Sequence record: MN850614.1
Source of the DNA: Escherichia phage adrianh
Direction: 5' to 3' (one strand)
Length of the DNA stretch: 64,000 nt
Below are positions 1 to 64,000 of the stretch, piece after piece. The translations under genes and the position numbers were made by a program. Positions within the stretch are counted from its first letter, which is position 1; each line of letters starts with the position of its first letter. Under the pieces are notes generated by a model that saw only the letters and a list, made by a program, of their open reading frames with translations, did no database searches and was not told where the DNA came from.

Positions 1-264
1 TAGTGTATTTTTCAGAACTCTACACACTACTCTGGTGGTGGTGGTGGTAGTATTGGTGTAGGACCGGGTTACACCGATGCTAACGGTGCTCACACCCACT
101 CTGTAAGTGGTACTGCCGCTTCTGCTGGTAACCATGCTCACAGTGTAGGTATCGGTGCTCACACTCATACAGTTAGTGGTAACACTGGTGGTACAGGTTC
201 TGGTTCAGCATTTAGTGTTACTAACCAGTTCTACAAGTTAATGGCTTGGGTAAGAACTGCTTAA
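1..264 (+). CDS. Tail fibre protein, C-terminal fragment (5' end outside window)
   Basis: Open frame running in from the window edge to a TAA at 262-264; Gly-rich translation with repeated HxH motifs (GAHTHSVSG, GNHAHSVG, GAHTHTVSG) typical of tail-fibre distal domains. Confidence 0.5.
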
Positions 265-343
265 TCCCTTGTTGACTGATTGTTAAGATGGTGTTAATAT
301 TCTTTATGGGTATTCTCACCATCTTGGCTGATGAGGTGATTAA

Positions 344-538
344 ATGCCTACAATCCTAGCAATTCTTCTAAAAAATCTAGGTAGCTTCTTCTGGAAACTC
401 ATTTTATCCCTTCTAAGTGAATACATGATTGAGAAAGTGTTCTTTAAGCTTGCAAGATACCTTGCGAGTAAAACAGACACACCTATTGATGATGAGTTCG
501 TAGATAACTTAGAAAAAGCTTTTAAGGGGGAGAAATAA
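344..538 (+). CDS. Small hydrophobic protein (possible membrane protein)
   Basis: 64 aa ORF with RBS GAGGTG about 6 nt upstream of ATG; hydrophobic N-terminus. Confidence 0.5.
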   Translation: MPTILAILLKNLGSFFWKLILSLLSEYMIEKVFFKLARYLASKTDTPIDDEFVDNLEKAFKGEK

Positions 539-910
539 ATGAAGTGGCTAGAGGAAGCTTTTAAAAATAATATTGGTGCAATTGTAGTTGGTATTTTTAG
601 TGTTATTGGGATGTATACCACTATGCAAGTTTCAAGTGGTAAGCAAGAAGTGTCTGTCACAACAAAGTTACAGCAGCTAGATAATTATTCCAAAAGTAAC
701 TATTCAGCTATTCGTGATTTACAGTCTGACATGAGACTGATTCAGCTAGGGATGGAGAACCAGAAAGTTCAGTTAGAGAATGTTAAGGGTGAAAACGCAA
801 AACTTACCAAAACTCTTGATAAATTCTCTGACAGTGTGAACAATCTGGCTCAATCAGTATCAGCCTTGCAAGCTATTACTGAGAAGAACACAAAGAATAC
901 TGAAAAATAA
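539..910 (+). CDS. Membrane-anchored coiled-coil protein
   Basis: 123 aa; strong RBS AAGGGGGAG; N-terminal hydrophobic segment then heptad-rich region; terminator follows. Confidence 0.55.
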   Translation: MKWLEEAFKNNIGAIVVGIFSVIGMYTTMQVSSGKQEVSVTTKLQQLDNYSKSNYSAIRDLQSDMRLIQLGMENQKVQLENVKGENAKLTKTLDKFSDSVNNLAQSVSALQAITEKNTKNTEK

Positions 911-916
911 AATTTT

Positions 917-946
917 AAGGCTCCTTTTTACGGGAGCCTTTTTTGT
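917..946. terminator. Rho-independent terminator between convergent genes
   Basis: GGCTCC / GGGAGCC hairpin followed by TTTTTT; lies between the stop at 910 (+) and the stop at 948 (-). Confidence 0.7.
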
Positions 947-947
947 T

Positions 948-1847
948 TTACTTGCCTACTGACAAAGGCGCTTCAATCTTTCCTGCATGTTGGTAGTTGT
1001 TAATGCCACCGATAAAGTCACTTGCAGTAAGATGTTTAAGGTCACTTAGGGTGTTAAGCTGTACACCAATCTCAAAAGTAGGTGCATGGAACTCTTCATT
1101 GTTCATCAGTTCATAAACCTGCTTCATATGGTTCTGGTAAATCTGAGTGTCTCCAAAGACACCTATCAAGTATCGTGGAGTGTATCCAGTCATCTTACAA
1201 AGAACTTCTAAGATGAAGCCATAAGACGCAATATTAAACGGAAGCCCTAGAAAGGTGTCTACAGAACGTTGATACCATTGTAAGTCAACTTCACCCTCGT
1301 TAGTGATATAAATCTGAAACAGAACATGACAAGGTGCTAAAGCCATCGAGTTGGCTGCAATATCTGCTGCATTCCAAGCATTAACAAGCATGTAACGGTC
1401 TGTGATATCACCTTTCATCTTCGTTACTAAGGTCTCTAACTGGTCTACAACACAACCGTTATGACCTTCAAAGTTTCTCCACTGAACCCCGTAGATTCTA
1501 CCACCTGCATCTTCTAACCAGTCTTGTTCAGAAGAATAGTTAGAGCTTAACCAACGTTTAAAATCATCTGACCAGATAGTCCAGCGTTCCCCATCATTTT
1601 CACCCCAAGTACGGTAGCGGAGTTCACCAAGTTTATTCTCACCATTCAGGAACCATAAAGCCTCCCCAATGACTTGCCGCGTAAACACCTGTTTAGATGT
1701 TAAGAGTGGGAAACCAGTTCTCATATCAAAACGAAATTGTGGTGGAGCAAATGCAGAGATAACATCTCCAGTTCGTGTAGTACGCAGTTCACCAACTGAT
1801 AAAACATGGTTCAGGATATTTTTGTAGCTTGTATCTGCTTGTGACAT
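948..1847 (-). CDS. thyA: Thymidylate synthase
   Basis: 299 aa; ThyA-like translation throughout; uninterrupted (no intron). Confidence 0.85.
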   Translation of the reverse strand: MSQADTSYKNILNHVLSVGELRTTRTGDVISAFAPPQFRFDMRTGFPLLTSKQVFTRQVIGEALWFLNGENKLGELRYRTWGENDGERWTIWSDDFKRWLSSNYSSEQDWLEDAGGRIYGVQWRNFEGHNGCVVDQLETLVTKMKGDITDRYMLVNAWNAADIAANSMALAPCHVLFQIYITNEGEVDLQWYQRSVDTFLGLPFNIASYGFILEVLCKMTGYTPRYLIGVFGDTQIYQNHMKQVYELMNNEEFHAPTFEIGVQLNTLSDLKHLTASDFIGGINNYQHAGKIEAPLSVGK

Positions 1848-1848
1848 A

Positions 1849-2394
1849 TTAAAAGTACCCTTTTACTTGTGGAACATAGATTTCAAAAGTTGCTTTACCA
1901 TCCTCTGATGGTTTTGACTGTACCTTTGTAAACACACGGTTATCATACAGTTTATCGAAGAAGTTTTCAAAAGGTAAATACACAGTGGCCTCTTCAGTGA
2001 CTTTATGGAAAACTGTATGGAAAACTACACCAGCATACGGCAAAGCATCGACAAGAACACCTGCACCACCAATTACAAAGACATCTTCATCAATAGAGCT
2101 ATCAAGATACTTCAAAAATGCTCCAAAGGATTCTTTACTGGCCTTAGCATACATTACATTATCTTTGTCAAAGTCTATGCCTAAGTATGGTACAGAATTT
2201 GTTAAGATGAGGTTTGCACGTTCTGGTAAAGGTTTACTACCCAGAGTCTTAAAAGTCTCATTACCCATGACTACTAAGTTATTTTTAGTGAGTCTCTTAA
2301 ACTCTTGCATGTCCTGTTTATGTCGAGGCCACGGCATACCAGTTGGAGTACCAAATTCACCGTTTTCACCACTTGCAAATATTAGCTTAATCAT
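1849..2394 (-). CDS. folA: Dihydrofolate reductase
   Basis: 181 aa; N-terminal DHFR pattern (MPW...FK..T...V.MG..T..S.G..PLP.R.N.IL); adjacent to thyA as in many phages. Confidence 0.8.
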   Translation of the reverse strand: MIKLIFASGENGEFGTPTGMPWPRHKQDMQEFKRLTKNNLVVMGNETFKTLGSKPLPERANLILTNSVPYLGIDFDKDNVMYAKASKESFGAFLKYLDSSIDEDVFVIGGAGVLVDALPYAGVVFHTVFHKVTEEATVYLPFENFFDKLYDNRVFTKVQSKPSEDGKATFEIYVPQVKGYF

Positions 2395-2651
2395 TTTGTA
2401 AACCCTTTCTTAATGAACCAGTTGATGACACTCTTCACAACTTTACTACGATGGTAGATAAAATGTGGAGAGGGTTGGTATGAACCATAAGCCCAGAAAG
2501 CGATAATTTCATTACACCCTGTGCATCGGGTACTTTCTTCAGCAATATGACCGTTGACTATTTCACTTACCTCACCTTGTAAGTCTGTACACCCACAATG
2601 TGGACAACGTATAGGCGTTCCATCAGACTCATAGCAGTGTTCAATTTTCAT
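2391..2651 (-). CDS. Small zinc-ribbon protein
   Basis: 86 aa with CPHCGC ... CTGC cysteine pairs. Confidence 0.45.
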   Translation of the reverse strand: MKIEHCYESDGTPIRCPHCGCTDLQGEVSEIVNGHIAEESTRCTGCNEIIAFWAYGSYQPSPHFIYHRSKVVKSVINWFIKKGFTK

Positions 2652-3167
2652 TTATTTAACCTCAAAAACTGGTTCAAGAACCAATATAAAGTCTACACAG
2701 TCATCTTCTTCATCCAGAATACCATCAAAGTTCTTAGGAACGAAGTCGAAGAGGCTCATAACAAAACAGTCAGAAGTAACCCTTATAGTACCTCCCATAT
2801 TCTCTACAGTTAGTACTGTACGACTTTCTTTTACCTCCCTCAGAAGATTACTCACAAAGTCATCTAAGAAGTACTTCATCAGTGACTTAAAACCTTTAGG
2901 GTAATCTGTACCAGAGTATGTTTCAATCTGGGGAACAAGCTTAACATTTATACTAGTCTTTGCTAAGAACGTGCTAGAGAACATACTATCAGGCAACTTG
3001 CAAACAGTCTTTCCAGTACCTTCATGTTCAATCTCAACAAAACCAGCTTCGTCGCCACATGTAACTATTTTAAAAGATGCTTCATTCTCATACTGTGAAG
3101 CCATAAACTTTTTAAGCATCTCTTTAAGGAAATCTGCATGAGCATCTTGTAAGAAGATATCAATCAT
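2652..3167 (-). CDS. Hypothetical protein
   Basis: 171 aa ORF packed in the minus-strand operon. Confidence 0.5.
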   Translation of the reverse strand: MIDIFLQDAHADFLKEMLKKFMASQYENEASFKIVTCGDEAGFVEIEHEGTGKTVCKLPDSMFSSTFLAKTSINVKLVPQIETYSGTDYPKGFKSLMKYFLDDFVSNLLREVKESRTVLTVENMGGTIRVTSDCFVMSLFDFVPKNFDGILDEEDDCVDFILVLEPVFEVK

Positions 3168-3180
3168 AGTTAATCACCTA

Positions 3181-3540
3181 TTATGGGAACAGACACTTAA
3201 TGTCATCGTTTTTGAAAACGAAACTTGTGTAATTGTGACCGTCAACATCCAGCCAAACAGCCTGAACATCTACACCATCAAGATTGTGGTAAAGCTCTTT
3301 GATGAAGTGGTCTTTCACAATCTGACTGCTAGTTGTTTCCAGCTTAATGTTTGAGATTGCTGAACCTACAGCCATATAACCCATGACACGTTTCTTCTCA
3401 GTATGCTTAATCTTACCATCTTTGTAAGCCATAATGAGATTGGAAAGAATCTTTACACCGTAATACTTTTCAAGGTGAGTAGGTACACCATAAAAGCCTA
3501 ATGCGAAGTTTTCAGAGTGGATAATGTTTTCACGTTTCAT
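3181..3540 (-). CDS. Hypothetical protein
   Basis: 119 aa ORF. Confidence 0.45.
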   Translation of the reverse strand: MKRENIIHSENFALGFYGVPTHLEKYYGVKILSNLIMAYKDGKIKHTEKKRVMGYMAVGSAISNIKLETTSSQIVKDHFIKELYHNLDGVDVQAVWLDVDGHNYTSFVFKNDDIKCLFP

Positions 3541-3541
3541 A

Positions 3542-3871
3542 TTAATCTGCCAGCCTTAAGTTAAAATTAACACCAAATTTTTCGCATACTTCCAACATAA
3601 ACTCAAGAGAGACATTACCAGTGAGATTGATTATGTTGGATACACGAGCCTGAGAGATACCACAAATTTTAGCAACTTGCTCTTGAGAAAGACCTCTGGA
3701 TTTAATCTCTCTCTTAAAACGATGTGCAACGAAATCTCTCATTTCGTCTACATCCATTGGACAAATATAACTCTCCATTTCAGCTTCTCTGTCAGCCTCC
3801 CAATTATCTTGTGGGGCATAAGGGTCAAAAGCTTCATTCATCTTTCTTCTTCCGTTTGCGTGAAGTATCAA
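3542..3871 (-). CDS. HTH DNA-binding protein (XRE/Cro-like)
   Basis: 109 aa; C-terminal helix-turn-helix-like segment LSQEQVAKICGISQARVSNI. Confidence 0.5.
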   Translation of the reverse strand: MILHANGRRKMNEAFDPYAPQDNWEADREAEMESYICPMDVDEMRDFVAHRFKREIKSRGLSQEQVAKICGISQARVSNIINLTGNVSLEFMLEVCEKFGVNFNLRLAD

Positions 3872-4046
3872 TCAATGAATCTATGTTTGTAGCCCTAACC
3901 TTTTCACGTTCATCGTTAAGATAATCATCAAGAGCCTTTTCAATCTGTGAATCATCTTGACAGATAACTGTAAAGACTGTAAAGCCATCTGTATCGTCAA
4001 TTATCTTACCATAACCGCTTCTGGGATGTAACTTTTTAAGAGCCAT
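3834..4046 (-). CDS. Hypothetical small protein
   Basis: 70 aa ORF; lysine-rich C-terminus. Confidence 0.35.
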   Translation of the reverse strand: MALKKLHPRSGYGKIIDDTDGFTVFTVICQDDSQIEKALDDYLNDEREKVRATNIDSLIDTSRKRKKKDE

Positions 4047-4047
4047 A

Positions 4048-4431
4048 TCAAATACCTGTGCAGCTTCTGTTTTCTAAGAAATACTCAACACCGTACATAG
4101 CTTTTTGCATCAAATCTTCTTTAAACTGGATACGATGATTAAGCATAGCTTGTACATCAATATCATCATGGTGTTTCTCTTTAATATTTGCAGATTGCAG
4201 GAAATACTCTGCAAGAACGCGATATTGATAGTCAGTCACCTTATCAGTCATCTCTGTCAAAGACTCTTCAGAGATTGGTTTAAGTAGCTCACCATTAGCT
4301 AGAGCAACACCTTTTACAATCTGGCAAGTATCTTCTGGAACACCTGACAAGTCCACATTTGGAAGTTCTGTTGCATTGACTGGTAAATTCATTGCCATAA
4401 CCATTGCAGCAGCTAATAAAATCTTTTTCAT
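4048..4431 (-). CDS. Secreted/periplasmic protein
   Basis: 127 aa; N-terminal signal-peptide-like MKKILLAAAMVMAMNLPVNA. Confidence 0.5.
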   Translation of the reverse strand: MKKILLAAAMVMAMNLPVNATELPNVDLSGVPEDTCQIVKGVALANGELLKPISEESLTEMTDKVTDYQYRVLAEYFLQSANIKEKHHDDIDVQAMLNHRIQFKEDLMQKAMYGVEYFLENRSCTGI

Positions 4432-4640
4432 AATGACCTCAAAGTTATATTAAATTTTGTATTACGTTGAGTATAAAAATAAGCTATAACACCTGACTTG
4501 TCAACAGATTTTATAGCTTATTTGGCAGATTTTTTATAAGGCTACTGCCATCCTTCCATACATTACCTAACCAAGCCGAACATCACACAACCAGACCGAG
4601 CCGCACCCCGCCTTATTAAAAGACCCTGTTTAAAGACCTT

Positions 4641-4666
4641 TTAAAAAGGAGCCTCCGAAGAGGCTG
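4641..4666 (-). terminator. Rho-independent terminator (minus strand)
   Basis: GAGCCTC-CGAA-GAGGCT hairpin; on the minus strand it is followed by a T-run (plus-strand AAAAA at 4643-4647). Confidence 0.55.
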
Positions 4667-4676
4667 CCTAGTCAAC

Positions 4677-5117
4677 TTAGAAAGGTTTTCTACGTTGCTT
4701 GTTAATGTTAGCTTTCATAGCAGCTAAATGGTTTTGCTGTTCAATTAGTCGTGAACGTTCTTGATGGCTAAGTGCCATAGTGTTCACATTCTCAATTGCT
4801 TGAGTGGCTTGCTTTAAAGCTCGACCAATCTTACCAGACATTTTACGTTTTGCAATAGTTGCTTGATGTTTAGGCTCAACCACACGATAACCAACACCCA
4901 TTGAAGCAACCAGATAAATCTTCTCTTCTTTAAGAAGCTTTTCAATAAACTTCTCAAGTCGGTTTAGTCGTGTAAGTGCATAAGCCTTCATTTCATCTTC
5001 GTACTTAACAATGTCACCTTGATAAGTTGGCTTCACAATACCTAAGAAGGTATCCATCTCAGGATGTGATACAGTGTCACCGTAACTAAACTTTGCTGCT
5101 AATGCTTTTGTATTCAT
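4677..5117 (-). CDS. Hypothetical protein
   Basis: 146 aa ORF. Confidence 0.5.
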   Translation of the reverse strand: MNTKALAAKFSYGDTVSHPEMDTFLGIVKPTYQGDIVKYEDEMKAYALTRLNRLEKFIEKLLKEEKIYLVASMGVGYRVVEPKHQATIAKRKMSGKIGRALKQATQAIENVNTMALSHQERSRLIEQQNHLAAMKANINKQRRKPF

Positions 5118-5119
5118 AA

Positions 5120-5725
<606 letters not shown>

Positions 5726-6133
5726 TTAGTTGATTATTAAGTTGTTTGTAAAGAACCCTCAACAGAAGACTCTTTAGAAACTTGGTAGATTTTTAACGTG
5801 GCTACTACCATCCACCCATACCTTACCTTACATTACCCGACCTCACAGAACACTACCGTACCAAACCGTACCGGGCTACACATCACTTAAAAACCCTCTT
5901 AGAAGACTCTTAAGTGATGCTGGTGAGTACCCGTTGGTTTATGATGCTCAGTATACTCACCAAATTTTCTATGTCAACAACTTTTATAAAAAAGTTCTGA
6001 TAGCTATATGCGTCACGAAACAAAAGATTGTAAACAAGACACCCATTGCAAAAGATGTGTCCAAAAGCTTACTTGTGATGTAAGACAATACAAAGACAAC
6101 CAGTATAAACAAAATGACTGTACTGAACATAGT

Positions 6134-7237
6134 TTACTCATAATCCCTAATAACTAGCCCGACAGGGAACTGTAAAGAACCCTTACGAGTCATCTTCTGG
6201 AACTGAACCGTTAAAGGCTTCCCGATAAACTCTTCAGGATGTTCAGCAAGATACTGTTTCTTCTCATGAGTAGTCTTCCATGAGACATCTACAAAGACGT
6301 TAGGAAGAGTCTCTACAACGAACTTACCATGACCACGCTTATCGGTCTTGACACCAGTCACTTTAAACTCTTCAGTGTGCATCTTCTTGTGCTTAATCAA
6401 GAAGTATGAACGGTGACAACACTCATAGAAGGAGTCTTCAGAGATTGAACGGTACATTGCACCTTCAAACTTAGCTTCAACCCACTTATCGTGAGCTTCA
6501 TCAAACTCTTCCCAAGAATTTACACGACGAGACTTAACAGGAACAACTTTACAGCCGTCTCTAAAGTCATTCAATGGTGAAGTCTCAATAATATCTCTAC
6601 GCTCAGGCCACGTCTTAGTACTGTCACAGATATCGTACCAGTAAAACTTGAGCAAGTGTCTGTCAGGATTGTCTTCATTTTTAATCATGGAGACGATATC
6701 TTCTAAGTCCCACCCATGAGCATAAATCTCTCCATCAAATTCATCAACATCTTTGTGGAGCCTTAACATTGCCATAATGTCAGGTATTAGTTCAGTAGGG
6801 ATTTTGTAAACAGTATTCTCACGAGAATATGCTGTAAATACACTGCCAATACTCAAGTGCCTTGAAATCCTACAACGGACACCATCAAGTTTCGGTTGAG
6901 CATCAGCAGGGAACTTCAGATACTTTGCATGGCTAACCTTTGCAGCATCATGAGCAAGCTGTACACCTACCTTCTCAGTATTCTGTGCAGAATCTTTTGT
7001 GTAAGCATAACCTTTGCGGTCAACTTGCTTTTTATACTTAGCAGCAACTTCAAAGAGAGCTTGCTGTTCAGCATTACGCTCATTCTTTTTACCGATGTTT
7101 TTAGGTTCTGCTGTATACTCTTCAAACATCATCTTGCCATTTTCTTTACCGTAGGTTGTAATAACTTTGTCACCTACAGCAACGCATGACCAAACGTTGA
7201 AAGAGCCGTCTTTATTTTGTTTGTATAGAATTGTCAT
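6134..7237 (-). CDS. ATP-dependent DNA ligase
   Basis: 367 aa; adenylation motif I KLDGVRC (KxDG). Confidence 0.8.
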   Translation of the reverse strand: MTILYKQNKDGSFNVWSCVAVGDKVITTYGKENGKMMFEEYTAEPKNIGKKNERNAEQQALFEVAAKYKKQVDRKGYAYTKDSAQNTEKVGVQLAHDAAKVSHAKYLKFPADAQPKLDGVRCRISRHLSIGSVFTAYSRENTVYKIPTELIPDIMAMLRLHKDVDEFDGEIYAHGWDLEDIVSMIKNEDNPDRHLLKFYWYDICDSTKTWPERRDIIETSPLNDFRDGCKVVPVKSRRVNSWEEFDEAHDKWVEAKFEGAMYRSISEDSFYECCHRSYFLIKHKKMHTEEFKVTGVKTDKRGHGKFVVETLPNVFVDVSWKTTHEKKQYLAEHPEEFIGKPLTVQFQKMTRKGSLQFPVGLVIRDYE

Positions 7238-7242
7238 TCAAA

Positions 7243-7767
7243 TTACCTTAGCATGTGTGATTTTACTGGAATAAAGATACCAAATTGTGAGACTGCTAAA
7301 CCAGATAGTGACATACACTGTTCAGGTAAGTACACAAAAGCCCCTGTGTAGAAGTCTATAAAAGAACCATCATCTTGTTTGCAGGCTAGTTTTCCATAAC
7401 CATAGTTGTACAACTTTAATGAACCATCCTCATACTTTGAGTAGTTCTTGAACTGAACATTAAAAGCATATTCAGAGAACCTTGTGTACAGGTCATAAAG
7501 CAATCCAATACTGTCGTCGACTATTGCTACACCAAACTTTTTACAAATATCCACATAGTTTTTGTATAATTTATTATGATTTTCAGGTGTTGCAAAGTTT
7601 GTATACCAATGTTCTAAGATAGATAACTTAATTGGCTGATTTTTAGAATATTCTAATACCTTCATGTCATACCAAGATTTCCTAAGTCTGACATCATCTA
7701 GCCTTAAATTTTGAGACACTTCGCGGAAGTTTTTGATGATTATATTTCTGCGCCTGTTGTCAATCAT
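7243..7767 (-). CDS. Hypothetical protein
   Basis: Start moved to the internal ATG (MIDNRRRN) because it has RBS AGAGGA upstream and removes the overlap with the gene at 7770-7961. Confidence 0.45.
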   Translation of the reverse strand: MIDNRRRNIIIKNFREVSQNLRLDDVRLRKSWYDMKVLEYSKNQPIKLSILEHWYTNFATPENHNKLYKNYVDICKKFGVAIVDDSIGLLYDLYTRFSEYAFNVQFKNYSKYEDGSLKLYNYGYGKLACKQDDGSFIDFYTGAFVYLPEQCMSLSGLAVSQFGIFIPVKSHMLR

Positions 7768-7769
7768 AA

Positions 7770-7961
7770 TCAATCCTCTGAGTGATACCAAGTGTTGCAA
7801 GCATTACATGCGTAAAGCTCTAAGTCATTTTTATCTGGTTTATGAAAACAGTTCGCTCCGCAGTGGCAACGAAATGGCTTTCCACCAACTGTCAGGACGA
7901 AGGACTGAATCTTTCCATCAGGAGTTCGTACAGCATTTTTATGCTTATCTTCTTTGTTCAT
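7770..7961 (-). CDS. Small zinc-finger protein
   Basis: 63 aa with CHC ... CNAC cysteine/histidine pattern. Confidence 0.45.
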   Translation of the reverse strand: MNKEDKHKNAVRTPDGKIQSFVLTVGGKPFRCHCGANCFHKPDKNDLELYACNACNTWYHSED

Positions 7962-8164
7962 TTCCTCTTGCCACCAATTTCTACGTCAATAACTTGAACA
8001 TCACCAGCAACATCAAACTTATGAATGATGCTTTCCACAGTGTAAGTCCAATCCTCAATGCGAACCAACTCACCTTCTCGTGGGACGATTGGATTACGTT
8101 GAGCTACCGTTGTAGTGGAGTGAACAACATCATAACGATAGATATAGTTTACTAATACTTCCAT
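7958..8164 (-). CDS. Hypothetical small protein
   Basis: Start set at the internal ATG (MEVLVNY) preceded by RBS GAGGT, which removes the overlap with the lipoprotein ORF. Confidence 0.4.
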   Translation of the reverse strand: MEVLVNYIYRYDVVHSTTTVAQRNPIVPREGELVRIEDWTYTVESIIHKFDVAGDVQVIDVEIGGKRK

Positions 8165-8174
8165 CGTTAAAACC

Positions 8175-8432
8175 TCACTCAATAACCGTAGTATGTGATT
8201 GACCATTTTTGCCATAGCTATAAGATGTTGTTGTTTGAGAGTTTGGGCATCTGACAACAACAATATCTCTGCTTATAGCATCACCATTGAGTTTGTAGAT
8301 TTTGCAGTCTTGCATCTCTGGAGGGAGGCTGTAAGAAGCATCTTTGTTTTCATAAGATGGGTTGCAGCCAGCCAGAAAAATTACTCCAAGTGCAACCATT
8401 GCTTTCACACAACTCTTAACCTTATTGTTCAC
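8175..8432 (-). CDS. Small lipoprotein
   Basis: 85 aa; signal peptide ending in lipobox-like LAGC. Confidence 0.5.
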   Translation of the reverse strand: MNNKVKSCVKAMVALGVIFLAGCNPSYENKDASYSLPPEMQDCKIYKLNGDAISRDIVVVRCPNSQTTTSYSYGKNGQSHTTVIE

Positions 8433-8564
8433 GATAGTCTACCTCTCTGTATGTTTTTAAATAGTGAGTGATGAGTTCTGGTAATTCACTACGTTTAACG
8501 TTTGAACGAAGAAGTGTCCAGTCAAAACCTTTACCAACCCTTCCCCAGAGACTGTACATTTTCT

Positions 8565-8798
8565 TCATAGCAACTCCAGAATATCAATACGTTCGCCTTT
8601 GAGTACTCCAGTACGGTCTTTTGCAATCTTACCGTCAACGATAAGGATGTGTGTAGACCTTAAAGCATCGTTGTTAAAGGTTTTTACGAACTTGCTAGGC
8701 ATGACTACAATGGACATCTCCTGAATTAACTCTGGAGTGTAGCAGTTATCATGAAGTTGCTGAATAACGTCTGCAAGTGTCATTTTTGGTGTCTCCAA
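8565..8798 (-). CDS. Hypothetical protein
   Basis: 77 aa ORF. Confidence 0.4.
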   Translation of the reverse strand: METPKMTLADVIQQLHDNCYTPELIQEMSIVVMPSKFVKTFNNDALRSTHILIVDGKIAKDRTGVLKGERIDILELL

Positions 8799-8989
8799 TA
8801 CTCAATATCAATAAGTTCTTGTGCAATACTTTTCAGATTACCTTTCAAGAAAACCTTCTCAGAACCTGAAAGAGATGAATTGTCAATTAACCTGCTCATC
8901 CTCTCAAACAACTTCTGTTTACGGTTCTTGATAGTTTCCTTTGAAGCACCTTTCATCATCGCTGCATGGGTTCTTCCACGGTGGCTCAT
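8780..8989 (-). CDS. Hypothetical protein
   Basis: 69 aa ORF. Confidence 0.35.
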   Translation of the reverse strand: MSHRGRTHAAMMKGASKETIKNRKQKLFERMSRLIDNSSLSGSEKVFLKGNLKSIAQELIDIEYWRHQK

Positions 8990-9040
8990 AATCCCTCCTA
9001 TATAAGATATTGTATAAGGTACTCTTCCATGAGCACCTTG

Positions 9041-9592
9041 TCAAGATAGTTTTGCAAACTCTCCGTGGAGTTTAATAGCAGCTTCACAGTAAGCTTTATG
9101 GGCTTCTTCTGGTGTGTCAAACATACCAAGATGATAGTTTTTACCTTGTAAACGTATCATTGCTCGAAACCTTTTACTTATCTTCTGTACACCTTTTGGC
9201 AACCCAGATGGGGACTCTCTTGACCGATTGCAAGAGTTTTGTGAAGCTGTACAAACCCTTAAATTCAAGTACCTATTGTCCCAACCGTCCCCATTCTTAT
9301 GGTCAACCTGTAAGGTTTTATCAGGTAGATATCCATCCATATACAAGATAACTAAACGATTTGCTTGGTAACCCCTTCCATCAATCAGCAACTGAACTGA
9401 CTTGTGTCCATCAGTATTTGTTCTGTAGTTTCCAGCCCTCTTACCTCCAAATCTAGAGTTAAAGTTTGCATTACCTTCTCTAAACTTCCAAGTAAAGACC
9501 CCTGTTTCGGGGTCGTAGTCCAATAGCCCCTTAAGACGAATTTCTGTAATCATTTCAACACCATCAATGCACTTCCAACCAGCTCTTACCAA
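9041..9592 (-). mobile_element. HNH homing endonuclease gene (183 aa)
   Basis: HNH-type motif (QVDHKNGDGWDNRYLNLRVCTASQN); N-terminal segment YDPETGVFTWK shared with the second HNH ORF at 19132; sits immediately downstream of the polymerase gene. Confidence 0.7.
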
Positions 9593-12293
9593 CCTTACCT
9601 GTGCCAGTTACAAGCGTCTCACTCTTCAAACCTAAATTCTTAGATGCCTGACCATACATCCAGTCAGTTATGGCTTTAACTTCTTGAGTCATACTTTCTG
9701 GGCACTCCCAACTGTTTTCATCGTGGTATGCCAGCAAAAGCCTAGCACCAATTGCTGGTTTTCGTCCATTTAATTTTGTCAACCCTTCTTCACATGCTCT
9801 TCTACAAGCAAGGTTAATTGCCTCGTTCTGAATCTGACTTTCCGAACCCATGAGCAAATAATTCAATAACTTATGTGGAGATTTACACCACAACCAAGCT
9901 CCAGCAACCTTTACAAAACCCCCTTTAGAGATTGCAGCAGTCTTACCAAACACCTCTTCAAGTGCCTTTTTAGTTGCTTTGTAGTCAGCTTCCAAGTCAT
10001 CTAACAGCTTCTTAATTTTAGGCAAACGAATAAAGTAGGTCTGTTTAGTCAGTGCACCTTCCTGAGTAGTTGCAGCTTTAATTGTCTTAGCAAACTTCTC
10101 ATCACCTGCACCGAACAGCAGTGCATAGATACCATTCTTAGCTTTCTTACGACCCTTGCTAATCTCATGGAGAAGGTTCTCATCCTGAGTAGCTCGACAA
10201 GTCAAGATATCCTGCTCATCATTCAAGCTAAAGTAAATACTGTTCAGTGTGTGTGCATCAGTCCCTGAATAGACAACGTAAAGGTCGTTCTCAGAGTCAT
10301 AGCGAAGGTACTTATCAATCTCTGGGTTGAGGTACTCATCAAAGTGTTTGCAGTAATAGCGTCCATCTTCTTGACGAATAAACTCAATCTCTTCTTTACC
10401 TTGCGTTACCGCTTTGGTGAAGTCTTTGTCACCCATAAAGTTACAAAGAAGAACTAGCTGGGCTGAGTTCATGTCTACAGAGACAACGTTAGTACCTTCT
10501 TCACAAATCCACACTGCCCTCATTGGTTCCCCATAGACAGCAGCACCAGACGGTACGTTTACAATACCATACTGTGTCATACGTCCAGTTGAAGTACCAA
10601 ATACCATTGCACCAGCACTAAGGCGACCATCAGGACGAATCTGGTTCAACCAACCTTTTTCATCATCCTTTGAGTTCTCAATAGTTCTGCGTCGGTGCAT
10701 CAAAGTATAGTACTTAGCAATCTTCTGTCCAAGTTCACCTTCAATCGTATCATAAGATGACTCAGTAAGCTTTGGTGAAGTACGGATTAAGCAAGGTTCA
10801 AGCAAATCTGTGTATTTCTTCACAGACCAATTATGCTCAATGTACTGTACACCTTCGTGCTCAACATAGCTCAAACCACACCGCTCAACCATTTCCTGCC
10901 ACTTAGGATGTTTTGTAATCATCTTTTTATTGTCTTTGAAACGACAAACTTTGACAGGGCGACCGTCTGAGTCTTTCTTGTAGTTCCAGTCATCTGGAAT
11001 CCAACCAACTGATTTCAAGTAGTCTTTAACAACTGCTACCTGAGTCATACGAGAAACTTCAAACTCAATTGGTGTATATGGTGCATCAATCAAACCTGTG
11101 TAGCGACTTGACTCAAGTTCAAAGTGGTTAACAACGTGGCTGTTATAGTACTTCACAGTTTTGACTGTTTTTACTGGCTTCCAGTCTTTGCATTTCTTAC
11201 CAATCTTTGCATTCAACTCATTGCAAATTGCACGAGCATCCTTCATTGCTACAAAACCTTCCTTGTACTCTTCACCAGTTACAGAGTTGGTTGGTGTATA
11301 GCAATTCCTTTTTTCAATGTTAAAAATCTTTGTAGTTGGCTTACCAAATGGTTTGATTTCATAAGTCTGCATCTCACCATTACGTACCTGCTGACGGTAC
11401 TTTGTCTTAGGGTACTTGGTAATTCTCTTCAGTCCATCTGCATGACCAAATGTTTCAACATACTCATTCCAAGCCCTTGCAAACTCTTCTCCAGTGACTT
11501 TACCTTTGGTCTTAATAGTTGGAGGAAGATGTGGTTCAACCTCTGAAGCAAGCTCATTAGTCAACTTGTCAAGTTCCTTTACATGGAACTCCATAAGCTC
11601 TTTATCAGCTTTCCAACCATTGATAGCTTGCTGGCTCATCCAGAAAGATGTCTCTTTAGCTCGCATGTAAGTCTCATAAGTGTCTATACCACACTTCTTA
11701 AGCTTGAGATACTCGTTATCAAGTGCCCGTTTAGTTTTGGCATTAATACGGATATCTTCTACAACACGAGTGAAGATTTCTGCATTCCACACACCCCAAT
11801 GTTCAATCTCTGGTTTACGGACACCAACACGAGCACCCCATGCAGCCAAACCATGAGCACCTTTATAACCCTTTGGGGTTGGCCTATCCATCCACTGAAC
11901 ACGAGACTGGATAAGAGAGTCCTGAAAGAAATTACTCCACGGTTTACACTTTGGATTATCAAAGTTCCATAAATCAGGTGCAATGTGATTGAAAACCCAC
12001 CAGTCATAACCGAGACCATTATGGATGCAAAGACGTTTTGCCTTTAACGCAAATTCAACACCTTCACGTAAACCACCTTTGATGTACTTAGTGTACTTGT
12101 GACCGAGGATAGGCTCATCTGTAAAGACCCATACAGGTGGCTCTTCATCGTCAGATTTATAGTCTGCAAAGGCCATTACGTGAACTTTAGTGAACTCAAG
12201 GAGTAAACCATCAGTTTCTGTATCACCAACCAAATGTAAGTTTTTAAAATCTACGTTTTCCATTTTTACTCCCTCTAAAATCATTAACCTCAT
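9564..12293 (-). CDS. DNA polymerase, family A, with 3'-5' exonuclease domain
   Basis: 909 aa; exo motif VGDTETDG; motif A-like SVDMNSAQLVLL; motif B RKKAKNGIYALLFGAG; motif C YHDE; uninterrupted. Confidence 0.85.
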   Translation of the reverse strand: MRLMILEGVKMENVDFKNLHLVGDTETDGLLLEFTKVHVMAFADYKSDDEEPPVWVFTDEPILGHKYTKYIKGGLREGVEFALKAKRLCIHNGLGYDWWVFNHIAPDLWNFDNPKCKPWSNFFQDSLIQSRVQWMDRPTPKGYKGAHGLAAWGARVGVRKPEIEHWGVWNAEIFTRVVEDIRINAKTKRALDNEYLKLKKCGIDTYETYMRAKETSFWMSQQAINGWKADKELMEFHVKELDKLTNELASEVEPHLPPTIKTKGKVTGEEFARAWNEYVETFGHADGLKRITKYPKTKYRQQVRNGEMQTYEIKPFGKPTTKIFNIEKRNCYTPTNSVTGEEYKEGFVAMKDARAICNELNAKIGKKCKDWKPVKTVKTVKYYNSHVVNHFELESSRYTGLIDAPYTPIEFEVSRMTQVAVVKDYLKSVGWIPDDWNYKKDSDGRPVKVCRFKDNKKMITKHPKWQEMVERCGLSYVEHEGVQYIEHNWSVKKYTDLLEPCLIRTSPKLTESSYDTIEGELGQKIAKYYTLMHRRRTIENSKDDEKGWLNQIRPDGRLSAGAMVFGTSTGRMTQYGIVNVPSGAAVYGEPMRAVWICEEGTNVVSVDMNSAQLVLLCNFMGDKDFTKAVTQGKEEIEFIRQEDGRYYCKHFDEYLNPEIDKYLRYDSENDLYVVYSGTDAHTLNSIYFSLNDEQDILTCRATQDENLLHEISKGRKKAKNGIYALLFGAGDEKFAKTIKAATTQEGALTKQTYFIRLPKIKKLLDDLEADYKATKKALEEVFGKTAAISKGGFVKVAGAWLWCKSPHKLLNYLLMGSESQIQNEAINLACRRACEEGLTKLNGRKPAIGARLLLAYHDENSWECPESMTQEVKAITDWMYGQASKNLGLKSETLVTGTGKVGKSWLEVH

Positions 12294-12323
12294 ACATTAC
12301 TGCAAAAAATTATAAAAAGCAAG

Positions 12324-12352
12324 TTGACAATGTACTTGACAAGGTGTTAATC
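12324..12352 (+). promoter_or_regulatory. Sigma70-like promoter in divergent intergenic region
   Basis: TTGACA, 17-nt spacer, TTAATC; contains the ACTTGACAAGGTG motif also present near 28085 and 58190. Confidence 0.45.
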
Positions 12353-12520
12353 TTTGCGAAGTGGGTTTTTACTTAAAAGGTTACTTAACAGTTTAACTAT
12401 ACAGATACTTTAAAACTCTTAAAAGATTATTTAATAGCTTTTAAAAAGCTTTAAAGTATAACGTATAGAATACGTTAAGATAAAAGATTAAAACTTAATA
12501 GTTACTTAAAAGAGGCTTAC

Positions 12521-12943
12521 ATGCAGAAAATGTTTGTTCACCCAGACATAGCTGACTTTGTTAGAGCTTTGCAGAAGTTGGAAGAACTTGACATTGCTGC
12601 TCAACGGGAATATGCTCACCATCACAGGAGAATGGTTGATATACAACATGAAATAGAGTTATCTGAAAACTATGAAGATGACTTAAAATGCTCTGTGTTT
12701 GAGCATATGAAAGATGTTGCTACAGCGAGACGTAAAGCTAAAGACACAGTTGCTTTACTAGATTCTCTTAAAAAGAGGTTGCAAAGTGGTACAGACCTGT
12801 GTAATCTAGCGTCACTGATTAACGATGTTGAAACTTCTTGGGATAGGCACTATTATCCACGTTCTGAAAAGACACTTGACTTTTCTTCATCCGAAAACTT
12901 AAAATGTTCTAGAAAGAAACTTAACCAACTGAGAGAGAAATAA
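12521..12943 (+). CDS. Hypothetical protein
   Basis: 140 aa ORF, first gene of the plus-strand block. Confidence 0.5.
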   Translation: MQKMFVHPDIADFVRALQKLEELDIAAQREYAHHHRRMVDIQHEIELSENYEDDLKCSVFEHMKDVATARRKAKDTVALLDSLKKRLQSGTDLCNLASLINDVETSWDRHYYPRSEKTLDFSSSENLKCSRKKLNQLREK

Positions 12944-12944
12944 T

Positions 12945-13745
12945 ATGAATACCGATGTAGAAAAGATGCTTGAAGAAAAAGGTATTGACGAAGCATTTTT
13001 AATCAATGCCGTAGAAAGCATGGCTATGATTCTTCGTGGTAATAACTACACAGAACAGTTTATGCCTGCAAGCTATAACTTGCCTAAAGACAAGTCTGAT
13101 AACGGTGCTTTTGCAGAACAGGTTAATATGATGTTGACAGACACTACACTTGCTCTGGCATCTATTGCGGTTGGTGTTGATGCACTTGCTGAGTTCATTT
13201 TTTATGAAATGCAAAAGAATGACTATATCAGAATGTCAGATGAAGATAAGGAGTTGTTGCTGACTAAGGACACTGATTTCATTATTGATATGCTTATCTC
13301 ATCAACGAGTGCTGTTATGGCTGTTCTTGAGAAGCGCATGGAAGAGAAACTTTCACGATATGAAAAACTTGATTGGGGCGTAGAAGAATTAAACCCACGA
13401 ATCAAAGAGATTATCCAGCAAACTAAAGAGTCTTTGGAAGAAGCTGTTGAGAATGACTCTGTAGCTGACATCGAACCACTTCAGGTGAAAGTTGCACTGA
13501 TGATTCCAGCTATCTCTACGATGATGAATATCGTTGCACTAATCCAACTTTCACAGATGATGGGTATGAGTATTGAGTTCATTGAGGAGATGACTGGTGG
13601 TGTCAGTCTGCAAGCAATCAATGATGTTTTGGTGAACATTGGTGCTTCAATCATTGAAGAGAAACTACGCATTAACTTTGGTGATGATTTTGTGAAGCAA
13701 ATCTCAGCTATGGCTGAAAAAGAGTCTGCTGAGCAACTGCACTAA
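12945..13745 (+). CDS. Hypothetical protein
   Basis: 266 aa ORF. Confidence 0.55.
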   Translation: MNTDVEKMLEEKGIDEAFLINAVESMAMILRGNNYTEQFMPASYNLPKDKSDNGAFAEQVNMMLTDTTLALASIAVGVDALAEFIFYEMQKNDYIRMSDEDKELLLTKDTDFIIDMLISSTSAVMAVLEKRMEEKLSRYEKLDWGVEELNPRIKEIIQQTKESLEEAVENDSVADIEPLQVKVALMIPAISTMMNIVALIQLSQMMGMSIEFIEEMTGGVSLQAINDVLVNIGASIIEEKLRINFGDDFVKQISAMAEKESAEQLH

Positions 13746-13763
13746 ATCTTTATAAATCTTAAA

Positions 13764-13788
13764 AGCCTCCTTAGTTGGGGGCTTTTTA
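13764..13788 (+). terminator. Rho-independent terminator
   Basis: AGCCTCC / GGGGGCT hairpin followed by TTTTT. Confidence 0.6.
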
Positions 13789-13806
13789 GTAATTAAGGGA
13801 GATAAA

Positions 13807-14550
13807 ATGAGTAATATTATCGCATTTACTGGAAAGGCACGTTCTGGAAAAGACACCTCATGTTCTATTGTGAAGAACATCTTAGAGGATGAGTACGGCT
13901 ACAATGTTGCTGTAATGGCCTTTGCAGACAACCTTAAACTGTCTGCATCAAAGATATTTGACCTGACTTGGAATGACCTGTATGGTGAAACTAAAGAGAC
14001 TCCACAGGTATTTGACTTATCATATCCTGAACTGATGTTTAAAGTTACGGAAGCTATGGAGTTCACCTTCAGAGATGAACGTTACCATATGGACTTCAAG
14101 CTTATGTCAGAGTTAACCGGACGATTAATCATGGAGCTTAAGAAGGTTGCTAAACCGACTCTATTGACACGTCTGGGGTTTAGCAAAAAGTATAAATTCT
14201 CATCAAGACAAATTCAACAGGTTTGGGGCACTGAAGTTGTCCGTAAAGTAATGGGCGACAAGTTCTGGTCTAAAGACCTTGAAAAAAGAATGGTTAGATT
14301 CCATGAAATGTGCTCACTTAGAAATCAATATGGTTTTGTATTAATCAGTGATTTAAGATTTGACTCTGAAGCTGAATGGCTGAGTAGATTTGCACACCAA
14401 ACTATTGAAGTAAAAAGAGACAATGTGGACAAAGTTTCATCACATGTTTCAGAAAATGGGATTTCTACAAAATATGAGCGTGACATTATTCATAATAATG
14501 GTACTCTTGCAGACCTTGAGAACAAGCTAAGAGCCATCATTAAAGTTTAA
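13807..14550 (+). CDS. Deoxynucleoside monophosphate kinase
   Basis: 247 aa; N-terminal P-loop IIAFTGKARSGKDT resembling phage dNMP kinases. Confidence 0.6.
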   Translation: MSNIIAFTGKARSGKDTSCSIVKNILEDEYGYNVAVMAFADNLKLSASKIFDLTWNDLYGETKETPQVFDLSYPELMFKVTEAMEFTFRDERYHMDFKLMSELTGRLIMELKKVAKPTLLTRLGFSKKYKFSSRQIQQVWGTEVVRKVMGDKFWSKDLEKRMVRFHEMCSLRNQYGFVLISDLRFDSEAEWLSRFAHQTIEVKRDNVDKVSSHVSENGISTKYERDIIHNNGTLADLENKLRAIIKV

Positions 14551-14558
14551 AAGAGAGA

Positions 14559-14759
14559 ATGAAGATGAGAGTAAAAGACAATTTTAAAGTTATTGACCAC
14601 CGTTTAGTGGAACTCTCATCTCTTTCCAATGAGGTAATGATTGAACGTCTTAAGAGAGTTGAATCACGAAGGAAAGAGATTGCAGATGAAATTCATGAAC
14701 TGGACAAGATTGAAAATGGATTGAAGGCAGAACTACAACGAAGAGGTGCTAATGTCTAA
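14559..14759 (+). CDS. Hypothetical small protein
   Basis: 66 aa ORF. Confidence 0.4.
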   Translation: MKMRVKDNFKVIDHRLVELSSLSNEVMIERLKRVESRRKEIADEIHELDKIENGLKAELQRRGANV

Positions 14760-16737
14760 AGGTCGTAAATTGAAAGAGGCTGGTCAGTTTGTTGGTCATT
14801 GTGCATGTCCACGTTGTGGTTCATCAGATGCTGGTTCAATCTATCATCATGACGATGATTCTTATTCGATGACTTGCTTTAGTTGTAAGAAAGGTTTCCC
14901 AGAGTGGGATTTTGATAAAGGACAAATCGTGAGCACTTATTCTACTGGTTCAGACAATAAAAACCGTACTTTCCGTGGAATGGATTTAGACGATGTAAAA
15001 GAAAACCTAGAAGCAATGGACTTGAAAGACAGGAAGATTCCTGCAAAAGTTCTTGAGCGTTTGGGTATTAAGGTTGACATTGACAGTGATGGTGAAATTG
15101 ACGCACATTTCTACCCAACTTACAAACGTAATGAAGATGGTAAGCTAGAACATGTTGGCTACCGTGTTCGTCACCGTTACCCAGAAGACCATCCAAAAGA
15201 GCACCTACGTGGTAAGCTAAAAGACTTTTCTGGTGGTGTTGGAGACATTAAAGGTGAACTGGCAATGTTTGGTTCATGGATTGCTCCAGAAGGTGGTAAC
15301 CGTCTATTCATCTGGGAAGGTGAGATGGAATGTGCGACAGCAATCTACATGACCTCTTTGGCGATTAAAGATAAGTCTCGTCGTAAGAATTACTGTCACG
15401 TATCTGTCCCATCAGGTGCAAACATTAAGTCTATCAAAGACAACTATCAGTACATCACATCATTTGATGAGATTTACTTGTGCTTTGATAACGATGAAGC
15501 AGGTGCTAAAGCTACCAAAGAGGCTGCTGGCATTCTCCCTATCGAGAAGGTTCGTTTATTCCAGTATCCAGAAGGTGTAAAAGACCTTAACGAATGGTGG
15601 ACAAAGTTCTATAAAGAGAAAGATACAGTTCTGGAAGGATTTAAGCAGCGTATCTACAATGCACCTCGTTACTGTCCTGCTGGTATCAAGAACTTCGCAG
15701 ATGGTTTTGAGGCAATGAAGAATCGTGGTCAGATTCCATTGATTCCTTTCCCAGAATCATTCGGAGATTTGAACAGACTGACTTATGGTGGTTATGGACT
15801 AGGTGAGATTACAACTCTGGCAGCACCATCTTCAGTGGGTAAATCAGCATACACTCGTGAAATGATTTACACAGCTTGGAAAGAAACCGATTACAATATT
15901 GGTGTAATTCCTGTAGAAGATACCTATGAAGAGTTGATGGAGATGCTCTGTGCAATCCACCTGAGCAAGCAGATTTCTGAGATTCCTTATGACGAACGTG
16001 ATTGGGATGAATTGAAGGGAGCGCACGCAGAACTATCTAAAGGTCGTCGTATCCACATCGTAGACCATCAAGGGGCAATTGACCAAGATAACTTACTGGA
16101 GTTTGTTGACTATCTTGTTAATAGCTTAGACTGTAAGATTATTATTCTTGACCCTATTACGTTGGCTCTGTCACGTTCAGATACGGATGAAGAGGAAGTT
16201 TTGTCTGAGCTATTGCGTCGTTGCAAACGCTACCAGTATGCACAATTGAACGTCTGTCACGTTCGTAAGAGTGCAGGTGGTCAGAAGGCTAACTCTGAAG
16301 GTGGGGATATCTCTGAAGAGGATATTAAAGGCTCTGGTGCGTATTTCCAGATTTCTATGAACAACATTCTGTTAATGCGTAACAAGGTTGACCCAGACCC
16401 TGTTAAGAAAAACTTGACAAAAATCAAGCTAACTAAATGTCGTCGTCACGGTAAGTCAACGGGTATTGCTGGTCATACTTGGTACAATCCAGATACAGGA
16501 CGCCTCATCAAAGCATCTGGTTGCGGAGTTGACATTGATGGTGCAGCAGAAAATATTCGCCAACAGTTTGGTATTGGTGAAGCTGAAGACCATTACGATG
16601 ACTCTTTGCCACATTATGAGGATGAAGTGTTTGACCGTGAGACTGGTGAAGTCTATACTGAAGAGCAGCGCCAAAGCTCAACGATTCCACCTGTATTAAG
16701 TGAGGATGCAGATGACTGCCCATTCGAAACTGAGTGA
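14746..16737 (+). CDS. Primase-helicase (zinc finger, TOPRIM, DnaB-like helicase)
   Basis: 663 aa; N-terminal zinc ribbon CPRCGSSDAG ... CFSCKKGF; Walker A GKS in the C-terminal half. Confidence 0.8.
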   Translation: MLMSKGRKLKEAGQFVGHCACPRCGSSDAGSIYHHDDDSYSMTCFSCKKGFPEWDFDKGQIVSTYSTGSDNKNRTFRGMDLDDVKENLEAMDLKDRKIPAKVLERLGIKVDIDSDGEIDAHFYPTYKRNEDGKLEHVGYRVRHRYPEDHPKEHLRGKLKDFSGGVGDIKGELAMFGSWIAPEGGNRLFIWEGEMECATAIYMTSLAIKDKSRRKNYCHVSVPSGANIKSIKDNYQYITSFDEIYLCFDNDEAGAKATKEAAGILPIEKVRLFQYPEGVKDLNEWWTKFYKEKDTVLEGFKQRIYNAPRYCPAGIKNFADGFEAMKNRGQIPLIPFPESFGDLNRLTYGGYGLGEITTLAAPSSVGKSAYTREMIYTAWKETDYNIGVIPVEDTYEELMEMLCAIHLSKQISEIPYDERDWDELKGAHAELSKGRRIHIVDHQGAIDQDNLLEFVDYLVNSLDCKIIILDPITLALSRSDTDEEEVLSELLRRCKRYQYAQLNVCHVRKSAGGQKANSEGGDISEEDIKGSGAYFQISMNNILLMRNKVDPDPVKKNLTKIKLTKCRRHGKSTGIAGHTWYNPDTGRLIKASGCGVDIDGAAENIRQQFGIGEAEDHYDDSLPHYEDEVFDRETGEVYTEEQRQSSTIPPVLSEDADDCPFETE

Positions 16738-16993
16738 TAGTTATAAAAGAGAGGGGTTCACACCCTTCTTTGAAGAAAAAAGTTTAAATAAATTTCAGGA
16801 AGAGTGTTTGACAAAGATTGATAGATTCTATAGAATGCTCCTCATGAAATGCGATGGAGAGGTTGAGATAAAAGAAGATTTTCACCAGAGCATGATTACA
16901 GTCATCATTGCGCTGCCTCAGCATAATATTAGTTGGCTGTTTATAATTAAAGAAAATGTGTTTGAATATCAAGTATATCGGAGAATATCATGA
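16712..16993 (+). CDS. Hypothetical protein
   Basis: ORF overlapping the helicase 3' end; ATG at 16712 has GAGGA upstream; weak. Confidence 0.3.
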   Translation: MTAHSKLSDSYKREGFTPFFEEKSLNKFQEECLTKIDRFYRMLLMKCDGEVEIKEDFHQSMITVIIALPQHNISWLFIIKENVFEYQVYRRIS

Positions 16994-17139
16994 AACACTC
17001 TAAAGCATTTGAAAAAGTTTTTGGGGATTCCTTAAAAGCCACTGCTGGAAAACCAGCAAAATACTATGAAGAAAAACGTGTAAGAACTGGAAAAACTGCA
17101 CGTAAAGCAGCTTCTAAAGATAAGCACAACTTCCAGTAA
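16990..17139 (+). CDS. Small basic protein (49 aa), not in the ORF track
   Basis: ATG at 16990 with GGAG upstream; 49 Lys-rich codons; below the 60-aa cutoff. Confidence 0.3.
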   Translation: MKHSKAFEKVFGDSLKATAGKPAKYYEEKRVRTGKTARKAASKDKHNFQ

Positions 17140-17211
17140 TTAGTATTTGACAATAGAGTATCAACAAATTAGAATTGGTACTCTTCATAAATTGAGATAG
17201 AGGTCTAAATA

Positions 17212-18069
17212 ATGTCTAAAGTTGTTAAAATGAAAGCTCCGGTAGAGAAGTACAACGGTACTGAACGTCAAACTCTGCGTTACCTGCTGAAAGATGTCTG
17301 GTTTTATTACCTGAACACTTCACCACGTCCGGGAAAAGGTAAGTCTATTGATAAAAAATTCCCAGGAAAAGATTGTAACTACAGCGTATCAATTCTGGCA
17401 GAAGACGGTAACAAGCTCTTTAAAGAGTTTACTAAGTCTAAGAAAAATCCAGAAGGCTGGGATAAAGTTACTACTGAAGCAGTTGACGCAGATGACTTTG
17501 AAGAGAAGTTTGGTTGTAAGCCACCTTTTGAAGCAGACACTTACTACATCTTGAAAGTAAGTCGTGCAGCAGCTTATAAAGATGGTGCTGTATGGACAGC
17601 TAAACAGTCATTCCCTGTAATGCTGATTGAAGAAGTAAATGGTAAGCGTGTAGCTGTTAAGCAGCCGATGAAGAAAATCAAAGCTCAAGCATCTGATAAA
17701 CATGAAGATGACAAGAACTATGATGTAATTCATCCAGATATCGCAGTTGGTAATGGTTCTTTTGGTAGTGTGATTCTTTCTACTCACTTCTACACTTTTG
17801 AGAACAATGTTCTGACAAAACCTATTCAGGAACAGTTTATCATTGATACTCTTGTACCTTACACTGGTGGTAACGGTGCTAATGGTGAACCTGAACTTGA
17901 TGAAGATGAACTGGCTATGCTTGGTCTTGATGGTGTTGAAGATAACGGTGAAATCACTGAAGAAGACGCAACAGACCATAAACCTTCGAATGCTTCTGAT
18001 GATGGTGATGATGAAGATTTGCCAGACCCAGATGACGAAGAAGATGAAGACTTCGATACAGAAGATTAA
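17212..18069 (+). CDS. Putative ssDNA-binding protein with acidic C-terminal tail
   Basis: 285 aa; C-terminus is a long Asp/Glu run ending DEDFDTED, as in phage SSBs; position between helicase and nuclease. Confidence 0.4.
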   Translation: MSKVVKMKAPVEKYNGTERQTLRYLLKDVWFYYLNTSPRPGKGKSIDKKFPGKDCNYSVSILAEDGNKLFKEFTKSKKNPEGWDKVTTEAVDADDFEEKFGCKPPFEADTYYILKVSRAAAYKDGAVWTAKQSFPVMLIEEVNGKRVAVKQPMKKIKAQASDKHEDDKNYDVIHPDIAVGNGSFGSVILSTHFYTFENNVLTKPIQEQFIIDTLVPYTGGNGANGEPELDEDELAMLGLDGVEDNGEITEEDATDHKPSNASDDGDDEDLPDPDDEEDEDFDTED

Positions 18070-18087
18070 TCTCTAAAAGTTACTTTA

Positions 18088-18116
18088 AAGCCCTGTACTC
18101 AGTATGGGGCTTTTTC
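18088..18116 (+). terminator. Rho-independent terminator
   Basis: GCCC ... GGGGC hairpin followed by TTTTT. Confidence 0.55.
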
Positions 18117-18131
18117 ATATGGAGAGCCATA

Positions 18132-19178
18132 ATGGAGAAGTACACATTAACAAAACTTCCCGATTCAGTTACACATGTCTTTATTGACTCTGACAGTATT
18201 GCCTATAAAGGTGCTTGTGTAGTTGAGAAAGCAAAGTATAAATATGTCAATAAACTCACAGCAGAAGAGTCTGAGCCATTTGATAATGCGAAAGATGCCG
18301 CAAGATGGTTAGCAGACCAGAGAATCTTTGTGGAAGAGCTTGGTCTGACATTTGATGAAGATGAATGGGAAAGACAGACTTGGAAAGAAGCTAAGAGTGA
18401 AAAAGAAGCTATCATGGCTACTCAACAGGTTCTTCAGGAATGGCTTAAGGTTGTTGGTAAAGATAGAACTTGGGTGGGTTATTTAACAGAGAAAGGTGTG
18501 CATAAACATAAAGACATTAAAGGTCTTGAGCACCAATATCAAGGCAACCGTAAAGATGCTGTCACACCAACACACTTAGTTGCTTGTCGCGAGTATCTTC
18601 TGTCAAGGCCAGAGTTCAAGCTAATTCTTGATGGATTCGAAGCTGACTCTATCGTTATTGCTAAAGCTGAAAAGATGGGTAAAAAGGCTGCCTTGATGAG
18701 TATTGATAAAGACCTTCGCCAAGCTGAAGGGACTTACTGCATTGATATGACCTATGAAAAGTCACCTTTGATTTTCATTGCTGATAACAACGTTGGTGAA
18801 ATTTGGGATTGCCCAATAAAATCGACACCCAAAGCTAAGAAGACAGTTGGGGTAGGTTTTAAATTTCTTTGCTATCAAGCCGTGGCTGGTGATAATGCGG
18901 ATAATTATTTCGGTTTAAAGGGTGTTGGTAAGGTTACTATAATGAAAGCCCTTGAAGGTAAAACCACTTACAAAGAGTGTCTTGATGCAATTTATGAGCT
19001 TTATGCTAAGAAAGAGTCATACACTTATGTCTCGTGGGATGGTCAAACAATTACCAGAACACCTTTAGAGTTAATGCAGCAACACTTTTTCTTAGCTTAT
19101 CAGGAAAGAAATAAGAAAGACGATTTCACTTTTGATAAGTATGGATGGACACCAAATGTTAACCCAACAAACTCTTAA
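18132..19178 (+). CDS. 5'-3' exonuclease / flap endonuclease
   Basis: 348 aa; helix-hairpin-helix segment AGDNADNYFGLKGVGKVT typical of FEN/RNase H family. Confidence 0.6.
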   Translation: MEKYTLTKLPDSVTHVFIDSDSIAYKGACVVEKAKYKYVNKLTAEESEPFDNAKDAARWLADQRIFVEELGLTFDEDEWERQTWKEAKSEKEAIMATQQVLQEWLKVVGKDRTWVGYLTEKGVHKHKDIKGLEHQYQGNRKDAVTPTHLVACREYLLSRPEFKLILDGFEADSIVIAKAEKMGKKAALMSIDKDLRQAEGTYCIDMTYEKSPLIFIADNNVGEIWDCPIKSTPKAKKTVGVGFKFLCYQAVAGDNADNYFGLKGVGKVTIMKALEGKTTYKECLDAIYELYAKKESYTYVSWDGQTITRTPLELMQQHFFLAYQERNKKDDFTFDKYGWTPNVNPTNS

Positions 19179-19656
19179 AGAATACCTGCACTATGACCCC
19201 GAAACAGGGGTCTTTACTTGGTTAGTTAATAGAAAAGGTAAGGCCAAAGCTGGCTCAGTAGCGGGTCTTAAACATCATAGTGGTTATATCTACATAAAAC
19301 TCTTCGGGAAAAGATATGCAGCACACAGACTGGCATTCTTGTATATGAAAGGATACCTACCAAAATTTGTTGACCATAAGAATGGTATCAGGCACGACAA
19401 CTGGTTCGACAATTTGAGAGAGTGTAGCAGGTCAGATAATAACTGTAATGCAGCCAAAAGAAGAGATAATAAATCTGGTGTGAAGGGTGTATATTACCAT
19501 AAGCAAAGAGGTAGATGGGCTGCACAAGTCAAGCATAATAAAGTTTGCTATCATCTAGGTTTATTTGACTCTATCGCTGAGGCTGAATTAGTTGTCAAAA
19601 AGAAAAGAGAAGAACTCCATAAAGAGTTTACAAATCACGGAGAAGCTTATGAATGA
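19132..19656 (+). mobile_element. HNH homing endonuclease gene (174 aa)
   Basis: N-terminal YDPETGVFTWL segment shared with the ORF at 9041; HNH-like FVDHKNGIRHDNWFDNLRECSRSDNNCN. Confidence 0.65.
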
Positions 19657-20153
19657 GAAAAATAAAAGGTTTTGGCAATTGTCCTGAATATGGACATTGG
19701 GTTTCACTATGTGGTGAAGTTGACCCAGCAAAGCACTTTGGTTTTGTCTACCTAGTGTACTGCAAAAAGACTGGACAGTACTATTTGGGTAAGAAGCAGC
19801 TTAACAGTGTGACCAAAAGAAAAGTTGCTGGGAAGACTCGGAAGAAGGTAGTCACTAAGGAGAGTGATTGGATGACTTACGAGACTTCTTCTGAGTATAT
19901 TAAAAAAGATATTGATAGCTTTGGAAAAGAATTTTTTGACTTTTACATTATTCAAACCTACTACACAAAAGGTGGCCTAGTCTATGGTGAAGCAAACCTT
20001 CAACATAAATTCGATGTAATGACAAAAAGGATTGACTCGAAGCTCAGACTCTTCTACAATGCCAATATTGCAGCAATTAAGTTTATTACTAAAGAAACTT
20101 ATGAAGATGCTGAAAAAAGAATCCATAAGGTAATGAAAGCAAATTGTGCTTGA
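19653..20153 (+). mobile_element. GIY-YIG-like endonuclease gene (166 aa)
   Basis: FVYLVYCKKTGQYYLGKK matches the GIY...YIG spacing. Confidence 0.4.
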
Positions 20154-20159
20154 TAACTA

Positions 20160-20423
20160 TTGAGAGAGAATAAAATGTTTAACAAAAGTAAAGCTGTGAG
20201 TCATGTAGCAAAAGTTGACAGCAAGATTGAAGAACTTGAGCGCATCCTTGCAAATGCTAGAGAGTCAATAATTAAAGAAGTTGAAGCTGTTGAGTCTCAA
20301 ATGCAGCACCTAATGCTTAAACGTCAAGAGCTACGTGAACATCTAGAATATATTGAAACACGAGAGCTAAAGGTTAACAAATATTTTAAGGAGTCCGAAT
20401 GTTTAACTCAAGAGAATCAGTAA
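20160..20423 (+). CDS. Hypothetical coiled-coil protein
   Basis: 87 aa. Confidence 0.4.
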   Translation: MRENKMFNKSKAVSHVAKVDSKIEELERILANARESIIKEVEAVESQMQHLMLKRQELREHLEYIETRELKVNKYFKESECLTQENQ

Positions 20424-21154
20424 AAAACTGGAACCTTCGTTGTGGAAACACTCAAAAGCAACCTTACAGTGATGAGTATTGGGAATCTTTAAAATCTCAA
20501 TCTCTGTGTATGCTTGAAGAAGCAAAAGAGCTTGTAAAAGCAATTGAAGAGAAAGACCCCATTGAGACACTGGATGCTCAGGCAGATTTGCAATATGTCC
20601 TTGACGGCTTGATTTATCTGTCACAACATGACCATAACGGTGCTATGAAAGCTGTTTGCCGTAATAATGACCTGAAGTACACAGATGACTATGAAGAAGC
20701 TTTAAAACGTCTTGCAGACATTGAAAAGCGTACTGGTCAAGAGTGTATTATCAGAATGTCAGTAGTTGATGGTAAAGAGTGGTATGCTATTGTTCGTGCA
20801 GCCGATGGGAAGATTATGAAGCAATCAAATCTCCCTAAAGTACAGCTTGGTGAATACATTGTAGAACTTGAAAGCCAAGAACTTTTTGTGGTAGTATCTG
20901 AGACATGCGTTATCTGCAAAGGTATTGTAGGTAGCTTAAAGGATTTGGGTGTAGATGGTTTTGTAGAAGTTAATCCAATTACCTCTAAAGCAGATAAAGA
21001 CTTCTGTAAAGAGAACGGACTATGGATTGCAGATATTGTCTACTATGATGGTGAGCAGTTCCATGTAACCTCATACCCGAAACTGAATTATGATGCTAAT
21101 AACCTGAAGTGCTGGTTAAAAGGGGTTGGTTATAATGGATTCACAGAACATTAA
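20399..21154 (+). CDS. Hypothetical protein (possible all-alpha NTP pyrophosphohydrolase fold, weak)
   Basis: 251 aa; strong RBS AAGGAG; EEAKELV ... DAQADLQYVLDGL is only weakly MazG-like. Confidence 0.5.
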   Translation: MFNSRESVKNWNLRCGNTQKQPYSDEYWESLKSQSLCMLEEAKELVKAIEEKDPIETLDAQADLQYVLDGLIYLSQHDHNGAMKAVCRNNDLKYTDDYEEALKRLADIEKRTGQECIIRMSVVDGKEWYAIVRAADGKIMKQSNLPKVQLGEYIVELESQELFVVVSETCVICKGIVGSLKDLGVDGFVEVNPITSKADKDFCKENGLWIADIVYYDGEQFHVTSYPKLNYDANNLKCWLKGVGYNGFTEH

Positions 21155-21458
21155 TAAAGAGGGTGTGGCTCAGAAGAGCCACTTCTCAAACTACAATATT
21201 TCTATGACGGTGTTTATGAATGACCCGTTACTAGAAAAATATGGTGAGACTCCAGATACACTTCTGGACAATGAACAAGTTTTAAAAGCAGTCCTGTACA
21301 AATACGGTATTGATATTGAGAAAGAGTATTCTTTTGAAATCTGCCAACACAGAAACACTTTTGGTAAAGTTGTGATGGCTCCACTCTTTATGGGCGTAGA
21401 AAGGACTGACTATGGCTGGTTGTATCTGAAAAGAAACTTGGAGAAATACCGTGTCTAA
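21135..21458 (+). CDS. Hypothetical protein
   Basis: ATG at 21135 preferred over the TTG at 21126 because of RBS spacing. Confidence 0.4.
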   Translation: MDSQNINKEGVAQKSHFSNYNISMTVFMNDPLLEKYGETPDTLLDNEQVLKAVLYKYGIDIEKEYSFEICQHRNTFGKVVMAPLFMGVERTDYGWLYLKRNLEKYRV

Positions 21459-21786
21459 AGCAAAAAAGCTATCTTATGATGACATTATCTCAGGTGCTAA
21501 GTTAGGTGTTGATAGTATCGGACAAGATGTTAAGCACGGAGACACAGTCATGTACTGTGATGACCGAAGAGGTAGAAGTGCAATCTTGTTTGGAAGAATT
21601 GTTTGCAAGATGAGAGGTAATTACGTTGTTGCAGACATGGATGTGAACGTTACACAAAAACTTGAAACAATTATGGATGCTAGCGCACCATCATGGTTCC
21701 TAAATTGTATGCACACCTCGTCAGTCACAAAAGTAAGTGATAAGTTTTACGATATGTGGCAGAATGAGCAAATTTTCAAGATTTAA
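21451..21786 (+). CDS. Hypothetical protein
   Basis: 111 aa; GTG start with GGAGAAA upstream. Confidence 0.4.
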   Translation: MSKAKKLSYDDIISGAKLGVDSIGQDVKHGDTVMYCDDRRGRSAILFGRIVCKMRGNYVVADMDVNVTQKLETIMDASAPSWFLNCMHTSSVTKVSDKFYDMWQNEQIFKI

Positions 21787-21791
21787 ACTAT

Positions 21792-21815
21792 GGAGCCTCT
21801 TCGGAGGCTCTTTTC
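21792..21815 (+). terminator. Rho-independent terminator
   Basis: GAGCCTC-TTCG-GAGGCTC hairpin followed by TTTT. Confidence 0.65.
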
Positions 21816-21832
21816 ATCTGTAGGATTCAAAA

Positions 21833-24067
21833 ATGATTAAGACAATTAAAAAATCAAACGGTACAGTAGTAAGCTTTGACCCAGAAAGACTGAATAAGTG
21901 GGCATCATGGGCAGATAAACGTGGGGTTATCTGGTCAGAAGTCACTATGGAAGCCATGAAACGTGTCTATGAGGGTTGCACTACAAAAGAGATGCACCAA
22001 GCCATGATTGATGTTTGTGTTGATAAACAAACTCAAGAGTACTCAGATATGGCTGGACGACTGCTTTTGGGTATTATCTACAAAGAAGCCTTTGGAGGCT
22101 TTACTAAGGTTCCTACGCTGGTTACCTTCGTTAAAAATATGGAGAGAGCAGGACTTTGGGAGAAGATGGATTATTCACAGGAAGAGCTTGAATACCTGCA
22201 AGGTTACATCGTACACTCAAAAGATATCTCTTACGGTTATGCAGTCTTGAAACAGTTCAGAGACAAGTATGGTATCCGTGATATTAAAACGGGAAGACTT
22301 TTTGAGTCACCACAATTTATGTTTATGGGTATGGCTATGAAAGCTTTTGAGAAGCAACCAAAGCACCGTAGACTGCAAGATGTTATCAAGCTGTACACTT
22401 ATCTATCTGACCTGAAGATTAATGCTCCCACACCTTATTTAAACGGTTTAAGAGCTACTAAATCAGGTTATGCGTCATGCTGTTTGATTAAGGCGAATGA
22501 TACTGCTGAATCTCTAGGTATTGCTGCAAAGGTTGCCTATGACATGACCACAAAGCAAGCTGGTATTGGGATGCTGATGGAGACTCGCACTATTGGTGAT
22601 GGCATCCGTCAAAATACTATTGAACACATGGGTAAGCTGCCTTATTATAAGCTCGTACGTTCATCTGTAGAGGCAAACAAACAGAAGAGTCGTGGTGGTT
22701 CAGCTAATAACTTCTACACTGCTCTAGACCCGCAGATTGAAGATTTACTGCGTTTGAAGCACCCTACAACGGTTCCTTCTAAACGTATTAATGAGATGGA
22801 CTACTCATTCGGCACAAACGATTATTTCTGGCAGTGTGTTCAGTATGATACAGATTGGTTGCTATTCTCTTACAAAGATGCACCAAAACTCTATGACATG
22901 TTCTACACAGCATCTGCTGATGAGTTTGCTATGGCAGTTGGTCACGCAGTACATACAGGAGTTAAGCACAGACGAGTAAAGGCTCGTGAAATTGCTAAGC
23001 TGTTTATTCAACAGCGTTATGCTACAGGTCGTGTGTATCCATTCTTCACTAACAATGCAAACACACATACACCATTTAAAGAACCATTGAAGATGTCAAA
23101 TCTTTGTATGGAAATTGTATTGCCAGTGTATGGTTTTGAGAAAGAGACAGACCTTTACAGAGACGATGCTGTGAAAGAGGATGGTGAGGTGGCTCTTTGC
23201 TTCCTAGCTAGTTTGGTTGCAGGGAGAATTTCAGAAGATGAATACGCTGACGTTGCTTATTATGCTCTTGCAATGGTTGACTCCGTTATTGACCTTATGG
23301 ATTATCCGTATCCGTCGATGCGTAACCATGTTCAGAAGCGTCGTTCTGTTGGGATTGGCCTTACAAATGTGGCTCATTACCTTGCGAAGAACTACGTGAA
23401 CTACTCTTCACGAGCAGGTAAAACGAAACTTCATGAACTTGCAGAGATGCACTCTTACTATCTGCATGAAGCCTCTCTGAGACTTGCTAAAGAGCGTGGC
23501 GTTCCAGAGTACATGAAGTTCACTAAGTATCCTGAAGGCTGGGTTCCTCCAAAGACAGCTAACAAGGAGATTGATGAAAAGCATGATGCAAAACTACGAT
23601 ATGATTGGGATGACTTAGCACAACGTATCAAAGAAAATGGTGGAATCCGAAACTCTGTATTAGAAGCTTACATGCCTAATGAGAGTTCTTCACTAGCAAC
23701 TAATACGACAAACGGCTTGTACCCAATTCGTGACTTTATTTTAACTAAAAAGTCTGCAACCGGTAACGTACTGTTTATTGTTCCAGATTATGAAGAACTG
23801 AAGTATGTCTATGAAATTGCTTGGGATATTGACACCTTTGATATGATTGATTGTTATGCAATTGTTCAAAAGTTCACTGGTCAGGCTATCTCTTCAGACT
23901 TCTATGTTGACTATGCAAAGTCTAAGAAGGTATCATTGGCTCAAGCTTTGAAGTACATGATTTATGCCAACTCGGTAGGTATGAAAACCATGTACTACCT
24001 TAACAGTCGCATTGGTGTAGGTAAATCTGCACTGCAAGATGCTTATTGCGAGGGTTGTGGTGTTTAG
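21833..24067 (+). CDS. nrdA: Ribonucleotide reductase class Ia, alpha subunit
   Basis: 744 aa; active-site region SNLCMEIV; C-terminal CEGCG. Confidence 0.9.
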   Translation: MIKTIKKSNGTVVSFDPERLNKWASWADKRGVIWSEVTMEAMKRVYEGCTTKEMHQAMIDVCVDKQTQEYSDMAGRLLLGIIYKEAFGGFTKVPTLVTFVKNMERAGLWEKMDYSQEELEYLQGYIVHSKDISYGYAVLKQFRDKYGIRDIKTGRLFESPQFMFMGMAMKAFEKQPKHRRLQDVIKLYTYLSDLKINAPTPYLNGLRATKSGYASCCLIKANDTAESLGIAAKVAYDMTTKQAGIGMLMETRTIGDGIRQNTIEHMGKLPYYKLVRSSVEANKQKSRGGSANNFYTALDPQIEDLLRLKHPTTVPSKRINEMDYSFGTNDYFWQCVQYDTDWLLFSYKDAPKLYDMFYTASADEFAMAVGHAVHTGVKHRRVKAREIAKLFIQQRYATGRVYPFFTNNANTHTPFKEPLKMSNLCMEIVLPVYGFEKETDLYRDDAVKEDGEVALCFLASLVAGRISEDEYADVAYYALAMVDSVIDLMDYPYPSMRNHVQKRRSVGIGLTNVAHYLAKNYVNYSSRAGKTKLHELAEMHSYYLHEASLRLAKERGVPEYMKFTKYPEGWVPPKTANKEIDEKHDAKLRYDWDDLAQRIKENGGIRNSVLEAYMPNESSSLATNTTNGLYPIRDFILTKKSATGNVLFIVPDYEELKYVYEIAWDIDTFDMIDCYAIVQKFTGQAISSDFYVDYAKSKKVSLAQALKYMIYANSVGMKTMYYLNSRIGVGKSALQDAYCEGCGV

Positions 24068-24122
24068 TTTTAATAACTATGAGGGTCGTAAAAGACCCTC
24101 TAAAAATAACTTTGGAGAGACC

Positions 24123-24380
24123 ATGAAAGATTTAATAGAAAAACATGAGCGACCTATATACTTGCTCCACAAGCCTCGGAAAACGATGTACTATGTGAGT
24201 AGCACAGACATGATGATAAAACAAAAGGATGACTCATGGGTTGCTGGTATCTCTTACATCTCTACAGCAGATGGTAAAATCTACGCAAGACCTTATGAGA
24301 TGTTCAATGAAGAAAATTGGGAAGTTTTAGACAGAAAACAAGCCTTAGAAATGATAAAGAAAGGAGAAATCACACTATGA
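24123..24380 (+). CDS. Hypothetical protein between nrdA and nrdB
   Basis: ATG at 24123 with GGAGAG RBS just after a GAGGGTC/GACCCTC hairpin; stop overlaps the nrdB start (ATGA). Confidence 0.45.
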   Translation: MKDLIEKHERPIYLLHKPRKTMYYVSSTDMMIKQKDDSWVAGISYISTADGKIYARPYEMFNEENWEVLDRKQALEMIKKGEITL

Positions 24381-25450
24381 TTAACCAGCACCCAATCTTT
24401 TTAGGTGGTGAGAGAAAAACTTTTGACTCACTTAATAAGCACTACCCAAAAATCTTTGAACTTTATAAACAACAAAAAGCACAAGACTGGTCAGAAGATG
24501 AGTTCCCTTTTGAGCAATCACGTCTTGATTTTGAGAGTGTGCCAGCATCAATGTCAGGTGTAATGCTTGAGATTCTTAAGTGGCAGTGGGAAGCAGATAC
24601 CCAAGTTGCTAAGAGCTTGGCATTCGCCTTTGCACCATTCATCTCTGATGATATTTATGCAACTGCAATTATGAAGCAGTCTGAGATTGAAAACCTACAT
24701 GCTCTAACTTACTCGGAGATTGTAAGGCAATGTATTAAAAATCCTGAAACAATCTTAGATGAGATTAACCAGAATGTTGCTGTGCAAGACCGATTAAAAA
24801 CTGTGAATCGTGTTCTTGAAGAATTACTGGATGAAGGTATAAACTATCGTCTGAGTTATGTGCGTGACTCACTTCTGGACAAAGACCCTTTACACTTCCA
24901 TAAAGTGATTCTGAAAGGTCTATTTGCAGTGACTGCACTGGAAGGAATATCTTTTATGGCATCCTTTGCATGTACTTTTGCACTTGATGCTCAAGATAAA
25001 TTTCAAGGTATTGCTCAAGCTGTCCAGAAAATTATGCTTGACGAAATCCTTCACACTAAAATTGATATTGAAGTTTTAAAAGAAACTTTAAGAGATGATG
25101 AGTGGCAAAAAGCTTTCCAACAAATTCTTCCAGAGATTAAAGTAATCTTAGATGAAGTAGTTGAAAGTGAAGAGAAATGGTCGTATTATATCTTCTCCGA
25201 AGGACGTGCTGTAGTTGGGTTAAATACAAAGCTTCTTCATGAGTGGGTTTACTATAATGCTGCCCCACTGTATGATATGTTTGGCATTCCCAGAGATTTT
25301 GTAGCTCCTAAAGAACCACCTTTGAAGTATATGATTAAGAAGATGGAAATTGATAAAGAGCAGAATGCTAATCAGGAGCAACAGAACGGTGCGTACCTGT
25401 TGAATACTGTTGTAGACGATTTGAATAGTGGATTTTTAGAGGTTCCTTAA
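24377..25450 (+). CDS. nrdB: Ribonucleotide reductase class Ia, beta subunit
   Basis: Start set at ATG 24377 with strong RBS AAGGAGAAA; position after nrdA. Confidence 0.8.
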   Translation: MINQHPIFLGGERKTFDSLNKHYPKIFELYKQQKAQDWSEDEFPFEQSRLDFESVPASMSGVMLEILKWQWEADTQVAKSLAFAFAPFISDDIYATAIMKQSEIENLHALTYSEIVRQCIKNPETILDEINQNVAVQDRLKTVNRVLEELLDEGINYRLSYVRDSLLDKDPLHFHKVILKGLFAVTALEGISFMASFACTFALDAQDKFQGIAQAVQKIMLDEILHTKIDIEVLKETLRDDEWQKAFQQILPEIKVILDEVVESEEKWSYYIFSEGRAVVGLNTKLLHEWVYYNAAPLYDMFGIPRDFVAPKEPPLKYMIKKMEIDKEQNANQEQQNGAYLLNTVVDDLNSGFLEVP

Positions 25451-25692
25451 TGACTTATGTAATTTACTCCAAAACTGGATGCCCTCAGTGTGAGACTGCA
25501 AAGAATTTTGCAAAAGCTCGTGGTATTGACCACGTTGTGAGAATGTTAGGGCAGGATTATGAGCTATCAGACCTGATGGATATTGCACAGATGCCAGTTC
25601 GTCAGATGCCATTCATCATGAAAACTGATGGACAAAACCTAAAACCTGTTGGTACGCTACAGAATTTTATGGCAGAGGTGAATAATGCTTAA
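25450..25692 (+). CDS. Glutaredoxin/thioredoxin-like protein
   Basis: 80 aa; CPQC redox motif near the N-terminus. Confidence 0.65.
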   Translation: MTYVIYSKTGCPQCETAKNFAKARGIDHVVRMLGQDYELSDLMDIAQMPVRQMPFIMKTDGQNLKPVGTLQNFMAEVNNA

Positions 25693-25891
25693 ACGCCTTT
25701 GGGAAGGTTTGGTTGTTGATGCACCAGCTATTGTGATTGGTATGCTTATTGTTAACCTATTTACTGACTTTGAACAAGGTTCATTGTTTGGAGCCATGTT
25801 ACTATGGGTTATCTTTGAAATATTAGAGATACAGTTAGGTATCACTGAAAAACTAAGAGAACTCTTTGCGAAGTTTTCTAAAAAGATTTAA
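25685..25891 (+). CDS. Small membrane protein
   Basis: 68 aa, hydrophobic; RBS GAGGTG. Confidence 0.45.
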   Translation: MLKRLWEGLVVDAPAIVIGMLIVNLFTDFEQGSLFGAMLLWVIFEILEIQLGITEKLRELFAKFSKKI

Positions 25892-25897
25892 AATGAA

Positions 25898-25921
25898 AGG
25901 GTCTCTTCGGAGACCTTTTTA
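25898..25921 (+). terminator. Rho-independent terminator
   Basis: GGTCTC-TTCG-GAGACC hairpin followed by TTTTT. Confidence 0.65.
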
Positions 25922-25939
25922 GCATGTAAAGGGGCAATA

Positions 25940-28084
25940 ATGAACAAAGTACAGATTATTAAAAAGAATGGCTCACTCGAAGAACCTGATATCAAAAAAG
26001 TTTTAGCAGCAGTCACAAAGTCAGCTAATAGGGTTGGGTATAAAGAACTTCCACCAGATGTTACCCAAGCTCTTGAGTCAGCATTTATGAGGATTCTGGT
26101 AAAATCTACTAAGCAGAATAATTTACTCATTTCAGTAAATGATATTCACAGTATTGTTGAAGGTGCTTTGGCAGAAGTCAATCACGAGATTTATGAGTCT
26201 TACTCAACATATAGAAATTACCGTAAAGAGGTTGCTCAAAATTGGGATGAACTCTACCAGAAGACCAAAGATACACTCTTCTTAGGTGACCGAGAAAACG
26301 CTAATTTTGACAGCAGTTTAATTTCTACAAAAGGCTCAATTATTCGTGGTTACCTGACTAAAGAAATCTTTAAACAGTACCACCTAACACCAGAGGAACT
26401 TGAAGCCATTGAAAAAGGGTTTATCTATATCCATGATTTAAGAGACCTGATTTTTGGTGGTATCAACTGTTGCTTGTTTGACATTGGTAAAGTGCTGAAA
26501 GGTGGCTTTGAAATGTCTGGCATTGAATACTGTGAACCGAAGTCTGTACTGTCAGCCTTACAGGTTATTGGTGATGTAGTTCTTTCAGCAACTGCACAGC
26601 AATTTGGTGGCTTTACTTTAGCAGAGATTGATAAGGTACTTGTACCGTATGCTAAGAAGTCTCTACGTTACCATGCTGAAAAAGCAACAGCTTATGGTAT
26701 TCCTAAAGAACATTACCACAACTATGTCATGGAGCAGCTACAGATTGAATTAACTCAAGGTTTTCAGTCTCTTGAAATGAAGCTCAATACTGTGCCTTGT
26801 AGCCGTGGTGATTTTGCATTCACAACTTTGACATTCGGGTTACTTGACTCAGATATGTCTAATGAAGATAACCGACTGCAATACATGATTGCAAGCACTC
26901 TCCTAGATGTTCGTATGAATGGACAAGGTAAGAGCAAGAAGCCTGTTGTATTCCCTAAACTGGTTTATATTTATGACCAGAAGAGACATAATGAGAATAT
27001 CTGTCAAGGCCACCTGTACAGTAAAGCTATTGAGTGTTGCTCTAAAGCAATGTATCCAGATTTCTTAAGTGTGTCTGGTCATGGTGCTGTAGCTGAAGCT
27101 TTTGAGCGTTCTGGTAAGGTAATTTCCCCGATGGGTTGTAGAGCCTTCTTATCACCATATCTTAACGAGAATGGGGAAGAGTTCTATGTAGGTCGTGCTA
27201 ACATTGGTGCTGTGTCTTTGAACTTACCAATGATTTACCAGTATTCTAAAGAGAATGGTTTAGATTTCTGGAAAGAGCTTGATAAGTACCTAGAGATGAT
27301 TCGCAGCTTCCACAAGAAACGCTACGAAATGATTGCTAATATGCCAGCAAGTTCTAACCCTCTTGCATTCACACAAGGTGGTCTGTACAAAGGAACTAAG
27401 AAACCTACTGACAAGGTTGGTTGGGATATCGTGAAGTCCTTCACAGCTTCTTTTGGGGTTACTGCTCTTGATGAGCTGTCTGTTCTTGCTGAAGGTAAAC
27501 GACTTCATGAAGTTGGAAGCTATAGTTTTGCATACGATGTTCTGGCATACATTAACATGAAAACTGAAGAGTTTAAGAATGAAGATGGCTTCTTGTATGC
27601 GGTATATGGCACTCCAGCAGAGTCATTATGTGGAACTCAGCTAAAACAATTCAGAGATATGTTTGGCGTTATCAAAGGTGTCTCTGACAAGGAATACTTT
27701 ACAAACAGTTTCCATATGAATGTTGCAGCAGACATCTCACCATTTGAGAAGCAGGACTTAGAAGAGCCATTCTTCCATATCTGTAGAGGTGGTAGAATCC
27801 AGTATGTCAGAGTAGCTAACCCAGAAAACTTACCAGCACTTAAAAGCTGTATTACAAGAGGGATGTTGAAAGGTTTCTATCAGGGACTTAACTTTGACTT
27901 AGCAATCTGTGAACATTGTGGTAACAGACCAAAGGCTGATGTTGAAGAATGTGAGGTTTGCCATTCACATGACATCTCTGTGATTAACAGGGTGTGCGGA
28001 TATCTGGGATGGACTAAGATTAAAGGTGAATCCCGAATGAATGATGCAAAAATCGCTGAGATTCGTGACAGGATTTCTATGTAA
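25940..28084 (+). CDS. nrdD: Anaerobic ribonucleotide reductase (class III)
   Basis: 714 aa; C-terminal glycyl-radical motif RVCGYLG; zinc ribbon CEHCG ... CEVCH. Confidence 0.9.
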   Translation: MNKVQIIKKNGSLEEPDIKKVLAAVTKSANRVGYKELPPDVTQALESAFMRILVKSTKQNNLLISVNDIHSIVEGALAEVNHEIYESYSTYRNYRKEVAQNWDELYQKTKDTLFLGDRENANFDSSLISTKGSIIRGYLTKEIFKQYHLTPEELEAIEKGFIYIHDLRDLIFGGINCCLFDIGKVLKGGFEMSGIEYCEPKSVLSALQVIGDVVLSATAQQFGGFTLAEIDKVLVPYAKKSLRYHAEKATAYGIPKEHYHNYVMEQLQIELTQGFQSLEMKLNTVPCSRGDFAFTTLTFGLLDSDMSNEDNRLQYMIASTLLDVRMNGQGKSKKPVVFPKLVYIYDQKRHNENICQGHLYSKAIECCSKAMYPDFLSVSGHGAVAEAFERSGKVISPMGCRAFLSPYLNENGEEFYVGRANIGAVSLNLPMIYQYSKENGLDFWKELDKYLEMIRSFHKKRYEMIANMPASSNPLAFTQGGLYKGTKKPTDKVGWDIVKSFTASFGVTALDELSVLAEGKRLHEVGSYSFAYDVLAYINMKTEEFKNEDGFLYAVYGTPAESLCGTQLKQFRDMFGVIKGVSDKEYFTNSFHMNVAADISPFEKQDLEEPFFHICRGGRIQYVRVANPENLPALKSCITRGMLKGFYQGLNFDLAICEHCGNRPKADVEECEVCHSHDISVINRVCGYLGWTKIKGESRMNDAKIAEIRDRISM

Positions 28085-28093
28085 AACTTGACA

Positions 28094-28135
28094 AGGTGAT
28101 GTGGGTCTTGATAGGCTTACATCACCTTTTTTATT
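28094..28135 (+). terminator. Rho-independent terminator after nrdD
   Basis: 9-bp stem AGGTGATGT / ACATCACCT followed by TTTTTT. Confidence 0.6.
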
Positions 28136-28238
28136 GGATGTCAGACATGGCAGAGAGTATTATCGGTTTGTTCATAGGTTCTGTCTTACTAGGATTCTTT
28201 TTAGGACTTTCTTATTGTGAATTGAGAGATAAGTTAAA

Positions 28239-28439
28239 ATGTTTAAAATATCAAAAACGTTGATATACATACTCCACATTCTAATCTTCTTCTTTGGGGT
28301 TAGTGTTATGGTATGGGGTTTTTCAGACCCACAATGGAGTTTATCATATCACGGACAAATGGATTTATGGTCATGCTTCAAACCATTTTTAGGGTTAGCT
28401 ATAGCATTCAGTGCATTACCAACTAGGGTGAAATTATGA
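28239..28439 (+). CDS. Small membrane protein
   Basis: 66 aa, hydrophobic. Confidence 0.35.
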   Translation: MFKISKTLIYILHILIFFFGVSVMVWGFSDPQWSLSYHGQMDLWSCFKPFLGLAIAFSALPTRVKL

Positions 28440-28831
28440 TTAAGTTGAACCAAAAACAGTTAGAGTGGGTTAAAGACTACGCCTCAGAGTGTGGCTCTTG
28501 CGAAAAGAATCACGTAAAATACTCAACATTCCATACAGTCTTCACATTGTACATCAGCGACAATGTTCTAAGCGACTCCGTAGAAGACGGTGTAGCGTTG
28601 CCTAATGAGTTACTTGATAAATTAGCTGTAGTCACTGGAACTTGGTCTGAAGAAGATGGTCATGAATTATCTGATGATGTTGTCTTCTACACCCTTGAAA
28701 ACATCATGAATCCAGAGTACATTATGCTAATGACTTGCGCGCAAGACTGTGTTCCATTACAAGACTTTATTAAAGAACACTGTGAAGAGTTTATTACTAA
28801 ACAGGTTCCTTGTGAGGTGGTGTTTGAATGA
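28436..28831 (+). CDS. Hypothetical protein
   Basis: 131 aa. Confidence 0.45.
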   Translation: MIKLNQKQLEWVKDYASECGSCEKNHVKYSTFHTVFTLYISDNVLSDSVEDGVALPNELLDKLAVVTGTWSEEDGHELSDDVVFYTLENIMNPEYIMLMTCAQDCVPLQDFIKEHCEEFITKQVPCEVVFE

Positions 28832-28890
28832 GTAAAACAATTCGAAGAAAAGGTTTAAAGAACATTTATATTTATTGGTGAGGTAAATAG

Positions 28891-29376
28891 ATGAATTACA
28901 TGGAGATTAGACCATTTGACACAGCTAATGGTGAAGGGGTTCGTGTAAGCCTCTTCGTAGCTGGTTGTAAGCATCACTGTGAAGGCTGCTTTAACAGGGA
29001 GTCTTGGAAGTTTAATGCTGGTAAAGAGTTTACCTATGCAAACCTCTACGGCATCATTAAGTTAATGGATGATAATGCTATCAGTGGGCTGTCAATACTT
29101 GGTGGGGAGCCTCTGGATGACAGAAACATTCAAGAGGTCACCAACATATGCAAGCGTATTAAAACTGTTTATCCAGAAAAGTCTATATGGCTTTGGACAG
29201 GTTTTCAACTGCACGAAAAAATCCACTTAGATGTGATGAAATATGTTGACGTGGTGATTGATGGTAAGTATGATTCGTCTAAACCAACAGTTAAACCATA
29301 TCGTGGTTCTGATAACCAAAACCTCTGGAGAAAAGAGTATGGGTGGCAAGGCGATTGTCAATGGCGAGCAGAATGA
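28891..29376 (+). CDS. nrdG: Anaerobic RNR activating enzyme (radical SAM)
   Basis: 161 aa; cysteine cluster CKHHCEGC near the N-terminus. Confidence 0.8.
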   Translation: MNYMEIRPFDTANGEGVRVSLFVAGCKHHCEGCFNRESWKFNAGKEFTYANLYGIIKLMDDNAISGLSILGGEPLDDRNIQEVTNICKRIKTVYPEKSIWLWTGFQLHEKIHLDVMKYVDVVIDGKYDSSKPTVKPYRGSDNQNLWRKEYGWQGDCQWRAE

Positions 29377-29614
29377 TTATTCTGGCAAGTGGACTTATGA
29401 CATCAACAAGTTAGATGCCTGGATTATTTATACAAGAGAAAAATTTGGTGCACATCCATTATGTGCTCTTGCAACGATTGTAAAGAATGTCACCTTTGCC
29501 ATACACGAGTCAGATAAATTTGGAGACTTCTACAGGATTCAAAACATCAGAGAAGGTGTAACTCCAATCGGTATCACTGAAGAAGAACTCCATAAGTTCT
29601 GTATTAAACTTTAA
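29339..29614 (+). CDS. Hypothetical protein (start uncertain; ORF opens at 29258)
   Basis: ORF overlaps the nrdG 3' end; internal ATG at 29339 chosen. Confidence 0.35.
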   Translation: MGGKAIVNGEQNDYSGKWTYDINKLDAWIIYTREKFGAHPLCALATIVKNVTFAIHESDKFGDFYRIQNIREGVTPIGITEEELHKFCIKL

Positions 29615-29629
29615 TGAGAGAGACTAAAA

Positions 29630-29896
29630 ATGGGAATTTTAGGTAATATGAAGGCTGGCTTCTTGAAGGCACTGGCAAAAGCAGCAGCAATCATTTCTAT
29701 GACTGGAAAGCAGGTCGGTGTAGATGCTTCAGCGGTTGCACAGGTTCTTACAAGCCAAATTGAACAGCAGCCTTACATCTACGTAGGACGTGGTAAAGGT
29801 GGTAAGAAACAAGCTCACCACCAGTCTGGTGCAGCAGCTATTAAACGAGCAGCTAAGAAAGCTCGTAACCGTAAACGTAATAAGAAGGTTAAATAA
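29630..29896 (+). CDS. Hypothetical protein with basic C-terminus
   Basis: 88 aa; C-terminal KKARNRKRNKKVK. Confidence 0.4.
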   Translation: MGILGNMKAGFLKALAKAAAIISMTGKQVGVDASAVAQVLTSQIEQQPYIYVGRGKGGKKQAHHQSGAAAIKRAAKKARNRKRNKKVK

Positions 29897-29898
29897 TC

Positions 29899-30219
29899 AT
29901 GAGCAAAGTATATAACACTCGCAAATTACAGATTTTCGTACTGTGCCAGTTTATGGCTAAAGAATATAACTTCTACTATTGCGGCACAGGTTTTATTAGC
30001 GATGATGATGGTTCATACCTACCATTTAAAGAAGCTGTGAAGCTCTTTAATGAAGAGAAAAACTCTAAGAAAGATATTGAAAAGGTCAAGCTAACCTATA
30101 GCAAGAAAGATAAGAAGATTATCTGCCTAGATAACTTTGTAAAAGTTACTGGAGAAGCAAAAGAGTTTATGGATGAGAGTGAGATTTCATTCACAAGCAT
30201 CTTGAAAGTAGCTCAGTAA
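29899..30219 (+). CDS. Hypothetical protein
   Basis: 106 aa. Confidence 0.4.
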   Translation: MSKVYNTRKLQIFVLCQFMAKEYNFYYCGTGFISDDDGSYLPFKEAVKLFNEEKNSKKDIEKVKLTYSKKDKKIICLDNFVKVTGEAKEFMDESEISFTSILKVAQ

Positions 30220-30232
30220 ACAGATACTATAA

Positions 30233-30260
30233 GGGAACCTTTACAGTTCCCTTTTTATTT
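30233..30260 (+). terminator. Rho-independent terminator
   Basis: GGGAAC ... GTTCCC hairpin followed by TTTTT. Confidence 0.6.
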
Positions 30261-30270
30261 TGGAGATGAT

Positions 30271-30786
30271 ATGTATCTGTCAAACCTAAAACGTTCTGCT
30301 GCAATGTCAGTGTTAAGACTTAGCTTTGAGGAACGTCAAGAGTTCATTGACTCCCACCAATACGACCCCTCAAACTCCAATCACATGATTCTCTGGAATC
30401 GTGAAAGTACTCGTGAAAGAGTACTATTCCGTTATTACCCACACTACACTATAGATAACCTGTATGAATGTTTTGTTGTGAAGAACACCATTGCAGTGCT
30501 CAATAAGCTTTGTAGATACACAGGTAGTCAATCCTTCACATTAGGCCACCACAAACCTGTTACAAAGGGTGGTGAGCATCACTGTGCAAACTGGTTTATC
30601 CAAACTAAATCTGATAATCAGAAGCAAGGAGATAGCCTTCTAAACATCCCTAAGATGACCTATGAAGAGCAAGAGAAATATATCAAAAATAATATGCCAG
30701 ATGTGCTTGACAACAACTATACAGATTTGGCAATATCTCTCCTGTTAAAGTTTGAGACAGTTTATAGGGCAACTTACAATGGCTAA
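30271..30786 (+). CDS. HNH-like nuclease (His-Me finger)
   Basis: 171 aa; GHHKPVTKGGEHHCANW resembles an HNH core. Confidence 0.4.
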   Translation: MYLSNLKRSAAMSVLRLSFEERQEFIDSHQYDPSNSNHMILWNRESTRERVLFRYYPHYTIDNLYECFVVKNTIAVLNKLCRYTGSQSFTLGHHKPVTKGGEHHCANWFIQTKSDNQKQGDSLLNIPKMTYEEQEKYIKNNMPDVLDNNYTDLAISLLLKFETVYRATYNG

Positions 30787-31057
30787 AGAGAAGTGGGAGA
30801 TTTTACCACTAGTCAGTGAGGGTGGTAATGGCTGTGAAATGTACATGATACGTGGGCATGTTCCAGAACCAATTGCACTTGAGATGGTAAACAATTTTAC
30901 AGATGGCTCTTACAAAGATTTAGGAGAACCAACTGTCAAGCAACAATGGGTTAAACCTGTACCAGACAGCACAGGTAACTGTAGTGTACTTTATCACGTT
31001 GTAGACCCTGCAAAATGCAAATCTGCAATGGCAGTAACAAACGTAACTTTTGATTGA
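30779..31057 (+). CDS. Hypothetical protein
   Basis: Start at ATG 30779 overlapping the upstream stop. Confidence 0.4.
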   Translation: MAKEKWEILPLVSEGGNGCEMYMIRGHVPEPIALEMVNNFTDGSYKDLGEPTVKQQWVKPVPDSTGNCSVLYHVVDPAKCKSAMAVTNVTFD

Positions 31058-31067
31058 GAGAAAAACT

Positions 31068-31949
31068 ATGAAGACATCTATTCGTGTTATAATTCATTCA
31101 CCGACAAAAGGGTCTCATGAAGAAGAGTTTAACATCATCCAGTTCCCTTCTGGTGAGATTGGTGGACACTTTTCACAAGAGCTTGTTGATTTTACTGCTT
31201 ATGCAGCATCATCTATCAACAATGTGATTATGATTGTAAAAGGTTATGATAAGGACACATTGTTTGCTGTGGCACTCGCTAAAGAAGCAATTGATGATTT
31301 AATTCCTCATGATTATGCCTTAAAGACTGTCATCTTTTACTACTTACCAAATGCACGATATGACCGTCACATGTTTAAAGGTGATGCAGCAGCTTTGAAG
31401 GTTTTTGCTAAACAGGTTAATGCAATGGGGTTTGGTGCAGTATGTGCAGTTGACCCTCACAGCTATGTACCAGATAACCTGTTTGACTGCTTCCAAAGTA
31501 TTCCTCAAAATGAAATTGCAGTCCACTATGCAAATGACCCACTGGTTGATTACTTAGTAGCCCCAGATGCAGGTGCTGCTAAGAAGATTGCAGAGACTGC
31601 TAAAGAGGTGGATAAACCATATATCACAATGTCTAAGGTGCGCAACCTTAAAACTGGTGAAATTACTGGTATGCGAATCCTTGATGATGTTGATTTGACC
31701 GATAAAACTGTTATGATTCTCGACGACATCTGTGATGGCGGTCGAACCTTCATAGAAGCAGCTAAACATCTTCGTGAAGCAGGTGCAAAACGTGTGGAAC
31801 TCTATGTAACACATGGTATCTTCTCTAAAGGGGTTGAAAACCTTCTTGACAATGGTATTGACCACATCTACACTACAAACTCTTTAGGGGAAGCTAAAGA
31901 CCGTGGTTTAACACATTATGGTCAAGTTACTGTAGCAAACCTTGATTAA
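31068..31949 (+). CDS. Ribose-phosphate pyrophosphokinase family protein (PRPP-synthetase-like)
   Basis: PRPP-synthetase-like segment MILDDICDGGRTFIEAAKHLREAGAKRVELYVTHGIFS; start placed at ATG 31068 with GAGAGAAAA RBS. Confidence 0.8.
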   Translation: MKTSIRVIIHSPTKGSHEEEFNIIQFPSGEIGGHFSQELVDFTAYAASSINNVIMIVKGYDKDTLFAVALAKEAIDDLIPHDYALKTVIFYYLPNARYDRHMFKGDAAALKVFAKQVNAMGFGAVCAVDPHSYVPDNLFDCFQSIPQNEIAVHYANDPLVDYLVAPDAGAAKKIAETAKEVDKPYITMSKVRNLKTGEITGMRILDDVDLTDKTVMILDDICDGGRTFIEAAKHLREAGAKRVELYVTHGIFSKGVENLLDNGIDHIYTTNSLGEAKDRGLTHYGQVTVANLD

Positions 31950-31957
31950 AACTTTAT

Positions 31958-31981
31958 AGGGGGCTTTCAAGCCCCATTTTG
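31958..31981 (+). terminator. Terminator-like hairpin
   Basis: GGGGC-TTTCAA-GCCCC hairpin followed by ATTTT. Confidence 0.45.
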
Positions 31982-31995
31982 AGAGAGATTAAAAG

Positions 31996-33777
31996 ATGAC
32001 TAAATCACTTTATGCAGTACCAGCAGGTTTAAACGCAGATGCTTACAAATCTGGTCATGTTTACCAGTACCCTAGTGCAACAGATTACTTGATGTTTAAC
32101 CTGACACCACGTAGTGATAAATGGTTTAACAGCCCTTTAGCAATTGATGGTGTAGTGGCTTTTGGTATTCAACGTTTTGTTAAAGATTACTTAATAGACC
32201 ACTGGAACGCCACCTTCTTTGAACGTGACAAAAAAGAAGCAATTGATGAAATCTTAGAAGTCATGAACGGTGTTCTGGGTAAAGATGCTATTGGTCGAGA
32301 ACATTGGGAAGCACTTCACGACTTAGGTTATCTACCAGTTGAAGTATACGCTGTAGAAGAAGGTACAGTTGTCCCTATGCGTGTTCCAATGATTGTATTC
32401 CAGAACACTGTTTCAGGTTTCCATTGGGTAGCGGGATATCTGGAAGATGCTTTCTCTGCTGAGATTTGGAAGGCTTGTACCATTGCAACTATTGCATTGC
32501 ACTACAAACGTATCTGTAAGAAGTGGTCTGACCTTACTTGTGACAACGACTTGCATTTACCTTATCAGTGCCATGACTTTGCTATGCGTGGTATGTCCGG
32601 CTTTACCGATGACGCATTTAACGCTGTAGGTCACTTAACCAGCTTTAAAGGGACTGATAGCTTCCCTGCTGTGTATACAGCTAAACGCATCTATGGGCAG
32701 TCCTATCCAATTTCCGATATTGGTGGTTCTGTACCAGCCACTGAACACTCTGTCATGTGTGCAAACATTGCTTGGGAAGGTGGGAATGAGTTAATTGAAG
32801 AAGAAAGACGCTTTAAAGGTGAGTTACAAACCTTCCGTCGTTTCTTAACAGAAACTTACCCAACTGGTATTGTAAGTATTGTTTCAGACACTTATAATTT
32901 CTGGAGAACTGTATCAGTGATACTCCCAGAACTCCGTAAAGAGATTATGGAACGTGATGGCAAACTGGTAATTCGTCCTGACTCTGGCGACCCTGTACAT
33001 ATTGTCACAGGTTATAAAGCAATCCACTTAGAGTGTGCTAAAAAGGCTTATTACGAACACCTAAGCAAGCTTGAAGCCAGCGACACAATGTTGAATACTG
33101 TTCTGAACATGAAGCTTGAAAACATCAACTACGGCATTGCTGGGTGGCTACTGTCAGAAGGTTACGAAATGGTTGTTGACAGAGAAGACTTTGAAGTTGC
33201 TGATACAGTGATGTTGAAAAATGCTTATATGGTTGGTTCTGCAAACGTTGTAACACGTCCTGTAGCAGAGATTGATGGAGCTATCAAGACACTGTATAAC
33301 ATCTTTGGGGGAACTATCAACTCTAAAGGTTTTAAAGTACTGGATGAGCACATCGGACTTATTTATGGTGACTCTATCACGTTGGAACGTGCAAACGAAA
33401 TCTTGAAGCGTTTGTATGAAATGGGTTTTGCAAGCTCTAACGTAGTGTTTGGTGTAGGCTCTTACACTTACCAGTACATGACTCGTGACACCTTTGCATT
33501 TGCTGTCAAAGCAACTCTTGCAAGCATTGGTGGTAAAGAGATTATGCTTGCAAAAGACCCTAAAACAGATAGTGGTGTTAAGAAATCTGCCTTTGGTGGT
33601 GTAGCACCTATGTGGGATGGTGATAAGCTGAAAGCTGTAGATGGCTATGGATTCCAGAGTTTTGCAGATGTACTTGACCACCAAGCTTGTGCTTTACGTT
33701 TAGTCTTTAGCGACTCTGAGCAGTTCGGTTATACAACTCTTGGAGATATTCGAAATAATATTGACAAGCAGCTTTAA
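31996..33777 (+). CDS. Nicotinamide phosphoribosyltransferase family protein (NAMPT-like)
   Basis: 593 aa; NAMPT-like motifs NADAYKSGHVYQYP, CHDFAMRGMSG, FKGTDS, VSDTYN, IRPDSGDP. Confidence 0.85.
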   Translation: MTKSLYAVPAGLNADAYKSGHVYQYPSATDYLMFNLTPRSDKWFNSPLAIDGVVAFGIQRFVKDYLIDHWNATFFERDKKEAIDEILEVMNGVLGKDAIGREHWEALHDLGYLPVEVYAVEEGTVVPMRVPMIVFQNTVSGFHWVAGYLEDAFSAEIWKACTIATIALHYKRICKKWSDLTCDNDLHLPYQCHDFAMRGMSGFTDDAFNAVGHLTSFKGTDSFPAVYTAKRIYGQSYPISDIGGSVPATEHSVMCANIAWEGGNELIEEERRFKGELQTFRRFLTETYPTGIVSIVSDTYNFWRTVSVILPELRKEIMERDGKLVIRPDSGDPVHIVTGYKAIHLECAKKAYYEHLSKLEASDTMLNTVLNMKLENINYGIAGWLLSEGYEMVVDREDFEVADTVMLKNAYMVGSANVVTRPVAEIDGAIKTLYNIFGGTINSKGFKVLDEHIGLIYGDSITLERANEILKRLYEMGFASSNVVFGVGSYTYQYMTRDTFAFAVKATLASIGGKEIMLAKDPKTDSGVKKSAFGGVAPMWDGDKLKAVDGYGFQSFADVLDHQACALRLVFSDSEQFGYTTLGDIRNNIDKQL

Positions 33778-33791
33778 AAGTATATGATAAG

Positions 33792-33814
33792 AGGCTCCTA
33801 CGGGAGCCTTTTTA
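33792..33814 (+). terminator. Rho-independent terminator
   Basis: GGCTCC / GGAGCC hairpin followed by TTTTT. Confidence 0.6.
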
Positions 33815-33830
33815 ATTTCTGGAGAATGCT

Positions 33831-34175
33831 ATGGACAACCTTTCCATATGGTTTAACAAGAAACCTGTACAACCGAAATACTTACAAGTTGCCTATACAG
33901 ACATCCTTGAAGTTCTCGGTAAAGAAAAGTTTGAAAAGTTTTGTGAAGGCATCTACAATCATCACTGCCAATTTGCTACAAAAGAATGTATGTTTGTCAT
34001 AGAACAGTTCTTTGGCAGAGACCCAGATGACTACGAAGAGATTAGCTTTGTAATGAAATACATGATAGAGTATATTGAAAATCGTGGATTCGAAGTTAAT
34101 CCTGAATTTTATGAGCACGAGGGTGTACCTTTAGCAAAAGGTTTTGATGGAATACTTGTTAGCTGGACTTGGTGA
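33831..34175 (+). CDS. Hypothetical protein
   Basis: 114 aa. Confidence 0.45.
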   Translation: MDNLSIWFNKKPVQPKYLQVAYTDILEVLGKEKFEKFCEGIYNHHCQFATKECMFVIEQFFGRDPDDYEEISFVMKYMIEYIENRGFEVNPEFYEHEGVPLAKGFDGILVSWTW

Positions 34176-34516
34176 AAATTATGAAAATCAAAGAAATGAA
34201 CATCAATATTGTCTTAGAAGAACGCTGGGAGAACATCAAGAAGCCTGAAAATGGTCATAAGTTCCTCAACAAAATCTTAGTAGCAGCTAAAGAGGAACTG
34301 ACTGGCAAGGTTGCAGCGGCAATCACAATAAAGGTGTGTGTGAAAGGTCTTCCAGACAATCACCAATTTGCACTTGACGAGTTTAAAGAAAGCTTCTACA
34401 ATCCAAACAAACAGATGCTTGAAAGTAACTTTGCAGTATCTACAAGTATCGTCCATGACAGAAGCTTTATCCTTTACAAGAATATGAGAGGTGAGTTATG
34501 CAAGCATATTGGATAG
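34169..34516 (+). CDS. Hypothetical protein
   Basis: 115 aa. Confidence 0.45.
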   Translation: MVKIMKIKEMNINIVLEERWENIKKPENGHKFLNKILVAAKEELTGKVAAAITIKVCVKGLPDNHQFALDEFKESFYNPNKQMLESNFAVSTSIVHDRSFILYKNMRGELCKHIG

Positions 34517-34674
34517 AAATTTTACTGTCACTTGGTAGTGTAGCAGTGTTCGTATACCTTCTTTGCAAGTACTACGCAGAGCACAAAAAATGTGACTTCT
34601 GTAATGGGGAAGGTTATACAAGAGTAGGCTGTTGCCCTATATGTGGTGGTTCTGGTAAAATGTTTAATAAGTAA
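34498..34674 (+). CDS. Small membrane protein with CxxC zinc ribbon (58 aa), not in the ORF track
   Basis: ATG at 34498 with GAGAGGTGAG upstream; hydrophobic N-terminus then CDFCNG ... CPICGG. Confidence 0.4.
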   Translation: MQAYWIEILLSLGSVAVFVYLLCKYYAEHKKCDFCNGEGYTRVGCCPICGGSGKMFNK

Positions 34675-34702
34675 TTTAACAGCAAACTAAGAGGAAAGTA
34701 TT

Positions 34703-37069
34703 ATGCGCATGGTAAATGACCACGCAGAAGTGATTAAGAGTTCAACTTCTTTAGAGACGTCTCAAGCACAGATTACAATGACACCCGAAATGTTCAGCCT
34801 TTTGAGTTCTGGTGTATACACCTTTAAAGAAAGGGCAGTTATTCGTGAACTGTCATGTAACGCAGTAGATGCTCAGAAAGAGGCTGGAAAAGAGAACATT
34901 CCGTTCCATGTGCATTTACCTACTCGTTTTGAGCCTTACTTTGAAGTTCGTGATTTTGGAACTGGATTGACTCATGATAAAGTTATGAGTTTGTATCTAA
35001 ACTACGGGGCTTCTACGAAGAATGACTCTAATGACTACATTGGTGCAATGGGTATCGGCTCAAAATCCCCATTTGCAATTGCTCAGTCATTCACAGTGTC
35101 CAGTTATGTTGATGGTGTTGTTAATAAGTACTCTGTTTATCTTGAGAATGGTATTCCTCAAGTAACTAAGCTGACCACCAACCCAACAAAAGAACCTAAT
35201 GGTTTAGCTGTACGTGTAGCAGTTGCTGACCATCGTATCTCAAAGTTCTTTGAAGAGGCTGGTCACGTATACTCATACTTTGCTGTAAAACCGGAAAGTA
35301 ATATCGAGTATGACGATGTATTGTCAGATATGAACGTCATTGCCCGTGAAGAAGGTGTTTATGATGCCATGATTCATAAGCAAAGCTGGCGTTCTAGTGG
35401 TAACAGGACAGAGTTTAATGTAGTGATGGGTAACATTGCCTACCCTGTTAACATGGAAGCATTACTTGGTGATGATTTCTTCAAAGTCTTGCCAGAATTT
35501 TTCCGTAGGAGCGTAGACCTTGTAAACATCTATATGCCTATTGGTTCAGTTGCTATTGCAGCTTCTCGTGAAGCATTGCAGATGAATGATACAACAAAAA
35601 ATGTTATCATTGAGGCTACTAAAAAGATAACTGAAGCAATTACAAAGGATGTTATCAAGAAAGTTAACAACCAACCTACACTCATGGATGCTGCACAGGC
35701 TTATGCTGAGTTACGTTTGAACTCACGAGAGATGTTTAATGCTGTGTGTCCAAAGCTAGAGTGGGGAGGCATTAAGCTTGATTCTCTGGAAGAAGAATTA
35801 CTAAACATTCGTCGTGGGATTATCTACGCAGAAGACGGCTCAGTCATTTATGAACGTGACGGTAAAGGTAATATCAAGGTTGATAGGAACGGGAACAATA
35901 TCCCTAAAGTGGATTATCTTTATAATCCAGTTGCTTATGTCAAGTTCAACTCTTTAGAGAGTAAGATTCGTGCAACAGCACTTTCCTACACTCAAGAGGC
36001 AAGTATGTTCAATATCTTTGGTGCAATGCGTAAAAGCCAAATTGAACAGTTTTTGTTCGTGATTAATGACCGTCGTAATAAAAATGGCACTGAGAAGACT
36101 GTAGGCCGCAATCAGATTCTGCGTGGTGCATGTCGAGACTACGCTAACGAGTCAAGCCTGTTCCACAGATACAATGGTATTGTGTTTGTATTCTCGACTG
36201 AAAAAGAGTTAGATGATTTAATCAATCTACACAAGCTTGATAAAAGTTTGTTAAAGATTGTGAAGATGTCTGATAAGGAACACCATTATCAGCGTAAAGA
36301 AGCTGTGAGGGGTGTTGTAAAACTCTGGAAAGCTGTTCCATCAGAAACTAAAGCTTCATACACAGAGGTGTCAGAAGACCTAGATACAATTGAAGAACCC
36401 CAGCTTTATATCAAGGCAGTAGGCGACACAGTTGATGGTGAATGTTTTTGCTCATCCCCAGAAGATGTAGCTAAAACAATTGCTAATGTTATAGGAAAAA
36501 CAGTCTATGTTTTCCGAAAAGCAAATTGGAAAAAGATACCAGAAGACTGGATTGAAGTAGATGAGAAGCTATTGAATGACAGCTTAACTGATGTTCACTG
36601 GATTAATCATAACAGGTATATGACACGTATCTATATGAATGGTGTCCTTGACCTTACAAGTAGTTGGATTATTGCCAGAAACTTTACGTTTAATAACAAG
36701 AAGATTTCTCGCGGGTATTGCTATTCACGAGATACAAACAAAACCATCTTCTTAGAAGGTAATGAGAATGCTGTTGAGGCAATGTTTGGTAAGATTCAGT
36801 ATGTGGCTGCACCGTTTGCATACACTTACACTATCAGTGTTCTTCAGGATTTGAAGTCATGCCTTGACAATGATACAAAACTGTACAAAAAGATTAAGAA
36901 AGCGGGTGACCGCATGGTTATCAAACTGACAAACTATCTTTCAAAAAGAAAACAAGAAAACTTCTTGCTTTCTCATTTAGATTGGAATAAAGTGTCACCC
37001 ATCGAAGTGAGTAAGTTCTTAGGTTTTGATGTGAAGTGTGTTCCAGAAGGAACTACAATTTACGATTAA
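34703..37069 (+). CDS. rIIA-like protein (GHKL/HSP90-type ATPase N-terminal domain)
   Basis: 788 aa; ATPase boxes ELSCNAVDA and DFGTGL ... GAMGIGSKS; paired with the following gene. Confidence 0.5.
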   Translation: MRMVNDHAEVIKSSTSLETSQAQITMTPEMFSLLSSGVYTFKERAVIRELSCNAVDAQKEAGKENIPFHVHLPTRFEPYFEVRDFGTGLTHDKVMSLYLNYGASTKNDSNDYIGAMGIGSKSPFAIAQSFTVSSYVDGVVNKYSVYLENGIPQVTKLTTNPTKEPNGLAVRVAVADHRISKFFEEAGHVYSYFAVKPESNIEYDDVLSDMNVIAREEGVYDAMIHKQSWRSSGNRTEFNVVMGNIAYPVNMEALLGDDFFKVLPEFFRRSVDLVNIYMPIGSVAIAASREALQMNDTTKNVIIEATKKITEAITKDVIKKVNNQPTLMDAAQAYAELRLNSREMFNAVCPKLEWGGIKLDSLEEELLNIRRGIIYAEDGSVIYERDGKGNIKVDRNGNNIPKVDYLYNPVAYVKFNSLESKIRATALSYTQEASMFNIFGAMRKSQIEQFLFVINDRRNKNGTEKTVGRNQILRGACRDYANESSLFHRYNGIVFVFSTEKELDDLINLHKLDKSLLKIVKMSDKEHHYQRKEAVRGVVKLWKAVPSETKASYTEVSEDLDTIEEPQLYIKAVGDTVDGECFCSSPEDVAKTIANVIGKTVYVFRKANWKKIPEDWIEVDEKLLNDSLTDVHWINHNRYMTRIYMNGVLDLTSSWIIARNFTFNNKKISRGYCYSRDTNKTIFLEGNENAVEAMFGKIQYVAAPFAYTYTISVLQDLKSCLDNDTKLYKKIKKAGDRMVIKLTNYLSKRKQENFLLSHLDWNKVSPIEVSKFLGFDVKCVPEGTTIYD

Positions 37070-37074
37070 AGTGT

Positions 37075-37104
37075 TTGACAAGGGGCTTCGAAGCCCCTTA
37101 GAAT
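37075..37104 (+). promoter_or_regulatory. Promoter-like element with palindromic spacer
   Basis: TTGACA, spacer formed by palindrome AGGGGCTTCGAAGCCCC, then TAGAAT; could equally be a weak terminator for the upstream gene. Confidence 0.35.
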
Positions 37105-37148
37105 AGCCTTACAAAATGATTTATTAACTAACAAGAGAGAGTAATAAG

Positions 37149-38258
37149 ATGACTACTAAAACTAAAGCACAGATTGACGCAGAAATTTACGAACTGGTTA
37201 AAGAAGGTAAGCTGACTAAAACAGCTATTGCACAGAAGTTCAATACTTCAACCCGTTCAGTTGGTCGTGCTGTAGAGCGTCATGAAGCAACCTTAAAAGG
37301 TAAGAAAAAGGTAGCTTCTAAACCAGCTACGAAGACTTTGAAGCAAGTTGCTAAATCAGTTAAAAAGAAAGCTGACAAACCAGTTGAAAAGGTTGTTAAA
37401 GAGCCTGTACAGAAAGCTCCGGTAAATAAACTGCATGAAGCTATGCAGAATGGCAACCAGATTGAGTACATGATTACTGGCGACTCTGTTATCATGACTT
37501 TCGGTGCAGATTCTGAAATCGTTGAATCTACCCATCCGAACTACAAAGAAATCGTGATGGCTGTTGTATCCGGTGAGTATAAGAAAGCTTTCGAACTGAT
37601 GAACATTCGTAAGTCTATCGAAAACTTCACTCAGGGTGCTATCACCATCAAAGGTGACAAGTTATTCTATGGTGCTGTTGAGATGCGTTCTACTCTGGTT
37701 GACCGTATTCTTCACATGATGAAGACTGGAGATAAGGGTTTTGAACGCCTTGTGATGTTCTTCGAAAAACTGATGGAAAACCCATCTAAAGACTCTGTAG
37801 AACAACTTTGGGGATTCGTATCTCACCTTGATGTTGAAATTGATGAAGAAGGCTACATCATTGGTTGGAAGAAAGTCTCTACTCATGAAGGCAAGCTGGT
37901 TGACTCCCACACCTACAGAGTACCTAATGATTTGGGTAACATTGTAGAAATGCCACGTTGGATGGTTGATAATAACCGTAACGTGACTTGCTCTCAGGGT
38001 CTTCACGTTGGTGCTTGGGATTATGTTCGTTGCTTCTCAGGTGATACAATCCTGAAGGTTCGTGTCCATCCACGAGATGTTGTATCTGTTCCAACTGATT
38101 ACAACGATATGAAGATGCGTTCGTCTCGTTATGAAGTTGCAGCAATCGTTGATAATCAACGTAAAGTGCTGAAAGAATGGGATGGCAAGACTGAAGCTTT
38201 GCATGTCATCGTTGGCACTGCTGGTGAACTAATCTCCCAACGTAAACGTGAAATCTAA
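37149..38258 (+). CDS. rIIB-like protein
   Basis: 369 aa immediately downstream of the rIIA-like gene; assignment by position and size only. Confidence 0.4.
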   Translation: MTTKTKAQIDAEIYELVKEGKLTKTAIAQKFNTSTRSVGRAVERHEATLKGKKKVASKPATKTLKQVAKSVKKKADKPVEKVVKEPVQKAPVNKLHEAMQNGNQIEYMITGDSVIMTFGADSEIVESTHPNYKEIVMAVVSGEYKKAFELMNIRKSIENFTQGAITIKGDKLFYGAVEMRSTLVDRILHMMKTGDKGFERLVMFFEKLMENPSKDSVEQLWGFVSHLDVEIDEEGYIIGWKKVSTHEGKLVDSHTYRVPNDLGNIVEMPRWMVDNNRNVTCSQGLHVGAWDYVRCFSGDTILKVRVHPRDVVSVPTDYNDMKMRSSRYEVAAIVDNQRKVLKEWDGKTEALHVIVGTAGELISQRKREI

Positions 38259-38274
38259 TAAGTAATTTCTTAAA

Positions 38275-38298
38275 AGGCTGCTTCGGCGGCCTTTTTTA
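38275..38298 (+). terminator. Rho-independent terminator
   Basis: GGCTGC-TTCG-GCGGCC hairpin followed by TTTTTT. Confidence 0.65.
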
Positions 38299-38358
38299 TT
38301 TGTATTTTGTGCAGAGTGCTGTATAATTGTTGTCACGATAAACTAAACAGGAGAACCA

Positions 38359-38907
38359 ATGAAGAAATTGATTCTAGGTTTGTGCTTAATGTTTACAGCA
38401 CACTTATCTTATGCAGTTGACTGCCCAGAGCTATCAATTAGCCAAAAAGTAAACATGTTAAAAGCTTACCAGTATGGTGAGAATAACATGGGTAAAGGTT
38501 GGGGTATCACTCTAGCTGCTATAGCCTTACAAGAGTCAGAGTTAGGTCTGAAGGTAGAGAATAAAAAGACACATGATTATGGTATCTTCCAGAATCACTT
38601 GAAGACTGTTGTAAAGCGTAACAAAATCAGTCCTAATGTGGCTAAAAAGAAACTCTTAAAAGACTTTGACTATGCTGCTAAGGAAACTCACAAAGAGCTT
38701 GAGTTTTGGACAAAGGTGCATGGTCAGCCAAAGTCAAAGAAGACTTTACAAAAAGTCTTAGCATCATATAATGCTGGGTATTCGTACAGAATCCCTAAAG
38801 CTAAGAAATATTCTCAAGATGTTTATAACAATATGAAAGTAATTGCTCAATGTGAATTTGCAACAAACATTTCTAAGGTAAACCATGAAAAAATTAAGAA
38901 AGTCTGA
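38359..38907 (+). CDS. Secreted lytic-transglycosylase-like protein
   Basis: 182 aa; signal peptide MKKLILGLCLMFTAHLSYA; LQESELG ... DYGIFQ resembles the SLT catalytic region. Confidence 0.5.
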   Translation: MKKLILGLCLMFTAHLSYAVDCPELSISQKVNMLKAYQYGENNMGKGWGITLAAIALQESELGLKVENKKTHDYGIFQNHLKTVVKRNKISPNVAKKKLLKDFDYAAKETHKELEFWTKVHGQPKSKKTLQKVLASYNAGYSYRIPKAKKYSQDVYNNMKVIAQCEFATNISKVNHEKIKKV

Positions 38908-39580
38908 TGAAGTATTGTGCCATGCTTATGACTTACATCCTCATGAGTTAGTTCTTGATTCCTGTGTATGGACTCCAGAACAGTGCAGGGATTTTGAAGA
39001 CACCGCAAGAGAAGTTGTATGTTCACTTGAAGAGTTCCACACATCAGAGCCAATTGTGAATGTTGTAGATAAAGAGACTGGACAAACTATAGGTGTAAGT
39101 CGTGATAGCTTAGTCATAGTCAATAAAGACCTTGTAGAAAAAGGTAACCTCATCTTAGCAGATATTGATGGTGTTCTTACAAATTTTAATCACGAAGATT
39201 GCTCAACGGAATTGACTGATGGGTCATTCTCACAGTACACTAATCTTCTTGACTCTGTAAGAGCAAAACCAACGTATGTCTTTAGTATTATTGATGCAAT
39301 TGCTAATCATGCTGCCATTGGACTCTTGACAGCGAGAGGTGAATCTCAGAGAATACCTACTGAGATGTTTTTAAGGCACAATATAGAGCATGATTACTTG
39401 CTTTTTATGCGTGGTTTTGGAACTAACTCTATAAGTGCAGAAAGTTTGAAAGTGAGGATGATTCAGTCTTGCATTCTTCCTTACTTTAATATAGTATGTT
39501 TTATAGAAGATACAGAGAAGAATGTTCAGAAGGTAAACAGAATCCTTCCACACATTAAAACCATGTTAGTTAAACACTGA
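38885..39580 (+). CDS. HAD-family hydrolase-like protein
   Basis: 231 aa; ILADIDGVL resembles HAD motif I (DxDG). Confidence 0.35.
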   Translation: MKKLRKSDEVLCHAYDLHPHELVLDSCVWTPEQCRDFEDTAREVVCSLEEFHTSEPIVNVVDKETGQTIGVSRDSLVIVNKDLVEKGNLILADIDGVLTNFNHEDCSTELTDGSFSQYTNLLDSVRAKPTYVFSIIDAIANHAAIGLLTARGESQRIPTEMFLRHNIEHDYLLFMRGFGTNSISAESLKVRMIQSCILPYFNIVCFIEDTEKNVQKVNRILPHIKTMLVKH

Positions 39581-39589
39581 GAGAAACTT

Positions 39590-40054
39590 ATGAACAATAT
39601 CATTACGGTAGCACTGGACGTTACAGCAAACAAATCTGAAGTAGTTCGTAACATTATCAAGAGCAACTTTGAAGGTAAAATCTTCCGTGCTGTCAATGTA
39701 AAAGCAGACGGTAACATCCGGGAGTATCGTGCTCTTCTGAATGTTAAGAAACACGTAAAAGGTGCTGGTTCAACGACTGCACACAAAGAAAACCTGATGA
39801 CTATCTATGATATGGGTATGGCTTCAGAGTTAGGTACTGAAGGTATCGTTAAAGAAGGTGCTCCGTATCGCTCTTTCAATCTGGAAACTGCTCTTATGCT
39901 TTCCTTTACAAGTGGTTCTAAAACAACTACTTATCTCTTTACTGATGCTGCAACGGTATCTGCTATCAAGGATAGCACTGTCAAAGCTGGGGTAGCTGCT
40001 GCTGCAAAAGCTTCTTCGATGGCTGCAAATGTCCTTGCTAAAGTCCTCGGTTAA
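39590..40054 (+). CDS. Hypothetical protein
   Basis: 154 aa. Confidence 0.5.
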   Translation: MNNIITVALDVTANKSEVVRNIIKSNFEGKIFRAVNVKADGNIREYRALLNVKKHVKGAGSTTAHKENLMTIYDMGMASELGTEGIVKEGAPYRSFNLETALMLSFTSGSKTTTYLFTDAATVSAIKDSTVKAGVAAAAKASSMAANVLAKVLG

Positions 40055-40065
40055 GGTTAAGATAC

Positions 40066-40089
40066 AGGCTCCTTCGGGAGCCTTTTTCA
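40066..40089 (+). terminator. Rho-independent terminator
   Basis: AGGCTCC-TTCG-GGAGCCT hairpin followed by TTTTT. Confidence 0.65.
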
Positions 40090-40106
40090 TTTCAGGAGAT
40101 TGTTAA

Positions 40107-40454
40107 ATGACATTTAAAGAGTTCTGTCAAGCTACTTTCATAATTGTTTTCTTAGTTGGGGCAGGTGTCTGGGGAGGATACTCTTACAGAGACTATCAAG
40201 TTGCTGAAGCTGAGCTAAATAATGAGAAACTAATAAGTGTTGCCAAAGATGCTTATCAGGAAGGTTTAGCCACACTGAGCACCAATTACAAAAATGATTT
40301 GAAAGATGTGCTTGCTAAGAATAAGCATACAAAAGAGGTACTAACGTATGAAAAGACTAAGCCAGAGTTTTATAATGTTTGTGTTACTGATAATTATGTC
40401 AGGGTGTTCAACGAACAAAGTGAGCAGTACATTCAAAAACTCCCAAGTAAGTGA
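40107..40454 (+). CDS. i-spanin-like protein (N-terminal TM, coiled coil)
   Basis: 115 aa; single N-terminal hydrophobic helix then charged helical region. Confidence 0.4.
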   Translation: MTFKEFCQATFIIVFLVGAGVWGGYSYRDYQVAEAELNNEKLISVAKDAYQEGLATLSTNYKNDLKDVLAKNKHTKEVLTYEKTKPEFYNVCVTDNYVRVFNEQSEQYIQKLPSK

Positions 40455-40617
40455 GAGTGATAAGTACACTCAAGAAGAATCACGGTATATCATCAAAGGC
40501 AACACAGGTAGTGATGTAGCAGCAGCACTTGAGTTCTACCGTGACGGATTTTACCAGTGTACAATCAAAGCTAATAACCTTATTGACATGATTTTATTAG
40601 GGAATAAGCAGCAATGA
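40348..40617 (+). CDS. o-spanin-like lipoprotein overlapping the upstream gene in another frame
   Basis: 89 aa; signal peptide with lipobox-like IMSGC; starts inside the 3' part of the previous ORF, as in Rz/Rz1 pairs. Confidence 0.4.
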   Translation: MKRLSQSFIMFVLLIIMSGCSTNKVSSTFKNSQVSESDKYTQEESRYIIKGNTGSDVAAALEFYRDGFYQCTIKANNLIDMILLGNKQQ

Positions 40618-40883
40618 CAGAGAACGAAGATACTTTCTATGTAGAAGGGTACTTACTGCTACCACGACCAAAAGAAACTTATATGCGGGTTGATTTCTCA
40701 CCAACCATTATGGATAACGTGATGTGTCATATCTTTATGCAAGGTGTCACAGCACAACTTAAGCATGTTGGTAAAGAGTGCAAAATAAAGGTTGACACTC
40801 ATCCAGAAATCAAAGAGAATCACTACACATGGTTCTTACCAGACTCTAAAGAAATCTTAGCAGTTCTTAAAACGAGGAAGTAG
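40614..40883 (+). CDS. Hypothetical protein
   Basis: 89 aa. Confidence 0.4.
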   Translation: MTENEDTFYVEGYLLLPRPKETYMRVDFSPTIMDNVMCHIFMQGVTAQLKHVGKECKIKVDTHPEIKENHYTWFLPDSKEILAVLKTRK

Positions 40884-40885
40884 CT

Positions 40886-41212
40886 ATGCAGATTAATGGA
40901 AGAGACTTTGTAGCCGTTTACTATGATAACGATAAAGAAGTTGGTGTAGCACAGGTAACCTATGGCAATGGTAAGTGGCTATATGGAACAATCGCAGTAG
41001 TAGGAACAAGAAGTGATACAAAAACTTTTAAAGATTGTGTTGACCTTCTTGAAGAATCCATCCACAATCATTGGTGTCTGATATGGATGACTGACAATGA
41101 AGTGATGGAACGTTTCAAAAAGATTGATATCAACATAGACAGCATTGAGCATGTTGACTTGTATGAACTGACTGAGAAGGTAAATTATGAAAGTAATTCT
41201 AGCCAGAGATAA
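40886..41212 (+). CDS. Hypothetical protein
   Basis: 108 aa. Confidence 0.4.
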   Translation: MQINGRDFVAVYYDNDKEVGVAQVTYGNGKWLYGTIAVVGTRSDTKTFKDCVDLLEESIHNHWCLIWMTDNEVMERFKKIDINIDSIEHVDLYELTEKVNYESNSSQR

Positions 41213-41414
41213 AAAGACACGGAAAATTATCCGGTCAGCAGTATTTATTGGAAGAAATGAAGTGATTCCTTTTACAGCAAATGATGTGATAGTCTACAGG
41301 AAAAAATTAGCATTCAGTTATTGCTTACGTGGCTTTATCTCCCAGCCATTAGAAGATTTTAAAAATCGTTGTGGTAAAGGCATCATCATTCAAGAGGCAA
41401 TTATTCATGGCTGA
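41187..41414 (+). CDS. Hypothetical protein
   Basis: 75 aa. Confidence 0.35.
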   Translation: MKVILARDKKTRKIIRSAVFIGRNEVIPFTANDVIVYRKKLAFSYCLRGFISQPLEDFKNRCGKGIIIQEAIIHG

Positions 41415-41607
41415 CTTCTGCAAAGACTGTGCTATCGAGATGTTTGGACGTGATACAGGTGATTTAAAAGGTCTTATCACTGAAGATGACTTTAAAGCTG
41501 GCTATGCAATGCCAGTAATCTGTGAAGGTTGTGGATGTATCTGGGTAGACCACGAAGGACAGCGTGTAAAACCTTCAGAAGATAAAGAATCTTGGGAGAG
41601 ATGCTAA
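41371..41607 (+). CDS. Hypothetical small cysteine-rich protein
   Basis: 78 aa; CKDC ... CEGCGC. Confidence 0.35.
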   Translation: MVKASSFKRQLFMADFCKDCAIEMFGRDTGDLKGLITEDDFKAGYAMPVICEGCGCIWVDHEGQRVKPSEDKESWERC

Positions 41608-42393
41608 ATGGGTATTGTAAAAATCATCAATGGTGATATCTTTGCAGCATTTGATAAAGGTAAGTTTGATGTCATCGGTCACGGTTGCAACTGTATGAAC
41701 TTAATGGGCGCAGGTATCGCTGACAAGATTTCCAAACTTTACCCAAAAGCATATGAGACCGACACAGAAGTTTATATGTATGCAGGTGGTATAGGACACA
41801 AACCCTGTGAAAATTTACTGGGTAATTTCTCTGTAGCACGTTTAAAACAAGGTCGTATAGCTAACCTTTACACTCAGCTTAAGACTGGTAAAGATGCCCG
41901 ATACAGTGCTTTAGAGTCATCTTTGAAGCAGCTTAACAGATACTGTGAAGTCAATCAGTTGAAGAAAGTAGGGTTACCTATGATTGGTGCAGGTATCGGT
42001 GGGCTAGACCCTCAAGCCGTCACAGTTATCATTAATCAGGTGATGAAGAGTGTAGATGTGTATCTATATGTCTATGAAGGAGAGATGTACCACAAGTTAT
42101 GCTCAGGTTGGAAGAACTACTGTGAACCAGAATACTTTGCAGGTGTAGCAGTGTTCACGGATAATGCAGTTACCCTCTTCAGACGAAGAAAGGGTAAGAT
42201 ACATCAAAGTAACCCTCCGGTTGAAAAGATGTCTCTAAGTAACGCTCTAGTTACCCACCTGTCGAAGAGCAATCACAGAATTGCAGTAACATTTGGCAGT
42301 GATGCAGATGCTTATATCTATGCAAGAACTGATGAGGATATCGAGTTAATCTTCTCTTCACCAGAGCTTACCTTCTTAGACGCAAAGAACTAA
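41608..42393 (+). CDS. Macro-domain protein (ADP-ribose binding/processing)
   Basis: 261 aa; N-terminal macro-domain-like segment INGDIF ... GHGCNCMNLMGAGIA. Confidence 0.55.
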   Translation: MGIVKIINGDIFAAFDKGKFDVIGHGCNCMNLMGAGIADKISKLYPKAYETDTEVYMYAGGIGHKPCENLLGNFSVARLKQGRIANLYTQLKTGKDARYSALESSLKQLNRYCEVNQLKKVGLPMIGAGIGGLDPQAVTVIINQVMKSVDVYLYVYEGEMYHKLCSGWKNYCEPEYFAGVAVFTDNAVTLFRRRKGKIHQSNPPVEKMSLSNALVTHLSKSNHRIAVTFGSDADAYIYARTDEDIELIFSSPELTFLDAKN

Positions 42394-42461
42394 GAAACTT
42401 CGTAGTATATTCACAATAGACTAAGCCTTTCTTATCTGGTAAATTTTTCAGGTAAGGAGGG

Positions 42462-42650
42462 TTTTTTCATTTCAGATTTGTGCAGGTAGAGTTCTGTAGA
42501 GAAATCTATAGAGAAAATTTTGAACTCCAAAGAGAAAATTCATTTTCAAACTGTGCAGGTAATCTCCAAAGGGTTTTTTTCATTTTCAAAACGTGCAGAG
42601 AAAAATCAGGTCGGGCAAGAAAAATCATTTTAGAATTGTGCAGGTAGGTG
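42462..42650 (+). repeat. Four direct repeats, consensus TCATTTYMRA-N-TGTGCAGGTA
   Basis: Copies at about 42462, 42536, 42574 and 42620 in an ORF-free stretch after the macro-domain gene. Confidence 0.6.
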
Positions 42651-42902
42651 GGTACATGTGGGGATGTCGCCATTTCTCACAAGGCTACCACATCTAAAAA
42701 TAAAAGTCAACAGAAAAATTTGTAGCGGATTGAAAAATAATTCTTGATTGTAGTTCTGTTTTGTGGTAGTCGCGCGCACCCGTTTCATTACAATCTTTGC
42801 AAAAAATATTTTTAAAATTCCTATTGACTCTTTGAGTATGGTTATCTAATATTTGCATCAGACGGGCAATCAAGCCCACTTCCTAAACTGGAGAATCTAA
42901 AA

Positions 42903-43109
42903 ATGCTTTACAGTCGCGAATTGATGGTTACAACTAACATTAACACAAAGGCAAAACGTTTTTACATGCAAATCTGTGGCGTATGGTCTAGAATATCAGA
43001 GACTGACTATTGCAACTATGTAGAAACGGCTATAAACTCTAATTGCTACCTTACAAGAAATACAAGAAAGTACATAAGACAGACAGCAATTTATTACTAC
43101 GATAAATAA
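42903..43109 (+). CDS. Hypothetical small protein
   Basis: 68 aa ORF with AGGAGAATC... GGAGAA-like RBS upstream; low support. Confidence 0.3.
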   Translation: MLYSRELMVTTNINTKAKRFYMQICGVWSRISETDYCNYVETAINSNCYLTRNTRKYIRQTAIYYYDK

Positions 43110-43197
43110 AGTACTTTACAAGGGGCTTATAGTTCGATAAAGTAAGCCCCAGATAAAGAGCTTTACCAAATTAACCCTTAAACTAGGAGATTCAAAA
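43109..43197 (+). promoter_or_regulatory. Type A cassette, copy 1 (promoter-like, stem-loop, RBS)
   Basis: AAGTACTTTACAAGGGGCTTATAGTTCGATAAAGTAAGCCCCAGATAAAGAGCTTTACC ... GGAGA ... ATG; TTTACA-N17-TAAAGT with GGGGCTTA/TAAGCCCC stem. Confidence 0.55.
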
Positions 43198-43581
43198 ATG
43201 GCATATCGTGCACCGAAATTCATCAACAAAGACAACTTTCGCAAAGTACTGGAGAAGTCACTTGATGAGAATTTTAAAGGCAACATTATTGTTGTTCACG
43301 CATTCAATTTTAAGTATGATGTAAACGGGAATAGAATCAACCATTACACGGCAACCATGTTAGACGGTACACTATCAAGTGAAAAAGCCGTACTGAATGC
43401 ACTAGCAGGACGCGGAAAAGTATTAGTAAGATGTGATAAGCGACGTTATCAGGGTGGCGCATATGGTTATGATGATGCTGTTTATCATCTTGAAAATATG
43501 GGCTATAAAGTAGAAAAAGCTGGAGTATCGCAAATCATCGGGAGCGATGGTTATGTAACAATCTTCAAAATTAACGAATAA
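43198..43581 (+). CDS. Hypothetical protein (small-gene array 1)
   Basis: 127 aa; starts Met-Ala directly after cassette A. Confidence 0.55.
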   Translation: MAYRAPKFINKDNFRKVLEKSLDENFKGNIIVVHAFNFKYDVNGNRINHYTATMLDGTLSSEKAVLNALAGRGKVLVRCDKRRYQGGAYGYDDAVYHLENMGYKVEKAGVSQIIGSDGYVTIFKINE

Positions 43582-43667
43582 AGTACTTTACAAGGGGCTT
43601 ATAGTTCGATAAAGTAAGCCCCAGATAAAGAGCTTTACCACTAAATCCTAAATTGGAGAACTTAAAA
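43581..43667 (+). promoter_or_regulatory. Type A cassette, copy 2
   Basis: Near-identical to copy 1. Confidence 0.55.
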
Positions 43668-43901
43668 ATGGCTATTATCAAAAACGTTGTAATTGCTGCA
43701 AAAACTCGTGATGACGCTCGCGTTATGGCTAAAAAGTTATGCGGGAAAGTGGTTGACAATGGGAAAAAATCTGCTGTAAGATGGGGCGTAAAGGTTGATA
43801 AACATTTAACCTTAAAACGTAGTTCAAACAACCTTTTTAAAGGTGTAAAATCACTCGGTAAAGTGAATGTTTTCACTAAAAAGGTTATAAAATGCACTTA
43901 G
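43668..43901 (+). CDS. Hypothetical protein (small-gene array 2)
   Basis: Start set to the ATG at 43668 (the ORF track begins at a TTG inside the cassette). Confidence 0.5.
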   Translation: MAIIKNVVIAAKTRDDARVMAKKLCGKVVDNGKKSAVRWGVKVDKHLTLKRSSNNLFKGVKSLGKVNVFTKKVIKCT

Positions 43902-43925
43902 CATTAACTGGAAATTTAATCTGAT

Positions 43926-44012
43926 AAAGTACTTTACATGGGGTTTAAAAGTTGATATCTTAAGCCCCAGATAAAGAGCTTTACCACTCAATCCTAAACT
44001 GGAGATTCAAAA
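43926..44012 (+). promoter_or_regulatory. Type A cassette, copy 3 (variant)
   Basis: Variant stem GGGGTTTA/TAAGCCCC (a C-to-T change that still pairs as G-U). Confidence 0.5.
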
Positions 44013-44525
44013 ATGAAAACTGTAGACGCTACTTTTGAAGTTGTAAAAGAAAAATTCACCATTATCTATGAAGCGGTAAATTGCTTTGAAGCAAGCCATA
44101 ATCTTGATAATTGGAAGTTTACAGATGACCATCAAGGCGGTGTGACTATTAAAAATCCTAACTGTCAGCGTAACGATTTTAAATATGCAATTCCTTTAAA
44201 TTATAGCCTTAAGCAGCTTTCTAGTGACTATGCAAAACAAGGCCGGGAAAACCCATCAAAAGAGGCTTATATCAGCTTACAGGAAGAACTAGAAAGAGAT
44301 TTAGAGGCTTCAGAGTACAACCTTGCCGCGAAAGTTGTGGATGCAAACGGTAACACGGTTTTAGAAAGTTTTTATCTTGGTTATGCTTTCGATTGGTGCT
44401 ATCGTGACGGCGATGATTTAGAGGATAGACTAAAAGAAGAGGTGAGCAATTCAGACGCAGAAACTGAAGTATTAGAACGTTTGGAATCGTTGAAAGACTC
44501 AGTGATGAATATCTTTAAGAACTAA
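44013..44525 (+). CDS. Hypothetical acidic protein (small-gene array 3)
   Basis: 170 aa. Confidence 0.55.
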   Translation: MKTVDATFEVVKEKFTIIYEAVNCFEASHNLDNWKFTDDHQGGVTIKNPNCQRNDFKYAIPLNYSLKQLSSDYAKQGRENPSKEAYISLQEELERDLEASEYNLAAKVVDANGNTVLESFYLGYAFDWCYRDGDDLEDRLKEEVSNSDAETEVLERLESLKDSVMNIFKN

Positions 44526-44529
44526 ATAG

Positions 44530-44617
44530 ATTTCTTTACACGGGGCTAACAAGCTGATATGATAGCCCCAGATAAAGAGATTTATCAAATAAAGCCCTTA
44601 AACTAGGAGATTCTAAA
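44530..44617 (+). promoter_or_regulatory. Type A cassette, copy 4 (variant)
   Basis: Stem GGGGCTA/TAGCCCC with a different loop sequence; flanks conserved. Confidence 0.5.
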
Positions 44618-44914
44618 ATGAAATTATCGAATAAAGTTCGTGAAAATCTGAGCAAATTACTCAACAAAATTGATTTCATTGAAACATCAAGAAATAGTCA
44701 TGATGTTATGGAATGGTTACACGGCAAAATAAAAGGCCGTCGTGTAGTGATTTGTTTATGGAATAGTTGCAGGGAGTATAAAAAACCTGTATTGCAAGTA
44801 AATATTTATGATGATACTTTTAAAAGTCCTGTAAAGTCTAAAAGTGATTTATTAGAATCCTATGAGATAACTTTAAATGGCAAAGTATCACGTAAAGAGG
44901 AAACACCATGTTAA
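44618..44914 (+). CDS. Hypothetical protein (small-gene array 4)
   Basis: 98 aa. Confidence 0.5.
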   Translation: MKLSNKVRENLSKLLNKIDFIETSRNSHDVMEWLHGKIKGRRVVICLWNSCREYKKPVLQVNIYDDTFKSPVKSKSDLLESYEITLNGKVSRKEETPC

Positions 44915-45240
44915 TGACTGGTATCACTGCAATCATTGCCATTTTCGCGCTATATAAGGCATATAAAGCCTATAATCTAGCAAATAAGGCAATCACACAG
45001 CAGGTTAGCAATAACCTTGTAGAAAGCTTTCTAGGGCGCCTCAGTGATGAGCAAATAAAGCGGCTAGAGATGAGCTTCAGATATAAAGCGAAAACCTATC
45101 AGATAAGTGACATCTTCAAAGATGATTTTCAGTTAGTGGATGATTATAACTCTCTGATAAATGCTTTAAATATTAGTGACTTAAAAGACTATTACGCTGT
45201 AATTGTCCAAGAATTGAACAAACGAAAAAATTCCTCTTGA
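44908..45240 (+). CDS. Hypothetical membrane protein (small-gene array 5)
   Basis: 110 aa; N-terminal hydrophobic helix; start overlaps upstream stop. Confidence 0.5.
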   Translation: MLMTGITAIIAIFALYKAYKAYNLANKAITQQVSNNLVESFLGRLSDEQIKRLEMSFRYKAKTYQISDIFKDDFQLVDDYNSLINALNISDLKDYYAVIVQELNKRKNSS

Positions 45241-45328
45241 TTTTGGTTTTTAAAACAAGTAAATTACTAATCAACGGGAGGTAATAACCTCCCCACTAAG
45301 TAAAATCCTTAAACTAGGAGCTTTTAAA
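45236..45328 (+). promoter_or_regulatory. Type B cassette, copy 1
   Basis: CTTGATTTTGGTTTTTAAAACAAGTAAATTACTAATCAACGGGAGG-loop-CCTCCCC ACTAA ... AGGAG ... ATG. Confidence 0.55.
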
Positions 45329-45601
45329 ATGTACACTACTAACAACGGTCGCACCTTAAACGTAACCCTACGCCACTACATGAACGGCGTAATGCACTTC
45401 GAGGATTTACAAGCCGAACAACATATCTTAGATTGGCAACTTGCAGGACTACAAAAAACTGCTACAGGATACGGGAAAAAGATTCCAACCAGTTGGAAAG
45501 TATACTACGAAGGCCGTTTGCGCAGAATTTATCAGGATGTGCAAAGCAATAGCGCATTGAGTTACATCATAGTAAAAGGTAAAAAGCTGCATTTAGTATA
45601 A
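45329..45601 (+). CDS. Hypothetical protein (small-gene array 6)
   Basis: 90 aa. Confidence 0.5.
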   Translation: MYTTNNGRTLNVTLRHYMNGVMHFEDLQAEQHILDWQLAGLQKTATGYGKKIPTSWKVYYEGRLRRIYQDVQSNSALSYIIVKGKKLHLV

Positions 45602-45687
45602 AGTACTTTACAAGGGGCTTATAGTTCGATAAAGTAAGCCCCAGATAAAGAGCTTTACCACTAAATCCTAAATTGGAGAACTTAAAA
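45601..45687 (+). promoter_or_regulatory. Type A cassette, copy 5
   Basis: Near-identical to copy 1. Confidence 0.55.
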
Positions 45688-46092
45688 ATGGCTATTAATA
45701 ATCGCGAGTTATCAATCTTAAAAGCACGTTTGACCGTTAACCGGATTAATGTTATTACGTCATCAGCACCGGACGAAACATTGCACAACATTATTGGGAA
45801 GATTCAAAGCGTTATCTTAGACGTTGAAAACGTAAAAAACTCATTGGCTGACGTTGCAGCAGGTATCACGCTAGACGGTGCACAATATGAAATGACCGAC
45901 ATGTTAGGCAAATCTAAGGTAATGAATAAAGAGCTTGATTTGAAAATGTTTCGGTTTGCTGTTAAAGTGTGGCTATCTGTCGAGTATGACGCTAACTTTG
46001 CAATCGCTGACTTTTTCGCCACTTGGTTACAACGTAATTTGACAAATCATGATTTTCGTGGTATCTGTGATGCAATTTATGCAGAACTCTAA
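45688..46092 (+). CDS. Hypothetical protein (small-gene array 7)
   Basis: Start set to ATG 45688 (the ORF track begins at a TTG inside the cassette). Confidence 0.5.
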   Translation: MAINNRELSILKARLTVNRINVITSSAPDETLHNIIGKIQSVILDVENVKNSLADVAAGITLDGAQYEMTDMLGKSKVMNKELDLKMFRFAVKVWLSVEYDANFAIADFFATWLQRNLTNHDFRGICDAIYAEL

Positions 46093-46098
46093 AAATTT

Positions 46099-46193
46099 AT
46101 CTTGATTTTGGTTTTTAAAACAAGTAAATTACTAATCAACGGGAGGTAATAGCCTCCCCACTAAACAAAGTCCTTAAACTAGGAGATTCAAAA
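46099..46193 (+). promoter_or_regulatory. Type B cassette, copy 2
   Basis: Same sequence as type B copy 1, including the upstream CTTGATTTTGGTTTTTAAAA. Confidence 0.55.
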
Positions 46194-46397
46194 ATGGCTA
46201 TTATTAACGGTTTAACCATTGAAACTACACACATCAAAGATATTAAAGTCGGTGATGTAGTTCTCTTTCACGGCGTAGAAAAAACCGTCACGGCGAAAGA
46301 TATTACAGAGGACTCCTTCATGGGTAGGTCACTCTTCGGTGATTCTTATTGCTTAGGTTACCGTGCAGTTTTAAAAGTTGTAAAAAATAACCGATAA
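46194..46397 (+). CDS. Hypothetical protein (small-gene array 8)
   Basis: 67 aa. Confidence 0.45.
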   Translation: MAIINGLTIETTHIKDIKVGDVVLFHGVEKTVTAKDITEDSFMGRSLFGDSYCLGYRAVLKVVKNNR

Positions 46398-46482
46398 AGT
46401 ACTTTACAAGGGGCTTATAGTTCGATAAAGTAAGCCCCAGATAAAGAGCTTTACCACTAAATCCTAAATTGGAGATTCTAAA
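46397..46482 (+). promoter_or_regulatory. Type A cassette, copy 6
   Basis: Near-identical to copy 1. Confidence 0.55.
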
Positions 46483-47025
46483 ATGAAATGCTTTCACGGT
46501 ACTACCCAAGAAAATTTCCTCAACCTGATTAATAACGGTGACAAGCCATCAGGTGCATGGAATTGTTCGGATATGGACGGCAATTTTTACGTGTACCCAG
46601 AAAATAAAATCTATGGCGACGATGAGGAAGAGATAATCTCTGAAGGTATCCAGCAAGCGTTAGGTAATGCCACTATTACGGCCGCTTTCCAGATGAAAAC
46701 CCAAAATATTGTTATCTTAGAACTTGATATCCCAGAGGATGACCTAAATGACGATTATTCTTGTGATAATATGTCTGGCGTAGCAAGTTTTACAGAATAC
46801 TTCGATTTAAATTGGATTAAAAAGGTTTACGTAACAGAGTTTAACGCTATGTATTCGCCTTTTTGTCTTCCTTCATTGGATAACCCAAATTTAAATTATC
46901 TTGATGAGTCTCTGGAGCTTCTTGCTAAAAGTGTCCAACAGTCGGACAGTATTCAGGTTTTTTGTGACATCATGGACACACTAACGGGAAACATCGCAGA
47001 AGAGGATTTAAAGAGCTTTTTCTAA
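46483..47025 (+). CDS. Hypothetical acidic protein (small-gene array 9)
   Basis: 180 aa. Confidence 0.55.
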   Translation: MKCFHGTTQENFLNLINNGDKPSGAWNCSDMDGNFYVYPENKIYGDDEEEIISEGIQQALGNATITAAFQMKTQNIVILELDIPEDDLNDDYSCDNMSGVASFTEYFDLNWIKKVYVTEFNAMYSPFCLPSLDNPNLNYLDESLELLAKSVQQSDSIQVFCDIMDTLTGNIAEEDLKSFF

Positions 47026-47057
47026 AAACCTATGCAATCACCTTATAAACACTGATT

Positions 47058-47078
47058 AGCCCCTCACAGGGGCTTTTA
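47058..47078 (+). terminator. Rho-independent terminator
   Basis: AGCCCCT-CACA-GGGGCT hairpin followed by TTTT. Confidence 0.55.
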
Positions 47079-47091
47079 AGAGGCTTAAATC

Positions 47092-47325
47092 ATGCTTACA
47101 ACCGTTTATCTTATCCTTTCTATTTGTAATGGTCATTCATGTGATTTTAAAGGGCTTGAGGAGTTTACAGGAAGTAAAGAAAATGCTGTTCAGGTCTGTC
47201 AGATAGCAAGGCAAGACTACCCCGCCAGTGATGACATACAATGTTACTTTAAGACAGAAGATGAAGATGGTATCTATTTCGATAGTGTAGACGGTCAATA
47301 TGAAATAATTATAGAAAAAGACTAG
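47092..47325 (+). CDS. Hypothetical protein (small-gene array 10)
   Basis: 77 aa; the one array gene without a cassette. Confidence 0.4.
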   Translation: MLTTVYLILSICNGHSCDFKGLEEFTGSKENAVQVCQIARQDYPASDDIQCYFKTEDEDGIYFDSVDGQYEIIIEKD

Positions 47326-47339
47326 ACAAGCCTGATAAA

Positions 47340-47415
47340 AATCTGTAAATTACTAATCAACGGGGAGGGAATGACCTTCCCCACTAAACAAAATCCTAAA
47401 CTGGAGATTCAAAAA
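47340..47415 (+). promoter_or_regulatory. Type B cassette, copy 3 (variant stem)
   Basis: GGGGAGGGAATGACCTTCCCC stem-loop variant; flanks conserved. Confidence 0.5.
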
Positions 47416-47757
47416 ATGGCTTATGTAACCGTAATTACTGATAAAGAGGGTTCATCTTGGTCAACTCAGGTTAGTGATAAGATGTCGCCTATGCAGTGCC
47501 TAAAATACTTTGAACAGTGGAACAAAGGCGAGGACACAAGCCCCTTTCAAGTGATGCAGATTATCCATGTAGACAATGAAGGGAAGAAAACGACTTTAAA
47601 CAGCGAGTTCTATGCAACCCGATTTGAAACGAGATGTAAAACGATGAAGTTATTACGTGAATCCGGTTATGCCCATATCGCCGCGTTAATCTGGGATGAC
47701 CTGCTAAAAAGTCAGCGTATCAGCTATGTAAAACCTGAAAAAATATTCATCAGTTAA
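47416..47757 (+). CDS. Hypothetical protein (small-gene array 11)
   Basis: Start set to ATG 47416 (MAYVTV) directly after the cassette. Confidence 0.5.
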   Translation: MAYVTVITDKEGSSWSTQVSDKMSPMQCLKYFEQWNKGEDTSPFQVMQIIHVDNEGKKTTLNSEFYATRFETRCKTMKLLRESGYAHIAALIWDDLLKSQRISYVKPEKIFIS

Positions 47758-47789
47758 TCAATAACTTACAAAAAACTTTCAAAAAAGTA

Positions 47790-47818
47790 TTGACAACGCC
47801 CCTTGACATTGGTAGATT
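47790..47818 (+). promoter_or_regulatory. Sigma70-like promoter
   Basis: TTGACA, 17-nt spacer, TAGATT. Confidence 0.45.
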
Positions 47819-47902
47819 TGTTCGAGGGGGTTTATCTAAAAGGGATTAACTTAAAAGATTCTTTATAGATAAACTTAAAAAATTGCTTGCAATCAGATAT
47901 CA

Positions 47903-47978
47903 AAACAAGTAAATTACTAATCAACGGGAGGTAATAGCCTCCCCACTAAACAAAGTCCTTAAACTAGGAGATTCAAAA
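47903..47978 (+). promoter_or_regulatory. Type B cassette, copy 4
   Basis: GGGAGGTAATAGCCTCCCC hairpin with conserved flanks. Confidence 0.55.
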
Positions 47979-48509
47979 ATGAACAAATTTCAAGCTATCA
48001 ACTACATTCGCTCAAATGCTGTAATGTCTAAGCCTGTTAAAGATACCTATGAATTTCGCTGCAATGGGGTACACTTTGCAACCATCACTAAATCAGAAAA
48101 CGGGGCTTATTACGTTCATCGTCGTAATGTTGCAACCGTTGTAGTCTCTCACTTTATGCAAGCTGTAGCAGAGTTATTACCGCTATTCTTAGGGATTTAC
48201 TTGGATGAGTGTAAAAACGTTCACAACCACGTTAAAAACCTTTTAAACGGTTATAAAATGGCTTATGAACGTTCTATCAAGTCCTTAAACAAGTTCTATA
48301 AAGCCCCTGTAAATACTGTTTCAATGGCCTACGCTGCAAATGGTGAAAGAGTAAACCTATCCGATGTGGAAGATATCGAGCTTTACGACCATCGGCCTAA
48401 CGGTTACTCTCAGACACTCGGTGAAGGTTTAACGTTCAATATCAAGAACTTAGAAAAAACTTTAAAAGATATTGAAAAAGATATTGACGAGACAATCAAA
48501 AATCTGTAA
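47979..48509 (+). CDS. Hypothetical protein (small-gene array 12)
   Basis: 176 aa. Confidence 0.55.
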   Translation: MNKFQAINYIRSNAVMSKPVKDTYEFRCNGVHFATITKSENGAYYVHRRNVATVVVSHFMQAVAELLPLFLGIYLDECKNVHNHVKNLLNGYKMAYERSIKSLNKFYKAPVNTVSMAYAANGERVNLSDVEDIELYDHRPNGYSQTLGEGLTFNIKNLEKTLKDIEKDIDETIKNL

Positions 48510-48573
48510 ATTACTAATCAACGGGAGGTAATAGCCTCCCCACTAAACAAAGTCCTAAACTGGAGTTATCAAG
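48500..48573 (+). promoter_or_regulatory. Type B cassette, copy 5
   Basis: Overlaps the stop of the upstream gene; hairpin conserved. Confidence 0.5.
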
Positions 48574-48837
48574 ATGGAAAACGTAGAATTAACCACACTT
48601 TTACAAATTGCAACCGACAAAGAAGATGTAGCATTATTCCACCGTATCGAAAGTGATTTGTTCAATGGTGAAATCATCAAAGAATCTTATGAAGTTGTCG
48701 GATTCAAAGATGGTAAAGCGTTTGGCTTTTTTGACCTCGACAAAGGCAACGCGGTTGCAAAATATGATGTTTTATCTTGTGAGATTCTTACAAAATACAA
48801 CGAAAAAAGGCTTGCAACATACGCCAACATGCAGTAA
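48574..48837 (+). CDS. Hypothetical protein (small-gene array 13)
   Basis: 87 aa. Confidence 0.5.
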   Translation: MENVELTTLLQIATDKEDVALFHRIESDLFNGEIIKESYEVVGFKDGKAFGFFDLDKGNAVAKYDVLSCEILTKYNEKRLATYANMQ

Positions 48838-48903
48838 ATTACTAATCAACGGGAGGCGACAACCTCCCCACTAAATAAAACCCTTAAACTAGGAGATTCA
48901 AAA
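48832..48903 (+). promoter_or_regulatory. Type B cassette, copy 6 (loop variant)
   Basis: Stem GGGAGG/CCTCCC kept while the loop changes to CGACAA. Confidence 0.5.
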
Positions 48904-49152
48904 ATGGCAACTATCCGCGCTACTGTTAACGAGTTCGGTTTTTCCTCTCTGGATGTTAAATTTGACATTGTAGGCACTGATAACGCCTTTGAAATGGTGA
49001 AAGGTCTTATCAGTCAGACCATCAAAGGCTATAATCCTTCTAAGGAGTTCTGGGAGGAAACAAAACAGGAAGTTCTTAAGGATGGTTACACTTATCACTA
49101 TTGGGGAGAAAAAATCGTCTCCCTGTACTACGACAAACAAGATTATAACTAA
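48904..49152 (+). CDS. Hypothetical protein (small-gene array 14)
   Basis: 82 aa. Confidence 0.5.
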   Translation: MATIRATVNEFGFSSLDVKFDIVGTDNAFEMVKGLISQTIKGYNPSKEFWEETKQEVLKDGYTYHYWGEKIVSLYYDKQDYN

Positions 49153-49191
49153 TCGGCGCAGCGGGGCTAAATAGCCCCAGATACCTTTACA

Positions 49192-49217
49192 GCCCCTTTC
49201 CCATAGGGGCTTTTTTA
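49192..49217 (+). terminator. Rho-independent terminator closing the plus-strand block
   Basis: GCCCCT-TTCCCAT-AGGGGC hairpin followed by TTTTTT. Confidence 0.65.
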
Positions 49218-49219
49218 CG

Positions 49220-50780
49220 TCTATCCAATCCTCATACAACCCCTTTCCCTTTCCTTTCCAGAATCTTATCAGACCTTAAAAAGCAATAACTTTACAGCCT
49301 TTTACTAAGTCAATTAATTGGCCTTATTAATAAGCCCTTAAACATAAGCCAATAACCCCAGAAAGGGGGCAACCCATTTAAACGCCATATAAAGCCCTAT
49401 AACGGCCTTTTTAACCTAACTTAAGGGATTGCATTACCTCACCCTTAAAAGCCCTTTATAAAGCTTCACAGAGCCTTAAAAGAATCTTATAAGGGTGTAA
49501 GCTTTATTATCTCGTTAGCTATCTTGTGAACTACTAAACAACCCCCTTGATAGTAACTGAAAAGTATGTTATAGGGGCTTTAAAGTTACTTTGAAGTATC
49601 TTAAGAGTTACGTAAATGCTAGCCCCCTTAACATTCTCTTAACAATTTCTTAACAATCCCTACATAGTTATGCTTTTAAGGCACTTGTTAGCAACTTGTT
49701 AGCCCCTTGTTAAATCTCTGTTAAGACCACGTAAAAGCCTTGTAAGAGTCTTTGACATAGCCTTTAAAGCTTCTGTAAAGCCTTATAAAGAGGTGTCTGT
49801 ACAGTTGGGGTGTAACTACTAGTGAGAGACTTAAAAGAGCTTACAAGGAGCTATAGAGAGCTTTTAAGAGGTATGTTTAAGGAATCACTAAGAAAGGAAA
49901 GGGAACGATAAGAAAAGAGTAGTGACCATGTTAATAGCTTGTTAAAAAGATTAAACACTTGTTAGAAACTTGTTAATTATCTTAACAAAATAACTCTTTA
50001 AAATTAACTTGTTAGCTCTTGTTAGTCATCTGTTAAGCCTCTGTAAAGACTATTCAGCACTTGTTAATTGGTATTGTTACCAATCCCTAGAAAACTGTTA
50101 AGCCCTTGTCAGTTCTGTTAAGAAACTGTTAAGACCTTTGAAGAGTTGTTAAGAAGATGTGAGAACTGTTAAGAGATTGTTAAGGATATTTTAAAATTTT
50201 GCAAAGGGGATGTTACAGGGATGTTAAGGGCTACCAAGCAGATATACATCCTCTACAGATATTTTTCAGTTCCTTCAAAGACCCTAAAAAAAAAATGACT
50301 TGACAGTCTTATTTTATAAAAATTTTAAAATTCTGAATAATTACCTAGACAGTCTTTTAAAAATACAGGTAGAAACAGGCTTATAAGATACCTTGTTAGT
50401 ACCGTGTTAGACCTTGTGAGATAAGGTCTGTGAAGATATTCCTGTTAAGTTTGTTAAAACAGCCTATATAGAGGCTTAGTAATACCTAGTGAACACCTAT
50501 AGAGGGTAACATAGCTAACCTAGAGATTAAGAGGTGTATAGGAGCTTCTAAGAGTGTGTAGAGAGATGGTTAAGGTGATTGTATAGGTTGTTAAGAAGGC
50601 TTGTTAGAAGAGTGTTTAGAAGGCTTGTTAGAGGGCTAGTTAGAAGGGTTATACAGAGGGGCTATTAAGACCACTAGATAGTTACTAAGATACTATATAG
50701 TACTATATAACTATATATAGAGAGTAAGATTAAGAAGGTTGTTAAGAAGGGTAGATATTTTATTCACATATGATGGTGAC
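49220..50780. repeat. ORF-free region dense in short direct repeats (iteron-like)
   Basis: No ORF of 60 aa or more on either strand over about 1.6 kb; 49220-49520 rich in AGCC(C/T)TTWWAA-type motifs; 49520-50700 carries more than 25 copies of YTGTTARG; AT-rich ACTATATA repeats at about 50690-50725. Confidence 0.6.
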
Positions 50781-50854
50781 CCAGAGGTTGGGACAACCGA
50801 TAAAATTTTATAAAAATTAAAAAGCCCCCCAATTAAGGAGGCTCTTAAGATATT

Positions 50855-51460
50855 TTAAATGAGTGTTTCCAGAACTGTCTTCAGTGATGACTTGGTTGTC
50901 TGATAAAAATGAGTGAAGCCATTGTTGTTATCAAACACCTGCATCATGATACCATCTCCCTTGATTGGGTACACTCGGATATCATAGTGAAACCCATTAA
51001 AGACAGCAGAACCACTACAGAATGAACTAAAATCATCTACTGAGATGTACTCTTCATGACCTGTGATTTTTATACAAACACCTTTACTCGGTCTCTTAGG
51101 GTTGATATCTTCCATCACAGACATATTCTGTCCACCAAGAGATACCATAGTGACCACTTTACGGTTCTTCTGTCTGAAGTACATTTTAACTTTCTGCAAG
51201 GTGTCTTCATAGAACGGATAAGACTTCTCTACAAAGATTCCTTCAAGTGGCTCTTTACCGTTTACAATACCTCTGGTATGTCGTACTGAGAAGATAAGTT
51301 GCTCTAGCAGGTCAAGGCTTTCTTCGGATAGTGCTTCCCTAATATCATTCCAATCAAGTACTAGGTAGTTACCTTCAACATCTTTTAAGTTATCTTTTTC
51401 CATATCTATCACACCATTATCGTAAAACTTGGTAAGCTGGGACTGCAAACTTGTTGCCAT
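50855..51460 (-). CDS. Hypothetical protein
   Basis: 201 aa, last gene of the minus-strand operon. Confidence 0.55.
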   Translation of the reverse strand: MATSLQSQLTKFYDNGVIDMEKDNLKDVEGNYLVLDWNDIREALSEESLDLLEQLIFSVRHTRGIVNGKEPLEGIFVEKSYPFYEDTLQKVKMYFRQKNRKVVTMVSLGGQNMSVMEDINPKRPSKGVCIKITGHEEYISVDDFSSFCSGSAVFNGFHYDIRVYPIKGDGIMMQVFDNNNGFTHFYQTTKSSLKTVLETLI

Positions 51461-51881
51461 TGTTCTTAATGAGGTCTTCTTCTGTTACTAAGAATGTAAT
51501 CCCACATAAGTGTGTGTAGTGGCTATCATACTCAAATATTTTAAGTAAGTATTTACCATCGTGATAAACAGATTCTACTACACCTTTTGCAACAATCTTT
51601 CCAGTCTTGAAATCTTTAAGAGGGTATACATTACCAACTTTAGGAACTGTTTTCATCTCAGATTCTTTTAGCTTCTCACCAGCTTCTACATCACCTAGTA
51701 AGTGAGAACTTTCAAACGCTACATATTGCATATAAGCCTCTGAGCATTCCCAGATAAAACAATGTACAAGAACCTTAGCAGCATGTCTTGAACAATTCAA
51801 CTTATCACAAATCTCTTTGTACATTTCGTCTTTAGTTGAGTTATCAAGCATTGCTTTTTGAACGACTTCTTTAATTTTCAT
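51417..51881 (-). CDS. Hypothetical protein
   Basis: 154 aa. Confidence 0.5.
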   Translation of the reverse strand: MKIKEVVQKAMLDNSTKDEMYKEICDKLNCSRHAAKVLVHCFIWECSEAYMQYVAFESSHLLGDVEAGEKLKESEMKTVPKVGNVYPLKDFKTGKIVAKGVVESVYHDGKYLLKIFEYDSHYTHLCGITFLVTEEDLIKNNGNKFAVPAYQVLR

Positions 51882-51933
51882 TTCGCTACCTTCTAAGTTT
51901 CTACAAAGGGGCTATCAAGTAACCCCTAAGTTA

Positions 51934-52158
51934 TTACTCAGACTTTTCAGTCTTCTTATCGGATTTCTTACTAGTCTTCTTCTCAGCTTTCTGCTCAGGT
52001 TCCTTCTCAGAAGTTGCCTTGATAACCATATCAAGAAGCTCTGATAAGTCACTCTTCAGCAAAGTAACAGGCTGCTCATTGTAGAAGTTTTTGTCAAGAT
52101 AGACTTTGAACTCTTCAATAGATGGAAATCCAAAAATTGGTACAGGTGTTTTAATCAT
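51934..52158 (-). CDS. Hypothetical small charged protein
   Basis: 74 aa with Lys/Glu-rich C-terminus. Confidence 0.4.
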   Translation of the reverse strand: MIKTPVPIFGFPSIEEFKVYLDKNFYNEQPVTLLKSDLSELLDMVIKATSEKEPEQKAEKKTSKKSDKKTEKSE

Positions 52159-52234
52159 TACTTAGTCTCTCCATAGGCATCTTTTAAGATTGCCTTGTTA
52201 ATCATTTCAGCTATTGCAAAACGAACACATACAG

Positions 52235-52768
52235 CTATAATTGTAGGTTGCATTCTTTACTTACCTCTTCAAGTTTAACCTCAGAGTCCTTAAGTCGTTT
52301 CTTATGAACTCTGAATCTTACTAGTGAGATGATAATACCAGCTAAAGGAACAGCATACAAGTACCAGATATCGTGTATCTTTGTAGTAATCTGTGTAATT
52401 GTCAAATCTTGAGCTATGCAGCTAATTGCTGATACTGCCAGTAACATCGCTAAGAAGAATGCCAGTACCATAACAATACTCAGGCAGCCTCTGGCATGGT
52501 GTTCATGCTTAATGCACTTATTCTTTTCGTCAACAACTCTGTTGTAGTCATTTGCAAAGTCTCTGTAGAAAGCTTTCAGGTATTCTTGAGTGTAGCCTTC
52601 AAAGCAACCTGTGCCATACCAATAATCACCACCAAAATGTGCTATGATACCGGTATCTCCATTTGGTTTCGTCACTCTTAAAGAAGTGTGATGGCGAGTA
52701 TCCTGAAAATCTATCTTGTATCTTTCTTCGTAAATCATTTTCCAACCCCTCTCAATCGTTTGTTCCAC
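52235..52768 (-). CDS. Membrane protein (two predicted TM helices)
   Basis: 177 aa; hydrophobic stretches LSIVMVLAFFLAMLLAVSAI and YLYAVPLAGIIISLV. Confidence 0.5.
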   Translation of the reverse strand: MEQTIERGWKMIYEERYKIDFQDTRHHTSLRVTKPNGDTGIIAHFGGDYWYGTGCFEGYTQEYLKAFYRDFANDYNRVVDEKNKCIKHEHHARGCLSIVMVLAFFLAMLLAVSAISCIAQDLTITQITTKIHDIWYLYAVPLAGIIISLVRFRVHKKRLKDSEVKLEEVSKECNLQL

Positions 52769-52953
52769 TCAAGGTCAACAAGTCTTTGCAGGACTTTCCC
52801 TCTAGGTGTTACGCCTTTTAAATCTGCATCATAGCAACGGTAAAAGTCACCCTCAGCGTGTTTACCGTAGCATTTTCTGATATTCTGGCTTCTACGATAC
52901 TGTTCTAACAGGGATAGTTTGTAGTAATCTTCAACTGTAGTTAACTTTTTCAT
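52735..52953 (-). CDS. Hypothetical protein
   Basis: 72 aa. Confidence 0.35.
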   Translation of the reverse strand: MKKLTTVEDYYKLSLLEQYRRSQNIRKCYGKHAEGDFYRCYDADLKGVTPRGKVLQRLVDLEWNKRLRGVGK

Positions 52954-53495
52954 TCTTTCACCATAGCGTTTCTGAACTGGCGTTGTGTTTCTCTTGTAAT
53001 TTCGTTTGGAGTAAACCCTGCTTTCAGCATATCTCTGAAAAGAACTTCTAAGTAATCTCGCTCAATAATGTAAATGGCATTCTTAGTAGATGCTTGAAGT
53101 TCTATTAAGTCACTACTAATCTCTTCGCACTTACTGGTAAGTTCTGTGTCAGTCTTCTTAAAAACTGGCATAGTATGTTTGTGGTGGCCTTTATTAGTCT
53201 CTACTAAAAACTCTAGAAAATCTTCAGAGTCCTTTAGAGCAATCCCTATAAAGTTTTTGTAAGCACCTGTGAAAGATAAGGAATCAATCTCAGCAGTTGA
53301 GTATACAGTCCCTGCACACAGTCTTGCAGAAGTACTAAATGTGTGGTTTGGTGTTGTGTCAAAGTCTAAGTTCTTCAGTGGTCGGAAATAAACTGTACCA
53401 TTGTGTGAGATGTGTGTTACAACAGCCTCAACACTCTTTGAAGGATTCTGTTTAACATACAAAATAATTTTATCGTGTTCTTTTACTTTAGCCAT
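52950..53495 (-). CDS. Hypothetical protein
   Basis: 181 aa. Confidence 0.5.
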   Translation of the reverse strand: MAKVKEHDKIILYVKQNPSKSVEAVVTHISHNGTVYFRPLKNLDFDTTPNHTFSTSARLCAGTVYSTAEIDSLSFTGAYKNFIGIALKDSEDFLEFLVETNKGHHKHTMPVFKKTDTELTSKCEEISSDLIELQASTKNAIYIIERDYLEVLFRDMLKAGFTPNEITRETQRQFRNAMVKE

Positions 53496-53567
53496 ATCTA
53501 CTCTCCAGAAACTAAAAAGGGAACTACCTCTCGATAGCTCCCATCATAATCAATATTGTATACTCGG

Positions 53568-54149
53568 TCAAGAGTATTTTTTAGGCAGTAATGCACTGCG
53601 TTTGTTACTCTCTTCACTCAATAGTGCAATGAAGTCATCACTTTTACCTTTCCACGGGCTGAATGAAGGGATATGTTCGCGGATAGCCTCAATCACTGTT
53701 TTAAGTGCTGTGTTCTTCATCCACCAGTCAGAATCTGCTGATGCCACCACGTAGTATCCACCGTCATCAGTTAAAATTGGCTCTGAAATACATGGTGAAA
53801 TTAAAGTGGTAATGATTGAACCATTGTTCATGTAATATGTGCGCTTCATAACTTTTTCAAGAAGTTTGTGAAGGTCACCAAACAGTGTTACAAGTTCTTT
53901 GTGGTCGATGTCTTTTTCGAGGCTTGCTCGGTACTTCAATAGTGCAGCATCAACCTCTCTGTCATTAAACTTGAAATATTGAACTTCATCAACAAGGCAA
54001 ACACTGATGTTGTTAACATTCATAGTCAGCTTGCAAACTTTTGCAGGGGAGTTGATGCTTGGTTGAAAAAGTGCAACACACCCTTCAATATTTCCAAAGT
54101 GTTGTACAAGTGTTACTTGTGGAATGATATCCTGTTGCTCTTCGGACAT
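53568..54149 (-). CDS. Hypothetical protein
   Basis: 193 aa. Confidence 0.5.
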   Translation of the reverse strand: MSEEQQDIIPQVTLVQHFGNIEGCVALFQPSINSPAKVCKLTMNVNNISVCLVDEVQYFKFNDREVDAALLKYRASLEKDIDHKELVTLFGDLHKLLEKVMKRTYYMNNGSIITTLISPCISEPILTDDGGYYVVASADSDWWMKNTALKTVIEAIREHIPSFSPWKGKSDDFIALLSEESNKRSALLPKKYS

Positions 54150-54493
54150 TACAGTTTCCTCATTAAATACTTTTTAAGTTGTGTGTTAGGTTTCTCAAAA
54201 ACTTCTATAGAAGATATCTTGACAGCTTCACCACGCATACCTGTATGTTTGAATATATAATACTCTAACATTCCTATGTACTTTGCTGGTAAATCATATT
54301 TGACATACACCGTCACAGAATCTTCAAATTCGACAACCTTTGTACCATCTTTGTAGTTAAACTCTTTAGGATGGTTGTAGTTGTCTATGTCGTACATTAA
54401 AAAGAGTCTTTTACGTTGTAAGTCAAGCTTATTTGTTAAAGACTCTTTGATATCTGAGAAGTTTTTGTACACTGTGACATGGAGCTTACTCAT
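54149..54493 (-). CDS. Hypothetical protein
   Basis: 114 aa; start overlaps the downstream gene. Confidence 0.5.
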   Translation of the reverse strand: MSKLHVTVYKNFSDIKESLTNKLDLQRKRLFLMYDIDNYNHPKEFNYKDGTKVVEFEDSVTVYVKYDLPAKYIGMLEYYIFKHTGMRGEAVKISSIEVFEKPNTQLKKYLMRKL

Positions 54494-54779
54494 CGTTAAA
54501 CTCTCTGACGAAGAAATAGTTGACTTTGTTATTACCTACCATAAGGTCAAAGCAGGTATTCTCAAAAGGTTTGTTGTAGGCATCATATGAAACATATGGG
54601 TCAGCTACTTGCTTAGTGCTTAACTTCTTACTTGATGGGTTTAAGAGGCCACCATACAGCTTCTTGATAGACTCTTCTACAACAGACCAGATGATTTCGT
54701 CAGTAATTTCTTCGTACAGGTCAAGTTCACGCTCTAGTGAGAAGTCACAAATAGGGAAAATAACCTGTACTTTACTCAT
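54486..54779 (-). CDS. Hypothetical protein
   Basis: 97 aa. Confidence 0.45.
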   Translation of the reverse strand: MSKVQVIFPICDFSLERELDLYEEITDEIIWSVVEESIKKLYGGLLNPSSKKLSTKQVADPYVSYDAYNKPFENTCFDLMVGNNKVNYFFVREFNDE

Positions 54780-55174
54780 TAGCGAATGACCTGTGTTACC
54801 TGAATAGCTTCAGTTACTGACAAATCACCAACCGTTTCTTCTTTGACGAAGGTGAAGGTAAGTTCAACAGGCTCTTGTTCTTCCTGCTCAACCGGAATAC
54901 CGTTAAGCTCATCAAAGATTGATTGAGTTGTCCAGTCTTCTCCACCATCTGGGTAGTGGATTGCGTAAAGTGGAAACTCTAAATTATACCAAGCAAAAAC
55001 AGGGCAACCATCTGCATCATCTCGACATCTGTGGAGATATGTGTTTGTACCTTCAAAATGCAAATGGAGATTACCATTCTTCTCAAATAGAAGAGCATCT
55101 TGCAGGTCTAGTTCCTCATTTTCGCTGTAACGGCTGACATCAACCTTAACATGGATATGACTGTTATTATTCAT
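54779..55174 (-). CDS. Hypothetical acidic protein
   Basis: 131 aa. Confidence 0.5.
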   Translation of the reverse strand: MNNNSHIHVKVDVSRYSENEELDLQDALLFEKNGNLHLHFEGTNTYLHRCRDDADGCPVFAWYNLEFPLYAIHYPDGGEDWTTQSIFDELNGIPVEQEEQEPVELTFTFVKEETVGDLSVTEAIQVTQVIR

Positions 55175-55565
55175 AAAAACCTCTCTCTGCTTGTTCGATT
55201 TTTGCTCTTAAAATTTCGCAATGTTGTAAATGGTAGTTAGCTTCTTGTTCATGTGTTGCTAACTGCCTTTCAAGAACAGTTTTATAATAACCTGCAAGTT
55301 GCTCTTTTGTCAACGGGTGTTCTGAAATAATATCGAGTCCACTTTCGCCAAGAGGGTTGAATTGTCCATGCTCATTGACATTGTAAGTCTCAAACTTGAA
55401 CAGGCCATTGTTCACAGACTCAATAGGTGACAGTTCAACAAGCTCTACAGTAAACCGTGTATACACCTTGTCGCCTCTTGAAACCACATTGTTTCCGACA
55501 ATGCGTACAAGCGAACCATTGCGAGTGTACTTAAAAGTCCCAAAGTCACTAGCCCAAAGCTTCAT
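55167..55565 (-). CDS. Hypothetical protein
   Basis: 132 aa. Confidence 0.5.
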   Translation of the reverse strand: MKLWASDFGTFKYTRNGSLVRIVGNNVVSRGDKVYTRFTVELVELSPIESVNNGLFKFETYNVNEHGQFNPLGESGLDIISEHPLTKEQLAGYYKTVLERQLATHEQEANYHLQHCEILRAKIEQAERGFYE

Positions 55566-55583
55566 AGTTTTCTCCTTAGAAAA

Positions 55584-55607
55584 TAAAAAAGGCTCCCGAA
55601 GGAGCCT
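55584..55607 (-). terminator. Rho-independent terminator (minus strand)
   Basis: GGCTCC-CGAA-GGAGCC hairpin; T-run follows on the minus strand. Confidence 0.65.
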
Positions 55608-55616
55608 ATGAAGATA

Positions 55617-56081
55617 TTACTTTGGATATACACTGTCAAGATAAATGTCAGCTTCCATTCTACGTCTGTTTTTCAGACCGTTTGATGTGACCTTCTTACC
55701 TTTGACTGTAACCTTGTTCCACCACTGCATAGCTTCTGCGCAACCTACCTTATTACCAGCATTGTGGCGCTTGATAAATGTAGAATCCTGCATAGCTGTG
55801 ATGCCGATGTTGTATGTTTCACTTACAAGTGCATCAAACTCGTTCTGAGAAGTTGGAACCTTGATAGCTTTGTTCACTGCTGTAACAAACTTTTCAACAT
55901 CTGCGAGAAGATAATGTTCAGCTTGTTCAGCAGTAATTATCATACCCATCTTAACAGGTTTTCCGTCAATACGGATTGTACCATACCCGATTGTAGGGAT
56001 TCCGGCAGAGTCTTCGTAAGCCTCTAACTTCAGACCTTCAAAGAACTTAATAGCTTCTAAACCTTTTCTTGAGAGTTGCAT
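55617..56081 (-). CDS. Phage lysozyme (GH24 muramidase, endolysin)
   Basis: 154 aa; FEGLKLEAYEDSAGIPTIGYG resembles the T4/lambda lysozyme catalytic region. Confidence 0.8.
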   Translation of the reverse strand: MQLSRKGLEAIKFFEGLKLEAYEDSAGIPTIGYGTIRIDGKPVKMGMIITAEQAEHYLLADVEKFVTAVNKAIKVPTSQNEFDALVSETYNIGITAMQDSTFIKRHNAGNKVGCAEAMQWWNKVTVKGKKVTSNGLKNRRRMEADIYLDSVYPK

Positions 56082-56713
56082 TATGCCTCCCCTGCTGGGT
56101 TAACTGTAACTGTTGCCGCATTAGATGTTACAGAGCCACCTGCGCCAGTCACTACACAGGTGTAGCTTCCTGCATCAGCAGCGGTTGCACCTTCTTTGGT
56201 GTAAGTTGCAGCAGTTGCGTCTGGGATGACTTCCTCACCTTTCTTCCACTGATAACCTGTCGCACCTGTTGCCACAACATTCAGTGTTAAGGTCTCACCT
56301 TCAGTGATTTCTTGATTGGTTGGTTGCTGAGTGATTGATGGTGGCTTGATAGCATCCTTCAACTTAGCATTCAACATTGAGAACGGTTTAACTCTTGCCA
56401 GCCATTCACAATAAACTGTATCAACGTCTTTACCATTGATAATTGCATATTGTAAGTCCATGAAGAAGTCAGACGTTCTCATTTGAGCACCAACGCTGTA
56501 AAGCAACTCATCACTAAATGGAACTTTGTAGTCTGGTTTGTAGTCAAACTTCTTAACTTCTGCAATATCAGCTTCAGGCCAATACGAACTATAGGTAAGT
56601 GGTAAAATAGCCTCTTGATATGTTCTAAAATCATATCTCTTACCAGCCTTTACGTTCGCAACGAAGCCCTTCACAAACTCTTTGAAGTCTGGGTAAGTCT
56701 TTGCTTTAATCAT
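56081..56713 (-). CDS. Protein with C-terminal Ig-like domain
   Basis: 210 aa; C-terminal Thr/Gly/Ala-rich beta-strand-like region (TLTLNVVATGATGYQW ... YTCVVTGAGG); N-terminal part paralogous to the next ORF. Confidence 0.5.
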   Translation of the reverse strand: MIKAKTYPDFKEFVKGFVANVKAGKRYDFRTYQEAILPLTYSSYWPEADIAEVKKFDYKPDYKVPFSDELLYSVGAQMRTSDFFMDLQYAIINGKDVDTVYCEWLARVKPFSMLNAKLKDAIKPPSITQQPTNQEITEGETLTLNVVATGATGYQWKKGEEVIPDATAATYTKEGATAADAGSYTCVVTGAGGSVTSNAATVTVNPAGEA

Positions 56714-57081
56714 TTCTTTTTAGCCTCTAAATGTGCGTTTAGTCTAAAATAACCTTTGTGATGCGGAGATACATCACCAACAACAATACCTTTAACCTTA
56801 TAGCCTTTACCAATTACATACTGGATATCCATAAGGAATCTTCCAAGTCCAACAATATGGAACATTGGATATAATAGGTTCTCAGAATCTGGAATATTGA
56901 TTTCAGGTTTGTAGGTACGCTGTTCGATTGTTGGTGTAATATCTTCTTCAGGCCATTTGCTGAGTCTCCATGTCAAAGGTGTTGGGATAACATCATTAAG
57001 GTTGTACCTTTCACCATTTTGCACGGAATTGATATAGGATTGTAGGAAGCAATAAAAGTCTTTTGCACTCTTAGCTTTCAT
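56710..57081 (-). CDS. Paralog of the N-terminal domain of the 56081-56713 protein
   Basis: 123 aa; shared KAK..(D)F..F...(Y/F)...V..G.RY and FLMD(L/I)QY(A/V)I. Confidence 0.5.
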   Translation of the reverse strand: MKAKSAKDFYCFLQSYINSVQNGERYNLNDVIPTPLTWRLSKWPEEDITPTIEQRTYKPEINIPDSENLLYPMFHIVGLGRFLMDIQYVIGKGYKVKGIVVGDVSPHHKGYFRLNAHLEAKKK

Positions 57082-57128
57082 TAAGTATCCTTATAAATAG
57101 TTAAAGGGGCATCAGCCCCTATTCACAC

Positions 57129-57719
57129 TTAAGCTTTGGTCTTAAGTAGGTTCTTAAGTTTTTTAAGATTCATACTCTCATCAAACTTAAAACCAAATCC
57201 ATTGACATAATCAATGAACTCGGATTTCTTACTGAGTGACAATGCGTAACTCATATCAAAGTTCTTACTTATTTCTGCGTCTGGACTAGAGTTCACATCA
57301 AATGAAATTTCTGTAGGCTCTTGCTTACTTTTTCTCATATTATCAACCAGCAAACATGTATAGTTTGCTGGATAGAAATTTACACTACCATCAACGTAGC
57401 TGTACTTATTATTATGAATAAGGTTGGAAAATACCTTAAGGAATGTTTCTGAGTCGTGGCAAACAAGTTTGAATTGGCTGCTCTCTCCAAGCGCAACTAA
57501 TGAGTACGGACTTTCACTATCAAAGTCATAATTTGGATTCGATGCCGTCACTGTTACACGCATCAAGTTATTAGCAATAGTCTTCTGTTTAAAAGAATTT
57601 TGAACATAGTGAAGACCCCTCTCACACTGATTGACTAGCTCTTTAAGTAGGTCATTTGCATATGGTGAGTTAATTGATACAGAGCCATCACTATTGTAAT
57701 TAAAACTTACTGTTAACAT
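57129..57719 (-). CDS. Hypothetical protein
   Basis: 196 aa. Confidence 0.5.
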   Translation of the reverse strand: MLTVSFNYNSDGSVSINSPYANDLLKELVNQCERGLHYVQNSFKQKTIANNLMRVTVTASNPNYDFDSESPYSLVALGESSQFKLVCHDSETFLKVFSNLIHNNKYSYVDGSVNFYPANYTCLLVDNMRKSKQEPTEISFDVNSSPDAEISKNFDMSYALSLSKKSEFIDYVNGFGFKFDESMNLKKLKNLLKTKA

Positions 57720-57946
57720 TTTTCAGTTCTCCTGCGATTTATAATTTTGCTGCAATAGAGAAACGAAGTAAACTCACTGGAAGAAACCACTAAGTGTTGT
57801 TCACTAGATTGAGCCATTGCCCTGAAATACATTCCAGTCAAAGCATCATAGTGACTATTCTTTCCAATTGAGGTTATATAGCCATGACTCTTTGCAGTTT
57901 GATATAAATCTATAATATCTGCGATTTCTAATTGGGAACTACACAT
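57713..57946 (-). CDS. Hypothetical protein
   Basis: 77 aa. Confidence 0.4.
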   Translation of the reverse strand: MCSSQLEIADIIDLYQTAKSHGYITSIGKNSHYDALTGMYFRAMAQSSEQHLVVSSSEFTSFLYCSKIINRRRTEKC

Positions 57947-63996: not shown

Positions 63997-64000
63997 ATGC

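Follow-up and report, generated by a model that had tools for sequence, protein, structure and literature searches.

The plus-strand open reading frame at 41608-42393 of the window (the whole 64,000-nt stretch of Escherichia phage adrianh, MN850614.1) is predicted to encode a catalytically competent macrodomain hydrolase, which would cleave a substituent on the C1'' of ADP-ribose. The enzyme appears to be a Gln-type, ALC1-like member of the phage Tk.4/AdfM/Adpp family, fused to a lineage-specific and fast-evolving domain, and its gene is proposed to be a dispensable accessory with a role in counter-defence. Sequence, structural modelling and analogy with characterised relatives together make it probable that the protein is an active hydrolase at the C1'' of ADP-ribose and serves against the defence system DarTG2, aRES or both. 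By its profile matches, the gene encodes a macrodomain enzyme of the ADP-ribose-processing family, an ordinary class already annotated in hundreds of genomes. The sole unusual part of the protein is its C-terminal domain, and the architecture of a macro domain followed by an orphan domain is a new variant of this ordinary class.

Fold and family of the macro module

The macro module, residues 1-157 (41608..42078, +), is supported by Pfam, BLASTP, the AF2 fold and dN/dS. Residues 25-141 match PF01661 (E=6.9e-8) with a score of 32.9 bits, above the gathering cut-off of 22, the match spanning profile positions 2-117 of 118, and the protein matches PHROG_335 over its full length (E=3e-112). PHROG_335 also takes in T4 Tk.4 (1e-65), the Adpp of phage Gary (1e-49) and the Pakpunavirus JG004 Adpp (9e-61), with which the macro module shares 34%, 28% and 35% identity in BLASTP, respectively. 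The best match of the protein in the defence library is DarG; its NCBIfam and PADLOC models are hit at 1e-12 and 2e-13, respectively, and in the macro part only. The AF2 model of the protein (pLDDT 85.9, pTM 0.86) displays a three-layer alpha/beta/alpha macro fold with the loop I126-G-A-G-I-G-G132, and superposes on TARG1 (TM 0.82), the DarG macrodomains (0.75-0.78) and Poa1p (0.74) over about 155-175 columns. Over TARG1, DarG, Poa1p and viral Mac1 domains, the TM scores range from 0.67 to 0.83. The profile matches and the model confirm that residues 1-157 form a genuine macro domain rather than resembling one by chance, in agreement with the original prediction, whose quoted motifs INGDIF and GHGCNCMNLMGAGIA are found at residues 7-12 and 24-38. 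That prediction described a macro segment at the start of the protein; the segment is now extended to a complete fold, and the separate C-terminal domain of about 100 residues had been overlooked.

The macro ORF is a functional coding sequence under strong purifying selection, because among 30 alleles dN/dS is about 0.03 in the macro part (0.027 for the macro module) and about 0.2 in the C-terminal part.

Catalytic residues and motifs

The residues shown to be essential in the relatives Adpp (His, Asn) and SCO6735 (Asn, Gln) are all present, as H25, N28 and Q90. Codons H25-G26-C27-N28 (41680..41691, +) form the catalytic H-x-C-N motif in alignments to Adpp and SCO6735, where H25 and N28 align with H24 and N27 of Gary Adpp, and N28 and Q90 align with N27 and Q85 of SCO6735. 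Replacement of H24 or N27 by Ala in Gary Adpp leads to a loss of anti-aRES activity (10.64898/2026.01.28.702374), and N27 and Q85 of SCO6735 are essential for the hydrolysis of ADPr-thymidine-DNA (PMC9411070). In a family alignment of 140 distinct PHROG_335-type members, the Asn at the N28 position is found in 140/140, the His at the H25 position in 133/140 and the Gln at the Q90 position in 138/140. Codon Q90 (41875..41877, +) lies, in the profile alignment to TARG1, opposite its catalytic Lys (K84), a position held by K80 in DarG. A Gln at this site, together with the conserved first-loop Asn, places the protein in the Gln-type ALC1-like class. A basic loop with K92, K95 and R98 comes after Q90. 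The glycine-rich diphosphate-binding loop, PMIGAGIGGLDP, is encoded by codons P124-P135 (41977..42012, +), and its residues P124, G127, G129 and G132 hardly vary, if at all, across the family.

The clade of the window protein departs from the family at two conserved motifs. The "GD..KLG" loop is replaced, and the conserved Trp is lost by a change of GGDW to GGLDP; position 135 is a W in 106/140 members and a P, S, I, A or G in the Ounavirinae clade. Because of these two alterations, the substrate preference may differ from that of both characterised relatives. Within the subfamily, the Kolesnikvirus orthologs carry a Gln at the position equivalent to His H24 of Adpp. An attempt to place the protein by phylogeny in one of two subfamilies, Adpp or AdfM, was given up, the neighbour-joining tree being star-like and unbootstrapped, with polyphyletic Adpps; this tree places the window clade with neither AdfM nor Adpp, and apart from the T4 clade.

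Locus and genome context

The window phage is a Felixounavirus (Felix-O1-type) about 94% identical to Bas63, in which the ortholog of the macro gene is bas63_0095, labelled "putative phosphatase". The phosphatase label is an old annotation that was traced to the Appr-1''-p motif. The ORF consists of an ATG start and 261 codons plus a stop. It is preceded by a 66-aa CxxC...CxxC (zinc-ribbon-like) ORF of PHROG_2210 (41407..41607, +), whose stop abuts the macro ATG (TAAATG), and the two are probably translationally coupled. A gene of the same size as the 66-aa ORF is found in the L005 locus, and a different 63-aa 2xCxxC protein takes its place in the divergent L004 lineage.

The window also encodes the NARP1 pair, composed of the PRPP-synthetase-like Adps (31050-31949, +; Pfam Pribosyltran/Pribosyl_synth) and the NAMPT-like Namat (31996-33777, +; Pfam NAPRTase/NAMPT_N). 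The original prediction had placed the macro gene in the same plus-strand block as these NAD+ genes. The shared orientation stands, but the pair is located upstream of the macro gene at a distance of 7.8 kb, with 14 annotated genes in between (rIIA, rIIB, PNK, an SLT-like gene, spanins and small ORFs) and terminator-like hairpins at 38272 and 40066 (pattern matches from a consensus scan). A further terminator-like hairpin with a T-run is located 30 nt past the macro stop (42423..42464, +) and, as a pattern match only in the same type of scan, marks the macro gene as the putative final gene of its unit. The macro gene is hence predicted to belong to a transcription unit separate from NARP1, ending with the spanin cluster. 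It is possible that the NARP1 pair (31050..33777) is the metabolic partner of the macro enzyme while being physically unlinked from it.

The C-terminal domain and allele swapping

A linker helix, residues 158-169 (42079..42114, +; DSSP on the AF2 model assigns a helix to 158-167), connects the macro module to the C-terminal domain, residues about 170-261 (42115..42390, +), which is modelled as six beta-strands and one helix. No sequence or fold relative of this domain of about 95 aa was detected outside Ounavirinae, and sequence and model searches indicate an orphan fold confined to the macro proteins of this subfamily. Two apparent relatives were rejected. The 114-aa P0032 is not a free-standing C-terminal domain; it is a truncated ORF because its start lies within the last macro strand. 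Multi-stretch matches in proteins of 900-2800 aa were taken as spurious. Even within Ounavirinae, the Kolesnikvirus C-terminus shows no homology to the C-terminal-domain profile of the window protein (hhalign probability 0.07%).

The C-terminal domain evolves about 7 times faster than the macro module, and its dN/dS is 0.2-0.5. A search for positive selection returned dN/dS values below 1 throughout both parts, therefore the fast evolution of the C-terminal domain cannot be called adaptive from the dN/dS test. At the macro locus, alleles are swapped in a cassette-like manner within the genus, in genomes which are otherwise 93-94% identical, and an apparent arms-race signature is thus present in the allele swap.

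The C-terminal domain is probably a specificity or partner-binding module and not a second enzyme. A more elaborate proposal, which we consider unlikely, is that this rapidly diversifying and swappable module attaches to a protein of the host's defences, such as a DarT-type toxin or the NADase of aRES, or docks on a phage partner. In that case the protein would represent a convergent, DarG-like "two-pronged" inhibitor that acts by enzymatic reversal and also by stoichiometric neutralisation, the Felixounavirus allele swap and the non-homologous Kolesnikvirus C-terminus would reflect retargeting to host variants, and Ounavirinae would run in parallel a split version of NARP1-AP, the published Adps-Adpp-Namat operon. 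If this were true, the split NARP1-AP of Ounavirinae would lift the proportion of NARP1 phages equipped against aRES beyond the published 15%, the addition amounting to about one fifth of the Adps-carrying records.

Proposed role in counter-defence

The accessory status of the gene is supported by the Bas63 gene 95 knockout, which is viable with a fitness of +0.6 to +1.1 in PhageMaP (laboratory strains and a 33-system panel without DarTG and aRES). In a literature search, no trial of Bas63 or a Felixounavirus against DarTG or aRES was found. By analogy with T4, the primary and ancestral role of the enzyme is tentatively proposed to be AdfM-like, i.e., the stripping of ADP-ribose put on phage DNA thymidines by DarT2-type toxins. 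Such toxins would modify the thymidines of replicating phage DNA and the macro enzyme would remove the ADP-ribose, N28 and Q90 positioning the distal ribose as in SCO6735. In T4, tk.4 was the single HIDEN-SEQ hit under DarTG2 and its clean knockout was sensitised (10.1101/2025.11.20.689424); the role of AdfM comes from this one preprint, in which the enzymatic step is inferred. An anti-DarTG2 role is further supported by DarG being the best defence match, by the basic character of the macro module (pI 8.8) and by the K/R-rich loop after Q90, which is like the DNA-binding loop of SCO6735. Against a role in DNA repair, the basic surface is not conserved, since in the sister clade P0010-P0018 the macro modules have an acidic pI (5.6-6.9), and the loop that follows the Gln in T4 Tk.4 contains no basic residue.

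By analogy with Adpp, the same pocket very probably also dephosphorylates ADPR-1''-phosphate. aRES, a RES-domain defence, phosphorolyses NAD+ into nicotinamide and ADPR-1''-P, which is unusable by Adps; Adpp dephosphorylates ADPR-1''-P and lets NARP1 (Adps and Namat) beat aRES, an assignment that rests on one preprint, Osterman et al. (10.64898/2026.01.28.702374). The AdfM-like and Adpp-like roles are not mutually exclusive. That the phosphatase activity is the selected function, after which Adps and Namat (31050-33777) would rebuild NAD+ following an attack by aRES, in a NARP1-AP split in Ounavirinae, is possible and only slightly less likely than the AdfM-like role. The window protein and Adpp fall in one PHROG and both mutated catalytic residues are kept, the phosphatase annotation is of long standing, and the phage carries a NARP1 whose Bas63 orthologs, g79 and g80, are functional and experimentally counter Sir2-HerA. 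NARP1 alone fails against aRES, which is present in E. coli, Klebsiella and Enterobacter, and because metabolites diffuse, operon linkage is not mechanistically needed. Two other family loci (L060, L077) have the macro gene at 6-8 kb from NARP1. Elsewhere in the family, the macro gene lies between Adps and Namat in the Vibrio phages Chester and Gary and in three IMG/VR loci (L032, L066, L083), and Namat is within 10 kb of the macro gene in 15/80 family loci. The NARP1-linked members are scattered over the tree, which suggests that the phosphatase activity is family-wide.

The Ounavirinae-type Adps records (about 252) and the full-length records of the macro protein with its C-terminal domain (256) are also in a near one-to-one relation. 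However, the co-occurrence of NARP1 and the macro gene reflects vertical inheritance in one subfamily and is not independent evidence, because synteny is conserved by descent across Ounavirinae, and it was rejected as functional evidence. The macro gene is also no part of the NARP1 operon, its predicted transcription unit being another one, the Kolesnikvirus orthologs have a Gln for the catalytic His, and BLASTP similarity is lower to Gary Adpp than to T4 Tk.4. Known Adpps are all single-domain proteins of about 150-170 aa, and it is not obvious why a metabolite phosphatase should require an additional, rapidly evolving domain or exchange alleles. The published Adpp census (Table S1 in 10.64898/2026.01.28.702374) contains no Escherichia or Salmonella phage, and the window gene is absent from it. 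The broader ADP-ribose/NAD+ counter-defence capacity suggested in the original prediction is thus supported in part, by the Adpp precedent, the shared PHROG and the two catalytic residues, and weakened by the position of the gene outside the NARP1 unit, its absence from the census and a co-occurrence explained by ancestry. Support for the anti-DarTG2 alternative, drawn from Tk.4/AdfM in a phage that lacks NARP1, is equally good.

The remaining explanations are all less probable. It is improbable that the protein removes ADP-ribosylation from protein or RNA, or deacetylates O-acetyl-ADP-ribose, whether the marks are made by other host ART toxins (for example CmdT-type on mRNA or ParT/Tre1-type on protein), by a phage ART or, for OAADPr, by a sirtuin. 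ADP-ribose linked to protein is also a substrate of TARG1 and SCO6735, the closest relatives with a solved structure, TARG1/OARD1 deacetylates OAADPr and macro domains are promiscuous in general, but no ART gene was detected near the macro gene and no phage family member has shown such a phenotype so far, the experimentally supported functions being directed at DarTG2 and aRES. It is more improbable still that the altered motifs reflect lost catalysis and that the protein is a binding-only module, i.e., a sponge for ADP-ribose or a nucleotide signal, or a stoichiometric toxin inhibitor. Two conserved motifs are indeed altered in the window clade, DarT can be inhibited by direct interaction with SCO6735, DarG and ICP1 AdfB, and a fast-evolving C-terminal domain fits a binding role; yet H25, N28 and Q90, which are essential in relatives, and the glycine-rich loop are intact, and the dN/dS of the macro module is very low and typical of an enzyme.

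The least probable reading, to which we give very little credence, is the clearance of an RNA-repair by-product, the protein disposing, like Poa1p, of ADPR-1''-P (from Appr>p) produced as a Tpt1-type 2'-phosphotransferase completes RNA ligation, in a phage tRNA-repair pathway with the nearby PNK-like gene. In its favour, Poa1p is related in structure and sequence, the PNK/HAD_PNKP-like gene (38885-39580) is situated 2 kb upstream of the macro gene, and PhageMaP noted a "slight" structural likeness of Bas63 Gp107 (46483-47025 in the window) to the NAD-binding domain of RNA 2'-phosphotransferase. On the other side, T4 tRNA repair is not known to involve Tpt1, no RNA ligase was identified in the gene block and the clearance of ADPR-1''-P is not known to matter for fitness in bacteria. 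The sequence of the Gp107 ortholog gives no support for Tpt1 and has no match in Pfam, the PDB or annotated PHROGs, and a search for a phage ART or Tpt1 partner in this ortholog and the neighbouring ORFs found nothing at the sequence level.

Implications

Among coliphages and Salmonella phages, Felixounaviruses are common and find use in typing and therapy; Bas63 serves as a model for NARP1. If the macro protein dephosphorylates ADPR-1''-P, NARP1-bearing enterobacterial phages would already be armed against aRES, though outside the operon-based census, and the prediction of counter-defence would need genome-wide co-occurrence rather than adjacency. If it instead, or also, reverses DarT2 marks, AdfM-type protection would extend to a second large group of coliphages. 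Either way, a conserved enzyme joined to a swappable, fast-evolving orphan domain would provide a tractable system for how phage erasers gain target specificity.

Comparison with known systems

Human TARG1/OARD1 is the top structural match (E=1e-9) and belongs to the same ALC1-like class as the window protein, as does yeast Poa1p, an ADPR-1''-P phosphatase. Sequence identity to TARG1 and Poa1p is only 21-25%, and the catalytic dyad K84/D125 of TARG1 corresponds to Q90/G131. DarG shares the arrangement of an N-terminal macro domain followed by an extra C-terminal domain, but the resemblance is limited to the macro part. The NCBIfam model NF048014 is matched at 47.7 bits against an equivalog cut-off of 250 bits, over profile positions 12-151 of 338, and the PADLOC model over positions 14-146 of 329. 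In addition, the catalytic Lys80 of DarG (Taq K80) is replaced by Gln90, the C-terminal domain is much shorter than the DarT-binding C-terminus of DarG and has no sequence relationship to it, and the genes around the macro gene, spanins and small phage ORFs, include no darT.

Among solved structures, the family profile best matches SCO6735 of S. coelicolor (PDB 5E3B) and BT1257 (2AFC/2FG1), with E about 1e-21 to 1e-22. Both share with the window protein the Asn...Gln arrangement that replaces the Lys of TARG1 and DarG, and the basic loop after the Gln. Unlike the window protein, they are cellular and single-domain, and SCO6735 has a Val at the position of Gly26; the ADPr-thymidine-DNA hydrolase activity of SCO6735 is proven, whereas that of the window protein is predicted from sequence. 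Gary Adpp (KNV71_gp137; 10.64898/2026.01.28.702374) aligns with E=5e-14, and both phages encode Adps and Namat. Adpp genes are located at most 2 genes from Adps/Namat, and often between them, whereas the window gene is 14 genes off.

In BLASTP, the nearest characterised homolog is T4 Tk.4, or AdfM (anti-DarT factor Macrodomain; 10.1101/2025.11.20.689424), which aligns over residues 2-152 with residues 3-157 of the window protein (E=2e-24) within the same PHROG. T4 is without NARP1, and Tk.4 is a single domain of 155 aa, to which the window protein adds the orphan domain; Tk.4 also keeps the "GD.TKLG" and "GNW" motifs that are changed in the window protein. The H-G-C-N-C...NLYTQ...IGAGIG motifs are nevertheless present in both, and in both cases the gene is a non-essential accessory of a virulent coliphage.

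A macrodomain of the Tk.4/AdfM/Adpp family

The segment 41608-42393 (+) is a genuine ORF that starts with ATG and, as originally predicted, encodes a 261-aa protein with the motif INGDIF (residues 7-12), followed by GHGCNCMNLMGAGIA (residues 24-38). The macro-domain assignment was borne out by profile search, residues 25-141 matching Pfam Macro PF01661 with 32.9 bits against a gathering score of 22. Over its full length the protein matches PHROG_335 ‘phosphatase’ (E=3e-112), a family common to T4 Tk.4, the Adpp of Vibrio phage Gary and a Pakpunavirus Adpp. The DarG models of NCBIfam and PADLOC cover the macro part only and score far under the equivalog cut-off. An AlphaFold2 model built from 19 homologs was confident (pLDDT 85.9, pTM 0.86); over ~157 N-terminal residues it matches TARG1 (TM 0.82), DarG macrodomains (0.75-0.78) and Poa1p (0.74). 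No PDB entry covered the C-terminal third of the model in the structure comparison.

The family profile finds its best solved-structure relatives in BT1257 and SCO6735 of S. coelicolor, and places Q90 opposite the catalytic K84 of TARG1. SCO6735 belongs to the ‘Gln-type’ of ALC1-like macrodomains and hydrolyses the ADPr-thymidine made by DarT; it requires Gln85 and Asn27, and DNA binding is aided by basic residues of the loop after the Gln (PMC9411070). The protein studied here has K92, K95 and R98 in the loop after Q90, and its macro module has a pI of 8.8. In a 20-sequence family alignment H25, N28, G36, A38, P46, G72, Q90, P124 and G127 are invariant, and the protein retains all of them. 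Among 140 distinct members, N28 is conserved in 140, Q90 in 138 and H25 in 133; H25 and N28 are the positions mutated in Adpp. The original prediction had proposed a check of the catalytic residues; H25, N28 and Q90 are intact in the predicted protein, and the matches to Adpp and SCO6735 indicate a catalytic apparatus that fits both documented activities of the class. Together these data show that the protein has the macro fold, falls into the Gln-type ALC1-like class and belongs to the phage Tk.4/AdfM/Adpp family.

Members of the Ounavirinae clade carry GGIGHKPCENLLG in place of the ‘GD..KLG’ loop, and ‘GGLDP’ where the family has ‘GGDW’. In Kolesnikvirus (Erwinia phage vEam_W_28, L086:12998-13780; also loci L116 and L117) the syntenic ortholog of 260 aa reads ‘GQGCNC’, with Gln for the catalytic His, a substitution also present in four single-domain members (loci L011, L043, L051 and L057). 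Ala at this His inactivates Adpp (10.64898/2026.01.28.702374).

Genomic context and linkage to NARP1

The phage is a Felixounavirus, and the region is 92-96% identical to ~200 phages of Escherichia, Salmonella and Shigella, among them Bas63/JohannRWettstein, whose ortholog bas63_0095 is annotated ‘putative phosphatase’. The macro gene had been placed in the same plus-strand block as the NAD+ genes. Pfam confirms both the PRPP-synthetase-like gene (31050-31949; Bas63 g79) and the NAMPT-like gene (31996-33777; Bas63 g80), and the strand is shared, but 7.8 kb and 14 annotated genes (rIIA, rIIB, SLT-like, PNK, i- and o-spanins and small ORFs) lie in between. Terminator-like hairpins, recognised by pattern only, occur at 38272, 40066 and 42423, the latter 30 nt past the macro stop codon, so that the macro gene looks like the last of a predicted unit starting at the spanins.

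In Bas63, g79 and g80 form the NAD+-rebuilding pair NARP1 (Adps and Namat), which experimentally counters Sir2-HerA (PhageMaP). The rIIA-like (788 aa) and rIIB-like (369 aa) genes occupy 34703-38258 (+); a Pfam search with the 788-aa protein gave no match. The Bas63 counterparts of this pair, g84 and g85, proved co-essential in the face of the defence qatABCD (PhageMaP), so that counter-defence functions also abound between NARP1 and the macro gene. Knockout of Bas63 gene 95 gave fitness values of +0.6 to +1.1, on a scale where values <0 denote essentiality, both in four lab strains and among the rows listed for the 33-system Gao panel, which is without DarTG or aRES (PhageMaP). The gene is therefore dispensable, showing it to be a non-essential accessory gene.

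Immediately upstream, a 66-aa ORF with two CxxC pairs (41407-41607, +; PHROG_2210) ends in a TAA that directly adjoins the macro ATG, and in a divergent lineage (L004, 9810-10001) the equivalent place is taken by another protein, of 63 aa and likewise 2xCxxC. The ORF may encode a zinc-ribbon protein that is conserved as a partner of the macro protein, or the arrangement may be a coincidence. Downstream, a ~112-nt intergenic repeat occurs five times at 73-100% identity (43084-43195, 43556-43667, 43902-44013, 45576-45687 and 46372-46483), each copy stopping exactly where a small plus-strand ORF begins (43198, 43653, 44013, 45673 and 46483); the copies are presumably promoter/RBS cassettes for an array of small early genes. 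Minus-strand ‘ORFs’ containing ...FKFSNLGFSGKALYLGLTLSNYKPLVKYFI... were rejected as artefacts of these repeats. Among the same genes, a 61-nt repeat in four copies, 93-100% identical (45252-45312, 46117-46177, 47902-47962 and 48499-48559), is itself part of a longer repeat of ~118 nt; it contains the hairpin GGGAGG-taata-CCTCCC and is probably a recurrent terminator or regulatory element. At 46483-47025 (+) lies the ortholog of Bas63 Gp107, which was reported as more essential on E. coli S17-1 and as structurally similar, to a ‘slight’ degree, to the NAD-binding domain of RNA 2′-phosphotransferase, an ART fold (PhageMaP). Searches of Pfam, PDB and annotated PHROGs gave no support for this likeness; should the protein use NAD, the phage could generate ADP-ribose derivatives of its own.

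By tblastn, relatives of the macro module occur in 2845 of 50,697 phage records, with full-length coverage in 256 only; the remaining matches, including the T4-like ‘Tk.4 phosphatase’, span residues ~3-160 at 30-38% identity. A Namat homolog lies within 10 kb in 15 of 80 IMG/VR loci encoding family members. The macro gene is sandwiched between Adps and Namat (NARP1-AP) in L032, L066 and L083/84, and Vibrio phage Chester (L003:4129-7135), found independently, has Adps, macro and NAPRTase-like genes in that order. In L060 and L077 it lies 6-8 kb from NARP1; ‘split’ arrangements thus also occur outside Ounavirinae. The order Adps, Namat, rIIA/B, PNK, spanin, macro is kept around the homologs P0009 (42% identity) and P0013 (35%) and in Kolesnikvirus (macro part 43% identical). 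With Ounavirinae-type Adps in ~252 phage records and the full-length macro protein in 256, co-occurrence is therefore complete; it is vertically inherited and hence no independent sign of a functional link. Of the phage records with Adps, about a fifth belong to Ounavirinae, the group in which the macro gene is unlinked.

A rapidly evolving C-terminal domain

The two-domain architecture is shown to be unique to Ounavirinae. Where the macro module (residues 1-157) is 81%, 53% and 43% identical, the C-terminal domain (CTD, residues ~170-261) is 57%, 20% and 13% identical, respectively, and homology between the CTD and the ~100-aa C-terminus of the Kolesnikvirus ortholog was not detectable. Across 30 alleles, the macro module and the CTD had Nei-Gojobori dN/dS values of 0.027 and 0.196, respectively, in close pairs, and of 0.155 and 0.50 in distant pairs. 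Each domain is thus coding sequence under constraint, which is about seven-fold weaker for the CTD. The protein is under strong purifying selection, and the same 30-allele analysis gave no gene-wide signal of positive selection. Because the pI of the CTD spans 4.7 to 9.6 among relatives, a generic nucleic-acid-binding role is disfavoured.

In three Felixounavirus genomes (L005, L114 and L115) both flanks are 93-94% nt-identical to this phage, and there is no nucleotide similarity across 41750-42580, a stretch that takes in the larger part of the macro gene and the ~190 nt that follow it. These genomes carry instead a 42%-identical allele of the P0009 type, the left breakpoint lying just past the conserved GAGIA motif. 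This is a cassette-like allelic replacement, a pattern frequent at counter-defence loci.

Proposed function

The macro protein would serve in counter-defence as a hydrolase that attacks C1′′ of ADP-ribose, for which two homologs offer precedents. T4 Tk.4, renamed AdfM, is the sole conditionally essential T4 gene under DarTG2, a toxin-antitoxin defence that ADP-ribosylates DNA thymidines; a clean tk.4 knockout was sensitised to DarTG2, the removal of ADP-ribose from DNA being inferred (10.1101/2025.11.20.689424). The RES-domain defence proteins aRES of E. coli, Klebsiella and Enterobacter convert NAD+ by phosphorolysis into nicotinamide and ADPR-1′′-phosphate, unusable by NARP1. Purified Gary Adpp converts ADPR-1′′-P into ADPR, and the anti-aRES effect is lost with H24A, N27A or deletion. 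The macro gene Adpp lies within two genes in ~15% of NARP1 operons (10.64898/2026.01.28.702374).

Our tentative preference is for a primary and ancestral AdfM-like role, in which DarT2-type ADPr-thymidine would be taken off phage DNA. This reading is favoured because the family is much more widespread than NARP1, the macro gene is unlinked to it, Tk.4 is the closer homolog and the N...Q pair agrees with SCO6735. In addition, the layout of macro domain plus extra domain, with a C-terminus that evolves fast and can be swapped, speaks for interaction with a variable protein target more than for a metabolite phosphatase. An Adpp-like role, in which the protein would supply the NARP1 that the phage itself encodes once aRES has attacked, is only slightly less likely and compatible with the former. 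In a neighbour-joining tree, star-like and unbootstrapped, which groups the protein with neither characterised member, the Ounavirinae proteins that bear the CTD group in a clade of their own, the T4 clade stands apart and NARP1-linked members are scattered over several clades; this scatter argues that phosphatase activity would be a property of the whole family rather than of one subfamily. Table S1 of Osterman et al. contains no Escherichia or Salmonella phages, as expected for a macro gene outside the two-gene neighbourhood of NARP1, and their aRES phage panel included no Felixounavirus (10.64898/2026.01.28.702374). Minor possibilities beside these two roles are that the enzyme clears by-products of RNA repair, that it erases other ADP-ribosyl marks or O-acetyl-ADPR, or that the module binds without catalysis.

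The enzyme class is well known, annotations of the gene exist in hundreds of genomes, and publications of 2025-2026 describe both candidate functions in homologs; the orphan, rapidly evolving CTD, the position unlinked to NARP1 and the allele swap are new. Tk.4/AdfM is the nearest characterised homolog, at 34% identity compared with 28% for Gary Adpp; Tk.4 and Gary Adpp share 35%.

Follow-up and report, generated by a model that had tools for sequence, protein, structure and literature searches.

Four direct repeats lie close together in a non-coding stretch of the genome of Escherichia phage adrianh, and the question raised by this locus is which function such an array serves. A preliminary description had offered three roles for tandem sites of this kind: binding of a multimeric regulator, packaging, and replication. 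Here, we address the question in a window of 64,000 nt, the whole stretch of sequence record MN850614.1 that was analysed; all coordinates are positions in this window. The phage is a Felixounavirus, i.e., a Felix O1-like myovirus. In blastn searches, the region 42300-43000 matched 288 phage records with a top identity of 96%, nearly all of them Felix O1-like myoviruses (Ounavirinae: Felixounavirus, Mooglevirus, and Kolesnikvirus).

The repeats are located in a gap of 510 bp, among the largest non-coding gaps of the phage, which is bordered by a macro-domain gene ('phosphatase', T4 Tk.4-like; 41608-42393) on the left and by an ORF of 68 aa (42903-43109) on the right. Mechanical ORFs in the gap reach only 55 aa, and the arrays of relatives differ from one another by indels of 1-2 nt, so that no reading frame can be conserved. 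The macro-domain gene ends in an intrinsic terminator on the plus strand (42423-42464), which the terminator scan reports with a 17-pair stem and a T-run and which is an annotated terminator in phage Barry. The T-run also serves as the A/T tract of the first repeat copy. On the far side of the array, the promoter scan found a UP-element-like sequence, AAAAAATATTTTTAAAA, together with a sigma-70 promoter, TTGACT-17-TAATAT, on the plus strand (42800-42852, hexamers at 42824-42852). This promoter is kept in relatives and heads the small-gene cluster; a ribosome-binding site and the ATG at 42903 end the gap downstream of it. It opens a series of strong promoters of early type, the array lies upstream of it, and the design of a UP element with TTGACA is found again at 47790, 58723, 60227, and 60318. 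With the four sites 180-390 bp from the nearest promoter, the array is about 180 bp upstream of the promoter of the small-gene cluster and therefore upstream of the transcribed leader, not inside it. The first assignment to a non-coding leader of the small-gene array thus holds for the non-coding nature of the DNA and for its position upstream of the cluster, but not for the leader itself.

Further modules were seen around the small early genes. Ahead of many of these genes, the translation start has a conserved module, CCT(T)AAACT(A)GGAGAwTCwAAAATG (42884-42905, 43179-43200, and others), which is annotated in Mordin as 14-bp repeat_regions. Promoter-plus-hairpin modules, e.g., 43107-43165, correspond to the 57-bp repeats described in the Felix O1 paper. 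Both kinds of module bear a likeness to the early promoter/stem-loop cassettes of T4 type, and the gene after rIIB was likened by the Mordin annotators to T4 RegB, a cutter of GGAG.

The four repeats share the core TTCATTTTCAAnnTGTGCAGGT, which starts at 42466, 42539, 42579, and 42624 in one and the same orientation, with start-to-start distances of 73, 40, and 45 bp; the repeat search places them in a single family of four copies. All are on the plus strand and match an invariant pattern, WWWTYATTT-N7-GTGCAK. Copy 1, TTTTCATTTCAGATTTGTGCAGGT (42464-42487), scores 29.2 bits against a weight matrix made from 12 copies of three genera, copy 2, AATTCATTTTCAAACTGTGCAGGT (42537-42560), 31.2 bits, copy 3, TTTTCATTTTCAAAACGTGCAGAG (42577-42600), 29.1 bits, and copy 4, AAATCATTTTAGAATTGTGCAGGT (42622-42645), 28.1 bits. 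The site is asymmetric and extends over approximately 22-28 bp: it is made up of a G with an A/T tract, then TCATTT, a stretch of seven bases under loose constraint, and GTGCA(G/T), with the motif seen in the variants GTGCAGGT and GTGCATAG. The run GGGTTTTTT(T) precedes copies 1 and 3, the first such run being the T-tail of the terminator at 42423-42464. These data bear out the preliminary description as far as the sequences are concerned: all four quoted repeats of about 22 nt were found in place, their distances agree with the 40-75 bp given, and two copies carry the preceding run.

Chance is a poor explanation for the array. The four sites reach 28-31 bits, while the next best position of the 64-kb window reaches 15.7 bits and the maximum in 200 random first-order Markov sequences of 64 kb is 20.6 bits. 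Allowing up to three mismatches, the consensus has 3 matches against 0.00 expected. Of the invariant pattern, the window contains 5 instances, four of them in the array, where 0.01 would be expected. In the complete LinBro genome of 85.9 kb, every position outside the array stays below 16 bits. A motif search across the whole genome and related phages had been proposed as a check, and its outcome is clear: the array is unique in the window and kept in relatives.

The DNA between the copies is less uniform. Copies 1 and 2 are separated by a long spacer with two tandem 12-nt units, TCTrTAGAGAAA (42493-42516, plus strand), which were found by Tandem Repeats Finder and as a repeat family in the window and are kin to the element CTCCAAAGAGAAAA. 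Ahead of copy 2 lies the element ACTCCAAAGAG (42524-42534, plus strand), a second copy of which, TCTCCAAAGGG, precedes copy 3 (42563-42573); in Mooglevirus, the element is found ahead of copies 2, 3, and 4. The spacer between copies 3 and 4 holds GGTCGGGCAAG. Copy 4 is followed by a variable tract without strand assignment (42646-42699), which occurs in the alignment as two unrelated alleles, a G-containing one in the window and a C/T-rich one of about 45 nt, CCCCTCTCCCCCTCTTACTCCCCC, in many relatives, Mooglevirus, and Kolesnikvirus. The latter, a C-rich polypyrimidine tract, would make the opposite strand G4-capable. The C-rich tract also appears to break assemblies, since KhF1, TH10, and four IMG/VR contigs end there. 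Next comes a conserved block, AAAAGTCAAcAGAAAAATTTGTAGCGGATTGAAAAATAATTCTTGATT (42700-42750, likewise without strand assignment), with an identity of 0.91 and a TTGACT on the minus strand.

Conservation was assessed in individual phages and in 27 IMG/VR loci of Ounavirinae type for which the macro-domain gene served as the anchor. Four copies were found in 24 of the 27 loci, at distances of 73/39/45 or 75-77/39-41/45; each of the remaining three either has a copy that scores too low for the threshold or is cut off within the array by the end of the contig. The full set of four is also seen in Mooglevirus Mordin (75/41/45) and, with the core TCATTTTCAATTTGTGCATAG and a tighter spacing (37/37/39), in Kolesnikvirus phiEa21-4. 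Si3-like phages have three copies, and in the Erwinia phages blastn aligns nothing but copies 2 to 4 and the DNA between them. The most distant case is a divergent metagenomic lineage of 85-88 kb, in which five to six copies of TTCATTTTAAAAACGTGCATAG stand behind a shorter macro-domain gene. Its syntenic genes show only 40-58% amino-acid similarity, and apart from the array it has no blastn match in the phage collection. This lineage consists of IMGVR_UViG_3300045988_063805 (L051/L166) and L167, shows Ounavirinae-like synteny, and carries a Dam-type methylase beside the short macro-domain gene of 148 aa. In all four lineages, a strong promoter of early type follows the array at a distance of about 175-220 bp, though the intervening DNA differs. 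Beyond these phages, a metagenome pattern scan returned true arrays on Felix-like contigs only, and a two-copy pattern gave no Enterobacterales locus and no true array in 185,579 species genomes.

Within an alignment of 24 sequences, the cores reach a mean pairwise identity of 0.90-0.91 (0.91 for copies 1 and 4, 0.90 for copies 2 and 3) and the element ACTCCAAAGAG reaches 0.97. Values are lower for spacers 1 and 3 (0.71-0.77), for the macro-domain gene at its 3' end (0.73), and for the tract after copy 4 (0.59); spacer 2, which holds TCTCCAAAGGG, is at 0.90. The cores are conserved above the spacers and are therefore under purifying selection. We regard the array as the clearest conserved non-coding element of the Felix O1-like group.

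The motif also occurs 4.2-4.7 kb upstream of the array in Felixounavirus and Mooglevirus. The one pattern match outside the gap is a single fifth copy, TTTTTATTTGTATTTTGTGCAG, on the plus strand (38293-38314). It comes directly after the rIIB terminator (38272-38295), in the T-run of which it starts, and overlaps the -35 element and the spacer of a promoter, covering about -38 to -19 ahead of a perfect TATAAT (38322-38327). The -35 of this promoter in Felixounavirus is below the 4-of-6 threshold of the scan (3 of 6 by our own reading), and that of the matching promoter in Mooglevirus is TTGAAA. The operon under the control of this promoter starts with the gene for an SLT-like secreted protein, continues with those for a polynucleotide kinase (PNK), the spanins, and several small proteins, and extends as far as the macro-domain gene; it ends at the terminator that touches the array. 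The motif thus brackets the operon, with one copy at its promoter and four behind its terminator. In the complete genomes of LinBro and Mordin, members of different genera, exactly 1+4 pattern matches occur, all on one strand. The fifth site in the window is the 15.7-bit position, a score that is reached by 18% of random sequences and is by itself not significant; in Moogle-like relatives the site scores 21.9-23.6 bits. What speaks for it as a predicted site is the result with the invariant pattern, together with its position and these Moogle-like scores. Upstream of the SLT-like gene of Kolesnikvirus and of the divergent lineage it is absent, which makes the promoter link specific to one clade (Felixounavirus and Mooglevirus). 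A putative late-promoter motif, TGTATAAT, was also considered and dropped, as it showed no repetition elsewhere.

We tentatively favor the interpretation that the four repeats are a cluster of putative sites, located where two operons meet, to which a sequence-specific protein would bind and thereby control or insulate transcription. The sites are conserved above their surroundings and act as DNA, and the one at 38293-38314 overlaps a promoter element. Since this further site covers the -35 of the promoter of the very operon that ends at the array, transcription control is the most likely job. The A/T tract speaks for a site that is read as DNA: the three bases before the core are A/T in 100% of 102 distinct copies, as an A-run or a T-run (47% A versus 53% T). 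Such a swap suits the recognition of groove shape in duplex DNA, not an RNA motif. The regulator among the three roles first offered has gained from the fifth site, with the binding as such being predicted, and the idea of protein sites behind it is favored by the conservation of the cores across genera, by the A/T tract on either strand, and by the lack of an RNA signal. Some facts go against it. The distance of 180-390 bp to the nearest promoter is far for simple repression or activation, and spacings of 37-45 bp are not whole helical turns. The literature yielded nothing relevant on a Felixounavirus transcriptome.

The mechanism that we propose is as follows. One sequence-specific DNA-binding protein, probably encoded by the phage, would occupy all four sites, and the four sites in the same orientation (three to six in relatives) would build up a multi-protein complex between the terminator and the early promoter. 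At the promoter at 38.3 kb, the protein would act as a switch, either by occlusion or as a stand-in for the weak -35. The distal cluster of four sites would reinforce this switch by looping, buffer the level of free protein, or shield the early cluster against transcription that arrives from upstream.

Candidates for the binding protein were sought in the window. The only recognisable HTH protein is of XRE type (3545-3841, minus strand); it is present in Felixounavirus and Mooglevirus and was rejected, as it is absent from Erwinia phages that bear the array. Furthermore, XRE dimers usually bind palindromes, whereas the sites observed here are asymmetric. A 78-aa protein (41371-41607), encoded just upstream of the macro-domain gene and also found in Mooglevirus, carries zinc-ribbon-like CxxC...CxxCxC motifs. 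It was rejected as well, being absent from Kolesnikvirus and the divergent lineage. No other protein of the operon has matches to a DNA-binding domain. A host factor that recognises single sites may also be the binder; the lack of an Enterobacterales match to the two-copy pattern in the 185,579 species genomes argues against the copying or titration of a host array.

The array copies themselves do not look like promoters. Within 42460-42650, the promoter scan found no sigma-70 promoter on either strand, and direct reading of the sequence found in none of the four copies a -10 element at the distance that matches the 38.3-kb site. Tandem promoters of sigma-70, sigma-E-like, or MotA-like type were rejected on these grounds and because the spacing of the putative elements varies between 16 and 18 bp among lineages. 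The T4 MotA boxes and the pho boxes, activator sites that take the place of a -35 element, are similar in that the Felixounavirus site at 38293-38314 lies at the -35 position of a promoter whose -10 is perfect and whose -35 falls below the threshold of the scan. They differ in sequence and are spread over dozens of promoters, while the motif described here has two loci per genome and array copies that lack a -10. The looping clusters OL and OR of phage lambda also have operator sites at two loci that are kilobases apart, one of them over the -35 of a promoter. In lambda, however, the operators are palindromes of 17 bp at distances of 23-24 bp, and each of the two clusters lies on promoters; here, the sites are asymmetric and 37-75 bp apart, and the cluster of four overlaps no promoter. 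Finally, the 12 direct 43-bp repeats of the sopC centromere in the F plasmid are similar as tandem direct units of about 40 bp with one protein site each, a putative one in our case, but every sopC unit includes an inverted repeat and SopA/SopB are its partners, whereas the array belongs to a virulent phage without annotated partition genes.

A doubtful alternative is that the array is a replication origin or an auxiliary of one. The repeats would then be iterons, and a phage initiator that has escaped recognition would bind them and either melt the DNA nearby or load the T7-type primase-helicase. The strong promoter would provide transcriptional activation. The general look of the array speaks for this: asymmetric direct repeats of about 22 bp in one orientation, 3-6 copies, and a single locus per genome, as in P1 incC/incA, pSC101, and the lambda ori, which have few copies of asymmetric 19-22-bp direct repeats at a unique locus. 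The iteron replicons P1 and pSC101 have autoregulatory sites at promoters, which the extra copy at 38.3 kb recalls, and in P1 two sets of sites likewise bracket a block of genes. The array is situated in one of the largest non-coding gaps and adjoins the A/T-rich promoter region or, in the divergent lineage, an A/T-rich stretch of TTAACA repeats of about 160 bp. The A/T stretch next to the promoter ranks at the 99.6th percentile of duplex instability in 60-bp windows but only at the 95th in windows of 100-200 bp.

Several observations stand against an origin at this place. The cumulative GC skew turns at about 12.5 and 50 kb, not at the array, and the least stable duplex is found at 12.3-12.5 kb and 50.3-50.7 kb. 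The replication genes are T7-like (PolA, Toprim+DnaB_C primase-helicase, exonuclease, and ligase), and the units are 37-75 bp apart instead of the approximately 22 bp typical of iterons. No DnaA boxes were found, and Pfam and PHROG searches of the flanking operons and the replication module gave no Rep/initiator or origin-binding domain, with many small proteins remaining without assignment. Of the replication signal proposed at first, the iteron-like look thus remains, which leaves the proposal weakly supported.

Two other regions deserve mention in this context. Region 12300-12520 lies between divergent promoters, with the DNA polymerase gene on the minus and the primase-helicase operon on the plus strand. 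It contains the least stable 100-200-bp duplex of the window at the minimum of the cumulative GC skew, a near-palindrome of 27 nt, and repeats of the CTTAAAAG type; as a candidate for an origin, it looks better than the array does. Region 49700-50850 belongs to a non-coding gap of 1.2-1.5 kb where gene blocks of the plus and minus strands converge. Here, short direct repeats, (C/T)TGTTA(A/G), accumulate to 27 plus-strand copies in 2 kb, compared to about one per kb elsewhere. The least stable DNA and the maximum of the GC skew fall at the place of this cluster, which is kept in Mordin (15880-17377); in the divergent lineage, a cluster of the reverse complement, TTAACA, directly adjoins the repeat array. 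This field could be an origin, a terminus, or another field of protein binding.

In an unlikely but more far-reaching scenario, the array, the single promoter site, and the putative protein would together form an undescribed control system of Felix O1-like phages that brackets the operon of 4.2-4.7 kb. Such a system might be a looped switch from early to later transcription, or a new iteron origin that serves a T7-type replisome without a phage RNA polymerase and is bound by an unrecognised family of initiators.

Somewhat less credible still is a role at the DNA level that has no part in promoter control, such as a roadblock or insulator behind the terminator, a pause of DNA entry, a linker for recombination during module exchange, or a decoy for a host protein. 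Some facts speak for such a role: the array lies exactly at the boundary of two transcription units and right behind a terminator. Mosaic breakpoints start just past copy 4, as indicated by the two alleles of the tract and by different first downstream genes, and the physical end that would bound the first-entering segment is about 21 kb away. On the other hand, a host-factor decoy predicts the motif in hosts, and the search of 185,579 species genomes with the two-copy pattern found no Enterobacterales locus; a recombination linker leaves the four ordered copies at fixed spacing unexplained.

It is very improbable that the repeats work as RNA, either as a transcribed decoy of units of about 37-45 nt, comparable to the type III antitoxin ToxI, or as a protein sponge. 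ToxI repeats are 36 nt long, and the tandem direct units of 37-45 nt resemble them in arrangement and length. Moreover, A-rich stretches, GAGAAAAUUC, resemble ToxN-type cleavage sites, and transcripts could arise from read-through of the terminator. On the other hand, the array has no upstream promoter and stands directly behind a strong terminator, whereas in type III antitoxin arrays the terminator follows the repeats. The units are not uniform, with A-runs and T-runs exchanged at one position. Folding was no better than that of shuffled sequence on either strand (z = -0.8 and -0.3), RNAalifold on nine sequences gave -13 kcal/mol with a covariation term of +0.24, and Rfam returned nothing relevant, ToxI included, even at E values up to 5. 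No toxin-like domain was found in the downstream genes, and no toxin gene is adjacent. No bacterial counterpart array was found with the two-copy pattern in the 185,579 species genomes. Because RNA structure, covariation, and Rfam matches are all lacking, we conclude that the array acts as DNA and not as RNA.

That the repeats are neutral remains of a tandem duplication is hardly tenable. The units do look like a duplicated module of a terminator tail and a site, but the cores are conserved well above the spacers, and the repeats persist where the surrounding DNA cannot be aligned.

A packaging (pac/terminase) signal or a physical genome end, as initially suggested, can practically be dismissed: GenBank records KhF1 and TH10 and several IMG/VR contigs do end in the intergenic region of the array, but these ends are assembly breaks (a terminal overlap of 74 nt in TH10, N-rich reads across the poly-C/G tract in KhF1), and the terminal repeats map about 21 kb away. 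The direct terminal repeats of UAB_Phi87 were mapped by Bal31 digestion and run-off sequencing (PMC4837284), and its terminal duplication, 542 bp in the record, aligns to 63580-64000 of the window and beyond. In another Felixounavirus, a terminal repeat of 581 bp was determined by PhageTerm (PMC8303462). The match to UAB_Phi87 at the right end of the window falls inside a tRNA gene cluster, which is an unusual location for a repeat of this kind.

The observations as such show real and conserved sites that have no equal elsewhere in the genome and act at the DNA level, one of them in overlap with a promoter; from these we infer that a protein binds them, which one it may be, and what the regulatory outcome would be. 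The array is best read as a new instance of an already known type of element, a cluster of protein sites. Our literature search found no paper on the motif, on these repeats, or on a replication origin of Felix O1. According to the Felix O1 genome paper, the temporal control of its genes and the passage of transcription through many terminators are not known (PMC3185647). Felix O1-type phages are classic typing and biocontrol phages of Salmonella and E. coli. For this group, the array supplies a defined 22-bp bait for its putative binding protein, and it marks a small region to be left intact, or to be exploited, in phage engineering.

Follow-up and report, generated by a model that had tools for sequence, protein, structure and literature searches.

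Analysis of a Felix O1-like phage (Felixounavirus) uncovered an array of small genes that probably consists of self-contained early expression units, in which recombination between repeated cassettes reshuffles the genes and homogenizes the cassettes themselves. In the window (the whole 64 kb stretch of DNA analysed), six type A and six type B cassettes lie at 43107-48906, all on the + strand, and no further copy of either type was found in the rest of the 64 kb; the region 43000-49200 is matched by 254 phage records. The initial annotation had reported six nearly identical copies of each type, and these 12 copies contrast with a chance expectation of 0, but the alternation of types that it described gives way to the order A A A A B A B A B B B B (5′ to 3′). 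A thirteenth cassette, of a third type (C), lies just upstream at 42824-42905. The array does occupy the range first proposed for it (43109-49152), except that cassette C and a fifteenth gene (w6) lie beyond it, at 42824-43109.

Composition of the array

Between 43198 and 49152 there are 14 open reading frames (ORFs) of 67-180 aa, as first estimated, although the ORF listed from 47371 truly starts at the ATG at 47416. Cassettes precede 12 of them and are absent before 44908-45240 and 47092-47325. The genes are unrelated in sequence, as had been supposed: each falls in a separate PHROG family of unknown function. A Pfam search of the 14 ORFs returned zero matches, and an anti-defence role for them is unsupported here. 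Cassettes make up 85% of the non-coding positions of the array, whose features are as follows.

42824-42905, +, cassette C: TTGACT-N17-TAATAT; hairpin GGGC-AATCAA-GCCC at 42864-42877; SD 42890; ATG 42903
42903-43109, +, w6: 68 aa, phrog_5293, unknown function; its stop TAA is bases 1-3 of cassette A1
43107-43200, +, cassette A1: −35 at 43115-43120; −10 at 43138-43143; stem 43122-43130/43142-43150; SD 43186; ATG 43198
43198-43581, +, w7: 127 aa, phrog_4495
43579-43670, +, cassette A2: −35 at 43587; −10 at 43610-43615; stem 43594-43602/43614-43622; ATG 43668
43668-43901, +, w8: 77 aa, phrog_5089; longer in relatives (85-97 aa)
43925-44015, +, cassette A3: −35 at 43933; −10 TATCTT; stem GGGGTTTAA/TTAAGCCCC with a U-G wobble pair
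44013-44525, +, w9: 170 aa, phrog_4190
44523-44620, +, cassette A4: −35 at 44535; −10 TATGAT with an upstream TG; stem GGGGCTA/TAGCCCC
44618-45240, +, w10 (98 aa) and overlapping w11 (110 aa, start 44908): no cassette between
45237-45331, +, cassette B1: −35 TTGATT includes the w11 stop; −10 at 45260; hairpin 45276-45293; ATG 45329
45329-45601, +, w12: 90 aa, phrog_3436
45599-45690, +, cassette A5: −35 at 45607
45688-46092, +, w13: 134 aa, phrog_4327
46102-46196, +, cassette B2: TTGATT-N17-TAAATT; −10 at 46125; hairpin 46141-46158; ATG 46194
46194-46397, +, w14: 67 aa, phrog_3623
46395-46485, +, cassette A6: −35 at 46403; left edge of the w15 divergent-allele replacement
46483-47325, +, w15 (180 aa, homologue of Bas63 gp107) and w16 (77 aa, start 47092): no cassette between
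47058-47080, +, terminator-like hairpin between w15 and w16
47323-47418, +, cassette B3: −35 TAGACA includes the w16 stop; −10 at 47346; hairpin GGGGAGGG-AATGA-CCTTCCCC; ATG 47416
47416-47757, +, w17: 113 aa, phrog_4318
47790-47835, +, orphan promoter inside a hairpin: TTGACA-N17-TAGATT; arms CCCCTTGA/TCGAGGGG; no gene behind it in the window
47887-47981, +, cassette B4: −10 at 47910
47979-48509, +, w18: 176 aa, phrog_4725; its last codons include −35 TTGACG, and the B5 −10 begins with its stop
48484-48576, +, cassette B5: −10 at 48507
48574-48837, +, w19: 87 aa, phrog_7022; missing in Felix O1, Bas63, UAB_Phi87 and SUSP2
48812-48906, +, cassette B6: −10 at 48835
48904-49152, +, w21: 82 aa, phrog_4559; divergent allele (57-60% aa identity) in three relatives
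49163-49217, +, truncated type A remnant (GGGGCTAAATAGCCCCAGATA), then the intrinsic terminator closing the array

Promoters and stem-loops of the cassettes

In the proposed arrangement, each unit would open with a 70-95 bp cassette comprising the preceding stop codon, a host sigma-70-type promoter and a G/C-clamped stem-loop, followed in its 3′ part by an A-rich leader that carries the ribosome site GGAG, and by the ATG. On inspection, the hexamers, stem and ribosome site of type A and the GGGAGG-loop-CCTCCC hairpin of type B are as previously described. Type A reads TTTACA, N17 and a TAnnnT −10 (TAAAGT, TATCTT or TATGAT), with a G/C-clamped stem of 7-9 bp (arms GGGGCTTA(T)/(G)TAAGCCCC) straddling the −10, and 54 nt are identical in four of the six copies. 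Type B combines a copy-specific −35, N17 and a TAAATT −10 with the hairpin GGGAGG(T)-loop-(G)CCTCCC; TAAATTACTAATCAACGGG is common to all six copies, three of which are identical over 50 nt. Both cores have 0.00 matches expected by chance (100 shuffles). The type C hairpin, GGGC-N6-GCCC, is unlike that of type B. All three types terminate in a common leader, ribosome site and ATG, with GGAG 8-9 nt 5′ of the ATG in 13 of 13 cassettes. Stop codons of the preceding genes fall within the cassette hexamers TAAAGT, TAAATT, TTGATT and TAGACA, and conservation reaches into the second codon of several genes, as noted initially: ATGGC begins six of the 12, and ATGGCTATTA is common to the start regions of three unrelated genes.

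Judged by sequence geometry, the cassettes carry predicted sigma-70-type promoters. In the 46 distinct variants of type A, drawn from 12 genomes, the −35 is TTTACA in 45 and TCTACA in one, and TAnnnT lies at 17-18 nt in all 46, although the −10 letters vary. The type B and C −35 falls in sequence that is unconserved between copies and often coding, where it has at least four of six matches to TTGACA in 66 of 67 copies (mean 4.8 vs. a background of 2.6); the spacer is 17 nt in every copy inspected.

The stems covary across relatives. Type A forms 7-12 bp in every variant, relatives included, and 94% of its stem cells are paired, vs. 88.9% in shuffles (0 of 500 reach the observed value) and at most 61% when the partner arm is slid by 1-3 columns. 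Pair types vary at stem positions 3, 5, 7, 8 and 9, and the wobble pairs (29 of 33 U(5′)-G(3′), the remainder G-U) would all be mismatches on the − strand, and so fit + strand RNA only. The type B/C hairpin position holds 27 different sequences. Folding energies are −14.4 kcal/mol for type A (z −4.5) and −11 to −15 kcal/mol for type B, and a search with Rfam 15 covariance models gave one chance-level match only (E = 0.93).

These pairing data bear on the possibility, which we consider unlikely, that the inverted repeats are DNA operators through which a dimeric phage or host regulator shuts early promoters off. In type A the repeat extends from −28 to +1, and in type B from +3 to +22. In favour of operators, these palindromes overlap with the core of the promoter, GGGG/CCCC at the outer ends hardly varies, and the outer ends of type A keep a constant distance of 28-29 nt; a symmetric GGTG/CACC change in Erwinia phages could likewise reflect co-evolution with a protein. 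However, stem position 5 is asymmetric (U-G) in approximately 43% of type A variants, and type B has G-U; RNA tolerates both pairs, whereas in DNA they break the palindrome. One genome holds unrelated stems of 4-8 bp at the B/C position (GGGC/GCCC, GGGAGG/CCTCCC and GGGGAGGG/CCTTCCCC), and no candidate repressor was identified. We give almost no credence to the view, taken from the GenBank annotation of KhF1, that type B hairpins serve the − strand as Rho-independent terminators. Four hairpins are so annotated in that record and the − strand tail GTTGATTAGTAATTT is moderately T-rich, but the array has no − strand genes, the G-U pairs become A-C mismatches on that strand, and a terminator scan reported these hairpins on neither strand.

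As RNA elements of the expression units, the two kinds of stem-loop would differ in their inferred effects. Because the type A stem straddles the −10, it would be missing from the cassette's own mRNA and present only in upstream read-through RNA, where its most likely effect is to attenuate transcription or to cap the upstream message at its 3′ end. The stems lack a following U-tract (type A is followed by AGAUAAAGAG, type B by ACUAAA), the scan of both strands flagged neither type A nor type B hairpins, and only 42423-42464 and 49191-49211 satisfy intrinsic-terminator criteria on the + strand; termination at the cassettes is therefore suggested only by analogy with RB49. The type B and C hairpins begin 10-11 nt past the −10, at about +3 of the predicted mRNA, in seven of seven copies in the window and likewise in relatives, which would leave approximately 2-4 unpaired nt at the mRNA 5′ end. 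This predicted placement resembles that of the ompA-type 5′ UTR hairpin, a 5′-terminal stem-loop that reportedly stabilizes bacterial and phage mRNAs (work of Emory, Bouvet and Belasco in 1992), except that the transcription start here is a prediction only. The B/C hairpin most likely slows 5′-end-dependent decay as a 5′-terminal stem-loop, and could act on read-through RNA too.

Gene gain, loss and allele exchange at cassettes

Comparison of gene content across 10 related phages (Felixounavirus, Mooglevirus and Suspvirus) indicates that the locus is not invariant, and that cassettes are the sites of gene insertion, deletion, duplication and divergent-allele replacement. Cassettes had been proposed as breakpoints, and of 14 indel endpoints, 13 are no more than 12 nt away from one, although endpoint location alone does not discriminate against an intergenic-indel null because cassettes fill most of the non-coding array. 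The identity of w15 and w21 falls to 55-68% directly after cassettes A6 and B6, respectively. The w10-w11 pair, which has no internal cassette, is unbroken in 10 of 10 relatives.

Cassettes might instead be expression signals kept alike by purifying selection, in which viable indels must be intergenic and recombination between cassettes has no special role. Endpoints would then land in cassettes regardless, and the small gene pool and conserved gene order are in keeping with this reading, which we nevertheless hold to be unlikely. The paired endpoints of each deletion, and those of large insertions, lie in register within two same-type cassettes, and three-way alignments show hybrid junction cassettes. 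Paralogous positions share genome-specific hairpin variants; unusual variants, such as the pair-breaking GGGGCGGG of Bas63, turn up at two paralogous positions within a genome but at none of the orthologous positions elsewhere. On the same gene, cassette type also reassorts freely with ribosome-site variant: one gene can have an A or a B cassette depending on the genome (w7 has 19 A and 14 B), and all four combinations of type and ribosome-site variant are common. With 12 direct copies in 6 kb, homologous recombination, the pathway we infer, would delete, duplicate and exchange genes and homogenize the cassettes. Exchange is limited: only 19 gene families, in conserved order, occur behind cassettes in approximately 30 genomes; the region is moderately plastic, not hyperplastic.

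It is very unlikely that the hairpins are targeted recombination sites, at which a nuclease nicks GGGGC/GCCCC and starts exchange by a dedicated system. The hairpin is common to all three cassette types and adjoins the crossover interval of the w19 deletion, and Arbiol et al. placed an RB49 crossover in the loop and cited T4 deletions at GGGC/GCCC repeats (PMC2839356). Against this, hairpin and ribosome-site variant reassort independently and allele boundaries lie at or just past the ATG, which indicates that crossovers are spread along the cassette, and no dedicated enzyme was identified. Unlikely as well is a reading of the GGGGC...GCCCC hairpins as hot spots for a structure- or sequence-specific nuclease, serving a dedicated, integrase-free cassette exchange with excised circles as vehicles; if true, such a system would have evolved independently of that in T4-type phages, pointing to a general phage strategy.

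Relation to known repeats and expression data

The promoter-early-stem-loop (PeSL) cassettes known from the T4-type phages RB49/phi1, PST/T4 and nt-1/KVP40 (Arbiol et al. 2010, PMC2839356; Comeau et al. 2014, PMC4122927) provide the closest parallel, and the analogy with them, drawn initially, holds wherever sequence or comparison could test it. On sequence evidence, the array matches them in architecture and behaviour, in a different subfamily and with unrelated sequence. Both have a repeated composite motif of approximately 100 bp with an AT-rich upstream region, a sigma-70-type promoter (17 nt spacer), G(n)-loop-C(n), SD and ATG; the type A stem, lying in the spacer and across the −10, follows the commonest RB49 arrangement. 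In both, small genes of unknown function are separated by the motifs, which flank indels and replacements between close relatives. Unlike PeSLs, the Ounavirinae cassettes fall into three classes with one common leader and ribosome-site module, and those of types B and C have the hairpin in the 5′ UTR and a repeat from −10 to ATG only, the −35 coming from the upstream gene end; the pool of genes is small, and they keep a conserved order. They lack sequence homology to T4-type motifs, and all cassette DNA matches were to Ounavirinae-type records or viral contigs of 54-94 kb (most 84-94 kb), with none in T4-type phages, so the resemblance is one of analogy, not shared descent.

In Felix O1, the homologues are transcribed at 5-25 min (PMC3185647), and the RT-PCR timing there does not distinguish genes behind type A cassettes from those behind type B. 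Transcript ends or reporter assays were not found in the accessible literature on Felix O1-type phages. The cassettes had been seen in part, as the 57 bp Felix O1 repeat CTTTACATGGGGCTTAAAAGTCTGTAAAGTAAGCCCCAGATAAAGAGCTTTACCACT is type A and the 39 bp repeat TTGACACTGG...TTAAATTACACATCAAC is the type B promoter part. Whichard et al. (2010) reported both simply as direct repeats (24 bp or longer, two copies apiece), did not count them among the predicted promoters and drew no connection with hairpins, ribosome sites or variation in gene content (PMC3185647). The array also resembles integron cassettes in being a tandem row of small units of one gene each, with imperfect inverted repeats at their boundaries and a presence that varies among relatives. 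It differs from them in having no integrase and no attC or attI, and in that each unit has its own promoter and exchange resembles ordinary homologous recombination between direct repeats.

Position and composition of the array

Megablast searches with 43000-49200 matched 254 phage records at 85-94% identity, nearly all of them Escherichia, Salmonella, Shigella and Citrobacter phages of the Felix O1 group (Felixounavirus, Ounavirinae), and the array is the counterpart of Felix O1 ORF15-23. Repeat search, Hamming scans and pattern searches concur on the six type A and six type B cassettes reported in the initial annotation. All 12 lie on the + strand and only within 43.1-48.9 kb, where the number expected by chance is zero; 54 nt are identical in four A copies, and TAAATTACTAATCAACGGG is common to all six B copies. 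The two types had been described as alternating; the alternation is not strict, and along the array they run AAAA B A B A BBBB. A thirteenth cassette, of type C, is predicted to drive a fifteenth small gene, and both lie slightly beyond the range first annotated.

Features bounding the array
41608-42393: macro-domain 'phosphatase' gene, upstream of the array
42824-42905: type C cassette, ahead of the fifteenth small gene
49191-49211: intrinsic terminator closing the array (Felix O1 t23)

Most of the small genes do stand behind a cassette, as first annotated, with the exception of those at 44908-45240 and 47092-47325. Each of the 15 genes belongs to a PHROG family of its own, in every case one of unknown function; none of the 15 has a Pfam match. 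The gene w8 (43668-43901) stops at TAG 43899, giving 77 aa vs 85-97 aa in relatives, and this stop may be premature in this phage.

Several minor features were observed around the array. Four copies of TCATTTYMRAWYKGTGCAG occupy 42467-42647, downstream of a terminator (42423-42464) and ahead of the type C promoter (42824). Directly before the closing terminator, at 49163-49183, stands a truncated type A remnant without promoter, GGGGCTAAATAGCCCCAGATA, which every Felixounavirus locus examined has at the end of its array. The non-coding stretch at 49600-50650 is dense in (C/T)TGTTA(A/G) and CTTAACA motifs spaced 10-12 bp apart, and may be an origin, genome terminus or packaging region; Erwinia phage M7 has a similar motif field after its array, reaching the end of its record.

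Predicted promoters and hairpins

Cassette anatomy was read from two copy alignments (alignments A1 and A2). Type A runs from ATAAAGTAC through TTTACA, one base, a 5′ arm GGGGCTTA(T), a loop, a 3′ arm (G)TAAGCCCC, AGATAAAGAGCTTTACC and a leader to GGAG and ATG. The initial reading of TTTACA-N17-TAAAGT holds for spacing in the window, while the hexamer is TAAAGT, TATCTT or TATGAT and so not TAAAGT throughout. Among the distinct type A variants from 12 genomes, 46/46 have a -10 of the form TAnnnT 17 or 18 nt after TTTACA, placed in the loop and 3′ arm. Because standard promoter geometry puts the start at or after the 3′ arm, we infer that the hairpin is absent from the cassette's own transcript. 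A conserved TAAAGT upstream of type A was considered as a second -10, with which the type A hairpin, like that of type B, would fall within a 5′ UTR; this was rejected, since the best -35 scores 2.77/6 vs a background of 2.58.

In types B and C the repeat comprises only the -10 (TAAATT) through the ATG. The -35 hexamers (TTGATT, TTGCAA, TTGACG, TAGACA, TTGACA) lie in copy-specific sequence, several of them in the last codons of the upstream gene. At least four of six positions match TTGACA in 66/67 B/C copies from 11 genomes (mean 4.8), and the spacing is exactly 17 nt in every copy listed. Retention of a -35 independently in unlike sequence is the strongest sequence argument here, and argues for B and C cassettes being working promoters, as predicted. 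The hairpin begins 10 nt past the -10 in type B and 11 nt past it in type C, at about +3 or +4 of the predicted mRNA. A further strong promoter-like site, TTGACA-N17-TAGATT with an upstream TG, was observed at 47790-47835, its -10 lying in a hairpin loop enclosed by the arms CCCCTTGA/TCGAGGGG. The site is not followed by a gene in the window, and SflM_004 and Michonne have an extra small gene there.

Predicted folding energies are -14.4 kcal/mol for type A (z -4.5; 0/200 shuffles as stable) and -11 to -15 kcal/mol for type B. A 7-12 bp stem is formed by 46/46 type A variants. In type A alignment A3, 94.0% of cells are paired vs 88.9 +/- 0.8% when shuffled, a value reached in 0/500 shuffles, and sliding the stem partner by 1-3 columns leaves pairing at no more than 61%. 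The covariation score is 0.180 vs 0.097: pair 5 is C-G in 25 cases, U-G in 20 and U-A in 1, pair 3 changes from G-C to U-A in the Erwinia phage, and pairs 8 and 9 take as many as five pair types. At the B/C position we found 27 different hairpin sequences, from GGGC-N6-GCCC to GGGGAGGG-N5-CCTTCCCC, all equally distant from the -10. Wobble pairs are mostly U(5′)-G(3′) in type A and G-U in type B; because the opposite strand would have A-C or C-A mismatches in their place, the structure predicted to be under selection is that of the + strand RNA. The KhF1 GenBank record labels the B hairpins as - strand terminators, a reading rejected because of this wobble polarity and because the array has no genes on the - strand. 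When 42000-51000 was scanned against Rfam by E-value, no family matched. We regard the specific roles proposed for the hairpins as an even call.

The cassettes are also compact, in that stop codons of upstream genes double as parts of their signals.

Stop codons shared with cassette signals
w6, w7, w12, w14: TAA, first bases of TAAAGT
w18, w19: TAA, first bases of the -10 TAAATT
w11: TGA, within the -35 TTGATT
w16: TAG, within the -35 TAGACA

In cassettes with either ribosome-site variant, a conserved CCU about 6 nt 5′ of GGAG (for example in 46172-46185 and 47395-47406) can form a 3-4 bp helix with the ribosome site, and could mask it weakly.

Probable exchange of gene units at cassettes

The homologous region was compared in ten Ounavirinae (AYO145A, KhF1, Bas63, ECP2307, P219, UAB_Phi87, SflM_004, Felix O1, Michonne and SUSP2) and one Erwinia phage. 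A syntenic and invariant locus had been named as the finding that would speak against a role for the cassettes; order is kept, yet units are gained and lost among relatives. Felix O1 is without w7, w8, w14, w15, w16 and w19, the last of which is also missing from Bas63, UAB_Phi87 and SUSP2, while four phages carry an extra gene, x1, and Michonne has w8 in duplicate. The pairs w10-w11 and w15-w16, with no cassette between their members, remain together in 10/10 relatives.

Pairwise global alignments placed 13/14 independent endpoints of indels of at least 40 nt inside a cassette or no more than 12 nt from one. Cassettes make up 85% of the array's non-coding positions, and this placement, significant against a uniform null (7e-8), is not significant and is uninformative against an intergenic-only null. 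The argument for exchange is accordingly drawn from register, hybrid junctions, reassortment and the sharing of private variants. As to register, each deletion has its two ends at equivalent positions of two same-type cassettes.

Deletion ends relative to cassettes
46124-47344: left end B2 +28, right end B3 +21
48524-48850: left end B5 +40, right end B6 +44
43110-43925: left end A1 -4, right end A3 -7

In three-way alignments the junction cassettes are hybrids; at the w19 deletion, for example, the upstream portion is that of B5 and the hairpin onward that of B6, with the crossover inside the shared GTAAATTACTAATCAACGGG. Separately, at 7435-7521 of the Michonne locus, beside the duplicated w8, a cassette ATG is joined straight to the CTTTACA of the next cassette, which resembles a scar left by recombination at the ATGCTTTACA microhomology common with the w6 start.

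Alleles are replaced as well. Compared with AYO145A and SflM_004, identity is 95-100% in A6 but 50-70% over the length of w15, and is back at 90-97% at 47081; in three phages it is ~95% in B6 and 55-68% across w21, recovering at 49121. In 55 loci, the same gene stands behind differing cassette types (19 A and 14 B for w7, 17 B and 5 A for w17, 7 B and 5 A for x1), and the ribosome-site variants TTAAACTAGGAG and TAAAYTGGAG (r1 and r2) each pair with both types (A/r1 54, A/r2 147, B/r1 78, B/r2 104). Hairpin variants private to one genome reappear at its paralogous positions: the window alone has three copies of GGGAGGTAATAGCCTCCCC, Bas63 has two of GGGGCGGG..., Felix O1 two of A15 and Michonne three of A17. 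At the level of sequence, this repetition points to gene conversion or unequal exchange among the copies rather than to their independent descent. Plasticity is moderate, since only 19 gene families are borne by cassettes in about 30 genomes.

Distribution, relation to T4-type cassettes and expression

Both cassette types occur in Felixounavirus and Mooglevirus, and type A also in Suspvirus, at 1 to 10 copies per genome. Erwinia Kolesnikvirus phages contain diverged cassettes with the layout kept (TTTACA-GGTGTTT...AAGCACC-AGATAAAGAG). An exact-match scan found the type A core in 43 IMG/VR stretches, on contigs of 54-94 kb, mostly 84-94 kb, the genome size of Ounavirinae.

Direct repeats of 57 bp and 39 bp were listed in Felix O1 by Whichard et al. 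2010, with no functional reading, and were left out of the predicted promoters (PMC3185647). The 57 bp repeat is type A and the 39 bp repeat corresponds to the promoter portion of type B. No more than two promoters are annotated for the array region in GenBank records, and Felix O1-type early promoters are mostly absent from these records or misannotated.

The repeats are real, and their proposed likeness to the promoter-early stem-loop (PeSL) cassettes defined in T4-type phages (PMC2839356, PMC4122927) is supported. The PeSL-citing papers found include none on Felix O1-like phages, and cassettes of this kind have so far been described in T4-type phages only. By analogy, the array gives a second phage lineage its own PeSL-like system, with a predicted 5′-UTR-hairpin variant in addition; the design is the same and the sequence unrelated, making the two analogous, not homologous. 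Taken jointly, the promoter and ribosome-site reading and cassette-mediated exchange are in our judgment highly probable. Its occurrence with unrelated sequence in another subfamily (Felixounavirus, Mooglevirus and Suspvirus, with diverged versions in Erwinia Kolesnikvirus) suggests that the design is a recurring solution to two problems, how to express small accessory genes independently and how to shuffle them. Felix O1-type phages are in use for typing and biocontrol, and Bas63 is genetically tractable; with >250 sequenced relatives, promoter, hairpin and recombination roles are directly testable.

We also considered whether type A and type B genes form temporal classes. RT-PCR in Felix O1 detected ORF16, 20, 21 and 22 at 5 min and ORF17, 19 and 23 at 25 min (PMC3185647), a timing that gives no separation of the two types.

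For w15, a sequence search gave no PDB match. The single-sequence AlphaFold model had a pLDDT of 36.6, and a model from a 20-sequence alignment, whose homologues are all Ounavirinae, reached 56.2; Foldseek with this weak model against PDB returned nothing with E below 2. The Bas63 homologue, g107, was more important on E. coli S17-1 (PhageMaP, bioRxiv 10.1101/2024.10.10.617714), and a faint hint of a Tpt1-like fold has been published for gp107. In the window, w15 (46483-47025) lies 4 kb downstream of the macro-domain gene.

Follow-up and report, generated by a model that had tools for sequence, protein, structure and literature searches.

What do the hairpins do that recur between the small early genes of Escherichia phage adrianh, and is it their structure or their sequence that selection maintains? 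The window, a stretch of 64,000 nucleotides from this phage (MN850614.1), belongs to a Felixounavirus (Ounavirinae), a Felix O1-like myovirus. Its early-gene cluster at 42.8-49.2 kb consists of ORFans whose only matches are to PHROGs of unknown function, with none to Pfam. Almost every small gene of the cluster is preceded by a cassette, which fills the gap of approximately 90 bp separating it from its neighbour.

Cassettes of the early-gene cluster

Six type A and six type B cassettes, all in gene orientation, were found at the positions given in a preliminary description of this DNA. Its list of copies was right, but overlooked a seventh, B-like cassette with a GGGC/GCCC stem, the first promoter of the cluster (Table 1). 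The TAATAG loop that it had reported for type B was confirmed in the hairpins starting at 46141, 47926 and 48523, but 45276-45293 reads TAATAA. In 12 of 12 copies, GGAGA as Shine-Dalgarno motif and then ATG follow 45-55 nt 3' of the hairpin. Cassettes were found also in Mooglevirus and Suspvirus, and the genomes of these two genera and of Felixounavirus yielded approximately 150 instances of type A and 140 of type B; every match sits on the gene strand. None of the Rfam covariance models matched, the sole sub-threshold hit being a chance match to mir-980 (20.8 bits compared to a gathering threshold of 47, E = 0.73).

Table 1 Cassettes and canonical terminators of the early-gene cluster (positions in the window)
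Element	Position	Strand	−35	−10	Hairpin	Remarks
Type A 1	43107-43165	+	TTTACA 43115-43120	TAAAGT 43138-43143	apical 43122-43150, GGGGCTTA...TAAGCCCC	position of full hairpin; predicted +1 A43151
Type A 2	43579-43637	+	43587-43592	TAAAGT 43610-43615	apical 43594-43622, GGGGCTTA...TAAGCCCC	
Type A 3	43925-43983	+	43933-43938	TATCTT 43956-43961	apical 43940-43968, GGGGTTTA...TAAGCCCC	TG in extended −10 position; apical stem GGGGTTTAA/TTAAGCCCC, one U·G pair
Type A 4	44527-44584	+	44535-44540	TATGAT 44558-44563	apical 44542-44569, GGGGCTA/TAGCCCC	compensated U-A pair in lower helix (AGATTTC...GAGATTT)
Type A 5	45599-45657	+	45607-45612	TAAAGT 45630-45635	apical 45614-45642, GGGGCTTA...TAAGCCCC	
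Type A 6	46395-46453	+	46403-46408	TAAAGT 46426-46431	apical 46410-46438, GGGGCTTA...TAAGCCCC	
Type B 1	45237-45293	+	TTGATT 45237-45242	TAAATT 45260-45265	45276-45293, GGGAGG TAATAA CCTCCC	predicted +1 A45273; upstream TGA stop inside −35
Type B 2	46102-46158	+	TTGATT	46125-46130	46141-46158, loop TAATAG	
Type B 3	47323-47382	+	TAGACA	47346-47351	47362-47382, GGGGAGGG AATGA CCTTCCCC	8 bp including one G·U pair; upstream TAG stop forms first three bases of −35
Type B 4	47887-47943	+	TTGCAA	47910-47915	47926-47943, loop TAATAG	
Type B 5	48484-48540	+	TTGACG	48507-48512	48523-48540, loop TAATAG	upstream TAA stop forms first three bases of −10
Type B 6	48812-48868	+	TTGCAA	48835-48840	48851-48868, loop CGACAA	−10 contains upstream TAA stop
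B-like 7	42824-42877	+	TTGACT	TAATAT (17-bp spacing)	42864-42877, GGGC AATCAA GCCC	
Terminator	42423-42474	+			hairpin and T-run	end of the unit that precedes the cluster
Terminator	49191-49221	+			hairpin and T-run	cassette cluster ends here

The same region has been described in Felix O1, in which ORFs 16 and 20-22 peak at 5 min post infection and which lacks an RNA polymerase gene of its own (PMC3185647). Its genome paper calls the temporal regulation of transcription unknown and lists direct repeats of 57 bp (CTTTACATGGGGCTT...CTTTACCACT) and 39 bp (TTGACACTGG...CACATCAAC) without promoter, hairpin or function (PMC3185647). These repeats lie at the same genome position as our cassettes, at genes 15-21, and correspond to type A and to the promoter half of type B, respectively.

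Two promoter architectures

The preliminary description had not recognised the cassettes as promoters. Type A is a sigma-70-type promoter of the form TTTACA-17 bp-TAnnnT with an AT-rich stretch (ATAAAGTA) upstream of the −35. In 100 unique variants, little or no variation was seen in TTTACA, in the 17-bp spacer or at the T, A and last T of the −10, whose middle positions vary (TAAAGT, TATCTT, TATGAT, TAAGAT, TAGTAT). The loop of the hairpin, previously taken to vary freely, holds this −10 hexamer and is constrained because of promoter function. The 8-bp GC stem forms no more than the apex of a larger, three-helix hairpin of 58-59 nt (helices of 6, 5 and 8-10 bp and a 3x3 internal loop), which spans the whole promoter and is the minimum-energy structure for nearly all variants.

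Type B is likewise a sigma-70-type promoter (TTGnnn-17 bp-TAAATT), preceded by A-tracts such as GAAAAAA and TTAAAAAA at about −45 to −38, upstream of the −35. The −35 reads TTGnnn in 119 of 141 instances and TAGACA in 19 more, the −10 fits TAnnnT in 137/141, and the spacing is always 17 bp. Exactly 10 nt separate the −10 and the start of the hairpin in 132 of 137 instances, which places the stem at a predicted transcript position of approximately +4, if the start is taken to be the A eight nt past the hexamer. Some cassette variants carry GAAA or GAGA tetraloops, and in several other genomes the site orthologous to the B-like cassette holds GGGGAGGG...CCTTCCCC. The promoter hexamers with their 17-bp spacing, the stem-loops and the offset of the stem-loop from the −10 are all conserved.

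Proposed selection on structure

The preliminary description had proposed selection on structure rather than on sequence alone, with covariation among homologs as a check. For type A, the proposal gained support: pairing holds in 95.8% of the cells of the 100 unique variants compared to at most 56.5% after sliding the partners, and 55 cells show double changes compared to 21.9 ± 4.6 in shuffles (0/500), with a covariation score of 0.102 versus 0.065; since shared descent and gene conversion link the instances, neither these shuffle counts nor the Fisher test should be read as true probabilities. The signal comes from only three pairs, two of them apical and one in a lower helix overlooked before. 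Pair 6/59 is G-C in 120 instances, U-A in 15 and a mixed combination in approximately 12, and four pair types occur at the apex. Of the stem-keeping changes that had been noted before, the G·U change is indeed present as the one frequent change of the core (C to U, in 42% of the variants), but the 8-bp core is otherwise almost invariant and GGGG/CCCC never changes. Since this core never varies, most of the type A conservation could be at the sequence level.

For type B, the covariation check did not bear the proposal out. A hairpin is present in 137 of 137 instances, built from 26 different stems of 4 to 8 bp and 29 loops, and the formal test gave no excess over shuffles because shifted G-run and C-run arms still pair; slid by 1-2 columns, their pairing is equal or better. 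Unrelated stems (GGGC/GCCC, GGGGC/GCCCC, GGGA/TCCC, GGGGAGGG/CCTTCCCC) are found at the same offset, and orthologous junctions carry differing hairpins at one and the same offset.

Could the likeness of the cassettes then result from recombination, gene conversion and promoter function, with a GC inverted repeat that is inherited and incidental? The invariant type A core and the type B test would fit such an origin, as would the sharing of variants among many junctions and the swapping of hairpin types at orthologous ones. We consider it improbable given the compensatory changes in type A, the unrelated type B stems at one offset and two further promoter types in the window, whose GC hairpins differ in sequence and polarity. 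Moreover, stem-disrupting type A variants are singletons, compared to 42% for the variant that preserves a G·U pair.

The inverted repeats might also be operators in double-stranded DNA, at which a dimeric protein of phage or host binds the GGGGCTTA/TAAGCCCC and TAAAGnnCTTTA boxes and shuts the early promoters off. In favour of this, the repeats lie on either side of the −10, no variation is seen in GGGG/CCCC and AGATAAAG, and both flanking boxes are near-palindromic themselves. However, the distance between the arms ranges from approximately 2-4 nt (49163-49178; 37082-37097) to 11-14 nt in type A, which a dimer would not tolerate, and the type B stem length ranges over several base pairs. A change in a single arm occurs where a G·U pair results, and G6 to T breaks the internal palindrome of box 1, yet is matched by C59 to A in box 2. 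It is thus quite doubtful that the repeats serve as operators.

Fold stability, strand and module exchange

Folded as RNA of 67 nt, type A reaches −21.6 to −24.8 kcal/mol, a stability that 0 of 200 dinucleotide shuffles matched (z = −5.3 to −7.7); the values for type B are −11.2 to −15.2 kcal/mol, with 0-1 of 200 shuffles as stable and z = −3.6 to −4.2. The fold of the + strand is stronger than that of the − strand by 0.8 kcal/mol in type A and 1.9 kcal/mol in type B, and in copy 1 of type A the order is reversed (−23.2 kcal/mol on the − strand, −21.6 kcal/mol on the + strand). Strand preference therefore only weakly resolves whether the hairpins act in RNA or in DNA, and it does not settle the matter for type A, which folds about equally well on the − strand.

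Between genomes, modules of a cassette and its gene are gained and lost (e.g. g4+A, g9+A, g14+B); the modules g1, g3, g4, g9, g13 and g14 each occur in some genomes only, and a lone cassette remains at the junction where one is missing. Active homogenisation of the cassettes is evident from variants shared among many junctions and from hairpin types exchanged at orthologous ones. As repeats, they may provide the homology for recombination that shuffles the modules.

Hairpins in single-stranded or supercoiled DNA, i.e. cruciforms or hairpins at the replication fork, might stimulate this shuffling by recombination or template switching. Such a role would agree with cassettes bounding module gain and loss, with type A folding equally well on either strand and with one RB49 crossover that was mapped within a PeSL loop (PMC2839356). 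Nevertheless, we regard it as highly improbable: U·G-type pairs are preferred over A·C, type B is more stable on the + strand, and 60-110 bp of plain sequence homology already explain recombination. Cruciform extrusion is, in addition, disfavoured by loops of 11-14 nt and by internal loops, and type A has both.

Proposed function of the cassettes

We therefore favour the reading that the cassettes are two families of early promoters, functional analogues of promoter-early stem-loop (PeSL) cassettes, whose hairpins act in RNA in the roles proposed below, and we put its probability at roughly 0.6. Each cassette would equip the next gene with a host sigma-70 promoter, a GC-clamped stem-loop and a common leader that contains a Shine-Dalgarno motif; the hairpins probably protect the 3' ends of read-through transcripts or direct their processing. 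The type A hairpin would cover −44 to +15 of its own promoter; as it spans its own predicted start, it is expected to form only in transcripts reading through from upstream promoters. In such RNA it would stand directly past the upstream stop codon, give the upstream message a protective 3' hairpin and serve as an intercistronic barrier or processing element that insulates the modules, possibly with some attenuation. The type B hairpin, approximately 3 nt past its predicted start, would have the further role of a cap at the 5' end of the mRNA started there, shielding it from 5'-end-dependent attack by RppH and RNase E.

The original proposal for PeSL stem-loops was that of terminators or attenuators, which stop or thin transcription arriving from upstream and prevent downstream over-expression, and one RB49 PeSL stem-loop cut lacZ expression about as strongly as rrnB T1 (PMC2839356). 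The hairpins here lie directly past upstream stop codons, and 14 promoters in 6.3 kb stand against two canonical terminators, both at the cluster edges. However, neither hairpin type has a U-tract (the tail reads AGAUAAAGAG, DNA AGATAAAGAG, in type A and CACUAAA in type B), and a terminator scan called 0 cassette hairpins, though it detected the true terminators at 42423 and 49191. A type B hairpin, being downstream of its own promoter, would moreover terminate its own transcript, so that termination appears an unlikely main role.

Type A might even be a promoter placed within its own processing site, at which RNase III or RNase E would cut read-through RNA within or beside the 3' side of its internal loop. 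The target would be the 58-59-nt helix, or the hairpin together with the invariant AGAUA 3' of it. We see only a small chance that this is so; if it were, all mRNAs of a module would carry an identical leader, regardless of whether they start at the local promoter or further upstream, and all upstream messages would end in a protective 3' hairpin. The predicted start of the embedded promoter falls in this same internal loop. At the cluster end, a loop-less GGGGCTAAATAGCCCC-AGATA occurs with no type A −35/−10 arrangement around it, which hints at hairpin-plus-AGAUA being a unit in its own right.

Comparison with known systems

A stable hairpin close to the 5' end blocks 5'-end-dependent attack by RNase E and RppH, and 5'-terminal stem-loops of the ompA type, reportedly described by Emory, Bouvet and Belasco, are said to stabilise mRNA in E. 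coli. The type B hairpin would resemble these stabilisers in its stability (−11 to −15 kcal/mol) and its distance of approximately 3 unpaired nt from the predicted 5' end, but, unlike them, would be present in read-through transcripts too. The early genes of phage T7 are separated by the intercistronic RNase III sites R0.3-R1.3. In read-through RNA, type A would likewise form an intercistronic helix of approximately 20 bp with an internal loop, and a cut there would be expected to provide the upstream message with a 3' hairpin, whereas the T7 sites contain no promoter and share no sequence similarity with type A.

PeSL cassettes are known from the T4-like phages RB49/phi1, PST/T4 and nt-1/KVP40 (Arbiol et al. 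2010, PMC2839356; Comeau et al. 2014, PMC4122927). They comprise a sigma-70 promoter, an AT-rich upstream stretch and a polyG/polyC stem-loop positioned over the −10 or between it and the −35, followed by a Shine-Dalgarno motif and ATG (PMC2839356). Both they and our cassettes are repeated intergenic units of about 100 bp with a sigma-70-like early promoter (conserved here across approximately 290 instances), an AT-rich stretch 5' of the −35 and a Shine-Dalgarno motif and start codon at the 3' end, and both are concentrated among small ORFans at indel or replacement boundaries between related phages. Judged on anatomy, not on sequence, type A is PeSL-like in that its G-run and C-run arms flank the −10, and the hairpin at 37082-37097 lies wholly in a promoter spacer, as PeSL anatomy allows. 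In contrast to PeSL, the host phage belongs to the Ounavirinae and is not T4-like, and two discrete architectures exist: the 58-59-nt helix of type A joins the initial transcribed region to that of the −35 by base pairing, and the type B stem-loop lies downstream of the predicted start site. A U-tract is absent from all cassettes here. PeSL have demonstrated promoter and terminator activity and form mini-circles, whereas our cassettes are known from sequence. The hairpins of the cluster are thus real and conserved, but of a known, PeSL-like kind.

Results

The 6.3-kb cassette region matches 254 phage records at about 85–94% identity, nearly all of them from Felix O1-like myoviruses of Escherichia, Salmonella, Shigella and Citrobacter; AYO145A, an annotated relative, is classed as a Felixounavirus (Ounavirinae). 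In the window, 15 small + strand genes (g1–g15) lie between two canonical terminators, and the gene directly upstream of this cluster encodes a macro-domain protein annotated as phosphatase. Ten cluster genes were scanned (nine per library), which returned only PHROGs of unknown function and no Pfam domains. Between two neighbouring cluster genes that lack a cassette lies a hairpin with just four T after it, possibly a weak internal terminator. Past the cluster, parts of the short direct repeats in a non-coding stretch are complementary to the 5′ arm region of type A (inverted repeats I2–I6).

Features in and around the early-gene cluster of phage adrianh
Feature	Position	Strand	Remark
Promoter outside the cluster	37075–37104		TTGACA, 18-nt spacer, TAGAAT
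Hairpin in the spacer of that promoter	37082–37097		GGGGCTTCGAAGCCCC, −13.3 kcal/mol
Canonical terminator, upstream border	42423–42464		terminator scan
Repeat of ~23–27 nt, three copies	42459–42647		TCATTTcAGAtTTGTGCAGGTAG; between upstream terminator and first promoter of the cluster
B-like cassette	42824–42877	+	stem GGGC/GCCC, different from type B copies
Hairpin between cluster genes	47056–47075		AGCCCCTCACAGGGGCT
Promoter with inverted repeat	47790–47829		TTGACA-17-TAGATT; arms CCCCTTG (47799–47805) and CGAGGGG (47823–47829)
Type A stem copy, nearly without loop	49163–49183		GGGGCTAAATAGCCCC, then AGATA; directly before the terminator
Canonical terminator, downstream border	49191–49211		terminator scan
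Non-coding stretch with direct repeats	49683–49982		ACTTGTTAGC...
tRNA cluster, 18 genes	60374–63996	+	typical of Felix O1-like phages

Cassettes of the two families, type A and type B, were collected by fetching loci around the neighbouring macro-domain gene, scanning viral contigs with two motif scans and searching all sequences with profiles derived from the copies in the window. The resulting set comprises 151 distinct instances of type A and 141 of type B, every one of them on the gene strand. The window copies of type A consist of TTTACA, 17 bp and then TAAAGT, TATCTT or TATGAT, those of type B of TTGATT, TTGCAA, TTGACG or TAGACA, 17 bp and then TAAATT. A consensus promoter scan detected all six type A copies, two of the six type B copies and the B-like cassette, a seventh copy of type B style. 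TTTACA and the opening T and A of the −10 hexamer were invariant among 100 unique variants of type A and its final T nearly so, while the three middle bases varied freely, as is classically seen in a functional −10; the type B hexamers both vary within the consensus, and the 17-bp distance is kept. Judged by these sequence features, each cassette is a predicted sigma-70 promoter. The 5′ arm of the type A hairpin falls within the spacer, the 3′ arm within the discriminator and the −10 in what had been described as the loop, which is thus constrained rather than free sequence. Stop codons of upstream genes are built into type B hexamers: a TGA lies inside the −35 TTGATT (45238–45240), a TAG opens the −35 TAGACA (47323–47325) and a TAA opens the −10 TAAATT at 48507–48509 and 48835–48837. 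In type A, the TAA of the upstream gene often lies within the first helix of the hairpin. Felix O1 does not encode an RNA polymerase, and several of its ORFs from this region reach their maximum at 5 min post infection (PMC3185647).

Other promoter types were considered and rejected. A T4 MotA-type middle promoter (GAGCTTTAC, 11 nt, TAAATT) would place the start between the Shine-Dalgarno site and the ATG; moreover, TAAATT is missing from half of the copies and Felix O1 lacks MotA and AsiA. A second promoter starting from the downstream CTTTACC box has no −10 at a usable distance. N4-type hairpin promoters and single-strand (Frpo-type) promoters were set aside given hexamers and spacing of standard sigma-70 type, loops of 11–14 nt and a phage without its own polymerase.

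Two further promoters were noticed. One, outside the cluster, is of the same style and its spacer is almost wholly hairpin; other genomes keep the stem with TCAA, TTGA or GAAA as loop. In the other, the −10 (TAACTT, TAATGT or TACATT in other genomes) is flanked by an inverted repeat of opposite polarity; type B cassette 4 follows about 90 bp downstream, so that the gene behind this cassette has tandem promoters. Both cassette types share a downstream leader, CACTAAA..CCT(T)AAACT(A)GGAGAttcAAAAATG (43166–43200 and its equivalent in every cassette). The record of phage Mordin lists 14-bp repeat_region features without stated function directly 5′ of each annotated ribosome-binding site; by position, they would correspond to this leader.

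All twelve hairpins of the preliminary description were found where it had placed them, with the sequences it gave except for one loop (TAATAA instead of TAATAG in type B copy 1). Type A copies fold far better than shuffled sequence (z = −5.3 to −7.7; none of 200 shuffles folded as well), and RNA folding returned the same three-helix structure for nearly every variant. Helix H1 pairs TAAAGT with GCTTTA (6 bp); H2 pairs CTTTA, which overlaps the −35, with TAAAG (5 bp) and is followed by a 3×3 internal loop; H3 comprises 8–10 bp and ends in a loop of 9–14 nt containing the −10. In this predicted fold, the type A stem described from the sequence is one helix, H3 in extended form, of a larger structure. 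It would cover about −44 to +15 relative to the predicted start of its own promoter, the A after CCCC (a C-then-A step 7–8 nt past the hexamer), on the 3′ side of the internal loop. As the fold spans its own start site, the full hairpin could form only in RNA reading through from an upstream promoter.

The claim that the hairpins are under selection for structure was demonstrably borne out for type A. In the 100 unique variants, 95.8% of cells were paired compared to at most 56.5% with partners slid; 55 cells were changed on both sides (21.9 ± 4.6 in shuffles) and the covariation score was 0.102 (0.065 in shuffles), values that none of 500 shuffles reached, although these counts are indications rather than probabilities, as the instances are linked by descent and gene conversion. 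A type A covariance-model alignment (A4) was excluded from the evidence since minus-strand matches of the palindrome were mixed in. The covariation signal is narrow. At H1 pair 6/59, 120 instances have G-C and 15, lying before eight different genes, have U-A, with about 12 mixed; the apical pair of H3 is U.G, A-U, U-A or C-G, following the variable −10 bases. The originally described core is nearly frozen: GGGG/CCCC does not vary at all and the sole common change, C to U (42%), retains a G.U pair. Stem-disrupting variants occurred only as singletons. The nearly loop-less stem copy before the cluster's terminator has no type A −35/−10 arrangement around it and is conserved across genomes (one variant is GGGGCTATTTAGCCCC), which suggests that hairpin plus AGAUA may form an independent unit.

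For type B, the stems do vary and only part of the structural claim held. The copies fold with z = −3.6 to −4.2 (0–1 of 200 shuffles as stable), and a hairpin of 4–8 bp is present in 137 of 137 instances, beginning exactly 10 nt past the −10 in 132, with 26 stems and 29 loops, GAAA and GAGA tetraloops among them. Between orthologous junctions, the hairpin can differ while its offset is unchanged (GGGAGG/CCTCCC, GGGGAGGG/CCTTCCCC, GGGGC/GCCCC, GGGC/GCCC). A formal test on a model-based alignment, in which length variants are still misaligned, found no covariation above shuffles. Arms slid by 1–2 columns pair as well or better, because they are runs of G and of C, and an arm-swap permutation was left out of the evidence as circular, the arms being defined by their own pairing. 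Conservation of the type B hairpin is clear, covariation is not demonstrable.

We compared the order of genes and cassettes across 23 genomes and found that modules are gained or lost with a single cassette remaining at the junction, as in g3-A-g5 versus g3-A-g4-A-g5 or g13-B-g15 versus g13-B-g14-B-g15. Some genomes contain extra ORFs of unknown function, each with its own A cassette. Cassettes are present in Felixounavirus, Mooglevirus (Michonne, Mordin) and Suspvirus (phiSUSP1). Loci L030 and L031 come from more distant relatives, whose neighbouring macro-domain protein shows 40% identity. In neither did nhmmer return a type A or B match, and L030, when searched for repeats, proved to have no repeated cassettes; these loci offer no test at deep divergence.

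Discussion

How might the stem-loops act? Folding favours the + strand over the − strand by 0.8 kcal/mol in type A (p = 0.015) and 1.9 kcal/mol in type B (p = 1e-5), which we do not take as proof of RNA since the effect is small and, for type A copy 1, slightly reversed. Three observations point to RNA: G.U pairs are tolerated whereas A.C pairs are not, tetraloops occur, and the cassettes keep strictly to the gene strand. We tentatively suggest that the type A hairpins act in RNA. The arms could alternatively form a DNA operator for a dimeric binding protein. This is unlikely: the same arms are about 2–4 nt apart at 49163–49178 and 37082–37097 but 11–14 nt in type A, one-sided arm changes are tolerated where G.U results, and G6→T breaks the palindrome of its own box, yet is matched in the partner box. 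That the hairpins terminate transcription is improbable as well, as neither type is followed by a U-tract or called by the terminator scan, and the type B hairpin comes after its own promoter. We consider action of the stem-loops at the RNA level the most likely mechanism: both types would protect read-through transcripts at the 3′ end, direct their processing or insulate them, and type B might additionally cap the 5′ end of its own transcript.

Felix O1-like phages are widely used in typing and biocontrol of Salmonella and E. coli; to our knowledge, their transcription programme is essentially unannotated. Read as 14 sigma-70 promoters, the repeats provide a concrete early-transcription map of this accessory-gene region, and the promoter-cassette reading explains its mosaicism between isolates. 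The cassettes are compact, strong-looking and portable expression units on which phage engineering could draw. Should the hairpins turn out to govern mRNA processing or stability, they would amount to a simple, naturally occurring way of insulating each gene.

In the Felix O1 genome paper, the same sequences appear solely as direct repeats of 57 and 39 bp; its authors reported no promoters in this region and described promoters and temporal control as not understood (PMC3185647). Later genome papers and annotations label a few cassettes as generic promoters, terminators or 'repeat_region'. An Rfam search of the cassettes returned no family, and our literature search found no work on Felix O1 promoters or stem-loops, no Felixounavirus transcriptome or transcript-end data and no paper connecting Felix O1-like phages with the promoter-early stem-loop (PeSL) cassettes of T4-like phages. 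It is these PeSLs that the present cassettes match in anatomy and behaviour. In a PeSL, an early promoter of sigma-70 type is preceded by an AT-rich stretch and accompanied by a polyG/polyC stem-loop, which in most cases overlaps the −10 or is placed between it and the −35; a Shine-Dalgarno site and ATG form the 3′ end. PeSLs cluster among ORFans and are involved in indels (PMC2839356, PMC4122927). Our analysis widens the idea of mobile promoter/stem-loop cassettes beyond T4-like phages.
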